Below are positions 1 to 64,000 of a stretch of 64,000 nucleotides of DNA, in pieces. This DNA is from Octopus sinensis. Taxonomy: Eukaryota. The position numbers and the translations under genes were made by a program. Under the pieces are notes generated by a model. It was not told the DNA's origin and made no database searches. It worked only from the letters and a program-made list of their open reading frames with translations. Location of the stretch: positions 131,874,001 to 131,938,000 of the forward strand of contig NC_043001.1 in assembly GCF_006345805.1 (NCBI RefSeq), in the 5' to 3' direction. How positions within the stretch are numbered: the first letter of the stretch is position 1; every line of letters begins with the position of its first letter.

Positions 1-724
1 CAACTGGTGTTGTTTTGTTTATGTCCCCATGACTTATAAATTCAGCTTAGGACACTGATCGACTTAAGAAAAAATAAGTACTGAGGTCAATTCATTTGAC
101 TAAAACCCTTCGAGGCAGTGCCCCCAATATGGCTGCAGTTTTACGACTGAAATTGCATCATGTTCTAGTCTCTGCTTTGGCATGTTTTCTATAGCTGGGT
201 GCTCTTTCTAATGCCTACCACTTCATATCATGTACTGGGTGCATTTTTATGGTACCAGTTCTATTGAGACTGTCAGGGAGTTTGCATGACTAAGAAACCC
301 AAGGGGGGCAACCCTATGCTAGGAATAAAAAAAGAGAAGCCAAAACAGAACCTGTTTCTACTTTTTTTTTTTTTTTTTTTCGCTGTCGAGGTGCTGTGTA
401 ACTATTCACCTTTTAGAAGAGAGGGTTGGAATGATTGAATGAAACAAGAGAGCAATAAGTGATGACTGACAGTGCTGAGCATCAGAAGAATAAGGATGAA
501 ACAGTAGACAGAAGGATGAGAGCTGGATAATGTTGCACAGGTTGCACATGTAATGGAGAAGAGAGAGAGAGAGAATATAATACATGAGGAGAGTGAAAGA
601 TATATGGTGATGGAGGAGGATAGTTGTTGACTCAGTGGTGTGGGCGATCAATGAATGTGTAGATGGAAAGAACAGTGTTAATGGATAAAGGGTGGATGAC
701 AAGTGAAATGGTTCTGGGCAATAA

Positions 725-1154
725 TTAATGCACCCTTTTAAAGCCTAGCCAGGCTCATGGGCCCGGTTTCCTGGTTTCTATGGTGTATGTGTTCCTCAAC
801 TGGACGGGATGCCAGTCCATTGCAGTATTACTCATTTTTGCCAGCTGAGTGGACTGGAGCAACATGAAATGAAGTGTTTTGCTCAAGAACACAACACGTC
901 GCCCAGTCCAGGAATTGAAACCACAATCTTACGATCATGGTACTGACACCCTAACCACTAAGCCATGTGCCTCCACAGTTAATGCACCCTTTTAAAGCCT
1001 AGCCAGGCTCATTTTTAGCAGCTGAGTGGACTGGAGCAACATGAAATGAAGTGTTTTGCTCAAGAACACAACACGTCGCCCGGTCCAGGAATTGAAACCA
1101 CAATCTTACGATCATGGTACTGACACCCTAACCACTAAGCCATGTGCCTCCACA
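725..1154 (-). mobile_element. Head-to-tail dimer of a tRNA-derived CORE-like SINE
   Basis: Reverse strand has two tRNA-like heads (GGAGGCACATGGCTTAGTGGTTAG...GTTTCAATTCC), each followed by CORE-like GTTCTTGAGCAAAACACTTCATTTC...CACTCAGCTG. A 14-bp direct repeat GTTCTGGGCAATAA flanks the pair (711-724, 1155-1168). Confidence 0.8.
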
Positions 1155-2409
1155 GTTCTGGGCAATAAGAAAAGTAAAAGGTATGGAGGAAAAGTTGCAA
1201 TTAAGTAGATAATGGGGATATCTTGATGAGAAAGGTAACTGTGTGAAGGGCACAGTCTTGCATAAAGACACACAGCTTAATCAAAACTCAGTTTTGCCCA
1301 GTTGGGCGGGTCTTTTCAAGAATTGCATATTATGGTCATCTCAATCCTTTGTCCTCATGTGTGTGCATGTAAGAATGTGCCTATATGTGTGTATGAATGT
1401 ATATGTGTGTAATGCAGTTCCATAGGGAAAATATGTGCTTTTAAAAAATGCATGTTTTTTTTATAGTTATTGTAAAGAATAAATATAATTATATTTTTTT
1501 TTAGAGAAATAATCTCCACCAACATTGGCCTGCATCAGAAATTTTCTATTTTTTAAGTGAGAAACTTAAGGTAAAAAAAAAAAGGAAAATATTTCAAATA
1601 TTAAAAAAAAATTTTGGAGCTTTTAATATGGCATACATCTAAATTCAATCTCACCTCATTGTTGCACACATTATATTTTAATTTCTTCATTAAATTGAGT
1701 CATTTCACGTTCAAAACTATGAGGAACAGGAATCAGTTGAAAAGAACTGTAATGTAATCAAACCTGTTTGAATTTTATCATGACTCTTGGTCTATCAAAC
1801 AAAAGAGATGGTGGAGGAATTTGAATTTAGTACCATATGCTAAAATTATCATTAATTATTATAGGTTCAAGCATGGCTGTGTGGTAAGAAGCTTGCTTCC
1901 CCAACACATGGTTTCAGGTTCAACTCCACTGCCTTGCACCATATGCAAGAGTCTTTTACTATATGAATGGGAAGCAGCTTGATACTCATATTTTCTGCCT
2001 GAGAGGGTTGCAGCAACATAAAGTAGCCTGCCTTACCTAAGGAATAATGAACCTCCCGATCTAGGAATCAAACCCACAACCTTATGATTGCCAGCCCAGT
2101 TGCTTAATCACAAAGCCTTGTGCCTTGTGCAGACACACACGCACGCATGCACACACATACATGTGTATGTGTGTGTGTGTGTTTGTGTGAGGTGTGGGGT
2201 GCTTAGTTTGGTGGTGAAGGGTGCTGTACCCATGGTGGCAAGATTGTAGTTTCAATCCCTGTACTGTACAATGTGTTGTGCTGTTGAGTAAACTGTTTCT
2301 CTTCATGTCATTCCTGCCCACACAGCTAGCAAAAATGAGTAATGCTGCGATGGATTGCTCAAGGTGCCACAGAATCTGGGAAACCAGGCTTATTCCTTCC
2401 GGTCATTCA

Positions 2410-2611
2410 AAATGTGACCGCGTGTGTACCGTTGGCAATTTTTTTCCTCCGTCTTTCTTTCTCTGGATCTTTCCTTTTGCTATGTTTCTGACAAAGAGCT
2501 CCGCTCAAAACATTAAACCCTCCTTCTTTCCTGAGCATCCAATAATACTATACTTGTTCCACGTCCTCGCGTTGTTGTGTTTTCTCTTTGTGTTTTCATG
2601 TTTGGATTAAC

Positions 2612-2612
<1 letters not shown>
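2410..2612 (+). mobile_element. Short (TA)n-terminated Penelope-type repeat with decayed minimal hammerhead
   Basis: gttt CTGACAA a gagc tcc gctc AAAA ca tt aaac at 2484-2518 is a G>A-decayed minimal hammerhead. The 3' part is homologous to 36428-36570 and runs into (TA)n. Confidence 0.55.
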
Positions 2613-2673
<61 letters not shown>

Positions 2674-2678
2674 GTATG

Positions 2679-2709
<31 letters not shown>

Positions 2710-2716
2710 CTATGAA

Positions 2717-2747
<31 letters not shown>

Positions 2748-3260
2748 GTATTTATGAATGTATGTATATATACATAAATACATATATATATATATATATA
2801 TATATAAGAGATATAACATGCAGTAACCACACAACAGCATAGGAGCACTTAAACACAAGTTATGAGGCTTTTGCAAAAAATACACTAAACAAGTATATAT
2901 ATATGGATTCGGATCTCACAGGCAACCTTTCAGTATTTTCTGTGCAAGGGTGTTTTTTTAACCTGATATTCTATGGGCTGTTATTTATAGCTGCATCTGC
3001 TTCAAGTTTCGCCATTAAAAAAAATATATGCACACATACACACAAACACACTCACACATATATATGTATGTATACACATATATAAACAGATATATGTATT
3101 TATATTTATACACACACATATATATACATATATACATATATACACACATATATATGTGTGTGTGTGTATGTAGATATATATGTGTGTGTGTAAATATATA
3201 TATATGTGTATATATGTAAATATATATGTATATATATATATATATATATGTGTATATATA

Positions 3261-3299
<39 letters not shown>

Positions 3300-3723
3300 T
3301 ATATATATATAATATATACACTATATATATATAATATATATATATATGCATGTGTGTGTGTGTGTATATATATATATATACTACATACATATATTCTTTT
3401 ATCTGTATGTATGTGCATGTGTCTGTGTGTTTGTAGATGTATGTGTGTGGAAGCAGAGAGTGAGAAATTGTGCATTGGGTAATGTAAGAAGATACCAGGA
3501 GGAAGCGAAATAAATAGCTGATTTCAGAAGAAACACAAATTAAACAAAAAACTTCAATAACAACTAAAAGAAACAAAAAAAAAAAAACAGAAAGAAATTC
3601 GAAATAAATATATGTATGTGTGCTTCTGTGAGTTTGAGTGTGATTGTGGCTGTGTATATAAATTTGTAAAAATTTTTAAGTGTATGCATACTTTTATATC
3701 AAAACACACAAGCATACACAACT

Positions 3724-3757
<34 letters not shown>

Positions 3758-4016
3758 ATTAAGTTCTTTAAATATCTGTATGCATTCAATGTATATGCAT
3801 GTATGTATATATATATATATTATATATATATATATATACACACACATGTACATACATATATATATATGTGTGTATGTATCCCTATATATATATATATGAA
3901 TATATATTCATATACATATATGTGTGTTTGTGTGTATGTGGAATGTGCATATGTACTTGCACATTCCTGTACATATATATATTCACATACATATGTGTGT
4001 GTGTATATGTTTGCAT

Positions 4017-4072
<56 letters not shown>

Positions 4073-4085
4073 CAGACACATACAC
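2612..4085. repeat. Compound (TA)n/(TATG)n/(CA)n microsatellite region
   Basis: Directly visible; source of many spurious YI/HT/CV ORFs. Confidence 0.95.
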
Positions 4086-4764
4086 ACACTTATTCTAGGC
4101 AATTGGACATGCAAGGAGAAGAATAAGAGAAGAATGGCTAGAATCAATATATTTACATTGACAATTCGTTGTGTGGAATGGATGAGGTATTCTTCTGTTT
4201 TCTCTCAAATCTATCAAATGAGTTTTGTCCCATCCTGACAACTTTTTGAAACACCACAAGAGGCACTGAAATCATGAATATTCAATAGGACATAATTTAA
4301 ATAGTAAATATTTGAATTTTATAACAAAGAATAAACAATGGAAGTAAAAATTTTAAAAAGATAAAAAAAAAGAAAGAATGAAAGAAAGAAAGGAAAGAAA
4401 AAGAGAAAGAAATTTTTGAAAAATTATAAAATAAGGAAGAAATTTAGAAAAAGTGACAGGAATTGATCAATTAATATAAAGATAAAGGAAAACACCAATT
4501 GTTTTGCAACACTGCCCTTCCCCTCTGTACGCCACCTGGAAATATTATGAGAGAACTTTAAATGAAAAATGTGACAAATTTCAAAGATTATGCTAGTAAG
4601 ACTATTAATGTATATTATGCTAATTGGTTTGTGTTGTTGATGTCTAAGTATGGAGGAAAGATGGTACAAGGTTAAAAAGTTTGGTCTTATCTAATTGTTT
4701 CACTTTCGCTGAACCCAGCATCATGCCCATTCTAAAGCAGGACATCTGTAGATTATCACGTTTA

Positions 4765-5160
4765 AGTTTTGGCACAAGGCCAGCAATTTTGGGGGTGAAA
4801 TAGATTGATTAGACCAACTGTGACGATCAACTGGTACTTGTTTTATTGACTCCCCAAAAGAATGAAAGGCAAAATTGACCTCAGTGGAACCTGAGTTCAG
4901 AATATAAATGCAGACAAAATACCTATTTCTTTACTACCCACAAGGGGCTAAACACAGAGAGGACAAACAAGGACAGACAAATGAATTAAGCTGATTATAT
5001 CAACCCCAGTGCGTAACTGGTACTTATTTAATTGACTCCAAAAGGATGAAATGCAAAGTCGACCTCAGCGGAATTTGAACTCAGAATGTAACGGCAGACA
5101 AAATACCACTAAGCATTTTTCCAGGAATCCTAATGATCCTGCTAGCTCAGATAGCTCAGA
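4765..5160 (-). mobile_element. tRNA-derived SINE family B, two partial copies
   Basis: Reverse complement carries B-box GAGTTCAAATTCC and the conserved GTCGACTTTGC(C/A)TTTCATCC...AAGTACCAG domain seen in many copies in the window. Confidence 0.75.
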
Positions 5161-5209
5161 TATATATATATATACATACATACATACATATAAACATACA
5201 TACATACAT

Positions 5210-5373
5210 ACAGGAGTGGCTGTGTGGTAAGTAGCTTGCCTAGCAAACACATGGTTCTGGGTTCAGTCCCACTGCGTGGCACCTTGCACAAGTGTCTTCT
5301 ACTATAGCGTCAGGCCGACCATAGACTTGTGAGTGGATTTGGTAGATGGAAACTGAAAGAAGCCCGTCATATG

Positions 5374-5412
<39 letters not shown>

Positions 5413-5615
5413 CTGTGTCTGTTTGTCCCCCCAACATCGCTTGACAACCGATGCTGGTGTGTTTACATCCCCCTAACTTAATGGTTTGGCAAAAGAGAAC
5501 AATAGAACAAGTACTAGACTTGCAAAGAATGAGTCCTGGGGTCGATTTGCTTGACTAAAGGCGGTGCTCCAGCATGGCCACAGTCAACTGACTGAAACAA
5601 GTAAAAGAATCAAAG
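5210..5615 (+). mobile_element. tRNA-derived SINE family A (~410 bp)
   Basis: Head AGGAGTGGCTGTGTGGTAAG...GGGTTCAGTCCC (A/B boxes), internal TA/TG microsatellite, tail GAAACAAGTAAAAGA; about 10 near-full copies in the window. Confidence 0.85.
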
Positions 5616-5689
5616 AATATATATACATATATAACATATATATATATATAGCATATATATATATATACATACACACACATACATATATG

Positions 5690-5905
5690 TAACGGGAAGC
5701 TTTATGAAAATAAACAAAAGACGAAGGCAGGTGGAAAACAAACGAACAATTGTATTAGTATGGCGCTCAGGAAATATAAATAAAACAAGTCTTTAACGTT
5801 TCGAGCCTACGCTCTTCAACAGAAAGATACACAGAGAGAGAAAAACACAGAAAGAAGGAGAGAAAAAAAAAAAAAAAATGCGTGCAGTAGCTAACGAATC
5901 AACAT
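5690..5905 (-). mobile_element. Short Penelope-type repeat carrying a minimal hammerhead
   Basis: Homologous to 18343-18537 and 31642-31773; ends in (TA)n. Confidence 0.7.
5790..5827 (-). ncRNA. Minimal type I hammerhead-like motif, variant core CUGUUGA
   Basis: UCUUU CUGUUGA A GAGC GUAG GCUC GAAA CG UU AAAGA: stem I UCUUU/AAAGA, stem II GAGC/GCUC, palindromic ACGU stem III, GUU triplet. Confidence 0.6.
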
Positions 5906-5994
5906 GGCGATGGGTAGTCATGATAAGTATATTAGGTATTGTATATTTTACCCCAGTGTCACTTTGATGGCATGCACTGCTCTCTCACTTCCTT

Positions 5995-6957
5995 TCTAAT
6001 AAAAGCACAAGGCCTGAAATTTTGGGGGAGGGGACTAGTTGATTACATTGACCCTAGTGTTTCACTGGTATTTAATTTATTGACCCTGAAATGATGAAGG
6101 AAAAAGTCGACCTCAGCAGAATTTGAACTCAGAACGTAAAGACAGATAAAGTACCATTAAGCGTTTTCCCAGCTCACCACCTTAATAATAATAATAATGT
6201 TAATAATAATAATAGTAGTAGTAGTAGTAGTAGTAGTAATAATCCTTCTACTATAGGCACAAGCCTGAAATTTTGGGGGAGGGGACTAGTTGATTACATT
6301 GACCCCAGTGTTTCACTGGTATTTAATTTATCGACCCTGAAATGATGAAGGAAAAAGTCGACCTCAGCAGAATTTGAACTCAGAACGTAAAGACAGATAA
6401 AGTACCATTAAGCGTTTTCCCAGCTCACCACCTTAATAATAATAATGTTAATAATAATAATAGTAGTAGTAGTAGTAGTAGTAGTAATAATCCTTTCTAC
6501 TATAGGCACAAGCCCTGAAATTTTGGGGGAGGGGACTAGTTGATTACATTGACCCCAGTGTTTCACTGGTATTTAATTTATCGACCCTGAAAGGATGAAG
6601 GAAAAAGTCGACCTCAGCAGAATTTGAACTCAGAACGTAAAGACAGATAAAGTACCATTAAGCGTTTTCCCAGCTCACCACCTTAATAATAATAATGTTA
6701 ATAATAATAATAGTAGTAGTAGTAGTAGTAGTAGTAGTAATAATCCTTTCTACTATAGGCACAAGCCCTGAAATTTGGTAGGCAGGGAACCAGTCGATTA
6801 GATTAACCCCAGTATGCAACTGGTACTTAATTTATCAACACTGAAAGGATGAAAGGCAAAGTTGACCTTGGTGGAATTTGAACTCAGGACTTAAAAATGG
6901 ACAAAATGCTGCTAAGCATTTTGCCCACCATGCTAATGATTCTGCCAGCTCACTGCT

Positions 6958-6993
<36 letters not shown>

Positions 6994-7457
6994 GTGATGA
7001 GGAGGAGGAGGGGGAGGAGGCTGAGGATTTCGAATTTTTCACAAAGCCAGCAGCTTCAGGCGAGTGGGTGAAATGATTACATCATCCCACAGGGCTCAAT
7101 TGGCATTTATATTATCAACCCCCAAAGGATGAAAGGCAAAGTTGACTTCAGCAGAATTTGAACTCAGAACACGAAGATGGATGGAAAGCCATTACGCATT
7201 TTGCCCAGAATGCTAGCGACTCTGCCAACTTGCTACCTTAATGATCCCTTCTACTAAAGGCACAAGACCTGAAATTTGTGAGGAGGGAGTTAGTTGGTCA
7301 CATTGACCCCAGTACTTGACTGGTACTTAATTTATCGACCCTGAAATGATGAAAGGCAAAGCTGACCTCAGCAGAATTTGAACTCAGAATGTAAAGGCAG
7401 GCAAAATACAGCTAAACATTTTGTCTGGCATGCTAACGATTCTGCCAGCTCGCCACC

Positions 7458-7460
<3 letters not shown>
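5995..7460 (-). mobile_element. Cluster of six family B SINEs separated by (AAT)n/(AGT)n; first three are near-identical ~250-bp tandem units
   Basis: GATTACATTGAC at 6041, 6292 and 6542; each unit ends in the same AAT/AGT microsatellite. Confidence 0.85.
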
Positions 7461-7502
<42 letters not shown>

Positions 7503-9292
7503 CTACTACTACTACTACTACTACTAGTACTACTACATGTCTTCAGTCTGGCACTGAGAAGTTTCATTACAAATAGCTTGTTGTGTTATACTGCTACATA
7601 AAAATCTCATACATTTTCAAACAATTTAACAATACTAAAATATGTTAACAAACTTAATTAATTTGCTCAAATTTCATCTGAAATAAACATTTCATATCCA
7701 AAAATAAAATAAAATAAAAAAACACGTGCAAAATTATCAATCACGAAAAAGAAACGAATTAAAAAAAAGCAAATACCTTAAAAAAAGTTTATATCAGAAA
7801 AAAATTTAGTTTTAAATTGTTGACTCCAGTTTAAATATGCTTTCGCATTTATCTAAATTTTTCTTTTCTATACAACAAATAAAACAAAAAAAAAAAATTA
7901 AAATAGTGAAAAGAAAAATGAGTAATAAATACATTTGTTATCATCTTCTCACCCCCTTCCCAACCCTACCCTACCCCTGAAGCTCACTATAACAAGAAAG
8001 ATTATGTTTATTACTGTTGTTGAATTAATGTTTTTTTAAATATTTCTATTGATGGTGGTCTCGACCTCATATTTTTGATTACACTCCATAAAATTTGTCA
8101 ATCTATAAAACTAGGTAACAGCAGCACCATTTCTCTCTGTCGCCTAATCTTTCTGTATTTCTATGCCCCTTTTTTTTTCTTGTCTGTTTTTCTAATCTTT
8201 TAAATTTTATTTTTTTTTTTATGCTGGTTATTTAATTTTTTTTTTTTTTTTGCCGTTTACTATTACCCCTTCGTTTTTCTCTTTTTTCTAAATACACTCT
8301 TTGATTTATTTATGAATAAAATTCCTCATGACTTTTGTCTGACCTTCTCTTCTTCCACCATTATTATTATTATTATATTATTATGTTGTTTTTTTTTTAT
8401 CCAGATTTGTTTCTGCGCATGTTTTATGAAGTGTAAAGTTGCAGTACAGTTTCAGCATTCAGGCAAAAAAAAAAACAAAAAAGAAAAAAAAAACAAAAGT
8501 TCATAGAACTTCAGCCAAGTGTCTTTAGACCCACCAAATACATTTTCTTCATTTCTCTCTATCATCATCTCGCTTTCTTTTTCACTTTCCCTCTTAACTC
8601 TCCCTTACTCTTTCTTCCACTTCCTTTGTATCTATCTGTCTCTTTCTTCCCCCCCCTCTCTCTCTCTCTCTCATTCAATCTCTGACAGTCTCTCTGAAAG
8701 ACAACTTAATTCTCAACTCAACACCCACTAAACGCAACCTAGTAACCCAGTATACTCCCCATTTTCCTCCTCTTCCTCCTCCTCCTCCTCCTAACTTCTT
8801 TCTCTCCTCCTCCTCCTCCTCCTCTATCATCCTCATACCTCTCCTCTTGATACCCTCTTCTCCTCCTCCACCAAAGTCCACCTCTTCAATTTTTATGTCT
8901 CAGTTTCATTAATTCTATCTTAGCTTCTCTTAAAAAAAAAAAAAGAAAAAAGAAAAAGAAACACCAATCCCTCCACCACCACCACCACCTCCCGTGACAA
9001 AAAAAACAACACAGAACATATAAGAAATTAACAATAAACAAAAAAACAACCCCTTCCCCTACCCCGTTCGTCCACCACCCTACTCTACCCTACCCCCTAT
9101 TACCTCACCTATCTCAATTTACCACACAACCACCCCAAACCCACCTCTCACTGCTTAGTTGATGGTGTTTCTTTTTTTTTGTCTTTTTCTCCCAGAGTTT
9201 CTTCTCACTAAATAAATCTCTTTGCAAGGACCCACCTTATTGCTTTCACAGTTCATTGGAACAACACCAGTCACTTCATGCTAACCGAATGT

Positions 9293-9355
9293 CCAAGCAT
9301 GATCAAGCATGACCAAGCATGACCATGTACGACCATGCACGACCATGCATGACCA
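9293..9355. repeat. Degenerate 10-bp tandem repeat (GACCAAGCAT/GACCATGCAT) x6
   Basis: Directly visible. Confidence 0.85.
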
Positions 9356-9834
9356 ATCTTTCAGCTATTCATAACAAAGGGCTTTAAAGCCCAAACAATA
9401 CACCCACTCTGTTGTTGTTTCTTACTTTTTGGGGTTGTCTTTTGTCTGTTTTTCTTTCTTTTTGTTCAACCAAAGTCTTCTCATAACATCTCACTGTCTT
9501 TTTCTTTCCTTCTTTCCATATTTTTCATATTCCTATGATATCTCTCTAAACTTGTGAATTGGCAGAATTAGTAGAGTGTTAAAGAGAATACTTTGCACTG
9601 TTCATTTCTACTCACCAAGTTCAAATCCAGCCACAGTCAAATTTAACAGTTAGATGTTGGTAAATAAAACATGAGACCAACTCTGGGTTTGATTCTTCTT
9701 TCATTTTCCTTTGCTTTCTTTCTATTTTTCTTTCATTCTCTGTCTTTTTCTTTACATCTCTCTTCCACTCACCTTCCTCTCTCAAGCCTTTCTTTAGCTT
9801 CATTTTCTTTCTATTTGTGCCACATTAAAAAGCA

Positions 9835-10035
9835 CTGGCAAAGGTGCCACATAAAAAGCACCCAGTACTCTCTGTAAAATGGTTAGCATTCGGAAGAGTA
9901 TCCAGCCATAGAAACCAAATCAAAACAGACGACTGGAGTCTGGTACAGCCCTCCAGTTTGCCAGCTCCTGTCAAGTCACCCAACCCATGCCAGCATGGGA
10001 AATGGACGTTAAATAACGTTGTCGATGATGATGAT
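9835..10035 (+). mobile_element. RTE-type 3' tail repeat ending in (GAT)n
   Basis: GTGCCACATAAAAAGCACCC...CAACCCATGCCAGCATGG...GATGATGATG, shared with 10209-10505, 53035-53297 and 53985-54400. Confidence 0.7.
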
Positions 10036-10208
10036 GTCTCTTTTATTTTTATTTTCCCCATTTTCCTCTCTTCCTAGTCCGACAGAATTTTCATTTTGTA
10101 AGATGGTGAAGTATGATTTGAGAGAAATTTAGCTGCTACTTCTTGAAGATCAGCCAAGGCTTGAGTATGATGGGATTACATTACATGACATAACTATTTC
10201 ATTTTACC

Positions 10209-10505
10209 ATCATCATCATCATCATCGTTTAGCGTCCGTTTTCCATGCTAGCATGGGTTGGACGGTTCTACTGGGGTCTGTGAAGCCAGAAGGCTTCATC
10301 AGGCCCAGTCAAATCTGGCAGTGTTTCTACGGCTGGATGCCCTTCCTAACGCCAACCACTCCGTGAGTGTAGTAGGTTCTTTTTACGTGCCACCTGCACA
10401 GGTGCCAGACAGAGCTGGCAAACGGTCACGAACGGATGGTGCTTTTTATATGCCACCGGCACGGGGGCCAGGCGAGGCTGGCAACGGACACGAACGGATG
10501 GTGCT
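10209..10505 (-). mobile_element. RTE-type 3' tail repeat
   Basis: (CAT)n then CGTTTAGCGTCCGTTTTCCATGCTAGCATGGG...GGATGCCCTTCCTAACGCCAACCAC; internal ~58-bp direct subrepeats. Confidence 0.75.
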
Positions 10506-11094
10506 TTTCTTTCTATATTTCTTTCTCTGAGTATGGTCTTTTACATCTCTCTTCCATTCACTCTCCTCTCTCAAGCATTTATTTAGCTTCATTTCCCTTT
10601 TCTCTGTCCCTTACTTTCATTTTCTCCATTTTCCTTCTCTTCCTAGTTGAAAAGAATTTTCATTCCGTAAAAAGGTAAAGTATAATTTGAGAGAAATTTA
10701 GCTGCTACTTCTTGAAAGATAAATTGAGGTTTCATTATTGACTCATAGCCCTGAGTTGTATGTGTGGTGTGGTGTGTGGTTTTGTCTCTTTATATGTGTA
10801 TGTGTGAGTGAACTTTGTATCGCTCAATGTTGTAGGAAGAATTCAGTTGCAGGAGTGACAGTCTTTTGTGTAGTTGTGGGTCTATTCACATGTGCGTAGA
10901 GGAATGGTCACTAGAAAGGTGTTTGACTGGCAGTTTGAAGTATGTGTGCGTATGTATGTGTGAGCGTGTATGTATATGTTGTGTGTTTTGTGTATATTCC
11001 ACATACAAGATTAGAAAGGGCCAATTTTTGTAACAAGACATCAAAGGTAAGAGGAAAGACCACAATACGAAGCTTTTGAATAAATTCAAGCATA

Positions 11095-11322
11095 CCTATT
11101 TCTTTACTACCCATCAGGGGCTAAACACAGAGGGAACAAACAAGGACAAAGGGATTAAGTCGATCACATCGACCCCAGTGCGTAACTGGTACTTAATTTA
11201 TCGACCTCGAAAGGATGAAAGGCAAAGTTGATCTCGGCGGAATTTGAACTCACAACGTAACGGCAGACGAAATACCGCTAAGCATTTCGTCCGGCATGCT
11301 AACGATTCTGCCAGCTCACCCT
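11095..11322 (-). mobile_element. tRNA-derived SINE family B, full length
   Basis: Reverse: GAGCTGGCAGAATCGTTAGC...GAGTTCAAATTCC...CTTTGCCTTTCATCCTTTCG...GGGTAGTAAAGAAATAGG. Confidence 0.85.
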
Positions 11323-11419
11323 TCAAGCGAATATGCTTTGGCTTTTCTCAGACGAGAGCGATTACTGCCTGCATGGCCGCAGTCAAATGACTGAAACAAG
11401 TAAAAAAAAAAAAAGGCAC

Positions 11420-11610
11420 CAACTGTCTTCGGAGATTCATATTGTCGTTCATTGCTCGAAATGAGGAGTAGATAGACAGCTGACAACTGATGAAGGGTCG
11501 TTCTTTATGTTACTTGTCCTGTTTTCCATTTGTTTCTCTAGTTTGCGTATTGAACTCATTTGTTTTTGTATTTCATGTTGTTTACTGTTGGTGACGTCCT
11601 GTACTCATAT
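11420..11610 (+). mobile_element. Short (TA)n-terminated repeat family (other copies 15040-15230, 15830-16035)
   Basis: Three homologous copies sharing CTCGAAA(T/C)GAG(G/A)AGTAGA...GATGAA(G/A)GGTCGTT...TGACGTCC(T/A)G, each running into TA repeats. Confidence 0.65.
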
Positions 11611-11632
11611 ATGCACGTGTGTGTGTATGTGC

Positions 11633-11667
<35 letters not shown>

Positions 11668-12509
11668 AATTTTTTGTCGACAATGCACCTACATTTGAAA
11701 AACTTGTAATTGTTTTCAAATGAATTTAATTACATATATGCCAAACTAGTTTCAACAATATTTTTTGTATATCAATGGTAAAAATTTAGAATTATGAATT
11801 AGAGAAACATGTTTAATAGTTTCAATGTTGACAAGTTTAAATATTCATAACAGTCAATAATTTAAAAACTGTGGATCCGCATATTTAAATGCACAAATTT
11901 CAATAATGTTTAATAATGATCGACAAGAAATGAATATCATCAAAGCTTCAGTCATACTGAATTAAGAGGAAGAAACACAAGGGAGAAATGAAGATATTAA
12001 AAAGGGGGTTTCGTTTATAGTTTCTGTGATTCTCATTCCGTCGTGTGCAGGAACTTTCGCTTGTAACGGCATTTATTGGAATCCGGTGTATATATAATAT
12101 TTTCCGCAAACATATCTGATTTTTGATTCGTTAAAGTACTGGTGATGTCTTGTATTTCTAGTGGTTAAGTTTGTCGTTCTATCTGGTTGGCTTTTCTCTG
12201 GGGAACGGTCATCAGCCGTTCCAGTTGGCTGATTCTCTTAAAGGGTCATTTTGTTGTATTTTCTGAAGTTCGGTTTTGATCGGAGGTAAAATTTCATTGG
12301 TCTAGAGTTAGGTAACGTCATCAACTTGTGTTTGTATGGCGTTATAATATGGTGATTTGGAGTTGCGGTTTCAAAACCCGGGTGGAAGACTGTTACTAAA
12401 GTTTCTATAATTGTCTTTCGTATCTTGTTGTTTTTTCTTGTTTTTTGTTTTGTGTATGGAGAAATTGAGTCTTTTTTCCTTTTTCTCTTTAATGTTTTTC
12501 TTCTTCTTT

Positions 12510-13157
12510 CTAAAGGGTATTCAGCTGCGGTTTATATTTTTAATGAGTAAGCTTTGCTTATTCGAACGGAGTTGTGTTGAAGAGTTTCCGGTGCATTCAT
12601 AGAGAGGGAAGATTTGGTATTTCGGGTTTATGTTTGTGGGGCATTGGTCTAGGTGTTTGCTTGCGGGAATTTTCCTGGTCCTAGGTTCACGGATCTGTTG
12701 CCTGTGTACCGTTAGTCAAGGTTAAACTAATTTGACCTATATAGTCTTCACCACACCCTCCACATTTGAGAACATAGATTAACTTCTTCGAAGCACAGGT
12801 GAAGTGCTTTTTTTATGGTGAAAGCTTCACCTGGCGTAAATGTGCATGTTGAGCCCTCTAAGAGAAAGTATGCAAATCCCGCAGTTAGGGAGATTGCACT
12901 TTTTGACGAATGGGGTTGTATTTTTGGTGGATAATTTCACACTGGTGAGCAACATTTTAGGGATTGCGGTTATCTCATGCTTTTAATAATCATACGTGTT
13001 TCCAGTGCTTTTTTCATTCGCAGGTCCTTGATAAGGAGGGGCATGTTTTGGTGGATAATGTATACTTCCATGCTCCACGGATTGTGTGTTCATACGTAAG
13101 ATAAAGTTTTAAGTGTGTCATGGTGTTTTCTTGTTTTCCGTAACTATTGGACGTGTA
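12510..13157 (-). pseudogene. Penelope-like element ORF remnant (linker and GIY-YIG endonuclease), disrupted
   Basis: Reverse translation across stops and frameshifts gives THNP...IIKSMR*PQSLK...KKCNLPNCGIC, then HFTCASKKLIYVLKCGGCGEDYIGQ...LTVHRQQIREP...SKHLDQC...YKPQLN. These are the typical Penelope CxxC and GIY-YIG motifs. Confidence 0.85.
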
Positions 13158-13306
13158 TCAAAAAATTTGCTTCACCACATACCGAAATTTAGAAATAGCA
13201 CTTAAAACTAGCTATTTCTCTACCATAAGTAAATCTCCCAGACAACAATACTCAACAACCCACGTAGGCAAAGAGAAAAGATAACGAATCCACCCGGCTT
13301 TGATTA

Positions 13307-13391
13307 ACTGTAGACGCGTTTCGGAGTTAGATAGATGTGAAAAATGTAAAAACCACATTTCCACTCTATCATTCTCACTCTTCAGTACAGT
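13307..13391 (-). ncRNA. Type I hammerhead ribozyme
   Basis: ACUGUA CUGAAGA G[long stem II hairpin]C GAAA CGCG UC UACAGU: 6-bp stem I, full core, palindromic ACGCGU stem III, GUC site. Confidence 0.85.
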
Positions 13392-13863
13392 ATTTCAAGA
13401 TTTTAAATTTGAGAGCGCTGTAAAAATTAAACATACCTTATCTGATCAAGCGTCATCAGACAACATACATCTAACAACCAGTACTTCCGAATTCAAACAG
13501 ACGAATGAGATCTTGTATTCTCCCTCACCTACCCACGTGTGCTACTGAGTAAAATTCTACTGAAAAAAACTGTAGTTTACTATCAGGGAGAGAATTATAT
13601 CATTATTAATAATAAAGGGTAAAATTAATTAATTAATTAATAATTAATAATTTTACCAAGTAGCTCGGTATGTTAAAAGAAACATTATCGATAAACTTAA
13701 TTTTTTAAATAATTATGAGTATAGTAATAATTAGGGTTCAGCAAAAAAATTTGCTTCACCACATACCGAAATTTAGAAATAGCAGTTAAAACTAGCTATT
13801 TCTCTACCATAAGAAAATCTACCAGACAATAATACTCAACAACCCGCGCAGGCAAAGGGAAAA

Positions 13864-13930
13864 ACTGTAGACGCGTTTCGGAGTTAGATGTGAAAAATGT
13901 AAAAACCACATTTTCACTCTTCAGTATAGT
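13864..13930 (-). ncRNA. Type I hammerhead ribozyme (shortened stem II, one stem I mismatch)
   Basis: ACUAUA CUGAAGA G...C GAAA CGCG UC UACAGU. Confidence 0.75.
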
Positions 13931-13959
13931 ATTTCAAAATTTTAAATCAGATAAGGTAT

Positions 13960-14372
13960 ACTCTTTTACTCTTTTACTTGTTTCAGTCATTTGACTGCGG
14001 CCATGCTGGAGCACCGCCTTTTAACCGAGCAACTCGACCCCGGGACTTATTCTTTTGTAAGCCCAGTACTTATTCTATCGGTCTCTTTTGCCGAACCGCT
14101 ATGTAACGGGGACATAAACACACCAGCATCGGTTGTCAAGCAATGCTAGGGGGTCAAACACAGATACACAAACGCACACACGCATATATATATATATATA
14201 CATATATACGACGGGCTTCTTTCAGTTTCCGTCTACCAAATCCACTCACGAGGCATTGGTCGGCCCGGGGCTATAGCAGAAGACACTTGCCCAAGATGCC
14301 ACGCAGTGGGACTGAACCCGGAACCATGTGGTTGGTTAGCAAGCTATTTACCACACAGCCACTCCTGCGCCT
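13960..14372 (-). mobile_element. tRNA-derived SINE family A inserted into the hammerhead repeat
   Basis: Full copy; splits host sequence TCAGATAAGGTAT|GTTTAATTTTTACAG. Confidence 0.9.
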
Positions 14373-14415
14373 ATGTTTAATTTTTACAGTGCTCTCAAAT
14401 TTAAAATCTTGAAAT

Positions 14416-14500
14416 ACTGTACTGAAGAGTAAGAATGATAGAGTGGAAATGTGGTTTTTACATTTTTCACATCTATCTAACTACGAAACGCGTCTACAGT
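14416..14500 (+). ncRNA. Type I hammerhead ribozyme
   Basis: ACUGUA CUGAAGA(14422-14428) G...C GAAA CGCG UC UACAGU; GUC at 14492-14494. Confidence 0.85.
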
Positions 14501-14794
14501 TAACCAAAGCCGGGTGGATTCGTAATTTTTTCTCTTTGCCTGCGTGGGTTGTGGAGTATTTACTCGGAGATTTACTTATGGTAGAGAAATTGCAAGTTTT
14601 AACTGCTATTTCTAGATTTCGGTATGTAATGAAGCAAATTTTTTGCTGAACTCTAATTATAATTATACTCATAATTATAAAAAGTTTTGTTTAAGTTTAC
14701 CGATAATGGTTCTTTTAACATACCAAACTACTTGGTAAAATTATTAATTATTAATTGATTAATTAATTTTACCTTTTATTATTATTGACACACA

Positions 14795-14882
<88 letters not shown>

Positions 14883-15288
14883 ATATATATACATATCTAT
14901 ACACACATATATATATACGTAAATTTATATACATATATATATACATGCCTATATATGTATATATACATATACATACACACACACACACATACACATACAC
15001 ATATATATATGCACACGCACACATACATATATTTATGGGAGCAAGAGTCTTCGAAGACACATGTTATCGTTCAATACTCGAAACGAGAAGTAGACAGACA
15101 GTCGGCAACTGATGAAAGGTCGTTTTCGTGTTACTTGTCCTGTTTTCCATTTGTTTCTCTGTTGTTTCGTATTGAACTCATTTGTTTTCGTATTTCATGT
15201 TGTTTACTGTTGGTGACGTCCAGTACCTATATATCCTTACATCCTTAAAAATGCTTTAGCCCGAAGGCCGCGGCCATGCTGGGGCACC

Positions 15289-15331
<43 letters not shown>

Positions 15332-15518
15332 TTTATATTTATTAATATATATATGTGTGTGTGTGTGTGTGTGTATATGCATATATATATACATATTAAT
15401 ATATAAATATATTATGTGTATATATATATATCTACATATATACATATATACATATATTATATATATATATATATATATATAATATATTATATATAATATA
15501 TATATATATATATATGTA

Positions 15519-15760
15519 TTAGATGACTGCTCTCACGGAGCGCATCGCTATGCGCTCGTGAGAGCAGTCATCTAAAGGTTTTTGTGAATCTTGATGTTGA
15601 CATAAATTCTTGTTTTTCCTGATGAGAAAGCGGCATAATGTACGCCTTATTCCTTCACAATTAGGAATATGCAGCCTTCGAAACATATGTCGAAAATAAA
15701 GGAAATTTGTTAATTTGTCGTTCAACTCCATTCTTTCATTTATTCATAAATTTTATAAAT
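15519..15760 (+). mobile_element. (TA)n-embedded element with 5' fold-back and hammerhead
   Basis: 26-bp hairpin at 15519-15575, hammerhead at 15614-15696, TA arrays on both sides. Confidence 0.7.
15614..15696 (+). ncRNA. Type I hammerhead ribozyme
   Basis: UUUUC CUGAUGA GAAAGCGGCAUA...UAUGCAGCCUUC GAAA CAUAUG UC GAAAA; palindromic ACAUAUGU stem III; GUC at 15689-15691. Confidence 0.85.
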
Positions 15761-16069
15761 ATATATATATATATATATATATACTAAGTTTAACCCTCTA
15801 CAAATCCCAAATTTTATTTGGCTTGCGGGAGCAACTGTTTTCTCGAAAACACATCTTGTCGTAATTACTCGAAATGAGGAGTAGATAAACAGCCGATAAC
15901 AGATGAAGGGTCGTTCTTTATGTTATTTGTCTTGTTTTCCATTCGTTCCTTCCGTTGTTCACAAAAGAAGTTCGTATTCCCTGTTTTTGTATTTCGTATT
16001 TCACGTTGTTTACATTTTATGACGTCCTGCACCCATATATGCATATATATGTATGAACATATATGTATG

Positions 16070-16108
<39 letters not shown>

Positions 16109-16208
16109 TATATTATATAATATACATATATGTATATCATGTATATTATATATTACATATATATATGTATATATATTTATAATATATTTATAAGTATATG
16201 TTTATATA

Positions 16209-16435
16209 TAGTTATCGCCATACTAATATGGCATTCTTATAAAATAAGAAAAAAGCTGTCCGCTTATTAGCTCCATGAGGCCATCGCCTTAAGTTAGCTA
16301 ATAAGCTAATGGAGCGATAAGCGGACAGCTTTTCTATTTTATAAGAATGCCATATTAGTATGGCGATAACTATTATTTTCCGGAACGCTGCCGCTGTTCT
16401 CTTTTAGAGAGACTTAGTTATTTAATATTTCTATT
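16209..16435 (+). mobile_element. Fold-back element in (TA)n (second copy 31817-32073)
   Basis: ~65-bp inverted arms TAGTTATCGCCATACTAATATGGCATTCTTATAAAATA / TATTTTATAAGAATGCCATATTAGTATGGCGATAACTA plus a shared tail TTTAGAGAGACTTAGT. Confidence 0.75.
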
Positions 16436-16532
16436 ATGTTTATATATATATATTTATACATATATATATTTATATATACATATACATATATACATATATA
16501 CATATACATACATATATACTTACATATTTATG

Positions 16533-16563
<31 letters not shown>

Positions 16564-16584
16564 GTGTCTATATATATGTACTAC

Positions 16585-16637
<53 letters not shown>

Positions 16638-17420
16638 CTATCTATATGTACTAGATCGAATGTGCTATAAAGATGACGAATATTTTATGTTTGGTGAAAG
16701 AAGAGAGTTTAAAGTTTCAATATAATTCCTTGTCGGAAAGGAGAAACAGAAAAATCCAAAGAGGGAAGAGAAAAGAAATCACCAACAGATCACATTTAAT
16801 TACATGCTATATACACTATCCATTCATAGTTGGAGTACACATTTGTTTGCAGAATCAAATCCTGTGTGCAACAAAATTACTGCTCAATGTGGTCATTCAA
16901 TGTACTAGAAATAGCAACCAAATTTTTCTCAAATCATTCCTTAATCTTACATTGAATAATTAAGTTTTAGATACTCAGTGTCTGAACTGAAGATGAAACT
17001 GTTATATCTGGAATGCCATTTATTAACAAGATATAAGAAAGAGAATATAAAAACAGACTGAACAGTGGAGAAATAAATGTCCAGATTGCCACAGAGTATG
17101 ATAAACTATTGTGTTGATATATATTGTGGCTCTCAACAAACTGAAGTATGGTATGACACTACTACTACTACTACAAAAAATACTTCTACTACTATTCCCT
17201 GCTCTAAAAATTATCAATATTTTGATTTCTTACATTGGTACAAGGCTCCAAATTTATGCCAGATGGATATAATCAACTGATTCAGCCCAAATATATAATG
17301 GGTAGTCTATTAATTTTGTGTGTGTATGTTGGGTGTTATTTTATGACTCCCCATTCCTCAGAGGAATAAAGAATGATTGAAAAAATTAATTTGGGTCAAA
17401 ATCTACAAAATTACTGGATA

Positions 17421-17479
17421 ATTCCAGATCCCGGATTTCTGATTTTGCATTAAGAAATGCTTTGCCTCATCAGTGTAAT
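17421..17479 (-). ncRNA. Type I hammerhead-like motif (imperfect)
   Basis: AUUACA CUGAUGA GGCAAAGCAUUUCUUAAUGCAAAAUCA GAAA UCCGGGA UC UGGAAU; one stem I mismatch, weak stem II base. Confidence 0.5.
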
Positions 17480-17499
17480 ATACGCAGAGAGAAACATAA

Positions 17500-17567
<68 letters not shown>

Positions 17568-17824
17568 ACATACATACAACATACGAATACTTACATATAC
17601 GAACTTATACATACATATATATGCACGTATGCAACATGACCAGTTTAAAATGCCCGTTTCTTAATTCCATGTGCGATATGGTTAAAACATCACCGCAGTA
17701 AATACAATGACAAAAAGCGGGCATTTTAAATTGCTCATGTTGCATACGTGCATGTATGTATAAGTTCGTATATGTAAATATTTGTATGTTGTATATATAT
17801 GTATTTATGTTTCTCTCTGCGTAT

Positions 17825-17883
17825 ATTTCACTGATGAGGCAAAGTATTTCTTAATGCAAAGTCAGAAATCCGGGATCTGGAAT
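17825..17883 (+). ncRNA. Type I hammerhead-like motif
   Basis: AUUUCA CUGAUGA GGC AAA GUAUU UCUU AAUGC AAA GUC A GAAA UCCGGGA UC UGGAAU; 6-bp stem I, AUC triplet, extra A before GAAA. Confidence 0.6.
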
Positions 17884-18342
17884 TACCCAGTAATTTTTTA
17901 CTAGTTTAATTTTGTCTTCTGTCTTCTCTCCTTGTGCTATATGAACACTTAAGGTGGTTTTAGAGTCAGATACTGGCTGTTATTTTCAGCATGGCGGCAT
18001 CTCGTAGATACCCTAAGTTATAATTTTAATAATAATTATTACCTTTGATGGTTTTTATTTCCATGCTGGCTACTTGATAAGATCGTTATTTAATTTAAAT
18101 TAACGATCTTATCCTTATATATATATATGAGCGGTCAGTACCCTCTCTACCACTTGACAACAGGTGTTGGTGTGTTTATGTCCCATTAATTAGCAGTTCA
18201 GCAAAGAGACCAATAGAATAAGTAAAAGGCTGACAAAAAAATACTAGAGTCAATTCATTTGACTTAAAATTCTTCAAGGCAGTGTTTCAGAATCACCACA
18301 TTCTAATAAGCAAAACAAATATTAAATTTATATATATATCAT

Positions 18343-18537
18343 GATAGATCGTTAGCTCCTACACGCATTTTTTTCTCTCCTTGTTTTTCTTCTGTGTATC
18401 TTTCTGTCGAAGAGCGTAGGCTCGAAACGTAAAAGACTTTTTCTACTTCTATTCCTGAGCGCTATACTAATACATTTGTTTATTTGTACTCCACCTGCCT
18501 TCGTCTTTTGTTTATTTACGTAAACTTTCCCTTTATA
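18343..18537 (+). mobile_element. Short Penelope-type repeat carrying a minimal hammerhead
   Basis: Homologous to 5690-5905; ends in a long (TA)n. Confidence 0.7.
18399..18436 (+). ncRNA. Minimal type I hammerhead-like motif, variant core CUGUCGA
   Basis: UCUUU CUGUCGA A GAGC GUAG GCUC GAAA CG UA AAAGA. Confidence 0.6.
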
Positions 18538-18567
18538 TACATACATACATATATATATAATATAATA

Positions 18568-18681
<114 letters not shown>

Positions 18682-19500
18682 TATATACATTATACACATA
18701 TATATGAAAGACCAAACCAAAATTGAAATGGTATCTTTTGACATATCTGTATATCTGGATTATTACTTTCGCAAAAGCCAGGATGAACATCACACAATCA
18801 TAAATTTTAAAATGTTTCTCAAAATCTCAGGTGTTGTTTTAAACTCAGCGTAATAAATCAATACAAATGTGACATGCGAATCTCAAAGTTATTGTCATGT
18901 TATACAATAACTTACAAGATATTTGTCAAAACTTTGGGGGAATTATATAGTTTCTAATCTTGACAAAACTCTGTTGGGGAAAATGCACCATATTTTAAAT
19001 GTTTACCCACAGAAGGAAAGTAATGGTGATGGGTGGTATAAATAAATAAATACATAAATAAATAAATATGCAAATAAATAAGATGATTTCCAGAAGCAGT
19101 CAATTGATCTGTAAAACCATGTGGATATAGATTTATTGGTCGCTTATATGAAAAAGTAAGAGATTAGTTTTTGTATTTGGCTTACATAATAATACTGTTA
19201 TATAGACAACTTACTTCAGGTTTTATATTTATCAATCATCTTGCAAATACCTACGTATATGGTATGATTGATTTTTTTTTGTTTTTCTTTCTCTGCTCTT
19301 TTTTTTTTGCTTTTTAGTTTTCTTTCATCATTTATTTCAACTTATTTTTATTTTGTGTATGTGTACTTTTTACACACACACACACACTCATACATACATA
19401 CATTTATACATACGTACATACATACATGCACACATACATGCACACATACATATATACACATTTTTGCATATACACACACACATATATATATATATATACA

Positions 19501-19845
19501 TACTCTTTTACTCTTTTACTTGTTTCAGTCATTTGACTGCGGCCATGCTGGAGTACCGCCTTTAGTCGAGCAAATCAACTCCAGGACTTATTCTTTTGTA
19601 AGCCCAGTACTTATTCTATCGGTCTCTTTTGCCGAACCGCTAAGTAACGGGGACGTAAACACACCAGCATCAGTTGTCAAGCAATGCTAGGGGGACAAAG
19701 ACAGACACACAAACATACACGCACACACACATATATATATACATATATACGACGGGCTTCTTTCAGTTTCCGCCTACCAAATCCACTCACAAAGCATTGG
19801 TCGGCCCGGGGCTATAGCAGAAGACACTTGCCCAAGATGCCACAT
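19501..19845 (-). mobile_element. SINE family A, head truncated
   Basis: Near-identical to 13960-14305. Confidence 0.85.
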
Positions 19846-20681
19846 ATATATTTATGCATGCATATTAGTATATATACATGTGTGTGTGTGCGTGCGTGTC
19901 TATGTGTGTGTGTGTATACATATATATCATCATCATCATTTAACGTCCGTTTTCCATGCTGGCATGGGTTGAACGGTTTGACTGAAAATTGGTAAGCTGG
20001 GGAGCTGCACCAGGTTCCTATCTGATTTGGCCGGGTTTCTGCAACTGGATGCCCATCCTGACACCAACCACTCCAAGAGTGCAATTCATTATCACCAGTA
20101 TCATCATTATCATTATTTAATGTTCGTATTCCAAGTTGGTATAGGTTGGATAGTTTGACAGAGGACTACGTTGAACTACAACGTTTACTTTGACAGTTTG
20201 GTGCTTTTCATACTGCCAACAACTTTGCAGAATATACAAGTGCTTTTTTTGTGGCACAGATGCTACTGAAGTCGCCAAGTAATTTGCAAGACAAAGCCCA
20301 CGAAAGGAAAATGGATGGGGTACAGAATTGAGGGAGATAGCTTTGTGCCAGATGCTGAGAGGCTAAAGTATGATAAAGGTATAGGACACAGGTATCTTAC
20401 AGTAGAGGCAATACATAGCTACCTCAATAGGAAACAAAGAAAAGATGAAGTTTTAGGGTGTACTCTCAAGATATAAGCTGGATAAAGAGAGAATAGTGAC
20501 AGAGAACAGCTGAGGATGGCTGGATGGGTAGGAGTGCAAGCGTGTGAAATGAGAGTGACAGGTGGTTAGAGATAAGGAGGAAGTAATTGCAGGGAACGGT
20601 TAGCATAGGTGGAAGTGAGGTTAGTGAGGAATCTCTGTTTGGAAAGAAGGTAAAAGAAAACAGGAATGTGTCAGGGAGGAG

Positions 20682-21490
20682 GTGAGCTGGCAGAAACGTT
20701 AGCACGCCGGGCAAAATGCTCAGCGGTATTTCGCCTGCCGTTATGTTGTGAGTTCAAATTCCGCCGAGGTCGACTTTGCCTTTCATCCTTTCGGGGTCGA
20801 TAAATTAAGTACCAGTTACGCACTGGGGTCGATGTAATCGACTTAATCCGTTTGTCTGTCCTTGTTTGTCTCCTCTGTGTTTAGCCCCTTGTGGGTAATA
20901 AAGAAATAGGTAATAGGTGGTAATACATAAAAGTGGAAAGGTAGCGAGCAACTGTGTAATAAAACAATAAACAGATGAAAAATAGGGAGATGATGTGAAG
21001 TGCAAGGGAGAGAGAAAAAAGCAAAATGAAGCAGATAGGGATCAGAAATATGTAGAGATAGATATAGTGAAGAAGTGACAAAAATGGTGAAAGGCGGAGA
21101 GCTGACAGAAACATTAGCATGCCAGGCAAAATGCTTAGCGATATTTTGTCTGTCTTTACATTCTGAGTTCAAATTCCACCAAGGTCGACTTTGCCTTTCA
21201 TCCTTTCGGGGTCGATTAAATAAGTACCAGTTTCGCACTGGGGTCGATGTAATCGGCTTAATCCGTTTGTCTGTCCTTGTTTGTCCCCTCTATGTTTAGC
21301 CCCTTGTGGGTAATAAAGAAACAGATATTTTGTCTGTCTTTACATTCTAAGTTCAAATTCCACCGAGGCCGAATTTGCCTATCATCCTTTTGGGGTCGAT
21401 AAATTAAGTACCAGTTACGTACTGGGGTCGATCTAATCGACTGGCTCCGTCCCCAAAAATTTCTGGCCTTGTGCCTAGAGTAGAAAAGAA
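20682..21490 (+). mobile_element. Family B SINE copies (20682-20910; dimeric 21090-21490)
   Basis: A/B boxes and the conserved GTCGACTTTGCCTTTCATCC domain. Confidence 0.8.
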
Positions 21491-21739
21491 AAATGGTGAA
21501 GGGTGTTGTTAGCAGTTATGAAATGGTACTCAACGAGAAAGGGATATTCAGCGAAAAATAAGGTGTTGTTGTAAATGCTGGATGGATGGCAAGGGAAGTG
21601 CTTTCAAGGAGAGAGATAACAGGGAGTACAAAAGGGATTATGGAATAGATGCATTTCTGCTCTTATAAAATTACAGTAGTTGAGAGCATAGACATTGATG
21701 ATATATATATCATCAATGGGGCAAAGACACTGATGATAG

Positions 21740-21779
<40 letters not shown>

Positions 21780-22076
21780 ACATGCATAGACAATACTGAC
21801 ATGCACACACTTACACACACAGGCATGTTTATATTGCATGCAAAATATTATATAGATTAAACACAATAAGCAGTACACAATAAATATAATAGATTTAATT
21901 AGAATTGGTAAATTTTTTTCCTATTTGTTTATTCAATGCCATACCCACGTACACACACACATACCATTAATCTAACTCCTCCCCAATGAAATACGTATCA
22001 ATTGAACACTAGGGTCAGATATAATCAACCTGACCCCTCTTTTAAAATTTCAGGCCTTGCACCTATAGTAAAAAGG

Positions 22077-22109
<33 letters not shown>

Positions 22110-22494
22110 GAGTGAGAGAGCAGTTCATGCCATCAAAGTGACACTGGAGTAAAATATACGAAGCCCAATATACCCATCATGACTACCCGTCTGATAAGGG
22201 TACACCAGGCACATGCATCACAACCATATGTGCGCGACATTGTGATCTCATATCAAGATAAACAGCACATGACCTTGCAGATGGGGCCCAGTTAGAATAT
22301 TCTTCAGGTTGAGTAGCCCATCCCGCTCAAAAGGTCCCTGAATAAGGGTTGTTTAAGGACGTTGAAAAAACCAACCTTGTTTCCAGAGGTGAATTATTCA
22401 AACCCCAAAGAATCCCTCTCAACACATGGCTATGATGCTCCCCCACTACTTCTGCTCGTGATCAGAGATGCACATAACATCAGCCACTAAGGGA

Positions 22495-22495
<1 letters not shown>
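22110..22495 (-). mobile_element. Non-coding repeat family C associated with (AAT)n
   Basis: Flanked by (TTA)n on both sides; homologous to 34851-35390, 49828-50343 and 60628-60950; all end ...CTCACTC-AATAAT. Confidence 0.8.
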
Positions 22496-22558
<63 letters not shown>

Positions 22559-23305
22559 TGTAGATTTATTTGTTTTAACTATGAATCTATGCTTCTGTAC
22601 ATAATGTGTGCACTGTGTGTGTGTGTGTGTGTGGATATACATACACTTTCTTTTATTGCCAATATTATTGTGGATGAGAAGAAATTATAGGACAAATTAA
22701 AATATATGGGTTTTTTTTTACATAGAAATTGCTTGCACTTGGAATAAAATCTTAGACTCTTCATATTTATAGGCAAAATATTCTCAGTAATGCCCTCCAC
22801 ACCCACCTTTGTTCATGTCTTTCCTCAGCAGCATTACCACTCTACAGATCACGGAACTAGAAATTCTTCCATTCTCCCGTCATTTGTAATAATACTCAAC
22901 AAATATTTTGCCAAATACCCACCATTTCGAAGGTTTTCAGCTTTACCTAATCCATTTGGCTTAAGAACTCTATTCCTACCATTGACCCGTCCTCTAGTTA
23001 TAGTTTGTGCACTCCTAAGTTAGTTACATCATCCTCTTTATTATTAATTAACATGATTGCCACCAAACACAAGGTGTTTATTTCTAGTATGTATGAGGGG
23101 CTGAAGATGAACCCCCTTGCTCTTGATCAGAGTAGTGAAGTGAATCTTTACCTCACCCTTAATGAGTAGCCTAGCATTTACCATCCCATATCAATCGCCA
23201 GAGTGACAAAAGCTTCTCATTCCCAAACCTCTTTTTGGTTCTTTCCTACTCAAATGTCTGTCAGCTTTCTATGCTCTGAGTTGTTACACCTACATTTGTA
23301 CGCTG

Positions 23306-23686
23306 TGGAGGCGCAATGGCCCAGTGGTTAGGGCAGCGGACTCGCGGTCGTAGGATCGCGGTTTCGATTCCCAGACCGGGCGTTGTGAGTGTTTATTGAG
23401 CGAAAACACCTAAAGCTCCACGAGGCTCCGGCAGGGATGGTGGTGATCCCTGCTGTACTCTTTTACCCCAACTTTCTCTCACACTTACTTCCTGTTTCTG
23501 TTGTACCTGTATTTGAAAGGGCCGGCCTTGTCACTCTCTGTGTCACGCTGAATATCCCCGAGAACTACGTTAAGGGTACACATGTCTGTGGAGTGCTCAG
23601 CCACTTACACGTTAATTTCACGAGCAGGCTGTTCCGTTGATCGAATCAACCGGAACCCTCGTCGTCGTAACCGACGGAGTGCTTCC
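23306..23686 (+). mobile_element. tRNA-Arg-like SINE (family D; resembles octopus OR-type SINEs)
   Basis: Head GGAGGCGCAATGGCCCAGTGGTTAGGGCAGCGGAC-TCG-CGG...GGTTTCGATTCCC; TSD ACATTTGTAC(G/A)CTG at 23292-23305 and 23687-23700. Confidence 0.9.
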
Positions 23687-25313
23687 ACATTTGTACACTG
23701 AATATTTTTCAGCATTTTGCATTGTCAACTAAGAAGACAACTAAAGCGAATTTTCTGCCCTATTTTCCCACAAGCGCCCAGACTTTTCTCAATCATTCTG
23801 TTTGTAAATTTAGCCATCCTGTGTCTCCTACTGAAAGATACAATTCTAGCATCTATTTTCCTCAAGCTTGCTTCACAGTTGTTGCGATAAGAACTGATGT
23901 GGCCAATTGCAGTTGTGAAGGCAGTGGTGAGCGTACTGGTGGCATTGGTGTTGTGCCGATTTTCAGCCAAGTCATTATTTAACTGTTTTGGCAATGTTAC
24001 TATTGTAGTTGTTGCTGTTTAACTGGTTGTTGTTACCACAGTACTAATAAGTAACTTCCACTACATCTATCATAGATTCCTCAGTGGTATCTGTGAGAGG
24101 TGGTGGTGGTGGTGTACTTTGGCAACTGTAAACAGGTGAGTTTCTGGTTGTGAAAGGCATGAGGGGGAAACTTTCTGTGGTAATCTCTCTTCCTTCAATG
24201 TTTGTCTCCCCACATCCTTTTGCCAACATATTGCCTTATTCATAGCCATATTTAAGTTTAGAAATTAAAAAACATTTTTTTCCAAAATATTTCTTTTTTA
24301 AAAAGCATAGCACCAATGGGACCAGAACAATGGAATCATCCAGCCTCTTATGGTCGTGGTCTGTTATGCAATGGAAAAAAATGCCATAACAAATTTTTAT
24401 AGAACAAACTATCAACAAAATTTTTCATAACTTATGGAGCAGCAAAAATATGTGGCACACAGTTCAACAACAACAACAACAATAATAAATAAGAACAACA
24501 ACAACAACAATAATAATTAAGAACAACAACAACAACGATACTAAAAATAATAAGCATAAAAACAAGAACAAGAATTTCTTTCATTTTCCACAAGAGCAGT
24601 GGTGGAAGGGACAATAATAATTTCTATAATTGGTCACAGCCAACAATAATACTGATAACGAAGTTGGATGGGTGGTGGTGATGAGAACAATGGCAAAGAT
24701 CATGAAGGTGATGATGATGACGAAGATGATGATGGTGATGAAGATGACGATGAAGATGATGATGTCAATGACGACAACAATGAAAAACAATGAAAAAAGA
24801 AAAAAGTAAATGTTTGAAAAAATCAACAACAAAAATGAGAGCCGTTGAAATTCATACCTTCAGTGGTTGTTGCTGTTGTTATTGTTATTGTTTTTGTTGT
24901 TGTTGTTGTTGTCAATGGAAACTGAGTGGCCTGCACTGGCAAATGAACTGAAATGAAAACAACCCTTACACCTTCTCTTGTTCATCCTCCCACCATCTTC
25001 TTGCTCCACTTCCACTCTTACCTTCCACCTCATCAGAAGTGACATGGACAGTTTAATCTCATTGTATTGTGAAAAGGAGGAGGTGGATATGAAGGGATGT
25101 GTGTGTGTGTGTGTGGGCATATGTGTATGTGTGTGTGTGGTGTGTGTGTAAGTGTACTATTGTATGTGATTGTGTATATATGAGGGCATATGTATGTGTT
25201 AAAATTATATAATAATAATAATTATTATAATAATGCATGCATGTGAAAGCATGTGTGTGTGTGTACGTGTTTGTGTGTGAGAGAGACAGAGAGAGAGAAG
25301 GGAAAGAAAGAGA

Positions 25314-25364
<51 letters not shown>

Positions 25365-25451
25365 TGTGTGTATGTGTGTGTGTGTGTGTGCAAATATATG
25401 TTTGCAAATGAGCTTTAACAATATGTGCCTATATGAAATGAAAGGATAATA

Positions 25452-25484
<33 letters not shown>

Positions 25485-25797
25485 ATGTATGCATTGTGTC
25501 TGCATGTGCGTGTATATTTGTTACTGCTTGTGTTACCTAATTTGATTACGTGTGTGTGTGTGTGTGTGTGTATGCATGTATGACCACGCAGGCTGAAATT
25601 ATACAAGACCGAGCATGTGCGTGTGCTAAAGACAACATAAGGGGTGATGGTGGGAGACATGAATTCTATACTAAAATAATATCGTAATGTGGGGGTGGTC
25701 ACAGGGAAGCTGGTGGCGGTGGAGGAGGAATGCTGGATGCTAAAATAATATCACAATACTTGTGTTTGTTTACTAAAATAATATCATAATGTGTGTA

Positions 25798-25851
<54 letters not shown>

Positions 25852-26449
25852 AAAATAATACCAGAATGCCTACATATGTGTGGATGAGTAAATATTCTGT
25901 GCGGGGTGGGGTTCAAGTGGGGGCAAACACGTGTGTGTGTGTGTGTGTATGCGTGTGTGTGTGTGTATGCGTGTGTGTGTGTTTGTGTGTGTGTGGTAGA
26001 GTGCATATATGTATGTGTATTAAATAAAGATTTCTCACATAGGCACAAGGCTTACAAATATGAAAAAGGTAAGAAAAAAAGTCTTATTGATTGAATCAAT
26101 TCCTCTTCAAGACATGTATTTGTATATAGTTTACATATCACTCAACGGTATGAAATGCGGAAAAATAAATCAACCATTGAAAGATTTGAACTCATAACCC
26201 ATTATGTCAGTGTCCTATTTTGTTTTGGGGATTTATTGAATTGTATCCCTTACTGTCCAGAGAAATGAAGGTTGACTTTGCCTTTCATCCTTTTGGAGTC
26301 GATGAAATTAATACGTGTTGAGCACTAGCGTCGCTGTCCTTGTACTAAAATTTGAAACAAATATCATTTTGACTTTATATTCGTTCCTTCACCTTGTTGG
26401 ATGAGGTTTGTGGGTAGTCAAAGTGTGCTCAAAAGAGAGACGCTGATCC

Positions 26450-26895
26450 ATCATCATCATCTTCATCATCGTCATCATCGTCGTCATCATTATCTTTTAA
26501 TGTCTGGTTTCAATGCTGGCACGAGTTGGACAGTTTTACAGGAGCTGGTAAGTCAGAGAGCTGCACCAGGTTCTAATCTGATTTAGCTTGATTTCTAAAG
26601 CTGGGTGCTTTTAGCGTGGCACCAGTATGAACACTTTTTCGTGATGCTGGCACAAATGCATTTTATGTGGCACTGACACAGATCTCTTGCAGGCCAGTCT
26701 TCTTCATCAGGAGGAGTGGTAATAACACTTCTGCTGTGTAAGACGGGTCTTCTTGAGTATAGCGAGGCGCCAGATATCTCGGTCCTTTGTCATCTCCTCC
26801 ATAAGTTTCAACGTCCTACGGTCATCCTATGTCTTCCTGGATCTCCCTCTTCTACGAGTTACTTCCAATTTGAGTGACTGACACTTCTTTATGGG
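26450..26895 (-). mobile_element. RTE-clade LINE 3' end (ORF C-terminus, 3' UTR, (GAT)n tail)
   Basis: Reverse translation GRSRKT*...EEMTKDRDIWRLAI, followed by the GTGCCACATAAAA tail and (GAT)n. Confidence 0.65.
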
Positions 26896-28144
26896 GTTGT
26901 CAATAAGGTATCAGATTATCAGTTGTGAGTCTGGTAGTTCTTGTTATGTTATTGGCACTACATTGTGTTTAGAGACTTTGTGTTTTAGAATCTTATCAAA
27001 TCTTTATGAGTCTGTGGTGCATTGGAAATCAAAGAAAACATAATTGGGGAACTTGATATGGAAAGTTTTAAATTAATGGTAAACTTTATCTGTGTAGTTA
27101 TTCAAACCCTCATCACGAGATAATCAGTTAGGCATCATGAATGAGTCACCACAATTTCACGAGATCTGTAAACCAACCAATCGGCGAAAAGTTTTGACAT
27201 GATATGGTTCCTCAGATATTCTAGAATTTTACCTCTTGTCACCCCATAAAAACCATTTGGCACCTAACTTAGCAGGCAGACAACCCCCGACATTCAAGCA
27301 GGCAGTTTGTGACAGTTGCGCAGACAACTTTGGTTAGTTGGGCAGAATAATTCTGGACATTCACATAGTGTCTCATAAGTGACTTCTATGGACACAGTGA
27401 GGTTTTTCTCTCCTCCCAGTCAGCAATTGTATCGTATATTTTTTCACTTTACTTAACCAACACCAAATATGTCTGGCAATGAATATTAAAATTAAAGTTT
27501 TGTGACTTTGCTTCAGTTATTCACGTAGCCAATGACATTCGCATGTACACTACAATAATGGTAATAAAGCCATCCATTGCAACAATGGAGTCAGACGTTT
27601 AGAATATATCATCATTAACCAGCTCGATGTGAGTGACCAAGTAACACCACGAGACTAGGAAAGTAAAAAAATTAATGTTGCACTTCAAATAGAAAGTTTC
27701 AAATTAATGGTGAACTTTACATGGAAAGTTAAAAGTTAATGATGCATTTTGGATGGAAAGATGAAATTACTGATGTGTATTACAGAAAAAGTTAAGTGAG
27801 ACTATTCTCTGCACATGCGTTTTCCCATAAGGGGCATTTATAACTATAACTTGATATTACTTAGCAGAGATGGAAATTTTAATTTTAAATGAAGGAAATA
27901 CAAGGAAAAAGATGCATAGAATTCACATATTTATTTTTTCGTTTACTAATTACACAATTCTTAAACTTTCCAGGCAGTGTATAGCACTATTTCATTCTTT
28001 TGAGAAATCATCTGCATTTCTCAATCTGTTATTCATTAATTAAGCATTCTATGAGGCAAGGCATTTCTTATAGATGGAAAATAATTAGTCCAGAAGTAAT
28101 TCAGGTAAATGTACTTTTCAATTTTTACTTCCTCATTGAACGTT

Positions 28145-28307
28145 CATCATCATTGTTCGACCGTGGTCGAGACAATGGAATTTACCATGCTACGCCAGAC
28201 TTCACGGTCCATCATGACATTACGGAGGTCCTGTTGCTGGATGCCTGTATCCCTGGAGATTACATCAGGGTAGGAGAGTGTACGCCCTCTGGTATTGCGA
28301 GTAGTAA
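28145..28307 (-). mobile_element. 5'-truncated RTE-like LINE 3' end
   Basis: RGRTLSYPDVISRDTG...MMDREVWRSMVN...* then TGATGATG; 8-bp TSD TGAACGTT at 28137-28144 and 28308-28315. Confidence 0.75.
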
Positions 28308-28842
28308 TGAACGTTAGTAATTTGCCATCAAAATAAAAGAGAAGGCTCTTCGTGTTTACACACAGGATAACCAACTCCAAGGAATTCTACCGCATGAAGG
28401 TGCTTTAAACTATTCAATATATTTTAGCTTTAACTACAGAAATGATTCACAAGCTGTTTTTGATATATTCTTTCAGGTGTACAATATATATTTCAAGGTG
28501 CTGCATCGATACGTAATGGAAAAGGTATCATTTTGTAAGCATCATACTTTGACCGCATTTTCAATGGCTTGCTTTCAAATTCAGTGCCAGAGTTTTTCAA
28601 ACACGTGTTTTTCCCAGTGGACAGTTATTACAAGGGAGATAATAATTTCCTTAGAATATTTGGTGTGCTAAGAAATTTTAATTTGAAATTAAGTAGTTAT
28701 AAGTTAAACTATGTTTTATATTACAACTTTAGAATCAGATGCAGAATACTATTTCTTAGATTTTCTTTATCATACTTATATATAACAAAATTATAAAGAA
28801 CATACTTTTCTAGACAACCAAGCATTAATATTTCTCTTTTTT

Positions 28843-29052
28843 ATACTCTTTTACTTATTTCAGTCATTTGACTGCGGCCATGCTGGAGCACCGCCTTTAG
28901 TCGAGCAAATCAACCCCGGGACTTATTCTTTGTAAGCCCAGTACTTATTCTATCGGTCTCTTTTGCCGAACCGCTAAGTAACGGGGACGTAAACACACCA
29001 GCATCGGTTGTCAAGCAATGCTAAGGGGACAAACACAGACACACAAACACAT

Positions 29053-29097
<45 letters not shown>

Positions 29098-29260
29098 ACA
29101 GGCTTCTTTCAGTTTCCGTCTACCAAATCCACTCACAAGGCATTGGTCGGCCCGGGGCTATAGCAGAAGACACTTGCCCAAGATGCCACGCAGTGGGACA
29201 GAACCCGGAACCATGTGTTTGGTTAGCAAGCTACTTACCACACAGCCACTCCTACGCCTA
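28843..29260 (-). mobile_element. SINE family A
   Basis: Full copy. Confidence 0.9.
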
Positions 29261-29617
29261 CGTTGAATTATATTTTTGAAAATCTGAGGTACACTTTGAA
29301 ACTTCATGACACTATAGTCAGTATCTATGATCTCTTTGTGAGACTTCCAGGAATGATATGAGAAAAACAAAATAGAAGACAATACAACCAACGGGATGCT
29401 AAAGTAGGAAGCAGTATATTAAAATATAGAGTTATTTAATCGGTTGATATAAAGATCTTCAACCGTTAACAAAAACAAAAACAAAAAATCAGCCTGTGTA
29501 GAAAACGAACATCACAAAAAACAAATTGCGCAAACGAACCTGGTGGGGTGGGGACAGACTTTCGGAAAATTCCCAAGATCTGGTTTTTCCGTCATAACTT
29601 TCGGGAAAATGGATATA

Positions 29618-30040
29618 TAGGCGCAGGAGTGGCTGTGTGGTAAGTAGCTTGCTAACCAACCACATGGTTCCGGGTTCAGCCCCACTGCGTGGCATCTTGG
29701 GCAAGTGTCTTCTACTATAGCCTCGGGCCGACCAAAGCATAGTGAGTGGATTTGGTAGACGGAAACTGAAAGAAGCCTGTCGTATATATGTATATATATA
29801 TATATATATGTATGTATGTGTGTGTTTGTGTGTCTGTGTTTGTCCCCTTAGCATTGCTTGACAACCGATGCTGGTGTATTTACGTCCCCGTTACTTAGCG
29901 GTTCGCCAAAAAGAGACCGATAGAATAAGTACTAGGCTTACAAAGAATAAGTCCCGGGGTCGATTTGCTCGACTAAAGGCGGTGCTCCAGCATAGCCCCA
30001 GTCAAATGACTGAAACAAGTAAAAGAAAAGTAAAAGAAAA
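29618..30040 (+). mobile_element. SINE family A
   Basis: Full copy; inverted relative to 28843-29260. Confidence 0.9.
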
Positions 30041-30159
30041 AATATATTGATTTGGTTTTTTTTTACGGAATCCCACGTTTTTGGTTATGGAGGATCCGAT
30101 TCTGAAAAAAGTTTTCAAAAATCGCATTTTCAAATTTTCAGTTATCCGTCCTTGGCCTT

Positions 30160-30605
30160 CAAGCAGGCTATCTACATGCTAGAACTTACTTGTTTTTCTA
30201 CAATACACCATAAATGTTCAATAACATTGTGATCTGGGGACTGTGGTGGCCAGATAAAATGTTCAACTTCACTAGAATGATCCTCGTGCAATTCAGTAAC
30301 AACTTTAGTTGTGTGAATTAGTGCATTATCATCGTGAAAGATTGCGTTTCCCTCCGGAAACGGTTCCGCAATCATAGAATGATTTTGATCAGATAAAATG
30401 CTTAAATAGTCTTGGCTATTAATTCTGCCATGAAGGGAAAATAGTGGGCCAGTGGATCCCCAAGATACAGCCCCTTCCTCCTGATCATCACAGATCCTCC
30501 TCCATGTTTAACAGCTGGTAGAAGGCAGTCTGGGTCGAATGTTTCTTTTGGCTGTCTCAACACGTATACTCGGCCGGTGATCGGAAATAAGGTAAAAGAT
30601 GACTC
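30160..30605 (-). pseudogene. Tc1-family DD34E transposase fragment
   Basis: VKHGGGSVM...IFHDDNALIH...WPPQSPDHNVIEHLW catalytic motifs; frameshifted and truncated. Confidence 0.85.
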
Positions 30606-31038
30606 TTATATTCTTGAAATCACTTTCAGTTAAAAATATTTCTAATTGATTAAAATATTGCGTACGTCAAAAATTCGACGTTTTTGTTTTCTTAGAGCGC
30701 GCGAAAACTAAGTGTCTGTATATGTCACAAATATCTGATGTGTGTTTGTGTTGATTGACACCCCATGACAATATGTGTGTGTATTCTGTATGTGTGTTGA
30801 CGTCACGGAAGCTATGTTTTATTATGTCAAGAAATAACAAACAAAAGTTGTGTTTTTTCATTAATAAATGGAGGTCCAAATATCACAATTTTTTTTTACT
30901 TCACTGCCGATTGTAAGTATGTAAATAAATATGCAAATGAAAATGTAAAATATACTATTTCTGAGATATTTCGGGTACACACAAGCATCTTTATAGTTTT
31001 AATATTATTAATACACACACACACACACACACACACAC

Positions 31039-31084
<46 letters not shown>

Positions 31085-31620
31085 ATTGATAATTATTCCA
31101 AATTAATTAATTTCACCCTTCATTGTTACTGATAACCATATTCATCCCAGTAAATGACCACAGCACTTTGTCTTGGCTACACGCGGGTGGGAAGGGACTG
31201 GTGACACAAACTTTCATTCAAACTTTGAATTTGGTGATACTGGCTGTGGCTTCTAGCTCGCTCTGATACTGAGTTGAGTTGGTGCCTTCTAGTATCTCAA
31301 AATTCAATATACAATCATTCATGATTGTTCGTATCCTGCGCTGATGAGAGAAGAAGTATGGGTAAGGTAGAATTATCTAATTCTTATACTTTCCTAAGAC
31401 TTGATCTCGAAACGTACGTCCGTAGGTGACTTAAAACTGTATGATAGATTGCCGTTAATTCATTCTCTCTTACCTGTTTGTGTTTTGCCTTTCAAATGCT
31501 GTGTTTTTGCTGAGATCTCCCTTTTAGTAGAAGAAATAGCTATAATCTCTTTGACTGCTATTTCTAAATTCGGTGTGCGGTAAGGCAATTCGTTGCTAAA
31601 CCCTTAATTGCTTAGTATAA
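31085..31620 (+). mobile_element. Retrozyme-like monomer, diverged homologue of the 13158-14785 unit, between TA arrays
   Basis: Shares AATTAATTAATTT-ACCCTT, CACG(C/T)GGGT(G/A)GG and ACTGCTATTTCTA(A/G)ATT(T)CGGT blocks in the same order around a hammerhead. Confidence 0.7.
31335..31426 (+). ncRNA. Type I hammerhead ribozyme
   Basis: CCUGCG CUGAUGA GAGA[long hairpin]UCUC GAAA CGUACG UC CGUAGG: 6-bp stem I, palindromic ACGUACGU stem III, GUC at 31418-31420. Confidence 0.9.
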
Positions 31621-31645
31621 TATATATATATATATATATATGTCC

Positions 31646-31681
31646 CTTTCTGTAGAAGAGCGTAGGCTCGAAACGTAAAAG
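31646..31681 (+). ncRNA. Minimal type I hammerhead-like motif, variant core CUGUAGA (in repeat 31642-31773)
   Basis: CUUU CUGUAGA A GAGC GUAG GCUC GAAA CG UA AAAG. Confidence 0.55.
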
Positions 31682-31769
31682 ACTTTTTCAATTTCTGAGC
31701 GTTATACTAATACATCTGTTTGTTTTGTACACCACCTGTCTTCGTCTTTTGTTTTTTTCGTGAACTCTC

Positions 31770-31816
<47 letters not shown>

Positions 31817-31822
<6 letters not shown>

Positions 31823-32073
31823 TCGCCATACTATATGGCGTCTTATAAAATATAGACTAAAGCTGTCGCTGATTAGCTCCAAGAGGCCACCGCTTCAAGC
31901 TAGCTATTTGACACACAACCTGCGTCCATTATAAACCTTCTTGGAGCTAATAAGCGACAGCTTTAGTATTATATTTATAAGACTGCCATATAACTATGAC
32001 CATAACTATTAATTCAGTAACGCCGCGCCGTAATCTCCTTTAGAGAGACTTAGTAATTTTAAATTTCTATTAA
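31817..32073 (+). mobile_element. Fold-back element, second copy
   Basis: Arms ...CTAAAGCTGTCGCTGATTAGCTCCAAGA / TCTTGGAGCTAATAAGCGACAGCTTTAG...; same tail as 16209-16435. Confidence 0.75.
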
Positions 32074-32081
32074 TATATATA

Positions 32082-32490
32082 TAGGCGCAGAGTGGCTGTG
32101 TGGTAAGTAGCTTGCTAACCAACCACATGGTTCCGGGTTCAGTCCCACTGCGTGGCATCTTGGGCAAGTGTCTTCTGCTATAGCTCCGGGCCGACCAAAG
32201 CCTTGTGAGTGGATTGGTAGACGGAAACTGAAAGAAGCCTGTCGTATATATGGTGTGTGTGTGTGTGTGTGTGTGTGTTTTGTGTGTTCTGTGTTTGGTC
32301 CCGTAGCATTGCTTGACAACCGATGCTGGTGTGTTTACGTCCCCGTTACTTAGCGGTTCGGCAAAAGAGACCGATAGAATAAGTACTGGGCTTACAACGA
32401 ATAAGTCCCGGAGTCGATTTGCTCGACTAAAGGCGGTGCTCCAGCATGGCTGCAGTCAAATGACTGAAACAAGTAAAAGAGTAAAGAGTA
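32082..32490 (+). mobile_element. SINE family A
   Basis: Full copy. Confidence 0.9.
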
Positions 32491-32507
32491 TATATATATA
32501 TATATAT

Positions 32508-32537
<30 letters not shown>

Positions 32538-32544
<7 letters not shown>

Positions 32545-32720
32545 TGCTGAAAAGTTCCTGGCTTTTAGGGTATCACGAAAAGCCTGCTTGGAGGCCAACC
32601 TTCCGAGTTCTTTTACAGGGCCTAGAAAAACTGAAGGACCACTGCAATAAGTATATGGATCTAAGAGGGAAATACGTTGAATAAAATCATAATTAACTGA
32701 TTCTTCCGTATTTTCTTTTG
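32538..32720 (+). mobile_element. Internally deleted mariner derivative
   Basis: Mariner-type terminus CGAGGGGTGCTGAAAAGTTCC joined to the transposase C-terminus GLEKLKDHCNKYMDLRGKYVE*. Confidence 0.65.
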
Positions 32721-33659
32721 TGGAAGATTCCCATCCTGACTCGTGGATGGCTTTAGTGAAATCCAGTCTGTTGCAAGCATTTGAGCCAGGTTTCCTCTCA
32801 ATAATCTCAGAGATTCTGTGAAAGATCGAAGGCGCTGCTCTTTCTCATCTGACTAATCCTTATATCCATAGTGATGTTCATCCATTGCCACACTATTGAG
32901 ATGTGGCAGACCTTATTCTCTGAGAGCTTACTACCGACCACTCTTTAGTATTTGTACATTTTTGTGTATTTTTAACAGGTTATGATGGGTTTTTCTAACT
33001 TACTATTACTGTTGATGATGAGGATGTTGATAATGATGCTGCTGATACCCATGATACTGCTGCTGCTACGGACGATGATGATGATGATGATGATAAAGAC
33101 GATCATGATGATTTTTGTTCACACGCAACAAAAAAAAAGAAACCACAGTCAGACGATATCACATTTTCCATTCCTGTCGAATGCAGTTTGTCAGAGAGTG
33201 CAACAATTATGCATAACTCGTTGGTGGTTTATGAAAACAAGCAGACAAATCAATTATAATCTAAAATATATTTCTCAGAACTGTTAAAATCCTGAAACAA
33301 TGGCACAGCATTTTGGCGCCTAGCTCTTAACATTAAATAATTTTGGTTAATTTTCTCCGCACTCTACTGTTTCAACTCGTACAAACTGATTTCATAACAT
33401 ATAACACATCATTCACATTAGTGATTTCTCCTCTGGGGATTCTATATGTATGAGTTTTTTTGTATGCGTTTCTACGAATGTGTGTGTGTGTATGTGTGCA
33501 TTGTATTTATTTGTGATGGCTGCAAAAACTGTGATAGTGATTATGGCAGTTGTGGTGGTGATAGGTTACGTAAGATATGTGTATGTATGTAATTATAAGT
33601 ATAACAATCTATGTCTATGCGTGCCGATGTGTGTGCATGTATGTGTGACAGATTGTTGG

Positions 33660-34648
33660 TTCAGATGTTCTGCATCCCAACTTCTACGTTCATGCACGCA
33701 GAAGGATCTCTCACAACCGTACGAAAAAGGGTTTATTAGTAGCATCCAGACCAAAGGTACTCCACTCGCAAGACCTCAGCGGTGAATCAGGTGGATAAAG
33801 TTACTTAACTCAACAGCCGTGAAAACGAATGGAGGCTGCAACAGATTTTACAACTATAATTGTCCTGGTTTCCTTGCCACTGGGTCCAGTTGGCAGATTC
33901 GTGAAGGATTGTGTGTTTCTTGGAGCTCAGCAAGTACACGTTTAACAACATCACGCACACCCATATTTGTTTAAAACAAAGCAAAAAGTCTTTTGGTGAA
34001 CATAGAAAAGTTGCGGGAGCAGTCTGGTGATAGCTGGAAGCTCTTAGTCACGAACCGATATGGAAGCGAAAAATACTGGATTCGGTCGTTCAGTTTTTGG
34101 AAATAAAGCAGGGAAGTTGTTTGGTAGCGGTATTCTCGACTGTGCAGCCTTCTTTAGGATACGCGCTTCACGCACTAAAACCTGGAGGAGGCAAGAAAAG
34201 GTGCCCTAAACATAATCAGCTCCAGTTTAGCCTATTTGGAAAACCGCTTCTAGAAGGATTCGCCAACATGACGTCGAAAAGCTACAGGACATCAAACAAT
34301 GAAATTCGAAACATGGAACATTTGAACTCTTTCAAGCCTGTCCAAGTTTGGACAGGCCTGAAAGAAGAACTGCCTTTGTAGCTTGCGAAACTTCAAAAGT
34401 TCAACTGTGGAATTTTTCTCCCTGTGAAACTAGAAGAGCAGGAGAGGGACGACTCAAAGAGAAACCCGGCCAATACACTTTCTTTTGGAAAGGTTTTGAT
34501 CCTGAATAACATAGGACCTATGGTGTGAGATTTGCTATCTGAAACAGCCTGCTTTGCAAAGTAACTGAGTAACCTCATGGAATCAACGAACGATTTTTGG
34601 TAATGAGGATTATGCTTCGTAGAAATTGACACGCCGCCATCATCAGTG
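33660..34648 (+). pseudogene. RTE-clade LINE 5' region with decayed AP-endonuclease start (from ~34299)
   Basis: MKFETWNI*TL...RPERRTAFVA...ETRRAGEGRLKE..GQYTFFWKG...GVRFAI...PHGINERFLVMR...AAIISA, with stops and frameshifts. The 5' boundary is approximate. Confidence 0.8.
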
Positions 34649-34850
34649 CAGGAATTTCGAGGGAGAGATAAGTCAACTACATCGACTCCAGTGCTCAACT
34701 GATACTATTTTATTGACCTCGAAAGACAAAGTTAGTCTCGGTGAGATTTGAACACAGAACATAAAGACGGACAAAACACCACTAAGCATTTTGTCCTTGC
34801 TGACTTTTCTGTTAGGTTACTGCCTTAAAATAATTATAATTATAATAAAC

Positions 34851-35390
34851 GCCCTGATGCAGTATCAGGCACGATCTCTCATGGTTTTTGATCTTAACTG
34901 ATTGGAAGCGTTATCATGTACGTGCCTTGGTATGAAAGATGGGCTACAGCAAATATTCTGCTCAATACCACAGATTTGCTTGTCAGTTGTTTGACCTTAA
35001 CCAGTTGAGCATGTCCCTTGGTGGCTGAAGATATGTGCAACTTTGATCACGAACAGAAGTAGCGGGGGAGAATCATAAGCCATGTGTCGTGAGAAATTAT
35101 TTGGGGTTTCAATAAACCACCTCTGGAAGCATGGGTGTTTCGGTCAACAACTATCACAAACCTTACTCAGGGACCTTTTGAGCGGGCTACTCGACCTGAA
35201 GAAAATTCTGTGTCCTACCTGGAAGATTATGCGCTGTTTAACTTGATAAAGGATCACCATGTCGCGTATATATGGCTGTGGTGCATGTGCCAGGTGTACC
35301 CTTATCAGATGGGTAGTCACGATCGGTATACTGGGCTTCGTATATTTTACCCAAGTATCACTGTGGCGGCATGCACTGCTCCCTCACTCA
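34851..35390 (+). mobile_element. Repeat family C, longest copy
   Basis: Homologous to 22110-22495 and 49828-50343; AAT-rich flanks. Confidence 0.8.
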
Positions 35391-35608
35391 ATAATGATAA
35401 TTTCAAATTTTGGCACAAAGCCAGCAAGATCGGGTGAAGGGGTGGATCTATTTCATCAACCCTAATGCTCAGCTGGTACTTTATCAAACTTTAAAAGGAT
35501 GAATGGCAAAGTCAACCTCGACGGAATTTGAACTCAGAACATAAAGACGGACGAAATGGTGGTAAGCATTTTCCCCGGCGTGCTAACGATCCTGCTAGCT
35601 AGCCGCCT

Positions 35609-35681
<73 letters not shown>

Positions 35682-36038
35682 TAATAGTAATTACTATTAT
35701 TATATTTTTATTTTTTTATTGACGTTTTTGTCATAATATTCTTCTTGGCTTCTTAGATGAGACATTTTCGTTACACTTTCCTATTCCAGTTCAACGCCAG
35801 ACCAAACTCCTCCACCATGATAGCAGATACACGAAGAAAGGTTATATGATCTTTTTTTTCTTCCTATTATGTTGTAACAGAAATATTCTTTCTGATTACA
35901 TTGTAAAAATTGTCTTTCTTCAACTTTAATTGTCAGATGTTCTAATCAGATATGTGTTTCGTGGTCGTTTATCTTACGTATATCAAAATACACCACCATG
36001 TGTATGTTTATATATATATATATATATATAATATATAT

Positions 36039-36104
<66 letters not shown>

Positions 36105-36342
36105 TGTATAAATATATATATATATATATATAAATGCGTATGCATGTATGTATGTATGTATGATGATATCTGAAAAGAAACAGCAATTTGGCAAAACATA
36201 TTAAGCAACACTAACAATAAATAAAATAAAACATAAAAATAAACAGGCTTCTGACGGTTTTATAGATATTTCAAAATTATGATGCTATGATGCTAGGTCT
36301 TTCCATTATTTTGTCCCATCACTGTATGTATATGTATATATA

Positions 36343-36427
<85 letters not shown>

Positions 36428-36430
<3 letters not shown>

Positions 36431-36570
36431 CCTTCTATTGGACTTTCCTCTGTTCCGAAAAAGAGCGTCTGCTCGAAACGTTAAACCATCTTTCTTTCCA
36501 TCCCTGAGCGTCTGCTAATACTTTACATGTACCACGTCCTCGCGTTATTGTTGTTTTGGTGTTTTTTTAA
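36428..36570 (+). mobile_element. (TA)n-embedded repeat with decayed minimal hammerhead
   Basis: tgtt CCGAAAA a gagc gtct gctc GAAA CG TT aaac at 36452-36486. Confidence 0.55.
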
Positions 36571-37227
36571 TTTAATATATATATGTATATATATATATAT
36601 TATATATATATATATATATATAGATATATGTACATATATACAAGTATATATATATATATATATATATATATACTTGTATGTACTTATAAGTATATATATA
36701 TGTGTGTATGTGTAAATATATATGTATGTGTGTGTGCATATGTATATGTACATACATACATACAAATCTGTGTCTCTCTCTCCCTATACATATACCTATG
36801 CACACACACTCACATGCTCTCACAACAAGCAAGCATATTTTCATGATGTGCTTTCATATGATATAAATCTGATACGTATTACAGCACATATGAAAATTTA
36901 TAGTGATATATCGACTGAATGTTTGTTTATCTTTTAGACCCTATGAATCATCTACTTTAACTGACAGAACAATTCAACCTATAATGCACAAGGCTGAGAA
37001 CAAAGACCACTACCACAGACAACAACAACAACAACAGCAATAACAATTATAAAGTACATAACAAAGTAAATCAATAATTATATAAATATATGACACACAT
37101 AATTCTTGCAATTAATTTGGCACTGCTAAATCGTCTAGCTAACCATTACCTTTTTGAAAAGGTTCAATAGATTAATAGGTATACAACAAATGTTGTTGTT
37201 GTTATTGTCCATGAGGATGTTCCTATT

Positions 37228-37278
<51 letters not shown>

Positions 37279-38078
37279 ATGTAAGTAGTTGTTGAAGTTA
37301 GTTGTTAAACCAAAAAAAAAAAATCGTTGAATTTAAGCATCAACGTTGACAATGTAACATGGTCCACAAAACTTAAATGTTGTTTACAACCAACTAGCAG
37401 GCAATCATTTGATATGAACATGCAATGGAATGAAAATAAATCTGTGAATATCTGCCTGTGCACATATACATACATACATACATACATACATACTTACATA
37501 CATACATACATACGAACGTACGTACGTACATACATACATACATTCATATATACATATTAAGTTGTACATGTATACATGTAACTTTGGTGCATGTATACCT
37601 ATGACATATGTGCATTAGGTAATGTATGTTTAGGTGTGTGTGTATGTGTGGCATCGTCCGTTTTTCTGTCCCTGTTTCGTATACATTCGATCCTTCTTCC
37701 AAGAAATCTAATGCTCGTAGCTTAGTTTTTCCTTGGGGCTGGCCGGATCGGAGCGATCTCAAGATTAATCAGCCGAAATTGCTAGGATGATCCGGTTCTT
37801 GACTGAAGATTGAAGGCTTCGAATGTCCCGTCCGTGTTTTTTGTATCGTCTTCTAAATGTTTTACGTTCTTGACCCAGTTTGTATTTTTCTACTTATTAT
37901 ATATAATATATATATACCAGAATAATATAATAGGTATACATGCACCAAAGTTACATATATACATGTACAACTTAATATGTATATATGAATGTATGTATGT
38001 ACGTATGTATGTATGTATGTATAGATACCAGAAATATGGGCTGGCGCACATTTGAATTCAGAACTGACAGAGCTAGAG

Positions 38079-38117
<39 letters not shown>

Positions 38118-38179
38118 ATGTATGTATGTATGTATGTATGTATGTATGTATGTATATAATATATATATATATATATATA

Positions 38180-38264
<85 letters not shown>

Positions 38265-38604
38265 GTGAAGGCGCATGGCTCAGTGGTTAGAGCGTCGAGC
38301 TTACGATCGTGAGGTTGTGAGCTCGAATCCCGGACCGGGCTGCATGTTGTGTTCTTGAGCAAGGCACTTTATTTCACGTTGCTCCAGTTCACTCAGCTGT
38401 AGAAATGTGTTGCGACGTCACTGGTGCCAAGCTGTATCGACCTTTGTCTTTCCCTTGGATAAACTGGTGGCGTGGAGAGGGGAGGCTGGTATGCATGGGC
38501 GACTGCTGGTCTTCCATAAACAATCTCGCCCGGACTTGTGTCTAGGAGGGTAACTTTCTAGGTGCAATCCCATGGTCTGTGTCGTGACCGAAGGGGGTCT
38601 CCGA
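38265..38604 (+). mobile_element. tRNA-Arg-like CORE SINE (resembles octopus OR2-type)
   Basis: Head GGCGCATGGCTCAGTGGTTAGAGCG...TT-ACG-AT...GCTCGAATCCC, then CORE-like GTTCTTGAGCAAGGCACTTTATTTCACG...CACTCAGCTGTAGAAATG; inserted in (TA)n. Confidence 0.8.
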
Positions 38605-38659
38605 TTATATATGTATATATATATATGTATGTATGTATGTATGTATATATATATATACA

Positions 38660-39255
38660 TCAGGTTGATGCAAAAGTAATGTCTGATTTCTAGAAAAAAA
38701 TGTTTCAGAGCGAATTTATCAATTTTTTACCTCTTCTTATAGTGTTTAGATATATCTGTGTCTAATTTGTACTATTTTCTTTCAGATTATTTAACTTCTG
38801 GCCATAATTCTCAGACAATTTTACCACCATGTTTGTCCCATCTAAAAATCACATAAGAAATGTTATACTCAACGAGTTTCATAAAGGTGTTAATGCAAGT
38901 GCGGCAACAAGATCTATTCAGAGCACTTATGGGGATGATGTAGTGAATGAAAGAAGTTGCAGGGGGTGATTTTCAAGTTTCCAAAGTGGTGATTTCACTT
39001 TGAAAGAAGAGCCAAAAGAGGGTCGCCCCAAAAAAACTTGATTCCGAAATGTTGGAAGCTCTTGTTTCAGAGAACCCTACGATTACCACTAGGAAACTAG
39101 CAGAACAGCTAAACGTGGCCCATGCAACCGTGGTACGCCAGCTAAAACACATTGGAAAGGTTTCAGTGGCTGGAAAATGGGTCCCTCAGGAGCTGTCTCC
39201 AGAGAATCGACAACAGCGTGTTGCTTGTTGTCAATCATTGCTGTCGTGACACTAT
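38660..39255 (+). pseudogene. Mariner element 5' part: left terminus and decayed Mos1-like transposase N-terminus (ATG 38829)
   Basis: MFVPSKNHIRNVILNEF...F*SGDFTLKEEPKEGRP...LAEQLNVAHATVVRQLKHIGKVSVAGKWVPQEL (HTH and WVPHEL-like motifs); contains a stop and a frameshift. Confidence 0.85.
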
Positions 39256-39267
39256 CAGTTTATACAT

Positions 39268-39650
39268 GGCGGAGGCGCAATGGCCCAGTGGTTAAGGCAG
39301 CGGACTCGCGGTCATAGGATCGCGGTTTCGATTCCCAGACCGGGCGTTGTGAGTGTTTATTGAGCGAAAACACCTAAAGCTCCACGAGGCTCCGCCAGGG
39401 ATGGTGGTGATCCCTGCTGTACTCTTTCACCACAACTTTCTCTCACTCTTACTTCCTGTTTCTGTTGTACCTTGTATTTCAAAGGGCCGGCCTTGTCACT
39501 CTCTGAGTCACGCTGAATATCCCCGAGAACTACGTTAAGGGTACACGTGTCTGTGGAGTGCTCAGCCGCTTACACGTTAATTTCACGAGCAAGCTGTTCC
39601 GTTGATCGGATCAACCGGAACCCTCGTCGTCGTAACCGACGGAGTGCTTC
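39268..39650 (+). mobile_element. SINE family D
   Basis: Full copy; 12-bp TSD CAGTTTATACAT at 39256-39267 and 39651-39662. Confidence 0.9.
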
Positions 39651-39697
39651 CAGTTTATACATAAACTATTTATAAATGTATAATTTAGTTACATATT

Positions 39698-39747
<50 letters not shown>

Positions 39748-40744
39748 TATGTCCAGTTACAATAAAAACAATTTTACATTAATCTGATGGGTTACCCTAT
39801 ACTTTTGGAGAGTACAAATGTATTATTCTTAAGCAAGAATTTTATTGATAGTGACTTCGAAGTTTCTGCCAGTTAAGCCATTGTTTTCATATATTATGTG
39901 AAAACACACAAATCTGACAATGTGCGCCAGCCCATATTATTTCTGATATCTATATTATTCACACATCAGTTGAAATCAGAGTTCTTAGTCACATAACTAT
40001 GTCTGATTTTGTACACAGTTTCACTGTACATGTGTCAGATACAGTTTCAGAATACCAAAGATCTGTCAGTAAAATTTGTGAGGTAACAGCTATGTTAAAA
40101 ATCCGTCAAAGTGGCCATTACTGTTGGGGGTAGGAGATCAATAAATGAAGTACCAGTCCAGATCAGTGGATTAGTGGAATTGTTAGACTATTGGATTTGA
40201 TGGTATGCAGTATTTGCTCTAGCTCTGTCAGTTCTGAATTCAAATCAACTGAAGGCTCAAGGTCAACTTTTCTTTTTAACACATCAGGATTGATAAATAA
40301 TGTAGCATTCCAGGTAGGTCAGTGATTTAGTGCAAGGATTAGAGGGAATTTTGTTCCAGTTTTGAGGAATCTTGGTTCAAATCCAGTCTCACGCTACTAG
40401 AAAGAAATATGTCCTTTGTGACCCAGAAACAACTATGCTAGACCAAGGATTAGAAAGTCCATATGCAAACACCCAAGTGTTTCAGCTTTTCACTTTTCAT
40501 AGCAGGATGCCAGAAAGCAGAAGAGAAAGCAAGTAAGCAGTCAGGTCCTGTGCAATCAATCTCTCAGTAATTGCCATGATGTTTCATCACAGCTAATAAT
40601 TCATTGCCAGTTCTAACAACTTCAGTGCTTAGAGATCAACGTTATCTTAGACATAATTTCTATTTGGATTTGTATTGTTGTCGAGCCTCAGGTCAAACCT
40701 GATTGAGTAGACTTATGACCACAAATATTCCAGTTGAGAACATA

Positions 40745-41165
40745 TAGGTGCAGGAGTGGCTGTGTGGTAAGTAGCTTGCTTACCAGCCACATGGTTCCGG
40801 GTTCAGTCCCACTGCGTGGCATCTTGGGCGAGTGTCTTCTGCTATAGCCCCGGGCCGACCAATGCCTTGTGAGTAGATTTGGTAGACGGAAACTGAAAGA
40901 AGCCTGTCGTATATATGTATATATATATATATATGTTTGTATGTGTGTGTGTTTGTGTGTCTGTGTTTGTCCCCCTAGCATTGCTTGACAACCGATGCTG
41001 GTGCGTTTATGTCCCCGTAACTTAGCAGTTCGGCAAAAAGAGACCGATAGAATAAGTACTGGGCTTACAAAGAATAAGTCCCGGGGTCGATTTGCTCGAC
41101 TAAAGGCGGTGCTCCAGCATGGCCGCAGTCAAATGACTGAAACAAGTAAAAAAAAGAAAAAGAAA
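40745..41165 (+). mobile_element. SINE family A
   Basis: Full copy. Confidence 0.9.
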
Positions 41166-41930
41166 GAATACTCTCTTTTTCTGTCAGATTACACTTCAAG
41201 ATCATATTGAATCTGTCTATTTTTTTACCTTCCAAAACAAGCATGTTGTTGCTATTTTTGGCAGTCCAAATGACTACATAAATACCTACTTTTTGGTTCA
41301 ATAACCCCTGGTCATCCTCTAAGATTAAGCTCACAAGATTTTCATGGGAGAATGCACTTGAATGGCATTCTCTTTATCTTATTAGTATTGGTGTCACCTA
41401 AAAAGTACCCCTTACATTTGGCATTAGGAAGGTTATCCAGCCATAGAAACCAAACCAGAATAGGCTACGGAATCTGGTGTGGCTCCTGGTCTTATTCCTG
41501 TCAAGCCGTCCAACCCATGCCAGCATGGAAAACAAACATTAAATGTTGATGATGAGGATGATGATGATGATAATGATAGTGATGATGATGATGATGATGA
41601 TGGTGATGGTGACGATGATGATGATGGTGACGATGGTGATAGTTTTAAGTACTAGGATTGGAACTCATTTTGCTAAGTCTTTATTCATAGGGCACTCCAA
41701 CAGTTTGCACCAGTAAGCTGTCAATATTAAATTGGTGTGAATTGGAAAGGGATTTTCTGTGTAGGGGTAAGATGGTTTAACACCAAGTAGCGATGATTCT
41801 ATGCTCATATGTTTTGTATTCCAGTATGCTATGGATACTCAATGTTGTTTGTGGTTTAATCATTTTATTTCTACTTTATCTCAGATCACTTAGCTGTCAT
41901 CTATCTTTAGTCTACTGGTATGGCCTAGGA

Positions 41931-42293
41931 GTGGAGGCGCAATGGCCCAGTGGTTAGGGCAGCGGACTCGCGGTCGTAGGATCACGGTTTGAGTGTTTAT
42001 TGAGCGAAAACACCTAAAGCTCCACGAGGCTCCGGCAGGGGATGGTGGTGATCCCTGCTGTACTCTTTCACCACAACTTTCTCTCACTCTTACTTCCTGT
42101 TTCTGTTGTACCTGTATTTCAAAGGGCCGGCCTTGTCACTCTCTGTGTCACGCTGAATATCCCTGAGAATTACGTTAAGGGTACACGTGTCTGCAGAGTG
42201 CTCAGCCACTTACACATTAATTTCATGAGCAGGCTGTTCCGTTCACCGGATCAACCAGAACCCTTGTCGTCATAACCGACGGAGTGCTTCCAC
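41931..42293 (+). mobile_element. SINE family D with B-box deletion
   Basis: TSD ATGGCCTAGGA at 41920-41930 and 42294-42304; lacks CGATTCCCAGACCGGGCG. Confidence 0.9.
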
Positions 42294-44404
42294 ATGGCCT
42301 AGGAATATTTTCTGACATAGACCAATTTCCATTTTGATGTAGAATCAATTTATAAACCATCTTCTTTATGGCATGAACACAGAGTTAAACAATATTGCTT
42401 CAAAATCCCTTCTGGGAGCTCCTAGATGTTCACTTAAATAGAAAGAAGTAATTGGCAACTTTCCCTCGAAATCTTACCCTCCAATTTTAGAAAGTAAAAG
42501 GTACATTGGATAGTTCTACAAACTCCTAAAATGATAGGATGGTCATAGCTGAATTATTTTTTACCATAATTCTATTTGATCAGGGTTTGGTTGGCACTAA
42601 ACAAGAGCAAAACTATTGAAGCTTTGGAAGAATGTAAATAAATATGTGTGTATGTGTGTGTGTGTGTGTGTGTGTGTACATATGTATGTCATTGTCTTCT
42701 TTGTAACATTGGTGGAAGGATGAAAGCCATAACATTACAAATGGTAATCTGACATTCTGCCAATCAACCACCCATTGGTGTTGTTGTTTTGCTCCGGGTC
42801 AGGCTTGGTGCTGCAAACCTGTTACCAATCACTCCAACTCTGACCATCCAGTTGTGTCTTTGTTTTTTTTTTCATTTTCCCTTCTTTGTGTATGCCATGT
42901 TCTGTATTTCATTTCAAGACAGCAGAGTTGATCAATTTGGATTACGATCAATTTGGCAGTTATTTCTAGCAGGTTGTTAGACCACATAGAGATTCTTCCA
43001 TCTGTTGTTTTCCTAGAAAGGTGTGGCATGAAATAAAACAGTGCAATAAACATTACGAATAATATATAATTTGAATGTTTGATAAACCTTTAACATAACG
43101 ACTGATTAGAGATAATGAAAACTTTGTTCATATAATGTTATCTGCTTCACTTATTATAAAGGCTCTTATCTGTAATAATTGTATAAAAATGTATTTTGTA
43201 ATCAAAATTTCAGAAAGAAATGTTTATAAATTTATTTATTTTAGATTTCAAATAATTAAATTTCATACATTTTGCGTTATTTATGTTGTTATTTTATGTT
43301 TTTCAAATTCAAACTTATTATACTTTATCTGGATAATATCAAATATAGAGCACCATAAATATAGTTATTAGCTAAAAAAAATAATAATAATATTGATAAC
43401 AATAATTGTCTCTTTGCTCACCTTCAGTGTGGTATTAGTTTTAAATGAATTATGAAACACCAAGTAAATAAATTAACAGAATATGATTAAAGATGTCTTA
43501 AAGTAGGTGAATGAAAATACAAATATTCTACATTTTAATCATGAGGAAATTAAAATCTGCAAGCTACAAAATGATATTGGAAATATATAAAGATTTTAAC
43601 ATTATTTAAATAACAAACAAAACAAAATTTTAAATAACAAAGTTATAGTTATCTCCCTTACTTCCCATCTTTTGCTATATGGTATAAGAATGGAATGTGT
43701 AAAAAGGAAATATTCTTTGAGAAGATTTTTGAATAGCTTTTAATTCTGAAGGATATTTGTTGTTTTTGTTGTTTTTTATATATATATTTTTCTACGATTG
43801 TTACATTTATGTTCTAAAAGACAATACAAATAAGAGCAACAATAAAACACTTTCCTCTTAGAATTTCAAAGAAGATGAGAAATGATCTAAGGGAAAATTT
43901 TATATAAAACGAGATATTTTAATGATTGTGTATATGAAGGTTTATATATATATTTTTTCTTATGTTTGTCATTGATTTTGTTTGGATGTTTATTGTGATG
44001 GAAAGCTTCATTGTTGTTGTAATCAAGAATACTCCAACTATCACATGTCAATATTCCTCTAATCTTGCTATGTTAATCCTTTAAAATACTTAAATTCTAA
44101 CTAAATTTATTAAGTATACATCTATTCATTTTTGCCCAAATTCATTTTCAGCCTGTACTAAAGCAAGCATAATTTTATTAATACAAATCCTCCACTTACA
44201 AATGCATACATATTTATAATAATTAAACGTGTGTATATGTGCATGTGTCTGAAAATTTATACATGTATGCATGTATGTGTATATATGCATGCATGTTTGT
44301 ACGATTGTATGTGTATATGTATGTAAATTTTGTTTGCATAGTAAGTTTTGTGGAATGCCTATATGAGTATAAGTGGCCATATATGTGTTCATCCATGCAC
44401 AAGC

Positions 44405-44464
<60 letters not shown>

Positions 44465-44465
44465 C

Positions 44466-44499
<34 letters not shown>

Positions 44500-44577
44500 A
44501 CATATATATATTATATATATATATACATATATACATATATATAATATATATTATATATATATATATATAATATATAT

Positions 44578-44608
<31 letters not shown>

Positions 44609-45402
44609 CATACATTTATATATATATCATATACATATACACACACACATATATACATATATAAACACACTCTCAAACATGCATAGATATATGCACTTAT
44701 ATATGTATGTGTATATATATATGTATGTATGTATATATGCATATGTATGAATGCCTGCATATATGCATGTATGTATGATTATGTATGTATGTATGTATGT
44801 ATGTATATATGCATGCTTTTATGTGAATGCAGTCATCAATCTATTTATGAACATCAGCTTGCCGGTTTGTAAACTTTTTCAGCAATTGAAATATCCAGAT
44901 TAAGTTAACATGTGATCTCTAAGTATGTAATAGCATCTATAAATTCTAATATATATGTTATATGTTTATATGTAAACTTATATGAGCAAAGAAACGCATT
45001 ATTACACGGATTTAATCATTCACAAATTGTTTCCATATTATTAGCATTTTTCATAAACAATATCTATATATGTGAAAATGTATCTAGAAGCATAAGTACG
45101 AATGTGTAACATGTTTTGCTTTATTGCTTATATTTTATTATATAAATATTGGGATCTCTCTCTCTCTCTTTCTCTGTATATGTATGTATGTATGTATGTA
45201 TGTGTGTGTATATATATATATACATATATTTAGACAGATATAAATATTTATATAACAAATATTAGCAATATAACAAAATTTTAACAATAAAGCAAATGAA
45301 TGATTTTATATATATATATATATATTTGGACAGATATAAATATTTATATAACAAATATTAGCAATATAACAAGATATTAACAATAAAGCAAATGAAGGAT
45401 TA

Positions 45403-45436
<34 letters not shown>

Positions 45437-45792
45437 AGTACAGGGTGCGATGAATAAATTGTCACCATTTTATATTCTTAATTTCATGCATGCACATTGT
45501 TTGTTTTTGAATTTGTCAACCACACAGTATAGTAGGGTCAGTTGGGCACCATCTGTGAGAAAAACAGCACCACGACACAATTTACTCTGCCAGAAATTTG
45601 TAAACAACAAGCTGTACTGTTTGGCATTTGTGCTTGAAGCTCCAATACGAACATTTCAAAAGATGAAAGGTGAAGTCAACCTCAGAGGAAATTGAACTCA
45701 AAACGTTAAAGATGGATGAAAAGCTAAGAACTTTGCCTCATGCTAGCAATTCTGCCAGCTTGCTACCTTAAAGATCTGTTATTATTAATAAA

Positions 45793-46622
45793 TCTTTATA
45801 TATAAAAGTAAGGTTGTGTGCTGTCTGTCTCCTACGATTTAGATCCCTAACTACTCCCACATTTTGCGGTGCAGTTTAACCAAAACTGGGTATCTTATAG
45901 TCGTGATTCATATCGAGCCCTTCTGGGTATTAGCGTGCGTCTACGATGAGTCTACGATTTAAAAAAAAGTTTACCATCAATTTTTCCCATTTTTAATGCA
46001 TTTTTGGCATAAATAAGGGAAGTAACTATCTAAAAATTTATTATTAAATCTCAGAACGTAAAAAGCTATAGTAACACCATCACCTTTGTGGTTAGCCATA
46101 TTGAGATGGCTATTATACTTTACATCTCTAAAAATGCTTATATAGTTATTTCCCTTACAAACCCGAACAACGCCAGGTGATACTGCTCTTTTACTCTTTT
46201 ATTCTTTTACTTGTTTCAGTCATTTGACTGCGGCCATGCTGGAGCACCGCCTTTAGTCGAGCAAATCGACCCCGGGACTTATCCTTTGTAAGCCCAGTAC
46301 TTATTCTATCGGTCTCTTTTGCCGAAATGCTAAGTGACAGGGACATAAACACACCAGCATCGGTTGTCAAGCAATGCTAGGGGGACAAACACACACACAA
46401 ACACACACACACCAACACACAATATAATATATATATATATTATATATTATACATATATACGACAGGCTTCTTTCAGTTTCCGTCTACCAAATCTACTCAC
46501 AAGGCATTGGTCGGCCCGGGACTATAGCAGAAGACACTTGCCCAAGATGCCACGCAGTGGGACTGAACCCGGAACCATGTGGTTGGTTAGCAAGCTACTT
46601 ACCTCACAGCCATTCCTGCTAG
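45793..46622 (+). mobile_element. Non-autonomous Helitron interrupted by SINE family A (46188-46617, -)
   Basis: A|TC 5' end with TATATAAAA and GTCT repeats; degenerate subterminal hairpin CCCGAACAACGCCAGG; CTAG|T 3' end restored once the SINE (CTGCT duplication) is removed. Confidence 0.75.
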
Positions 46623-47092
46623 TAATAAATAAAAATGAAATCATTATGATCATTATTATATAAGGTGGCAAACTGGCAGAATTGTTAGTGCGCCTGACTA
46701 AATGCTCAGTGGTATTTCACCTGTGGTATTTCACTCTATATTCAAATTTCACCGAGTTCGAATTCGACTTTGCCTGTCATCCTTTTGGGGATGTAATCAA
46801 CTAGTCCCCTCTCCTAAAAAATTTCAGGCCTTGTGCCAAAAAGAATTATCATCATTATTATCATTATCATTATTATTATGTTAGTGGGCTGGTAGAAGTG
46901 TTACTGTGCTATGCAAAATATTTAACAACATTTCTTTCAGCTCCTCGAGTTCTGAGTTCAAATTCCACTGAGGTCAACCTTGCTGTTCATAATTTCATAC
47001 TTTTGGTGGCAATAAAATAACTAACTGTTGAGCACTGGGGAGGTAGGGGTGATTTAATTGACTTCCTCCTCTTCCTATCAAAATTGCTTGCC

Positions 47093-47512
47093 TTACTCTC
47101 TTTACTCTCTTTTACTTGTTTCAGTCATTTGACTGTGGCCATGCTGGAGCACCACCTTTTAATCGAGCAACTCGACTCCGAGACTTATTCTTTTTGTAAG
47201 CCCAGTACTTATTCTATCGGACTCTTTTGCCGAACCGCTAAGTAACGGGGACATAAACACACCAGCATCGGTTGTCAAGCAATGCTAGGGGGACAAACAC
47301 AGACACACAAACAAACACACACACTTATATATATATATATACATATATACGACAGGCTTCTTTCAGTTTCCGTCTACCAAATCCACTCACAAGGCATTGG
47401 TCGGCCCAGGGCTATAGCAGAAGACACTTGCCCAAGATGTCACGCAGTGGGACTGAACCCGGAACCATATGGTTGGTTAGCAAGCTACTTACCACACAGC
47501 CACTCCTGCACC
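47093..47512 (-). mobile_element. SINE family A
   Basis: Full copy. Confidence 0.9.
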
Positions 47513-48624
47513 TTGTGTGAAAATGAGAAAGAACATCCTTTTGGTGTTGATAAAATAAGTACCAATGGAACACTGGGGTCAATGAAATTGATGAGCCACC
47601 TACCCCAAAATTCCACCCCTCTTTTGCCTATAGTAGAAAAGAACTATTATTATCATCATCATCATCTTCAATATTATTATTATTGGCAGTGGTCTAGTAT
47701 AATCATTAGAGTGTCTGAAAAAAGTGTTTTACGACATTTCATCTGAGTTCAAGTCATGCCAAGGCAAACTGTGCCTTTCATTTCACTAAGACTCAGATAA
47801 AGTACCAATCAAGTACTGGAACCAATGGTATCACAACTATCTCTCCTCTTCTCTATATTACTCACCATATTCCTAAATTATTTTGTAGAAGGTTAGTGCA
47901 ATAGCAAAAGAAACATATGTCAACCATATCTTAGATCAACCTTAAGAACCCTTCCTACCAAAGATACCAGCCATACTGTAGTTGTCAATGTCTGTAAGTC
48001 CATTTCTCAGCCTCCTGGTATCATTTAACAGGATTGAATAGATTCAGCCAAGACCCTTAATAACCTGTTCTCTCTCTCTCTCTCTTTTCTCAGATTGGCT
48101 TGCATTCAATTTTAAAGGGGAATTCTCTAACTTCCGTTTGTATTTTGGACAAACTGCATCTTTTCTTGTCTTTGGAATGAAGTCATCATTGTCAGAATAA
48201 CTCATCCAAAAGGATGAAGAGTGCTTCCATTTTTATCTTTGTTTCCACCATGGCAGTATTGTTATTAATGAAAGACCATAGTGGTGGTAGCACAAGATAC
48301 CATTTGATCTCCATTCCTTGTGAGTATCTTGCGGCACCTCTCAGTACCAAATCCAAAAGTACCACCAAAATGATAATCAGAATCTTTCATTCCATCATTA
48401 ATTCCTACATTGTTATTAATTTTAATTTGGGGTTATCAGCCTGAACGATTACAAGCTGGTATATATATAATGTTATATATACAGTTAGGGCTTCTTTGGC
48501 TTTATTGTTGTGTTTATTGTTATTAGGTTATCGGGGTGGGGGGTTCTTACAGAATGGGTATTATCAATTTGTTAAGTGCTTGTCACTTAATCATGAATTA
48601 AAAGGATAAAAAAAGAAAGGATAC

Positions 48625-48868
48625 AGATCCTTCCCAAATCATCTAGACTCATAAGGCCTATTCCACAGTTCCTGTAATGTAAATATTCCCTCCCAGATGG
48701 GATGCCAGTCCTTTCGCAGGAATATTCACTTTTGCCAGCTGAGAGGACTGGAGCAATGTGAAATGAAATGTTTTGCTCAAGAACACACGGCATCACCCGG
48801 TGAAGGAATTAAAACCACAGTCTTATAATCCTGAGTCCAATCTCCTGACCACTAAACCACATTTCCTT
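48625..48868 (-). mobile_element. Diverged CORE-like SINE
   Basis: Homologous to 725-978. Confidence 0.7.
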
Positions 48869-49827
48869 GGTGATAAATCACAGGAATACTAAACCCAATT
48901 ATTACATCAGAAATTCCTTGACTCAACGTGAGATTGAAACCAGGATCACATGGCTTTAAAGAAAATTTCTTACCTATACAGCCACGTTGGAAACAATTCT
49001 TCTCTAGGTTCATGACTTCGTACCAATGTGAGAAATAAATATTAATTTGTAATAGTATTAACTCCAGATTTTTCTTAATTAGTATGATTCCATTTACACA
49101 ATAACCATTAACAAAATATTTTTTTTAAATCGAGAAAAGTAAAGGTGAAAGGGAGAGAAAAGAAAGAGAATGAGAAAGAGGAATATTTTATCCAAAATAA
49201 CAGTGTTCCATAGAACACAGTTCCTACTGAACTCAACTTAACACCTGCCTGCCTACTTCCTGACACAATATTTTATCACTAAAATTTCTCATTGCTTCAT
49301 TTACCCTCAACTAAAATAATGAAGTTATATTTTCTATTTGTTATCACCAATACTTATTTTTTTCTCATGTACTTTTTTTTTTAAAGTCCTACTATAATAA
49401 ATTATTTTTTCCATTTTTCTTATGCTTTGAAATTTATTATTTATTTGTGTTAAGATATATTTACTGAAAACAAATTTTTATATTAATAAAGATAAATGAT
49501 AACGAATATATTATTATCATCATCATCATCATCATCATCATTGTCATCATCATTACTATTATCATTATTATTATCACCACTATTATTATTATCATTAAGG
49601 CAGCAAGCTGGCAGAATTGTTAACATGCCAGGCAAAATGCTTAGCAGCATTTTGTGCATTCTCAATTCAAATTCCACTGGGAGAATCTTTGCTTTTCATT
49701 ATTTTGTGGTTGATGAAATAAGTACCTGTTATGCACTGGAGTTGATGTAATCAACTTGCCCCCTACTCCCAAAATATCAGGCCTTGAGACTATAGTAGAA
49801 AAGATTATTATTATTATTATTATTATT

Positions 49828-50343
49828 GAGTGAGAGAGCAGTGCATGCCATGAAAGTGACACTGGGGTAAAATATATATGAAACCCAGTATGCCCATCAT
49901 GACTACCCATTTGATAAGGGTACACCAGGCACATGTATCACAACCATATGTGTATGACATGGTGACCTCTTGCAGGTGGGGCCCAGTTAGAATTTTCTTC
50001 AGGTTGAGTGGCTCATCCCTTGTTTAATGATGTTAACCGAAACACCCATATGTCCAGAGGTGAATTATTCAAACTCCAAAGAATTTCTATCAACACATGG
50101 CTATGATGCTCCCCAACTACTTCTGCTTATATCGTCAGCCACCAAAGGTGTACATATCGTCAGCCACCAAAGGATATGCTCAACTGGTTCAGGTCAAACA
50201 AGTGACAAGCAAATCTGTGGTATTGAGTAGAATATTTGCTGTCAGTCACTTTTAAATACTAAGACAAATCATGTATATGATAACACTTCCAATCAGTTAA
50301 GATCAGAAGCTATGAGAGCCAGTGCCTGGAACTGCATCTGGGC
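49828..50343 (-). mobile_element. Repeat family C
   Basis: Adjacent to (TTA)n; homologous to 34851-35390. Confidence 0.8.
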
Positions 50344-50569
50344 ATTGGCAGTGAAGTAGCAGAATCATTAGAGTGTCCTATAAAATGTCTTATGGCAGGT
50401 CGTCTGAGTTCAAATCGTCCCAAGGTGGATTTTGCTTTTAATCTCTCCAAGGGACAAATAAATTACCACTGGGCATGATGGTATCAGCTAACTGATTCCT
50501 ATCAAAATTGATAGGCATGGGCCTAAATTAGAAACCGAAAACAAAAAAAAAAAAAGAAAGAAAATGTTA

Positions 50570-50800
50570 TCTATTATATAAAATCCGTTCCGTCTGTCTG
50601 TGTGTGTGTCTTCTAGGATCTCAGGTATCCTCCATTTGATTGCACTCAAATTTGATACGTAGATATCAACGGTATCAGGGCGTGTATAAGTCTTGAAAAA
50701 GTTATGAAAATCGATTCCAGGTGAGGATGCGATCGATAAAGCCGTGAGAACGTGCATTTGTAAAATCGTTTTTCTTGGAATAGAAAAAAAATCTATCTTT
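50570..50800 (+). mobile_element. Helitron-like 5' fragment
   Basis: A|TCTATTATATAAAA followed by GTCT/GT repeats, like 45793 and 56280; 3' end not found. Confidence 0.5.
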
Positions 50801-51649
50801 ATTTCTTTTTTTGCTGGTGTCTCAAATTTAGGTTAAATCAGTGTTTCTCAACGGGGAGGCCTATGGGACGGTCAGACTAGTTGTTTTGAGAGAATTTGGT
50901 TTAAGTATTTGACAACTCAGCACTGTCCATTGGACGAGGGGCATTTTGCTCATTACTAATATTGCTGTTATTAGAACTGTGAGCTAGCAAAATCATTAGC
51001 ACGTTGGGCAAAATACTAAGCAGCATGTTGTCTGTCTTTATGTTTTGAGTTCATATTCTGCTGAGGTCAACTTTGTCTTTCATCCTTTTGAGGTTGGTAA
51101 AATAAGTATCTGTTGAGCACTGGGATCAATGTAATTAACATACCCCCTCCCCGAAATTGCTGGCCTTGCACCAAAATTTTAAACCATTATTATTATGAGG
51201 ATGATGGTGATGGTTAAGGTGGAAAGGCGGCAGAATTGTTAGCATGCCAGGAAAAAATGCTTAGCAGCATTTCATCTGTCTTTACTTCCTGAGTTCAAAT
51301 GTTGCTATGGTCGACTTTACCTTTTATCCTTTTGAGGTCGATAAAATAAGTTGAACACTGTAATAGAAGAAACCAACTTATCCACTCTCCCAAAATTGCT
51401 GGCCTTGTGCCTCATTAGAAAGGAATACAATTATTATTCTTTGTGATTATTATTAAGGTGGTAAGCTGGCAGAATCATTAGCATGCAGGTAACATGCTTC
51501 ACAGTATTTCTTCAGGCTTTACATTACAAGTTCAGATTCTGCCAAGGTTGACTTTGCCTTTCATCTTACCAGGGTCTAGTTGCAATTGGCTAGCCTCCTC
51601 CCTCAAAATTTCAAGCTTTGTGCCTATAGTAAAAGGAAATTATTATTAT

Positions 51650-52820
51650 AATGCTCAATAAGTTTTGATGTAGAGCAGCTAAGATGAAGCCTTTGTAGAC
51701 TTGAGCTTTGTAGCTACTGTTGTGTTTGCTTCTGGTTAACATCAGCTTGTTTAGTAAAGGCCAGATATTTGCCATACAGAGATTTCTGCTCCCACATACA
51801 AGCCAGTTGTTCATGCACTTTTCCTTCTGTTACTAATTTTACTCTTTTGCTAAAACAATTGTCATATTTTCTTCAGGATATTCACCCTGGAGGACATTCA
51901 TAAAATCAGTAGCAAATTTTTTTGCTCTCCTTCAAGATAGAATGAAGCTTTTTACACCTCTCATGACTTTTAATGAGTTTAGCATCCAGTCATAAGTTGT
52001 TTCAAGATATTTGAGCAGTCTAATTGTGGTGGTTTTATAAAAAAAGTTCAAACTGGATCAAACCTCAACCTCCTTGAGCTCAGGGAAGGCAAAGATAATC
52101 CACGTCTGCCTTTGGGTCAGCAACTTATGAATGTTTAGCATACCGGGCAAAATGCTTAGTGGTATTTCATCTGCCGTTACGTTCTGAGTTCAAATCCCGC
52201 CAAGGTCGACTTTGCCTTTCATCCTTTCGGGGTCGAGTAAATAAGTACCAGTTACGCACTGGGGTCGATATAATCGACTTAATCCGTTTGTCTGTCCTTG
52301 TTTGTTTTCTCTGTGTTTAGCCCCTTGTGGGTAGTAAAGAAATAGGTATTTCATCTGCCATTACATTCCGAGTTCAAATCCCACCAAGGTTGACTTTGCC
52401 TTTCATCCTTTCGGGGTTGATAAATTAAGTACCAATTGCGTACTGGAGTCGATGTAATCGACTTAATCCCCTTTGTCTGTCCTTGTTTGTCCCCTCTATG
52501 TTTAGCTCCCTGTGGACAATAAAGAAATTAACTTACGAGTGTTTCTATCAATTTTCTGTACTTCACTGATATTCCAGTTCAACACATTCGAACTCTTGAC
52601 GACAACTGGAACCGTTAAAGAACATATGGCTAACACCTTATTATGTGCATTTAACTCAGATTTCAGAACTGCTTGAACCCTCCTATAATACTCCTTCATG
52701 ATCTTCTCTTTCAAGCTTGCACGCTGATTGCCAGAGCCTTCATGTATTCCTTGGTATTTATAGGTTTGTTCATGCTCAACTTCTTTTATAACTGTTTCAG
52801 CATCTAATTCAACTGAATTT
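51650..52820 (-). pseudogene. R4/Dong-like non-LTR retrotransposon fragment (RT C-terminus/thumb and downstream region), split by family B SINEs at ~52133-52530
   Basis: YKYQG...KEYYRRVQAVLKSELNAHNKVLAI...VPV...NW...IDRNTRKL, continuing PKADVD...GG*GL...WEQKSLYGKY...GFILAA. Confidence 0.75.
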
Positions 52821-53034
52821 GAGACTTTATCAGTTCCCCATCCTTGAAAGGGGCCTTGGCACACACACACACATACACACACTGCTGTCGCCACTGCCGC
52901 CACCGCCGCTGCCACCACCTTACAAAATGCCTGCCAGTATTAGTTCCGTCTTATGTTTTGGTTCAAATCCTGCTGGAGTCAACTTGCCATTCATCTCTTT
53001 CGCACCAACAAATTAATGTACTAGTCAAACACTA

Positions 53035-54400
53035 TCATCATCACCATCATCATCATCGTTTAACGTCCGTTCTCCATGCTAGCATGGGTTGGACGGTTCG
53101 ACCGGGGATCCGGGAAGCCAGAAGGCTGCACCAGGCTCTGGTCTTATCTGGCAATGTTTCTACAGCTGGATGCCCTTCCTAATGCTAACCACTCCGTGAG
53201 TGTAGTGGGTGCTTTTTACGTGCCACCTGTACTGGTGCCAGGCGAGGCTGGCATCGGCCACGGTCAGATTGGTGCATTTTACGTGCCACTGGCACGGGTT
53301 GGTGATATTAACTCACCCCCCAAGATTAATAGCCTTGTGCTTAAATCAAAGCAATTACAAATATCATTAGCATCAGTCATAAGGCAGCGAACTGGTAGAA
53401 TCATTAGCATACTGGGCAAAATGCTAAGTGGTATTTCATTCGTCCTTATGTTCTGAGTTCAAATTCTGCCAAGGTCGACTTTGCCTTTCATCCTTTTGGG
53501 TTTGACAAAATAAGTACCTATTTCTTTATTACCCACAAGGGGCTAAACATAGAGGGGACAAACAAGGACAGACATAGGTATTAAGTTGATTACATCGACC
53601 CCAGTGCGTAACTGGTACTTAATTTATCGACCCCGAAAGGATGAAAGGTAAAGTCGACCTCGGTGGAATTTGAACTCACAACGTAACGGCAGACGAAATA
53701 CCGCTAAGCATTTCGCCCAATGTGCTAACGTTTCTGCCAGCTCGCTGCCTTGACAAAATAAGTACCAGTTAAGTACTGGAGTCGATGTAATCAACTTACC
53801 CCATCTCTGAAATTGCTGGTCTTGTGCCATAATTTGAAACCAATGTTATTAGCATCAATAAAGCAGCGAGCTGACAGAATTGCTACCACACCAGAAAAAA
53901 TGCTTAGTGGCATTTCTTCTGACTTTACATTCTGAGTTCAAATTCCACCATGGCCAACTTTACCTTTCGTCCTTTTGGGCTGAATGAAAGCACCATCCAT
54001 TCGTGGCTGTTTGCCAGCTCTGTCTGGCACCTGTGCAGGTGGCACGTAAAAAGCACCCACTACACTCATGGAGTGGTTGGCATTAGGAAGGGCATCCAGC
54101 CGTAGAAACACTGCCAGATCAGACTGGAGCCTGGTGCAGCCTCCTGGCTTCACAGACCCCAGTTGAACCGTCCAACCCATGCCAGCATGGAAAGCGGACG
54201 CTAAATGATGATGATGATGATGATATTGGCACATAAAAAGCACCATCCGACCGTGGCCATTTGCCAGCCTCGTCTGAAACACTGCCAGATCTGACTGGGC
54301 CTGATGAAGCCTTCCGGCTTCAGACCCCAGTTGAACCGTCCAACCCATGCTAGCATGGAAAACGGACGCTAAATGATGATGATGATGATGATGATGATGA
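53035..54400. mobile_element. Nested cluster of RTE-tail repeats (53035-53297 -, 53985-54400 + x2) and family B SINEs (53380-53980, both strands)
   Basis: Direct homology to the copies above; (GAT)n/(CAT)n tails. Confidence 0.75.
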
Positions 54401-55321
54401 GTACTGGGGTCGATGAAATTTACTTACCCCTAACCCCAAAAATACTGGCCTTGGGCCAAAATTTGGAACTATAATTGTTAGCATCAATATTTTACTAATT
54501 ATTGTTGGTCTTACTATTCTTAGTTTATTAATTAATATTTTTGTTATTCTAAATAACTTTTGATGTTGATAATGTTGGTTGGTTGGTTTGGTTTGGTTAT
54601 TTTGGTTGGTTTGTTTTCCATGTTCCTATTACTATATTATTTCATTTTCATCCTATTTCATTATGTTTTTATTTTTATTTCATTATGTTTTTATTTTTAT
54701 TCCATTACTATTGTTGTTAGTGATGGTGTTAGGAGTGGTGGGATGGTCATGGGATGGTCATCACTGTAGTGTTAGAGTTATTGTATTTTTCAAAAAATGA
54801 ATTACTACTTTATATTTGCTCATTGTTGTTGTTGTCATTGTTTTTATTGTTGTTGTTGTCATTGTTTTTATTGTTTTTATTGTTATATTTCTGTATCATT
54901 TTCATTTATGCTATATTGTTTAGTTTTATTTTGCTTTTTTTTTTGTTGTAGTTATATTTTATTTTTTGTTTCGTTTTGTTATATTTATCTATTTATTTAT
55001 TTGGTTTGATTTTTAATAATAAGATTCTGACATATTACATTTTTGCTAGGTCAAATAATCAGATCCATTACCAATACATTAGCATACTATATAATACAGC
55101 ATGAAATGAAATTAAATGAAACTAGTTTTCTTTCCACCTAATTATATAGCACAATATCCAAGTTAGACATGATTGTTATTTTTTTTCTTCCAAGTTTTGC
55201 ATTATGACAAAGAACAACAACAACAACAACAAAAATAGCTACAACAAAATAGATTAAAAAACATTTTAAATAACACAGATTATATTTTTGTTGTGTCCAT
55301 TGCTTTTTATAAGTATATAGG

Positions 55322-55358
<37 letters not shown>

Positions 55359-56279
55359 GTTATTATTATTATTATCATTATTACTGATACTTTTGAATCT
55401 CTATATTTCAAATTGCTGAATGGATAAAAATATAGCTCATTATGTGTGTGAGTTCAAATCACTTTCAAACTTTTTATTGTAGCTCCAGTCTACTGCATCT
55501 ATGCTGTTGTTAGCTGGAGTTTTTGTTGTTTCAACTTGTAGCAGGCCACAATCATGCAAGACCTATGATTAAAGACAGTTCATAAATGACCATCCCATTT
55601 ATTTTTACTATTCAAATATAATGCCTAAGACACATTAAAAGCAGGTTGGGATTTAAGGAAGTTTTGGCTTCTATTTCAAATATATTGAGACTGCCCAATT
55701 GCTGCAATTTATCATAGATGCAAGAAAAAGTCACCATTTATTTCCAGAGGAATATTTGTCTCTGTTCTTATTGTGGCATTTAGTTATGTCACATTTTAGT
55801 ATGAGTTTGGTTGGAGAAAATATATTATGCAGTTACATCCCATAGTGGTATTTCATCTGTCGTTACGTTCTGAGTTCAAATTCCACCGAGGTCGACTTTG
55901 CCCTTCAACTTTTTGGAGTTGATTAAATGAGTATCAGTTATGCACTGGGGTCGATGTAATCGACTTAATCCTTTTGTCTGTCCTTGTTTGTTCCCTCTAT
56001 GTTTAGCCCCCACCCTGTGGGCAATAAAGAAATATATATTTTGGATTCAAATTCCATCAAGATTGACATCAAATTTATCTTTTCTATGTTGATAAAATAA
56101 GTTACAGCCAAGACCTGAGAGCTATTCATTTGATGCCTACATATTTCACTAGGTTAACTGTAACAGATATCACGTTCTACTCTCAACATCTAAGTACTGT
56201 AACAATGATGTAAAAACCAAAAAATCACTCAATACGTTTTTGTCCATCTCCCATTTATCATCACAGACATACCCACATA

Positions 56280-56744
56280 TCTCTCTCTATATAAACGGCA
56301 GTTTGTCTGTGTGCGTGTCTGTGTGTCTGTCAGGTTGTACCCTCACCCTGACCAAGGCTTTCAACCGATTCTGATGAAACTTGACACACACATAGCCCAA
56401 TGTCATAATTCAAAACTAACGCAGCGAAAATTTTGAAAAGTTCACCCAGTTCTGAAAAAATTGATAAATTCGACATGGGGTCGAGAATCTAAGCTCTTTA
56501 TATGCAACACATTTTCTGGGCTGTACGTGGGCTGTTCACGCGTTTGGAGGCGCAATGATGTTTTCATGTTTTCGCCCAAAGGGACAGCTAGGAACATCGT
56601 ATACACAGAAGTATTCGAGTGAAGAGAAGACATTGCAACCTACACATGCGCCTTCGTTCCCTGGAGGGAAAGGACTAGATTGGGATTAGTCGTTGCCTAC
56701 TAGGGGCTCTTACATACCCGGGCAATGCCGGGCTATGCTGCTAG
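56280..56744 (+). mobile_element. Non-autonomous Helitron
   Basis: A|TC start, subterminal hairpin CCCGG-GCAATG-CCGGG, CTAG|T end, no TSD. Confidence 0.85.
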
Positions 56745-57026
56745 TCAATGAATAAAATAAAACCTTAAAAACAAGCCTTAATGAAAGCAGTCCCTGTGGA
56801 ATCACTTCCACCAAGAAAGTCAAACAAGGCTTGCAGAAATCAACAACAACATAATGACCAAAAGTAACACTGCAGTACATACATTGAACATCACCACAAT
56901 TACTGACATTGACACTACAGTACATATATTCAACAACACTGCAATCACCAACATAGATTCTGCAATCCATACATTCATCCAAATAATTATAGACTCAGCT
57001 CCACCTCACCAAAATGAACCCACATA

Positions 57027-57758
57027 CAAGGTCTGATCAATAAGTATCCGGAGTATTGCCATAGTAACGAAGCTAAAGCATGCAGAGTAAAGTTGCTTGG
57101 CACAGATTAACCTTGACTAAGTCTTAACGTTCTAACTCATTTCTGCTGTTTATAACAGTGCTTGGAAGGAACGTGTGTAGCATGTGATCGTCGCATTGAC
57201 TATGACAGAAAAAGTTGTCATGACGATAGTTGCTCAGAGAACGACGCAAAGTTGCAGAAAGTGTATGGAGAGGGGTGCATGAGCCGCACACCATCCGCGA
57301 GTTATCCGAGGATGTGCAGATGATTTACGGTTCAGTTCAGTCCATTATCAGTGAAGATTTGGGTATGAAACGCGTGTCTGCCAAGATTGTGCCAAAACAG
57401 CTCTCAGCTTGCCAAAATGACACTCGGGTTTCAGTTGCACAAGATCTTCTTGATTGTGTCGAGAACGATGAAAAGTTTTTGAAAACTTTGCGTAGATCTC
57501 TGAGCAGGTATAAAGAAACCTTTGGCAAAATTGGATGCAGATTTTCTGATCAACTTTCTGTCATGGTCAATGCGACAATCACACGTTGCACACGTTCCTT
57601 CCAAGCACTGCTGTAAACAGTAGAAGCGAGCTAGAACGTTAAGACTTAATGCGCATGCACAGCAGAGGTCAAGGTCAATTTGTGCCAAGCAGCTTCACTC
57701 TGTATGCTTTAGCTTCGTGATTATGGCAATAATCTGGATACTTATTGATCAGACCACA
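57027..57758 (+). mobile_element. Non-autonomous mariner with ~190-bp inverted ends and an internal transposase fragment
   Basis: TA-flanked; GGTCTGATCAATAAGTATCC / GGATACTTATTGATCAGACC; internal TIRELSEDV...GMKRVSAKIVPKQL...FLKT. Confidence 0.85.
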
Positions 57759-58157
57759 TATAAGAGCAATATCAAAACATTCAATTGAAATAGCTTCCAA
57801 GATTCAAACCAACGATTACCTGAAACATAGGATACCAACATCACACACAACATTGCATCTCATATTTGTGGAGGAGGGTGTCTCGAAAAGGAACCAACTG
57901 TAAGAACATGCAACCAGATTCTTTGAGATAAGTGTTCTGAGTTGAAATCCCAGCATGGTCTACTTGGGTGGTTGATTTAAGCTTTCCCTCAGTTTAACAC
58001 CTCTACCTGGTACTTTTTATGCATTTTGTAAAGTCCTCCCCGTAGTAAACACTCAGTACAGGCCTAAAATTTGAGAATCCCTTCTTCCCTCCTTACCAGT
58101 CTCAGTGTCCTTGAAAAGGTTTGTAACGCAAAATATTTAGTGTTGGTAGTTAGAGGT

Positions 58158-58545
58158 ATACTCTTTTACTCTTTTACTCTTTTACTTGTTTCAGTCATTT
58201 GACTGCGGCCATGCTGGAGCACCGCCTTTTTGTCGAGCAAATCGACTCCGGGACTTATTCTTTGTAAACCCAGTACTTATTCTATCGGTCTCTTTTGCCG
58301 AACCGCTAAGTGACGGTTGTCAAGCAATGCTAGGGGGACAAACACATACACACACACATATATATATATATACATATATACGACAGGATTCTTTCAGTTT
58401 CCGTCTACCAAATCCACTCACAAGGCATTGGTCGGCCCGGGGCTATAGCAGAAGACACTTGCCCAAGATGCCACGCAGTTGGACTGAACCCGGAACCATG
58501 TGGTTGGTAAGCAAGCTACTTACCACACAGCCACTCCTGTGCCTG
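58158..58545 (-). mobile_element. SINE family A
   Basis: Copy with a small internal deletion. Confidence 0.9.
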
Positions 58546-58750
58546 TGCACGAAATTCCAAATTCCAAATTATTTATTATCGTCAACAAAATAATGTGTTG
58601 TCATTTCAACAAACGACAGAACAAAAGATATTACACCAAGTGAAGCAGTTCAACAATTTGTGTGAGATTCATGCAATTCTGGTTTTTATTTGAATCACGA
58701 CTGCTGTCGTTGTTTATGTTAAGGGGTGCAAATTCAGGCAGCCGTTGGTC

Positions 58751-59074
58751 TTGGCAGGGTTTCACCATCAGTATACAGTTCTCCCTATATGCAGCCAGTG
58801 AAAGAAAAAGGCACCAAAGACAAAATTGCTAATGACAATCCCATGTTATTTACCTCATGAGAATTTTAATGAGTTAAATATCTGCTGAGCCAGTTGTTCG
58901 TTTGATAAAAGAGTAAATTATTAATATGTTTGTAAGATTTGAATGGGTTAATCTCTTACTGATGACATCAAGCCTTGATAGCAGCTTGTTGATTATTTAG
59001 TTTATTTTAACGACTGAACACAGTGAACTGGTTTCGATTCTTAGGCAGTGAGTTGGTGTACGTGACCCTGCCAA
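58751..59074. mobile_element. Possible old MITE
   Basis: TTGGCAGGGT(TT)CAC / GTGACCCTGCCAA imperfect terminal inverted repeat. Confidence 0.3.
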
Positions 59075-59265
59075 ATATTTCTGCTAAAGGATGACGGATA
59101 CCACCTTGCCTCCTGACTATACGATAAAAATTTAAATAACCACAGACTCTAGTTCCTCTATGAACCAGAAATCACACGCATCAAATATAAACCACAAAAC
59201 AAAAGCAAGCAGTAAAATACTGCGAAGTTATTAGCAACATCAATATATCTAATAATAACCCCACC

Positions 59266-60438
59266 GGGATCTTTTCTATTCTGAAGCCAGTTTTTTCAAA
59301 TTTTTCCTACTGAACCAAACAATTTGAAACTTCGTATACTGGTAGAATGTGTCAAAAGTAAACTTAATTGTAAACCAGAATGAAAACGGAATTGTAACTT
59401 CTAAGTTTAACGTTGTTTAATAATTAGAATTTTAACCAATGATATTCCGTCATTCGGCTTTATTTTATTTACTCCGTCTCGACCACCAATTTCGTGACGT
59501 ATTAAACATCTTAAATGTAAACAAGCGTGTGTGAAGAGACAGAGAGAGTAATGTGTGAAAGAGAGAGATAACTGAAATTTTTTACTCGGTGTATGTGTAT
59601 ATGTATGTCTGCATGTATGTGTGTGTGTGTATGTGTAAGTATGTGTGTGTGTATGTATGTGTGTGTGTATGTATGTATGGCCGATTCATCGTAATTACGA
59701 TGAATCGGCCATACATACATAGATACATACACACACACACATACATGCAGACATACATATACACATACACCGAGTAAAAAATTTCAGTTATCTCTCTCTT
59801 TCACACATTACTCTCTCTGTCTCTTCACACACACTAACAGAAGCACTTCACTTACACAACATACTGTCTCCCACACCCCATCAAACACACACACACACAC
59901 ACACACATGTACATCAATGCTTCCCCTAGACGGTAACTTCAAAGACAAACTTCCCTCGTCATAAAATCGCTTCCTCTTAGTCTCTTTCGCTCTCATTACT
60001 TATGTAAAAAAATAAAAGTTTTTTACGGAAATCGACGGAAAACTTGTGCTACGACAAGAGAAACTTCGCCGAAATTTAATATTAAAAAAGCAAAGAGCTG
60101 GCAGAAACGTTAGCACGCCGGGCGAAATGCGTAGCCGTATTTCGTCTGCCGTTACGTTCTGTGTTTGTTTACAGTTTTCCGAACGTTAGTACGTCACAAA
60201 AGCGCTTTCTACGTCACACTAATAGAATGCAGTCAAGTTTTACACATGAAAACAAACAATCTGATTGGTTAAAATTCGCAGTTTTAATCTACGATTAAAG
60301 TCATAAAATAGATTTTTCTCAAATAAACTAGTTCCAACCTGTGTCTTGTTTTGCTAGACTCTATCAGCATACGAAGTTTCAGATTATTTAGTTAAGTAGA
60401 AAGATCTGTGGTCCTGGCTTCAGAATTGAAAAGATCCC
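59266..60438. mobile_element. Non-autonomous TIR element containing a large palindrome
   Basis: GGGATCTTTTCTATTCTGAAGCCAG / CTGGCTTCAGAATTGAAAAGATCCC plus further inverted blocks (GAAACTTCGTAT/ATACGAAGTTTC; AATTTTAACCAAT/ATTGGTTAAAATT). Confidence 0.65.
59527..59832. repeat. Spacerless ~300-bp palindrome
   Basis: Centre ATGGCCGATTCATCGTAA|TTACGATGAATCGGCCAT; arms match except in the microsatellite tract. Confidence 0.9.
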
Positions 60439-60563
60439 CACACCGCATAACCTGCCTAAATAACAACTGTTAACACCTACATTCCAAAAGCAAGCAAATT
60501 ACAACAGCTACTACTACTACTACTACTACTACTAAAAAGAACAACAACAACAACAACAACAAC

Positions 60564-60627
<64 letters not shown>

Positions 60628-60950
60628 GCCAGGTGTTGAGAGGGATTCTTGGAGGTTTGAATAATTCACCTTTGGAAACATGGGTGGTTCGGTCAACATC
60701 CTTAAACAATCCTTATTTAGGGACCTTTTGAGCGGTATGGGTTACTTGATCTGAAGAAAATTCTAACTGGGCCCCACCTGCAAAGGTCATGTGCTATTTA
60801 TCATAATATGAGATCACTATGTCGCGCACATATGGTTGTGATGCATATGCCTGGTGTACCCTTATCAGACGGGTAGTCATGATGGGTATACTGGGCTTCG
60901 TATATTTTACCCCAGTATCACGTTGATGGCATGCACTGCCCTCTCACTCA
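60628..60950 (+). mobile_element. Repeat family C, 5'-truncated, inside an (AAT)n array
   Basis: (AAT)n on both sides. Confidence 0.85.
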
Positions 60951-60956
60951 ATAATA

Positions 60957-60997
<41 letters not shown>

Positions 60998-61282
60998 TAA
61001 TAATAATAATAATAATTTGGATATATGCACAATTGAATCTAATAGAACTGGAAATCGGGGAAAATCCTTACAGTTTTACAGGTTAACAAACTTAACGGAA
61101 ATAATATCAGACTCAGACCCATTACCCTCTTACAAAGGCCTTCGAAATGCATAGGAAATCTCATCCCAGACATTGATAACACACAAATATATTCATTCTA
61201 CTCTTCAATTTACAATACAGTTTCCAACCGTTCCATTCAACCACCCAGCACAGAAAATGCATCAAGGTTTCCACCATCGCTC

Positions 61283-61357
<75 letters not shown>

Positions 61358-61649
61358 TTTAAACTGCCATTGACATCTGCTGTTCGTTTACATACGAAAT
61401 ATTCAACCTCTCTTTAGGAAAAAAACTAAAATGCCTGCTACCAAACTACCCATCAGGTCGCAAACACTTCTATTCAATTAATATTGCTCCCAAAGTGAGG
61501 TCAGAAAACCCCCATTTGTTTAAAGATGAATTCTAGTCAAAAATTGTAAGGGAGATTACTCTGAGTTGTAGTAACTGAAACTGATTGTGGACGGACATTG
61601 TAGAGTTAATGTGAAGTTTGACAAATACAGTAACAAATCTAAACATCTT

Positions 61650-63710
61650 TCGAGTTTATTCTGCCTCTTCTGCGAAGCATAGTCACAGCAACACTTATAC
61701 AAGGCCTTACTTAGGCCACTAAGAAGAGCCACAAATATTTTGAGTGAATAAACACAGATCGGCGTGACTACTTGAAAGAACGAATGTTTGTATTCAGCTC
61801 GAGTCAGATGGTCAATGCATGGATTTAAAGAATTTTATACCTGATTATAAAATCATAGAGTATAGGTGCTAATTAAAATAATACCAGTAGTGAGGAAAGA
61901 GATTTATGATAAAAGTGATGAAAAAAGGTAGTAGAAAAGAGAAACAAGAGATAGCACATCCATGGGAGGCAGGGTGGTGTCTGTTTTCATGCCAATCAGT
62001 CAAGCGTCCTTTCTGTTGATATGGTTTTGGATATCTGTTTGTTGAAGAAGGTAGTTATTAATGACGGATTCTATCATCTTGGAGATGTTGGAAGTAAATG
62101 CAATAGGCCGGTAGTCGGAAAAGTTAGAGAGGTTGTTTTTTTTTTGTAATGAAATACACTGTAGCATATTAGCAAAGATTGGGTAAGATCCCAGGGTAAA
62201 GAATGAAAAGGAGGTATGAACGTTTTGTGAAGATAAGGACGGACTCTTGGACGCATTGCTTGAGGGTAGTTGAAGGAAATTATCAGGACCATTGGCCTCA
62301 AAGCAACAGGAACTATTTTCACGCTTGGTGTCTATATGGGCATGGGAATGAGTACAGAGAAACGGAGTTAGAGATCTACTTTGAAAGTTCCACGAGGATT
62401 TACATACAGAGTTGGCAGCAAATATGGAAACATTCACTGTGGAGTACAGCTTACAGAAACACTGTTATTGCAAAGTGGAGAAAACAAAGAATTCTTTAAA
62501 AGCTGACAGAGATTATGTGAGGTATACCAGCCATCTCAATATGGCTAACCACTAAGGGTGGGTGTTACTGTAGCTTGTTGCCCCAGGAGAACATCGTCTC
62601 CAGCTGGCTTTAGGCACACTTTCTGTGCCGTGACGAAAAGTTACTGGAAAAACCATATAAGGATTTGCATTGGGACTCCCTTCATCGAAAACCGGTGATT
62701 GTCGTAGGCCGACGACAGGTCAATACCTAGAAACTGCAGTCGGTGCGTATCACTTAGGTTGACGAGGGAGGGATGACTTCCCTTTGCAAATACCATAAGG
62801 GCACAGAAAGTGTGCCTAAAGCCAGCTGAAGACGATGTTCTCCTGGGGCTACAAGCTACAGTAACACCCACCCTTAGTGGTTAGCCATATTGAGATGGCT
62901 AGTATACCTCACATTGTCGTGCAGTTACTGTTTATATCTCGTTCAGAGATTTATTATTGACAGATTATTTTAACAAGAAACCAAAGATCGGCTGCAGTTT
63001 GGGAGGAGGGATTCTATGCTGGCTATGCGATATTACAAATGCATTTTTCATGGCTTGGATGATGGCCAAGCAGTAGTTCATTGCTTGTTTTAGGTGCAGG
63101 TAGTGTTTTCCAAACGTTAGGCCCTGCACTTTACCTGAAGAGCTGCATCCTGCCAATGGGTGAATCAGTGGGAAACTTGAGACTGTGAATTTAGGTTGTG
63201 AATAGGGTGTTGAAGACTGGTTTCAGTTATCCACGTAGCTGTTTACGATGCATTAGAGGTAAAGTTTATTTGCTACCAGAGATATTCAACGCAACATTGA
63301 AAGAGCTCCGACCAGTTAGCTAACCTAAGCTACCAAATGGTCCACTAAGAGGAGGAGGAATATCGTATAACATGTAACAGTCTGTTGGGTTGGGAAGCGA
63401 TGAAGCATTGGTCGGATGACTCGGTAGATGCAGAGACAGTGATGGTCAGGTAGAGATTGGCTTTGAACGTGAGAAAAAGTTCAAGAGTGCTTGAAGATTG
63501 TGTGTTAATAAAAGTAGAGGATAAGACTATATGATGTAAAGGGTTGAGGAGAACCAAAAATTTGGGATCTGTATTGACAGTAACACAATAGGGTGAGTGT
63601 GAACATGAGCGTCAAGAAGAATTGTAAGCGTTAAAGTCTCCAAGGGCGGTGAGTTCGAAGAAGTGTGAAGTGAAATAGATGTCCACGCTGCAGGAAGAGA
63701 TATATATATT
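61650..63710 (-). pseudogene. Highly decayed CR1/Jockey-group LINE (EN and RT remnants), interrupted by a MITE
   Basis: GPDN...KK..LSNFSDYRPIAFTSNISKMIESVINNYLL (RT domain 0-1 motif); HSFF-like 3' motif; boundaries approximate. Confidence 0.6.
62515..62914. mobile_element. MITE with ~115-bp terminal inverted repeats
   Basis: ATGTGAGGTATACCAGCCATCTCAATATGGCTAACCACTAAGGG...TGTGCC mirrored by GGCACA...CCCTTAGTGGTTAGCCATATTGAGATGGCTAGTATACCTCACAT. Confidence 0.85.
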
Positions 63711-63711
63711 A

Positions 63712-63927
63712 CTTTACTACCCACAAGGGGCTAAACATAGAGGGGACAAACAAGGACAGACAAAGGGATTAAGTAGATTATATCGACCCCAGTGCGTAAC
63801 TGGTACTTAATTTATCGACCCCGAGAGGATGAAAGGCAAAGTCGACCTCGGCGGAATTTGAACTCGGAACGTAACGACAGACGAAATACGGCTACGCATT
63901 TCGCCCGGTGTGCTAACGTTTCTGCCA
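63712..63927 (-). mobile_element. SINE family B
   Basis: Near full-length; highly similar to 11095-11322. Confidence 0.85.
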
Positions 63928-64000
63928 TAGTCAAAGTGTTGGTAATTGTTAGAGATGTTTGTAAAACAATAGCGGAAGCAGATGGGTCTGGAGATGTAAA

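Follow-up and report, generated by a model that had tools for sequence, protein, structure and literature searches.

Does the locus at 13159-14787, with two hammerhead motifs in tandem and a third in inverted orientation, release a circular RNA of about 557 nt, or is it a remnant of something active elsewhere? A motif scan of the window, by which we mean the whole 64,000-nt stretch of DNA analyzed here, located five hammerhead-like cores. Three of them, CTGAAGA...GAAACGCGTC at 13924-13870 (-), 13385-13313 (-) and 14422-14494 (+), lie where the original prediction had placed two minus-strand hammerheads and an inverted one, and the two minus-strand GUC sites (13313 and 13870) are exactly 557 nt apart, as it had stated. 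The remaining two cores are at 15619-15691 and 31341-31424. Hammerhead 1 (13864-13930, -; cut site after 13870) is a type I motif with a minimal stem III, and it is damaged: stem II is short by 18 nt (14 + 4 nt lost), stem I has an A-C mismatch, and a 27-nt deletion lies just downstream. Hammerhead 2 (13307-13391, -; cut site after 13313) is intact in sequence, with CUGAAGA and GAAACGCGUC, and hammerhead 3 (14416-14500, +; cut site after 14494) has an intact core with a weaker stem II base. In both of these, stem I (ACUGUA/UACAGU) is 6 bp long and stem II spans 56 nt.

The predicted hammerhead fold of hammerhead 1 comes out at +1.5 kcal/mol against -10.4 kcal/mol for its best alternative, and the hammerhead folds of hammerheads 2 and 3 are predicted to lie no more than 1.5 kcal/mol from the best folds. 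Stem III is the palindrome ACGCGU, which permits no normal hairpin closure and pairs with itself at -7.5 kcal/mol, the arrangement described for dimer-dependent Penelope hammerheads (PMC4209133). This palindrome and the long stem II (56 nt in hammerheads 2 and 3, 38 nt left in hammerhead 1) had both been noticed earlier and are confirmed. In the geometry of a double hammerhead, each half cuts its partner's site, so that cleavage at 13313 would depend on the damaged hammerhead 1; intact core 2 would cut site 1, and monomer release at this locus is predicted to be poor. The claim that the locus releases a monomer of ~557 nt is not supported, since that size comes from the 27-nt deletion and hammerhead 1 is predicted to misfold, and the locus is probably a decayed copy rather than a source. 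The Rfam search that had been proposed as a check did not recover the motifs: there was no match in the window at the gathering score and there were seven at E up to 10, none of them a hammerhead.

Other hammerhead-like sequences were observed in the window and beyond it. The motif at 15610-15700 (+) has CUGAUGA, a long stem II, GAAACAUAUGUC and a stem I of UUUUC/GAAAA; the short repeat that holds it is also present in L131 and L136 and apparently belongs to another family. Hammerheads with a long stem II and other palindromic versions of stem III are found at L007:2511-2615 (-), L025:3063-3145 (+) and L025:2520-2602 (-), suggesting that a long stem II is common among the Penelope-type ribozymes of this genome. 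A repeat of ~240 nt with three copies in the window (11418-11655, 15031-15245 and 15786-16068) ends in (TA)n and holds GAAAC and CUGAUGA in permuted order, with no convincing hammerhead fold by eye.

The region 13159-14787 is one old head-to-head insertion, made of a 1.35-unit head-to-tail arm and an inverted arm. The main arm (13159-13947, -) consists of a 5′-truncated partial unit, one full unit and ~155 nt, head-to-tail; it is without its 3′ tip and abuts an older Penelope fragment. Head-to-head with it stand the first 14 nt of the inverted arm (13946-13959, +), which is split by the later insertion of a SINE-like repeat of ~410 nt (13960-14371, -). The inverted arm resumes in register at 14372 with "tat" duplicated, and this remainder (14372-14787, +) stops at the family's second 3′ terminus, unit position ~291, where an (AC)n/(TA)n microsatellite, of the kind that the family usually targets, occupies 14788-15040. 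At least nine other copies of the SINE-like repeat are in the window at 85-94% identity, and we read its sequence as probably containing tRNA-type promoter boxes. The neighboring 3′ fragment of a Neptune-type Penelope element (11650-13160, -), with a Cys linker and a GIY-YIG domain, is older, frameshifted and outside the element. The arms at the locus differ by 3-6% from the commonest letters. Elsewhere, the unit measures 589, 585 and 565 nt in natural copies with two hammerheads and 543 nt in a copy of a sister family; the family unit is ~585 nt, and 557 nt is the size of the window copy after its 27-nt deletion. The monomer (31% GC) is non-coding, as had been claimed, with a longest ATG frame on either strand of 39 codons.

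Hundreds of copies of the ~585-nt unit are scattered in the genome, spread over most large contigs, and the unit stands at the head of a clade of non-coding repeats that are circularly permuted. A search with the unit, proposed earlier as a test of copy number, returned 2727 candidates, of which the best 40 were scored. The 3′ half of the core has 82 exact matches genome-wide and none in a reversed control, and a looser whole-core pattern has 271 matches (100 of them listed) against 5 in the control, which bears out the expectation of a large retrozyme-like family. Counting unit position 1 as the first nucleotide after the cut site, the 3′ ends of 144 mapped arms fall at positions 186-197 in 47 and at 284-310 in 50, and a microsatellite follows 81 of the 97 arms at these two termini, compared with 21 of 108 5′ flanks. 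Any target-site duplications would be masked by these microsatellites. The 5′ ends of the same 144 arms are scattered round the unit. The copies thus carry the marks of Penelope-type mobilization (truncated 5′ ends, partial tandems, an inverted 5′ arm, more than one 3′ terminus and a (TA)n target), including the tandem and inverted ends that had been proposed for the locus.

Tandem double hammerheads are not, however, typical of the subfamily, as the original prediction had implied. One hammerhead is present in 104 of the 144 mapped arms and two in only 4, and the longest arm is 1.8 units. The initial searches favored long copies; in the less biased census of exact cores, 3 of 66 arms hold more than one unit. 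Among the 82 exact cores there are three head-to-head pairs and one co-oriented pair within 1 kb, which is the window's own. For the head-to-head pairs at large, 12 of 32 have one arm at each of the two 3′ termini, which suggests that a single RNA species was primed internally, at one site or the other. Sister families are 65-80% identical along the unit.

Patterns of substitution indicate that the ribozyme core and stems are under selection. In an alignment of 54 motifs, which omits five with internal deletions and the window's hammerhead 1, 89.9% of cells are paired and two-sided changes number 51 compared with 25.0 +/- 3.2 in shuffles, a measure that is inflated by the relatedness of the sequences. 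Compensatory changes occur in stems I and II, and at 20 sister-family loci at least five of the six stem I pairs are kept in 23 of 25 motifs despite different sequences. Variation in the core is mostly at the free positions N7 and H17. A strict core test was passed by 19 of 59 motifs, as expected of ageing copies. The predicted circular fold of the monomer beats 40 shuffles (z -5.1 and -3.3), and the consensus, drawn from 30 of the 40 longer segments available, is a rod tipped by the ribozyme, and two-sided changes are seen at 17 of its 56 pairs (30 sequences).

A separate insertion at 31085-31620 (+) belongs to a young sister family with a 586-nt unit and 38% GC. Its hammerhead at ~31335-31430 (core 31341-31424) has a longer palindromic stem III, ACGUACGU, and its relatives are 94-100% identical (best 40 of 1939 candidates). 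The young unit aligns with the window monomer over 488 nt, in the same circular register, with ~74% of aligned columns identical, and 51 of 54 young arms end at 191-206 or 290-308, followed by (TA)n. Young arrays (G000:C15:27545259-27547956; C14:26944881-26946936; C3:53481298-53484569) reach 3.5, 4.6 and 4.8 units with up to five co-oriented motifs. Across 15 array monomers, divergence is 0.8% within arrays and 3.0% between them, and in most cases the units and inverted arms of a young insertion are of the same haplotype, the outcome expected if reverse transcription goes round a circle. In the longest array, two neighboring units have three private changes in common, suggesting that at least one unit arose by local duplication after the insertion or is an artefact of assembly. 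The sequence ACCCT occurs exactly twice in both the young monomer and the window monomer, in every case a short way ahead of a 3′ terminus. It also precedes the second terminus of the candidate helper described below, which is no more than a hint. For assays of cleavage and circular RNA, the young sister family is a better target than the flagged locus, a decayed copy that matters mainly as a pointer.

The unit has neither a reverse transcriptase (RT) nor a GIY-YIG ORF, so it is not an autonomous Penelope-like element. An intact Neptune-type Penelope family is the likely helper. This abundant family has a 784-aa RT + GIY-YIG ORF with a Cys-x4-Cys-x2-Cys linker, intact in many copies, and all 150 scored copies are 94-100% identical over the endonuclease region; its clade is assigned from the Cys linker and the domain order alone. 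The linker marks the Neptune and Nematis clades and has been suggested to direct (TA)n targeting (PMC8557442). Among 35 of its 3′ ends, 19 are at a first AT-rich site, although two or three of these have a variant form of the longer end. Another 13 fall at a second site ~35 nt farther along, and the remaining 3 run into the next unit; the two-terminus (TA)n pattern of the non-coding unit is found in 32 of the 35. Partnership rests on this shared behavior because the unit is without significant similarity to the helper 3′ UTR, and a blastn search of the unit against two Neptune-type families gave no significant match. In the intact family (L091:2605-3915 and 3855-6206, +; L094), a second frame of 437 codons lies upstream of the RT-endonuclease frame and overlaps it. 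The 3′ UTR of the intact family has a short hammerhead-like motif with the core UUGAAAA, not CUGANGA.

Several candidates for a parent of the unit were rejected. Descent from the abundant intact Neptune-type family does not fit a 3′ UTR that is unrelated and has its own short hammerhead-like motif. The adjacent GIY-YIG fragment (11650-13160), which is 33-38% identical to that family, is no better a parent, as 11 other loci of the fragment's family are without a significant unit match; four loci of this family align to the junction and then continue with their own sequence. In L013 the unit is preceded by a fragment of a Penelope endonuclease, but this fragment ends in a 3′ terminus of its own and is separated from the unit by a microsatellite. 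With one Penelope protein as the probe for a parent ORF, the 800 nt upstream of 66 hammerhead-bearing arms contained neither a Penelope ORF on the sense strand nor any flank outside the unit that the arms had in common. At 38 further loci there were scattered Penelope fragments only, none contiguous with the 5′ end of the unit; 20 sister loci had no Penelope ORF adjoining the unit, and 45 young-family loci had one Penelope fragment, outside the unit.

What RNA, then, served as the template? Anchoring immediately past the cut site gave 66 distinct copies, and 58 of them extend upstream through it; the usual template was therefore an uncut or a re-joined RNA and not a cleaved linear monomer. The other eight stop within ~10 nt of the cut site compared with 3.7 expected, a weak and post hoc excess (P ~0.04) in which several boundaries are ambiguous. 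Duplicated parts of an insertion agree at subfamily-diagnostic sites in 109 of 125 cases for tandem and 189 of 209 for inverted duplicates, where ~0.50 is expected, and this argues for what appears to be a single template haplotype per insertion. They are closer to each other than to the median outside copy in 21 of 22 tandem and 25 of 26 inverted pairs; the within-insertion distance is at or below both nearest outside distances in just 3 of the 22 tandem pairs and 5 of the 26 inverted ones. The tandem duplicates hold 184 differences, with 15 position-direction types in at least two loci, many of them at CpG or in both directions. A fixed tandem master with differing 5′ and 3′ copies was considered and rejected, as there is no clear inherited pattern.

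Based on the insertions and the ribozyme together, we think it likely that the RT and endonuclease of a Neptune-type Penelope element copied the unit from an RNA that had cut itself and been re-joined into a circle; the circle itself we infer from insertion anatomy alone. A source with at least two intact hammerheads would be transcribed, and the ribozymes would cut, probably as dimers formed through the palindromic stem III. A host ligase would join the monomer to a rod-shaped circle, as proposed for other retrozymes. The helper endonuclease would then nick (TA)n DNA, with priming at either of a pair of AU-rich sites that lie ~190 and ~300 nt beyond the cut, and reverse transcription would go back over the cut site, sometimes more than once round the circle. 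A second priming would make the inverted arm. The elements of this scheme have precedents: a ribozyme-made circle was proposed in 2014, as a hypothesis, for Penelope insertions longer than a unit (PMC4209133), and a circle mobilized by Penelope RT has already been proposed for animal non-LTR retrozymes (PMC7229834; bioRxiv 10.64898/2026.07.22.740005). A broader history, to which we give slightly less than even odds, is that the genome harbors an old clade of circular RNA parasites that encode no protein and were active until recently, whose members have diverged by 20-35% in the absence of any parent ORF. Their insertions would then record Penelope RT that primes internally, at a pair of AU-rich sites on a circle closed by the ribozyme, and runs round it up to five times, in either direction. 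In the sequencing-run records covered (4 of 24, all contigs, with none of the listed runs recorded as RNA), scattered low-depth fragments of the family were present and the SINE-like repeat dominated the tables, a result that bears neither way on expression.

Some of our data count against a circle. Very similar DNA would result if the RT copied a linear multimer that had not been cut, or if it jumped between templates, and arms with two hammerheads are few in the unit's own subfamily, as are those longer than a unit. An explanation along these lines, in which the same helper copies a transcript longer than a unit, the hammerhead rarely cuts and there is no circle, seems to us unlikely, even though uncut RNA would explain just as well why copies extend through the cut site, and 16 of 125 tandem and 20 of 209 inverted comparisons disagree at diagnostic sites. 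It also gains from reports that minimal Penelope hammerheads cut poorly in vitro (PMC4209133) and that eight of nine predicted Xenopus retrozyme dimers did not cut (bioRxiv 10.64898/2026.07.22.740005). With an uncut template, 5′ truncation would shorten each generation, yet families that have diverged by 20-35% still have the same head-to-tail junction; single-haplotype arrays of up to 4.8 units also speak against it, as do a core and stems that are still under selection. That the flagged locus is itself an active source of 557-nt circular RNA is more doubtful still. The sequences of the two catalytic cores and of the two GUC sites are undamaged, and in a modelled transcript stem I of hammerhead 2 forms with a probability of 0.76-0.96. 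The same model, however, gives stem I and the G10.1-C11.1 pair of hammerhead 1 a probability of 0, the cut at 13313 would rely on that hammerhead, and the arms differ from the commonest letters by the 3-6% noted above.

In its type of hammerhead, its inverted arms and its targets the unit resembles Penelope elements, and pseudo-LTRs have been reported to be related to retrozymes (bioRxiv 10.64898/2026.07.22.740005), so one may ask whether the unit is the pseudo-LTR (3′ UTR) of an unsampled autonomous Penelope element, the more so as the genome searches scored the best candidates only (e.g. the best 40 of 2727). We regard this as very improbable given the flanks of the 66 arms and of the 38 further, 20 sister and 45 young-family loci, where no Penelope ORF is contiguous with the unit; upstream of the ribozyme, sequence instead enters the previous unit. 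The original prediction had named the pseudo-LTR of a known Penelope element as the finding that would overturn it, and the unit matches neither Penelope family examined and has no ORF adjoining. The idea of a satellite repeat amplified solely by local DNA duplication has in its favor that neighboring units in two young arrays have private changes in common. Dispersal over most large contigs, fixed 3′ ends, variable 5′ truncation and inverted arms leave it hardly any credence, and as the main mechanism it is contradicted by the end pattern.

Returning to the ribozyme-closed circle copied by a Penelope helper, the sequence features place the element among animal non-LTR retrozymes, as a non-autonomous Penelope-type member with an unusually long stem II, for which cleavage and circles are predicted only. 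Like animal non-LTR retrozymes, it is non-coding, AT-rich (31-38% GC for the unit and the young family) and self-pairing, has one type I hammerhead per unit, forms head-to-tail repeats and co-occurs with autonomous Penelope elements (PMC7229834; bioRxiv 10.64898/2026.07.22.740005). Its unit of ~585 nt (543-589 nt) is above the 170-400 nt RNAs of one account (PMC7229834), and inside the 51-972 bp range given in another (bioRxiv 10.64898/2026.07.22.740005). It is also outside a range of 150-450 bp. It is unlike them in a stem II of 38-66 nt as opposed to a short helix, and in occurring mostly as dispersed single truncated copies with inverted arms, not as long arrays. A palindromic minimal helix III, often with an unpaired base near the base of stem II, is shared with the Penelope hammerheads of Neptune and Nematis type, and partial tandems, an inverted 5′-truncated arm, alternative 3′ termini and (TA)n targets are shared with the elements that carry them (PMC4209133; PMC8557442). 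In contrast to those elements, the unit has no RT or endonuclease ORF, its 3′ termini are ~110 nt apart compared with a tail of 30-40 bp, and its helix II far exceeds the 7-8 bp described for minimal Penelope hammerheads (PMC4209133; PMC8557442). Plant LTR retrozymes are also ribozyme-bounded non-coding retroelements of similar size with a proposed circular RNA route, but they differ in having type III hammerheads in LTRs, >55% GC, 4-bp target duplications and Gypsy helpers (PMC7229834; bioRxiv 10.64898/2026.07.22.740005).

The kind of element is already known, and the lineage appears to be undescribed. We found no description of a cephalopod retrozyme in the literature, and Repbase or Dfam may hold the repeat under a Penelope or unknown name; the main text of a 2026 octopus repeat annotation does not contain the word "ribozyme" (PMC13282606). 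Retrozymes would extend to a lineage for which we found no report. How Penelope-like elements make tandem, inverted and longer-than-unit insertions is an open question, and the presence in one genome of a 586-nt unit, young arrays, two mapped priming sites and an intact candidate helper makes the circle model cheap to test. If true, it would provide a minimal system for proving the origin of Penelope pseudo-LTRs and inverted ends, and it would add a type of hammerhead with a long stem II that Rfam misses; standard Rfam scans pass over hundreds of these. A further copy of the unit's family lies at G000:C5:131966170 (L141), ~28 kb past the end of the window. Within the window, a 250-nt unit is repeated in tandem at 5990-6895 (3.6 copies with 93% matches), and near-perfect palindromes or long inverted repeats at 15524-15574, 16210-16385 and 59648-59741 are probably miniature inverted-repeat elements or foldback insertions.

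Follow-up and report, generated by a model that had tools for sequence, protein, structure and literature searches.

At positions 31085-31620 of the window, that is, of the whole stretch of 64,000 nucleotides of Octopus sinensis DNA analysed here, lies a hammerhead-bearing unit inserted in a microsatellite (Table 1), with no open reading frame (ORF) of 100 amino acids or more overlapping it. Its predicted ribozyme combines stem I (CCUGCG/CGUAGG, one of the six pairs being a G-U wobble), the core CUGAUGA, a 61-nt stem II insert, GAA, stem III ACGUACGU and C17. The features that the sequence-only reading had named are indeed present, but what it took for a unit of ~535 bp is a partial, circularly permuted monomer whose true period is ~587 nt and which is without the 53-nt stretch that elsewhere separates neighbouring units at constant length. 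A descriptor search of both strands found four type I hammerheads in the window, one in this unit, two in a relative at 13-14 kb and one at 15613-15697; the Rfam hammerhead models gave no match in the window or in 31200-31600 at E-values up to 10. Low-depth contigs cover the unit in three sequencing runs that are guessed, not recorded, to be RNA; they weigh neither for nor against transcription or circles.

Table 1. Position of the hammerhead-bearing units and their parts in the window.
Feature	Position	Strand	Remarks
Probable retrozyme copy of family A, 5'-truncated, ending at the main 3' terminus	31085-31620	+	536 nt of ~587-nt monomer
Type I hammerhead	31335-31426	+	predicted cut between 31420 and 31421
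Stem II	31348-31408	+	4-bp base 31348-31351/31405-31408, 3x3 internal loop, long variable extension 31355-31401
Self-complementary stem III	31412-31419	+	2 bp in monomer, 8 bp across two copies
3' hairpin common to all lineages	31532-31565	+	9-bp stem, variable loop
Site matching the second ('tail') terminus of other copies	31110-31134	+	~295 nt past cut site
(CA)n(TA)n microsatellite, 5' side, target site	31013-31084	.	
(TA)n, 3' side, target site	31617-31640	.	
Family B inverted arm, one full and one partial unit	13153-13947	-	hammerhead 13307-13391; decayed second one 13864-13930
Family B forward arm and tail, ending in (CA)n(TA)n	14372-14784	+	hammerhead 14416-14500
Long-stem hammerhead within a short palindromic (TA)n-flanked insertion; 3' end of PLE lineage H2	15613-15697	+	two differences from L220 over the insert

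The relative at 13-14 kb, of family B, consists of two arms separated by a dispersed repeat (13948-14371), and its two hammerheads share stem I ACUGUA/UACAGU, the core CUGAAGA, a 56-nt insert and stem III ACGCGU. The proposal that this repeat and the 31-kb unit are diverged sisters is borne out by blastn (59% identity over 517 nt, E 7e-10) and by comparison with 300 dinucleotide shuffles, against which the shared flanks reach z-scores of 9.2 upstream and 10.8 downstream, and the whole unit 16.7. The stem I, stem III and N7 sequences quoted for both were also correct. The stem II hairpins, described as different, look unrelated when compared pairwise (z 0.5 for the inserts alone), but genomic intermediates connect them.

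Other repeats occur nearby. The (TA)n tract directly past the unit holds an unrelated abundant repeat (31641-31772, +; also at 18400-18531, +, and 5708-5826, -), for which no coding parent was seen. Its hammerhead-like motif is minimal: stem II has 4 bp, stem III is ACGU and core position 6 is U. The window also contains a dispersed repeat in a 250-nt tandem array (5990-6895) and, at 31820-32030 and 16211-16380, a pair of short palindromic (TA)n-flanked copies of one element.

The unit is a member of a superfamily whose 3' ends number at least 9,189 across the 2.72-Gb genome, counted with a 3'-hairpin pattern that is independent of the hammerhead (9,189 matches, none in the reversed control). 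Core patterns with an insert of 40-70 nt gave 1,132 matches (control 0) and 186 matches (control 5). Periods across the superfamily run from 545 to 645 nt, monomer GC from 0.30 to 0.38, and circular folds of the monomers have z-scores of -5.0 to -6.8. Family A, to which the 31-kb unit belongs (period ~587 nt), has 1,939 candidate places; the best copies among the 40 that were scored are 94-100% identical, and one (G000:C2:57089334-57089861) matches the window copy at 99.6% over 528 nt, so that the family is young. Family B (period ~586 nt) has 2,171 candidates at 83-93% identity. The 3'-hairpin pattern also led to family E (period 545-560 nt, stem II insert of 25-26 nt) and, through the locus L287, to family G (period ~643 nt, insert of 83 nt, 1,445 candidates). 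Tandem ORF-less arrays reach ~10 units at the locus L304 (G000:C1:18220172-18226135), where a family E copy lies head-to-head, inverted, against a ten-unit family A array at a single insertion site. Long-insert hammerhead-like motifs were also seen in other repeat families, at L137 (~2970-3060, -), L138 (3008-3107, -), L136 (~2990-3080, +), L199 (2837-2938, -), L232 (6-83, -) and L217 (4776-4833, +).

Conservation of the hammerhead fold

Covariation was examined in a hand-picked alignment of 34 natural copies from the long-stem lineages. Nineteen rows come from clusters formed without a pairing filter, the two window copies representing their clusters. Another 14 come from a list that required at least four of six pairs in stem I, and the remaining row is a copy that did not pass this requirement. 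The alignment excludes the short-stem lineages and seven clusters that were redundant or decayed, among them three whose stem I is broken. On a hand-drawn structure, 20 of the 26 pairs vary on both sides and 91% of the cells pair, a share that drops to 51% or less once the partners are slid. RNAalifold, unaided, recovers all of stem I, three stem II base pairs and part of the extension. Because kinship among copies inflates such counts, we used a tree-aware count, scoring by parsimony the double changes that fall on the same branch of a tree for which only flanking sequence (230 columns) was used. There are 11 of these in stem I against a permutation mean of 2.3, the true pairing being the only one of 720 to reach 11, and 6 in the 4-bp stem II base against a mean of 1.75 (1 of 24 pairings). 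The stem II extension has 10 against a mean of 6.5 (p 0.08), and the insert ranges from 25 to 83 nt among lineages; with such weak covariation and variable length, the long extension is not the conserved feature. What stays constant is a helix of 3-4 bp followed by a 3x3 internal loop, beyond which the extension is free in length. This internal loop occupies the loop-2 position in families A, B, D, E and G, and no partner in stem I was identified with which it would form a loop 1-loop 2 tertiary contact.

The changes in stem I are readily seen in the forms it takes: CCUGCG/CGUAGG, CCUACG/CGUAGG, UCUACG/CGUAGA, CCUAUG/CAUAGG, CCCAUG/CAUGGG, UCCAUA/UAUGGA, CCUGUG/CACAGG, ACUGUG/CACAGU and ACUGUA/UACAGU, with CUGUG/CACAG and UUGCG/CGCAA in family G. 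The claim that structure rather than sequence is conserved thus stands for stem I, for the core and for the base of stem II; for the long extension, where support is weak, it does not clearly hold.

The unit has the core of a type I hammerhead (CUGANGA, GAAA and UH at the three-way junction) and its helices I, II and III, backed by covariation, with helix I open. Of 18 full units selected solely on the 3' hairpin, 17 have an intact core; by a strict expression applied to units chosen without regard to the core, so do 34 of the 39 units from family A and 8 of the 14 from the older family B. Among 17 representatives, 12 match the core expression, four are truncated before or inside the ribozyme, and L287 has an intact core with a longer insert; in the 12 core-matching ones, 69 of 412 flank columns are invariant. 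All 13 representatives in which the region is present (found without the core pattern) have an intact core, two of them, L287 and the young lineage E3, carrying U4C, a change that lowers activity in vitro yet is functional in a viroid (PMC3088659). Position 17 is always C, U or A.

Stem III takes the forms ACGUACGU, ACGCGCGU, ACGGCCGU, ACGUGCGU or ACGCGU, and ACGCGUGU in one copy. Its centre is TA, CG, GC or TG across lineages, and self-complementarity is retained though no pairing is possible within one copy. In the predicted folds, helix III has 2 bp (family A) or 1 bp (family B) in a monomer and 8 or 6 bp in a dimer, and the 8-nt stem III has an energy of +1.7 kcal/mol as a hairpin against -7.5 to -14.1 as two-copy duplexes. 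The non-complementary ACGCACGU (-3.1), which the search pattern permits, was absent among the loci examined; since that pattern biases the centre of stem III, the evidence from the palindrome is moderate. The self-complementary stem III of the A, B and E lineages suggests cleavage as a double hammerhead, and its energetics are consistent with the mode of that name described in PMC4209133. In family G, stem III is of odd length and able to fold alone. When the window hammerhead is isolated, its lowest-energy fold is a non-catalytic one, 3.2 kcal/mol below the active fold.

A fold kept by paired mutations across many lineages makes it likely that the RNA cuts itself, and the importance of self-cleavage for propagation, already proposed by the sequence-only reading, is a reasonable inference from these patterns. 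The fold might instead serve a non-catalytic role, such as RT binding or RNA stability, or the paired changes might arise by template switching between inverted repeats, with a vestigial ribozyme. Naiad PLEs spread without canonical hammerheads (PMC8557442), the hammerheads of PLEs are weak cleavers in vitro (PMC4209133) and the activity-lowering U4C (PMC3088659) occurs in a lineage as young as E3, all of which would agree with such a role. However, the conserved residues are precisely the single-stranded catalytic ones, including the restricted position 17, and unpaired core residues would not survive by template switching, which makes a vestigial ribozyme very unlikely in our opinion.

Insertion ends and templates

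In families A and E, the 3' ends lie ~195 or ~295 nt past the predicted cut (188 and 307 nt in family G), and in 116 of 122 cases in A and E they are followed by (TA)n. Of 47 inverted pairs, 42 have one short arm and another with a tail of ~100 nt (~100-120 nt overall), one arm per terminus. Partial tandems, an inverted 5'-truncated arm, a one-sided tail and a microsatellite target together make up an insertion of the PLE type. A similar CCCU-containing motif stands 12-20 nt upstream of both 3' termini in families A, E, B and G (31110-31134 and 31595-31620 in the window) and a small hairpin follows the main terminus; these are possible enzyme recognition signals.

Tandem arrays of homogeneous units are also what a DNA-level satellite, or a rolling-circle DNA element with an incidental old hammerhead, might produce. 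This we regard as extremely improbable: the short insertions are dispersed in their thousands, their 3' ends are fixed while 5' truncation varies, and they show inversions and a tail on one side only. These are marks of retrotransposition, and the end geometry largely refutes a DNA-level origin.

Units of the same array differ little, by 0.7% in family A (16 pairs), 0.4% in E (3 pairs) and 0.3% in E3 (2 pairs), against 2.5%, 3.0% and 1.7% between arrays, and nine units of L304 differ by 0.07%. Neither an excess of indels nor template-jump errors were found at the cut site in 160 copies spanning it. Both observations are consistent with a ligated monomer as template, although the low divergence within arrays could alternatively come from duplication at the DNA level.

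The distribution of 5' ends bears on the form of this template. Among 146 5' junctions, after prior removal of two ruler artefacts and two twin arms, 12 ends fall within 14 nt past the predicted cut. The 14 nt before it contain 2 (p 0.006), and at greater distances past it the rate is 5.9 per 14 nt (p 0.03); the 14-nt window was picked after inspection of the data. Junctions with (TA)n scored by eye show 0-1 ends just before the site in family A, 8 just after it and 8 beyond (17 loci in the first 100 of 313 matches listed) and, genome-wide in family E, 9 before, 19 at +1 to +10 and 8 at +11 to +21 (36 in all). This excess at the predicted cut is suggestive of cleavage in vivo. Modest as it is, it would, if real, point to linear templates, in which case a partly cleaved multimer would be copied, the hammerhead would trim read-through transcripts and a circle would be unnecessary. 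Several copies that start at the cut site consist of one full unit plus ~195 nt, which accords with this, as do the family A junctions. Nevertheless, the window is post hoc, family G shows no excess (1 of 32 ends near the cut), a quarter of the family E ends lie just before the site and its pile at +6 to +8 overlies an ATA microhomology, and the homogeneity of L304 suggests a bottleneck of a single monomer. We therefore see a linear template as possible, if on the doubtful side.

Penelope-like elements as possible partners

Autonomous Penelope-like elements (PLEs) co-occur in the genome, namely three young Hydra-type lineages with ORFs spanning 717-908 aa and a Neptune-like one. H1 encodes 717 aa, and its hammerhead combines a U4C core with a stem II insert of 31 nt; H2 encodes 778-908 aa, with inserts of 53-56 nt and stem III ACAUAUGU/ACACGUGU; H3 encodes 721-727 aa and has a short hammerhead. 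H1 is very young (L171 2464-4614, -; L172; L173), with 20,782 candidate places, intact ORFs and U4C fixed. The Neptune-like PLE (L350-L368) is also young, with 11,282 candidate places, ORFs of more than 800 aa, ends in (TA)n and a degenerate hammerhead-like motif in its 3' UTR. Since the Hydra ORFs went unrecognised in sequence searches of Pfam and PDB, their assignment is based on the motifs RWK/RxRW, DKT, CxCx5C in H1, CxxC and CxH, as given in PMC8557442, and on a by-eye match to the published Hydra-1_Obim excerpt.

The 31-kb unit has no ORF with RT and GIY-YIG endonuclease, as an autonomous PLE would, and no coding parent was found among the four PLE lineages sampled, H1, H2, H3 and one Neptune-like lineage. 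A profile of 26 monomers matched nothing in the terminal repeats of these lineages at E-values up to 1, save adjacent retrozyme copies, and pairwise comparison of retrozyme and PLE termini gave z-scores of 3.0 and 4.1 in two of 20 cases. A Naiad PLE with a missed hammerhead was also rejected, the 3' end being unlike the published excerpt of the cephalopod Naiad consensus in by-eye and motif searches. A covariance model scores the H2 hammerheads at 18-30 bits, a score for which the shared core could account. One chimera, L122 (3500-5010), joins 58 nt of retrozyme to a Hydra endonuclease fragment. An inverted end of H1 comes first, followed by the 58 nt of the retrozyme next to the chimera and then by the endonuclease and 3' end of H1; since L122 adjoins a retrozyme copy, it could possibly be local filler DNA. 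From target, end geometry, hammerhead form and this chimera, a Hydra-clade PLE is our best guess for the enzyme.

A closer bond to PLEs is conceivable, with the units as pLTRs or deletion products of an unsampled autonomous PLE lineage, amplified in cis and only later forming arrays. The long-stem hammerhead at 15613-15697 belongs to the 3' end of the coding Hydra lineage H2, the odd-length stem III of family G resembles that of published Hydra hammerheads, and, of 57 retrozyme families in Xenopus, 24 resemble known repeats, almost all of them PLE termini (10.64898/2026.07.22.740005). This origin is nonetheless unlikely in view of ORF-less arrays of up to ~10 units, the absence of a PLE ORF in register upstream of A, B, D, E and G units in the loci scanned, and the lack of homology to four coding lineages.

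The explanation that we favour, and hold to be probable, is that the unit is a copy of a non-LTR retrozyme in which repeated paired substitutions have preserved the fold, likely because the RNA that a PLE enzyme would copy into (TA)n can only be made by self-cleavage. A tandem array would be transcribed, and adjacent hammerheads, pairing through the palindromic stem III as in the predicted dimer fold, would excise one monomer, which would likely be ligated into a circle; circles have been shown for mussel, coral and axolotl retrozymes (PMC7229834). An enzyme supplied by a PLE, with the Hydra clade as the most plausible source, would then prime at nicked (TA)n at the two observed 3' ends and copy round the template. 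The product would be the 5'-truncated, often inverted, head-to-tail array seen in the genome, with selection acting on source lineages and individual genomic copies decaying. In one study, eight of nine dimers of genomic Xenopus retrozymes remained uncleaved in vitro (10.64898/2026.07.22.740005).

Beyond this non-LTR retrozyme, the family may tentatively be seen as an independent viroid-like RNA parasite of Hydra-clade enzymes, and not a PLE deletion product, with dimer-gated cutting, circles and recruitment in trans; we consider so strong a form rather unlikely. Were it true, the conserved 3' hairpin and the twin CCCU-bearing ends would recruit the enzyme in trans, the insertions would record a monomer bottleneck, cut-site 5' ends and the ~100-nt tail, long-stem hammerheads would be widespread and missed by Rfam and standard descriptors, and the family would offer a direct test of PLE hammerhead function.

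Comparison with known systems

Non-LTR retrozymes have already been described (Cervera and de la Pena 2020, PMC7229834; Li, Clavereau and Pollet 2026, 10.64898/2026.07.22.740005). By their sequence the octopus units belong to this class, whose definition also includes circular RNA. Like the retrozymes of metazoans, they are non-coding tandems with one type I hammerhead each, GC under 45%, a weak palindromic helix III suiting dimers, a strongly self-paired monomer and PLEs in the same genome. Homology to pLTRs, which marks a PLE-derived subset and is not required for the class, was not found in H1, H2, H3 or the Neptune-like lineage. The monomers, of 545-645 nt, are longer than the 170-400 nt given in PMC7229834, and the range of the 2026 preprint (51-972 nt) includes them. 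The octopus superfamily differs from the retrozymes of these sources in three further respects: a 3x3 internal loop and an extension (insert of 25-83 nt) take the place of loop 2, the full PLE insertion geometry is present, and the sampled PLE lineages yielded no pLTR homology. In the literature we found no description of the superfamily or of its long stem II, and repeat libraries may list it among unknown or PLE families; the available text of a 2026 octopus repeat annotation (PMC13282606) does not mention ribozymes.

With Hydra-clade PLEs (Craig et al. 2021, PMC8557442) the units share the (TA)n target, partial tandem and inverted copies, a one-sided tail and a hammerhead near the 3' end, and H2 of this genome has a similar long stem II. 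They differ from them in having no ORF, no detectable flank homology and a longer tail (~100-120 nt versus 30-40 nt in PMC8557442). All Hydra hammerheads in File S2 of that paper have a short stem II, so that the long-stem H2 form is not in that list. The double-hammerhead logic of a palindromic helix III is shared with the newt and axolotl, schistosome satellite and PLE minimal hammerheads (PMC4209133, PMC7229834), whose helix II has 4-8 bp and a small loop, unlike the motif described here, to which no Rfam model responds.

What hammerheads do in Penelope-type retrotransposition is, according to PMC8557442, unclear, and animal retrozymes have so far been tied to PLE enzymes mostly by co-occurrence and pLTR similarity. 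To this the octopus superfamily adds evidence at two levels, evolutionary, with repeated same-branch compensatory changes, a retained core and a retained palindrome, and insertional, with PLE inversion and tail geometry on non-coding retrozymes. It also provides natural hammerheads that escape Rfam and in which loop 2 tolerates inserts of 25-83 nt and, being young and abundant, it makes cleavage, circles and the partner enzyme directly testable.
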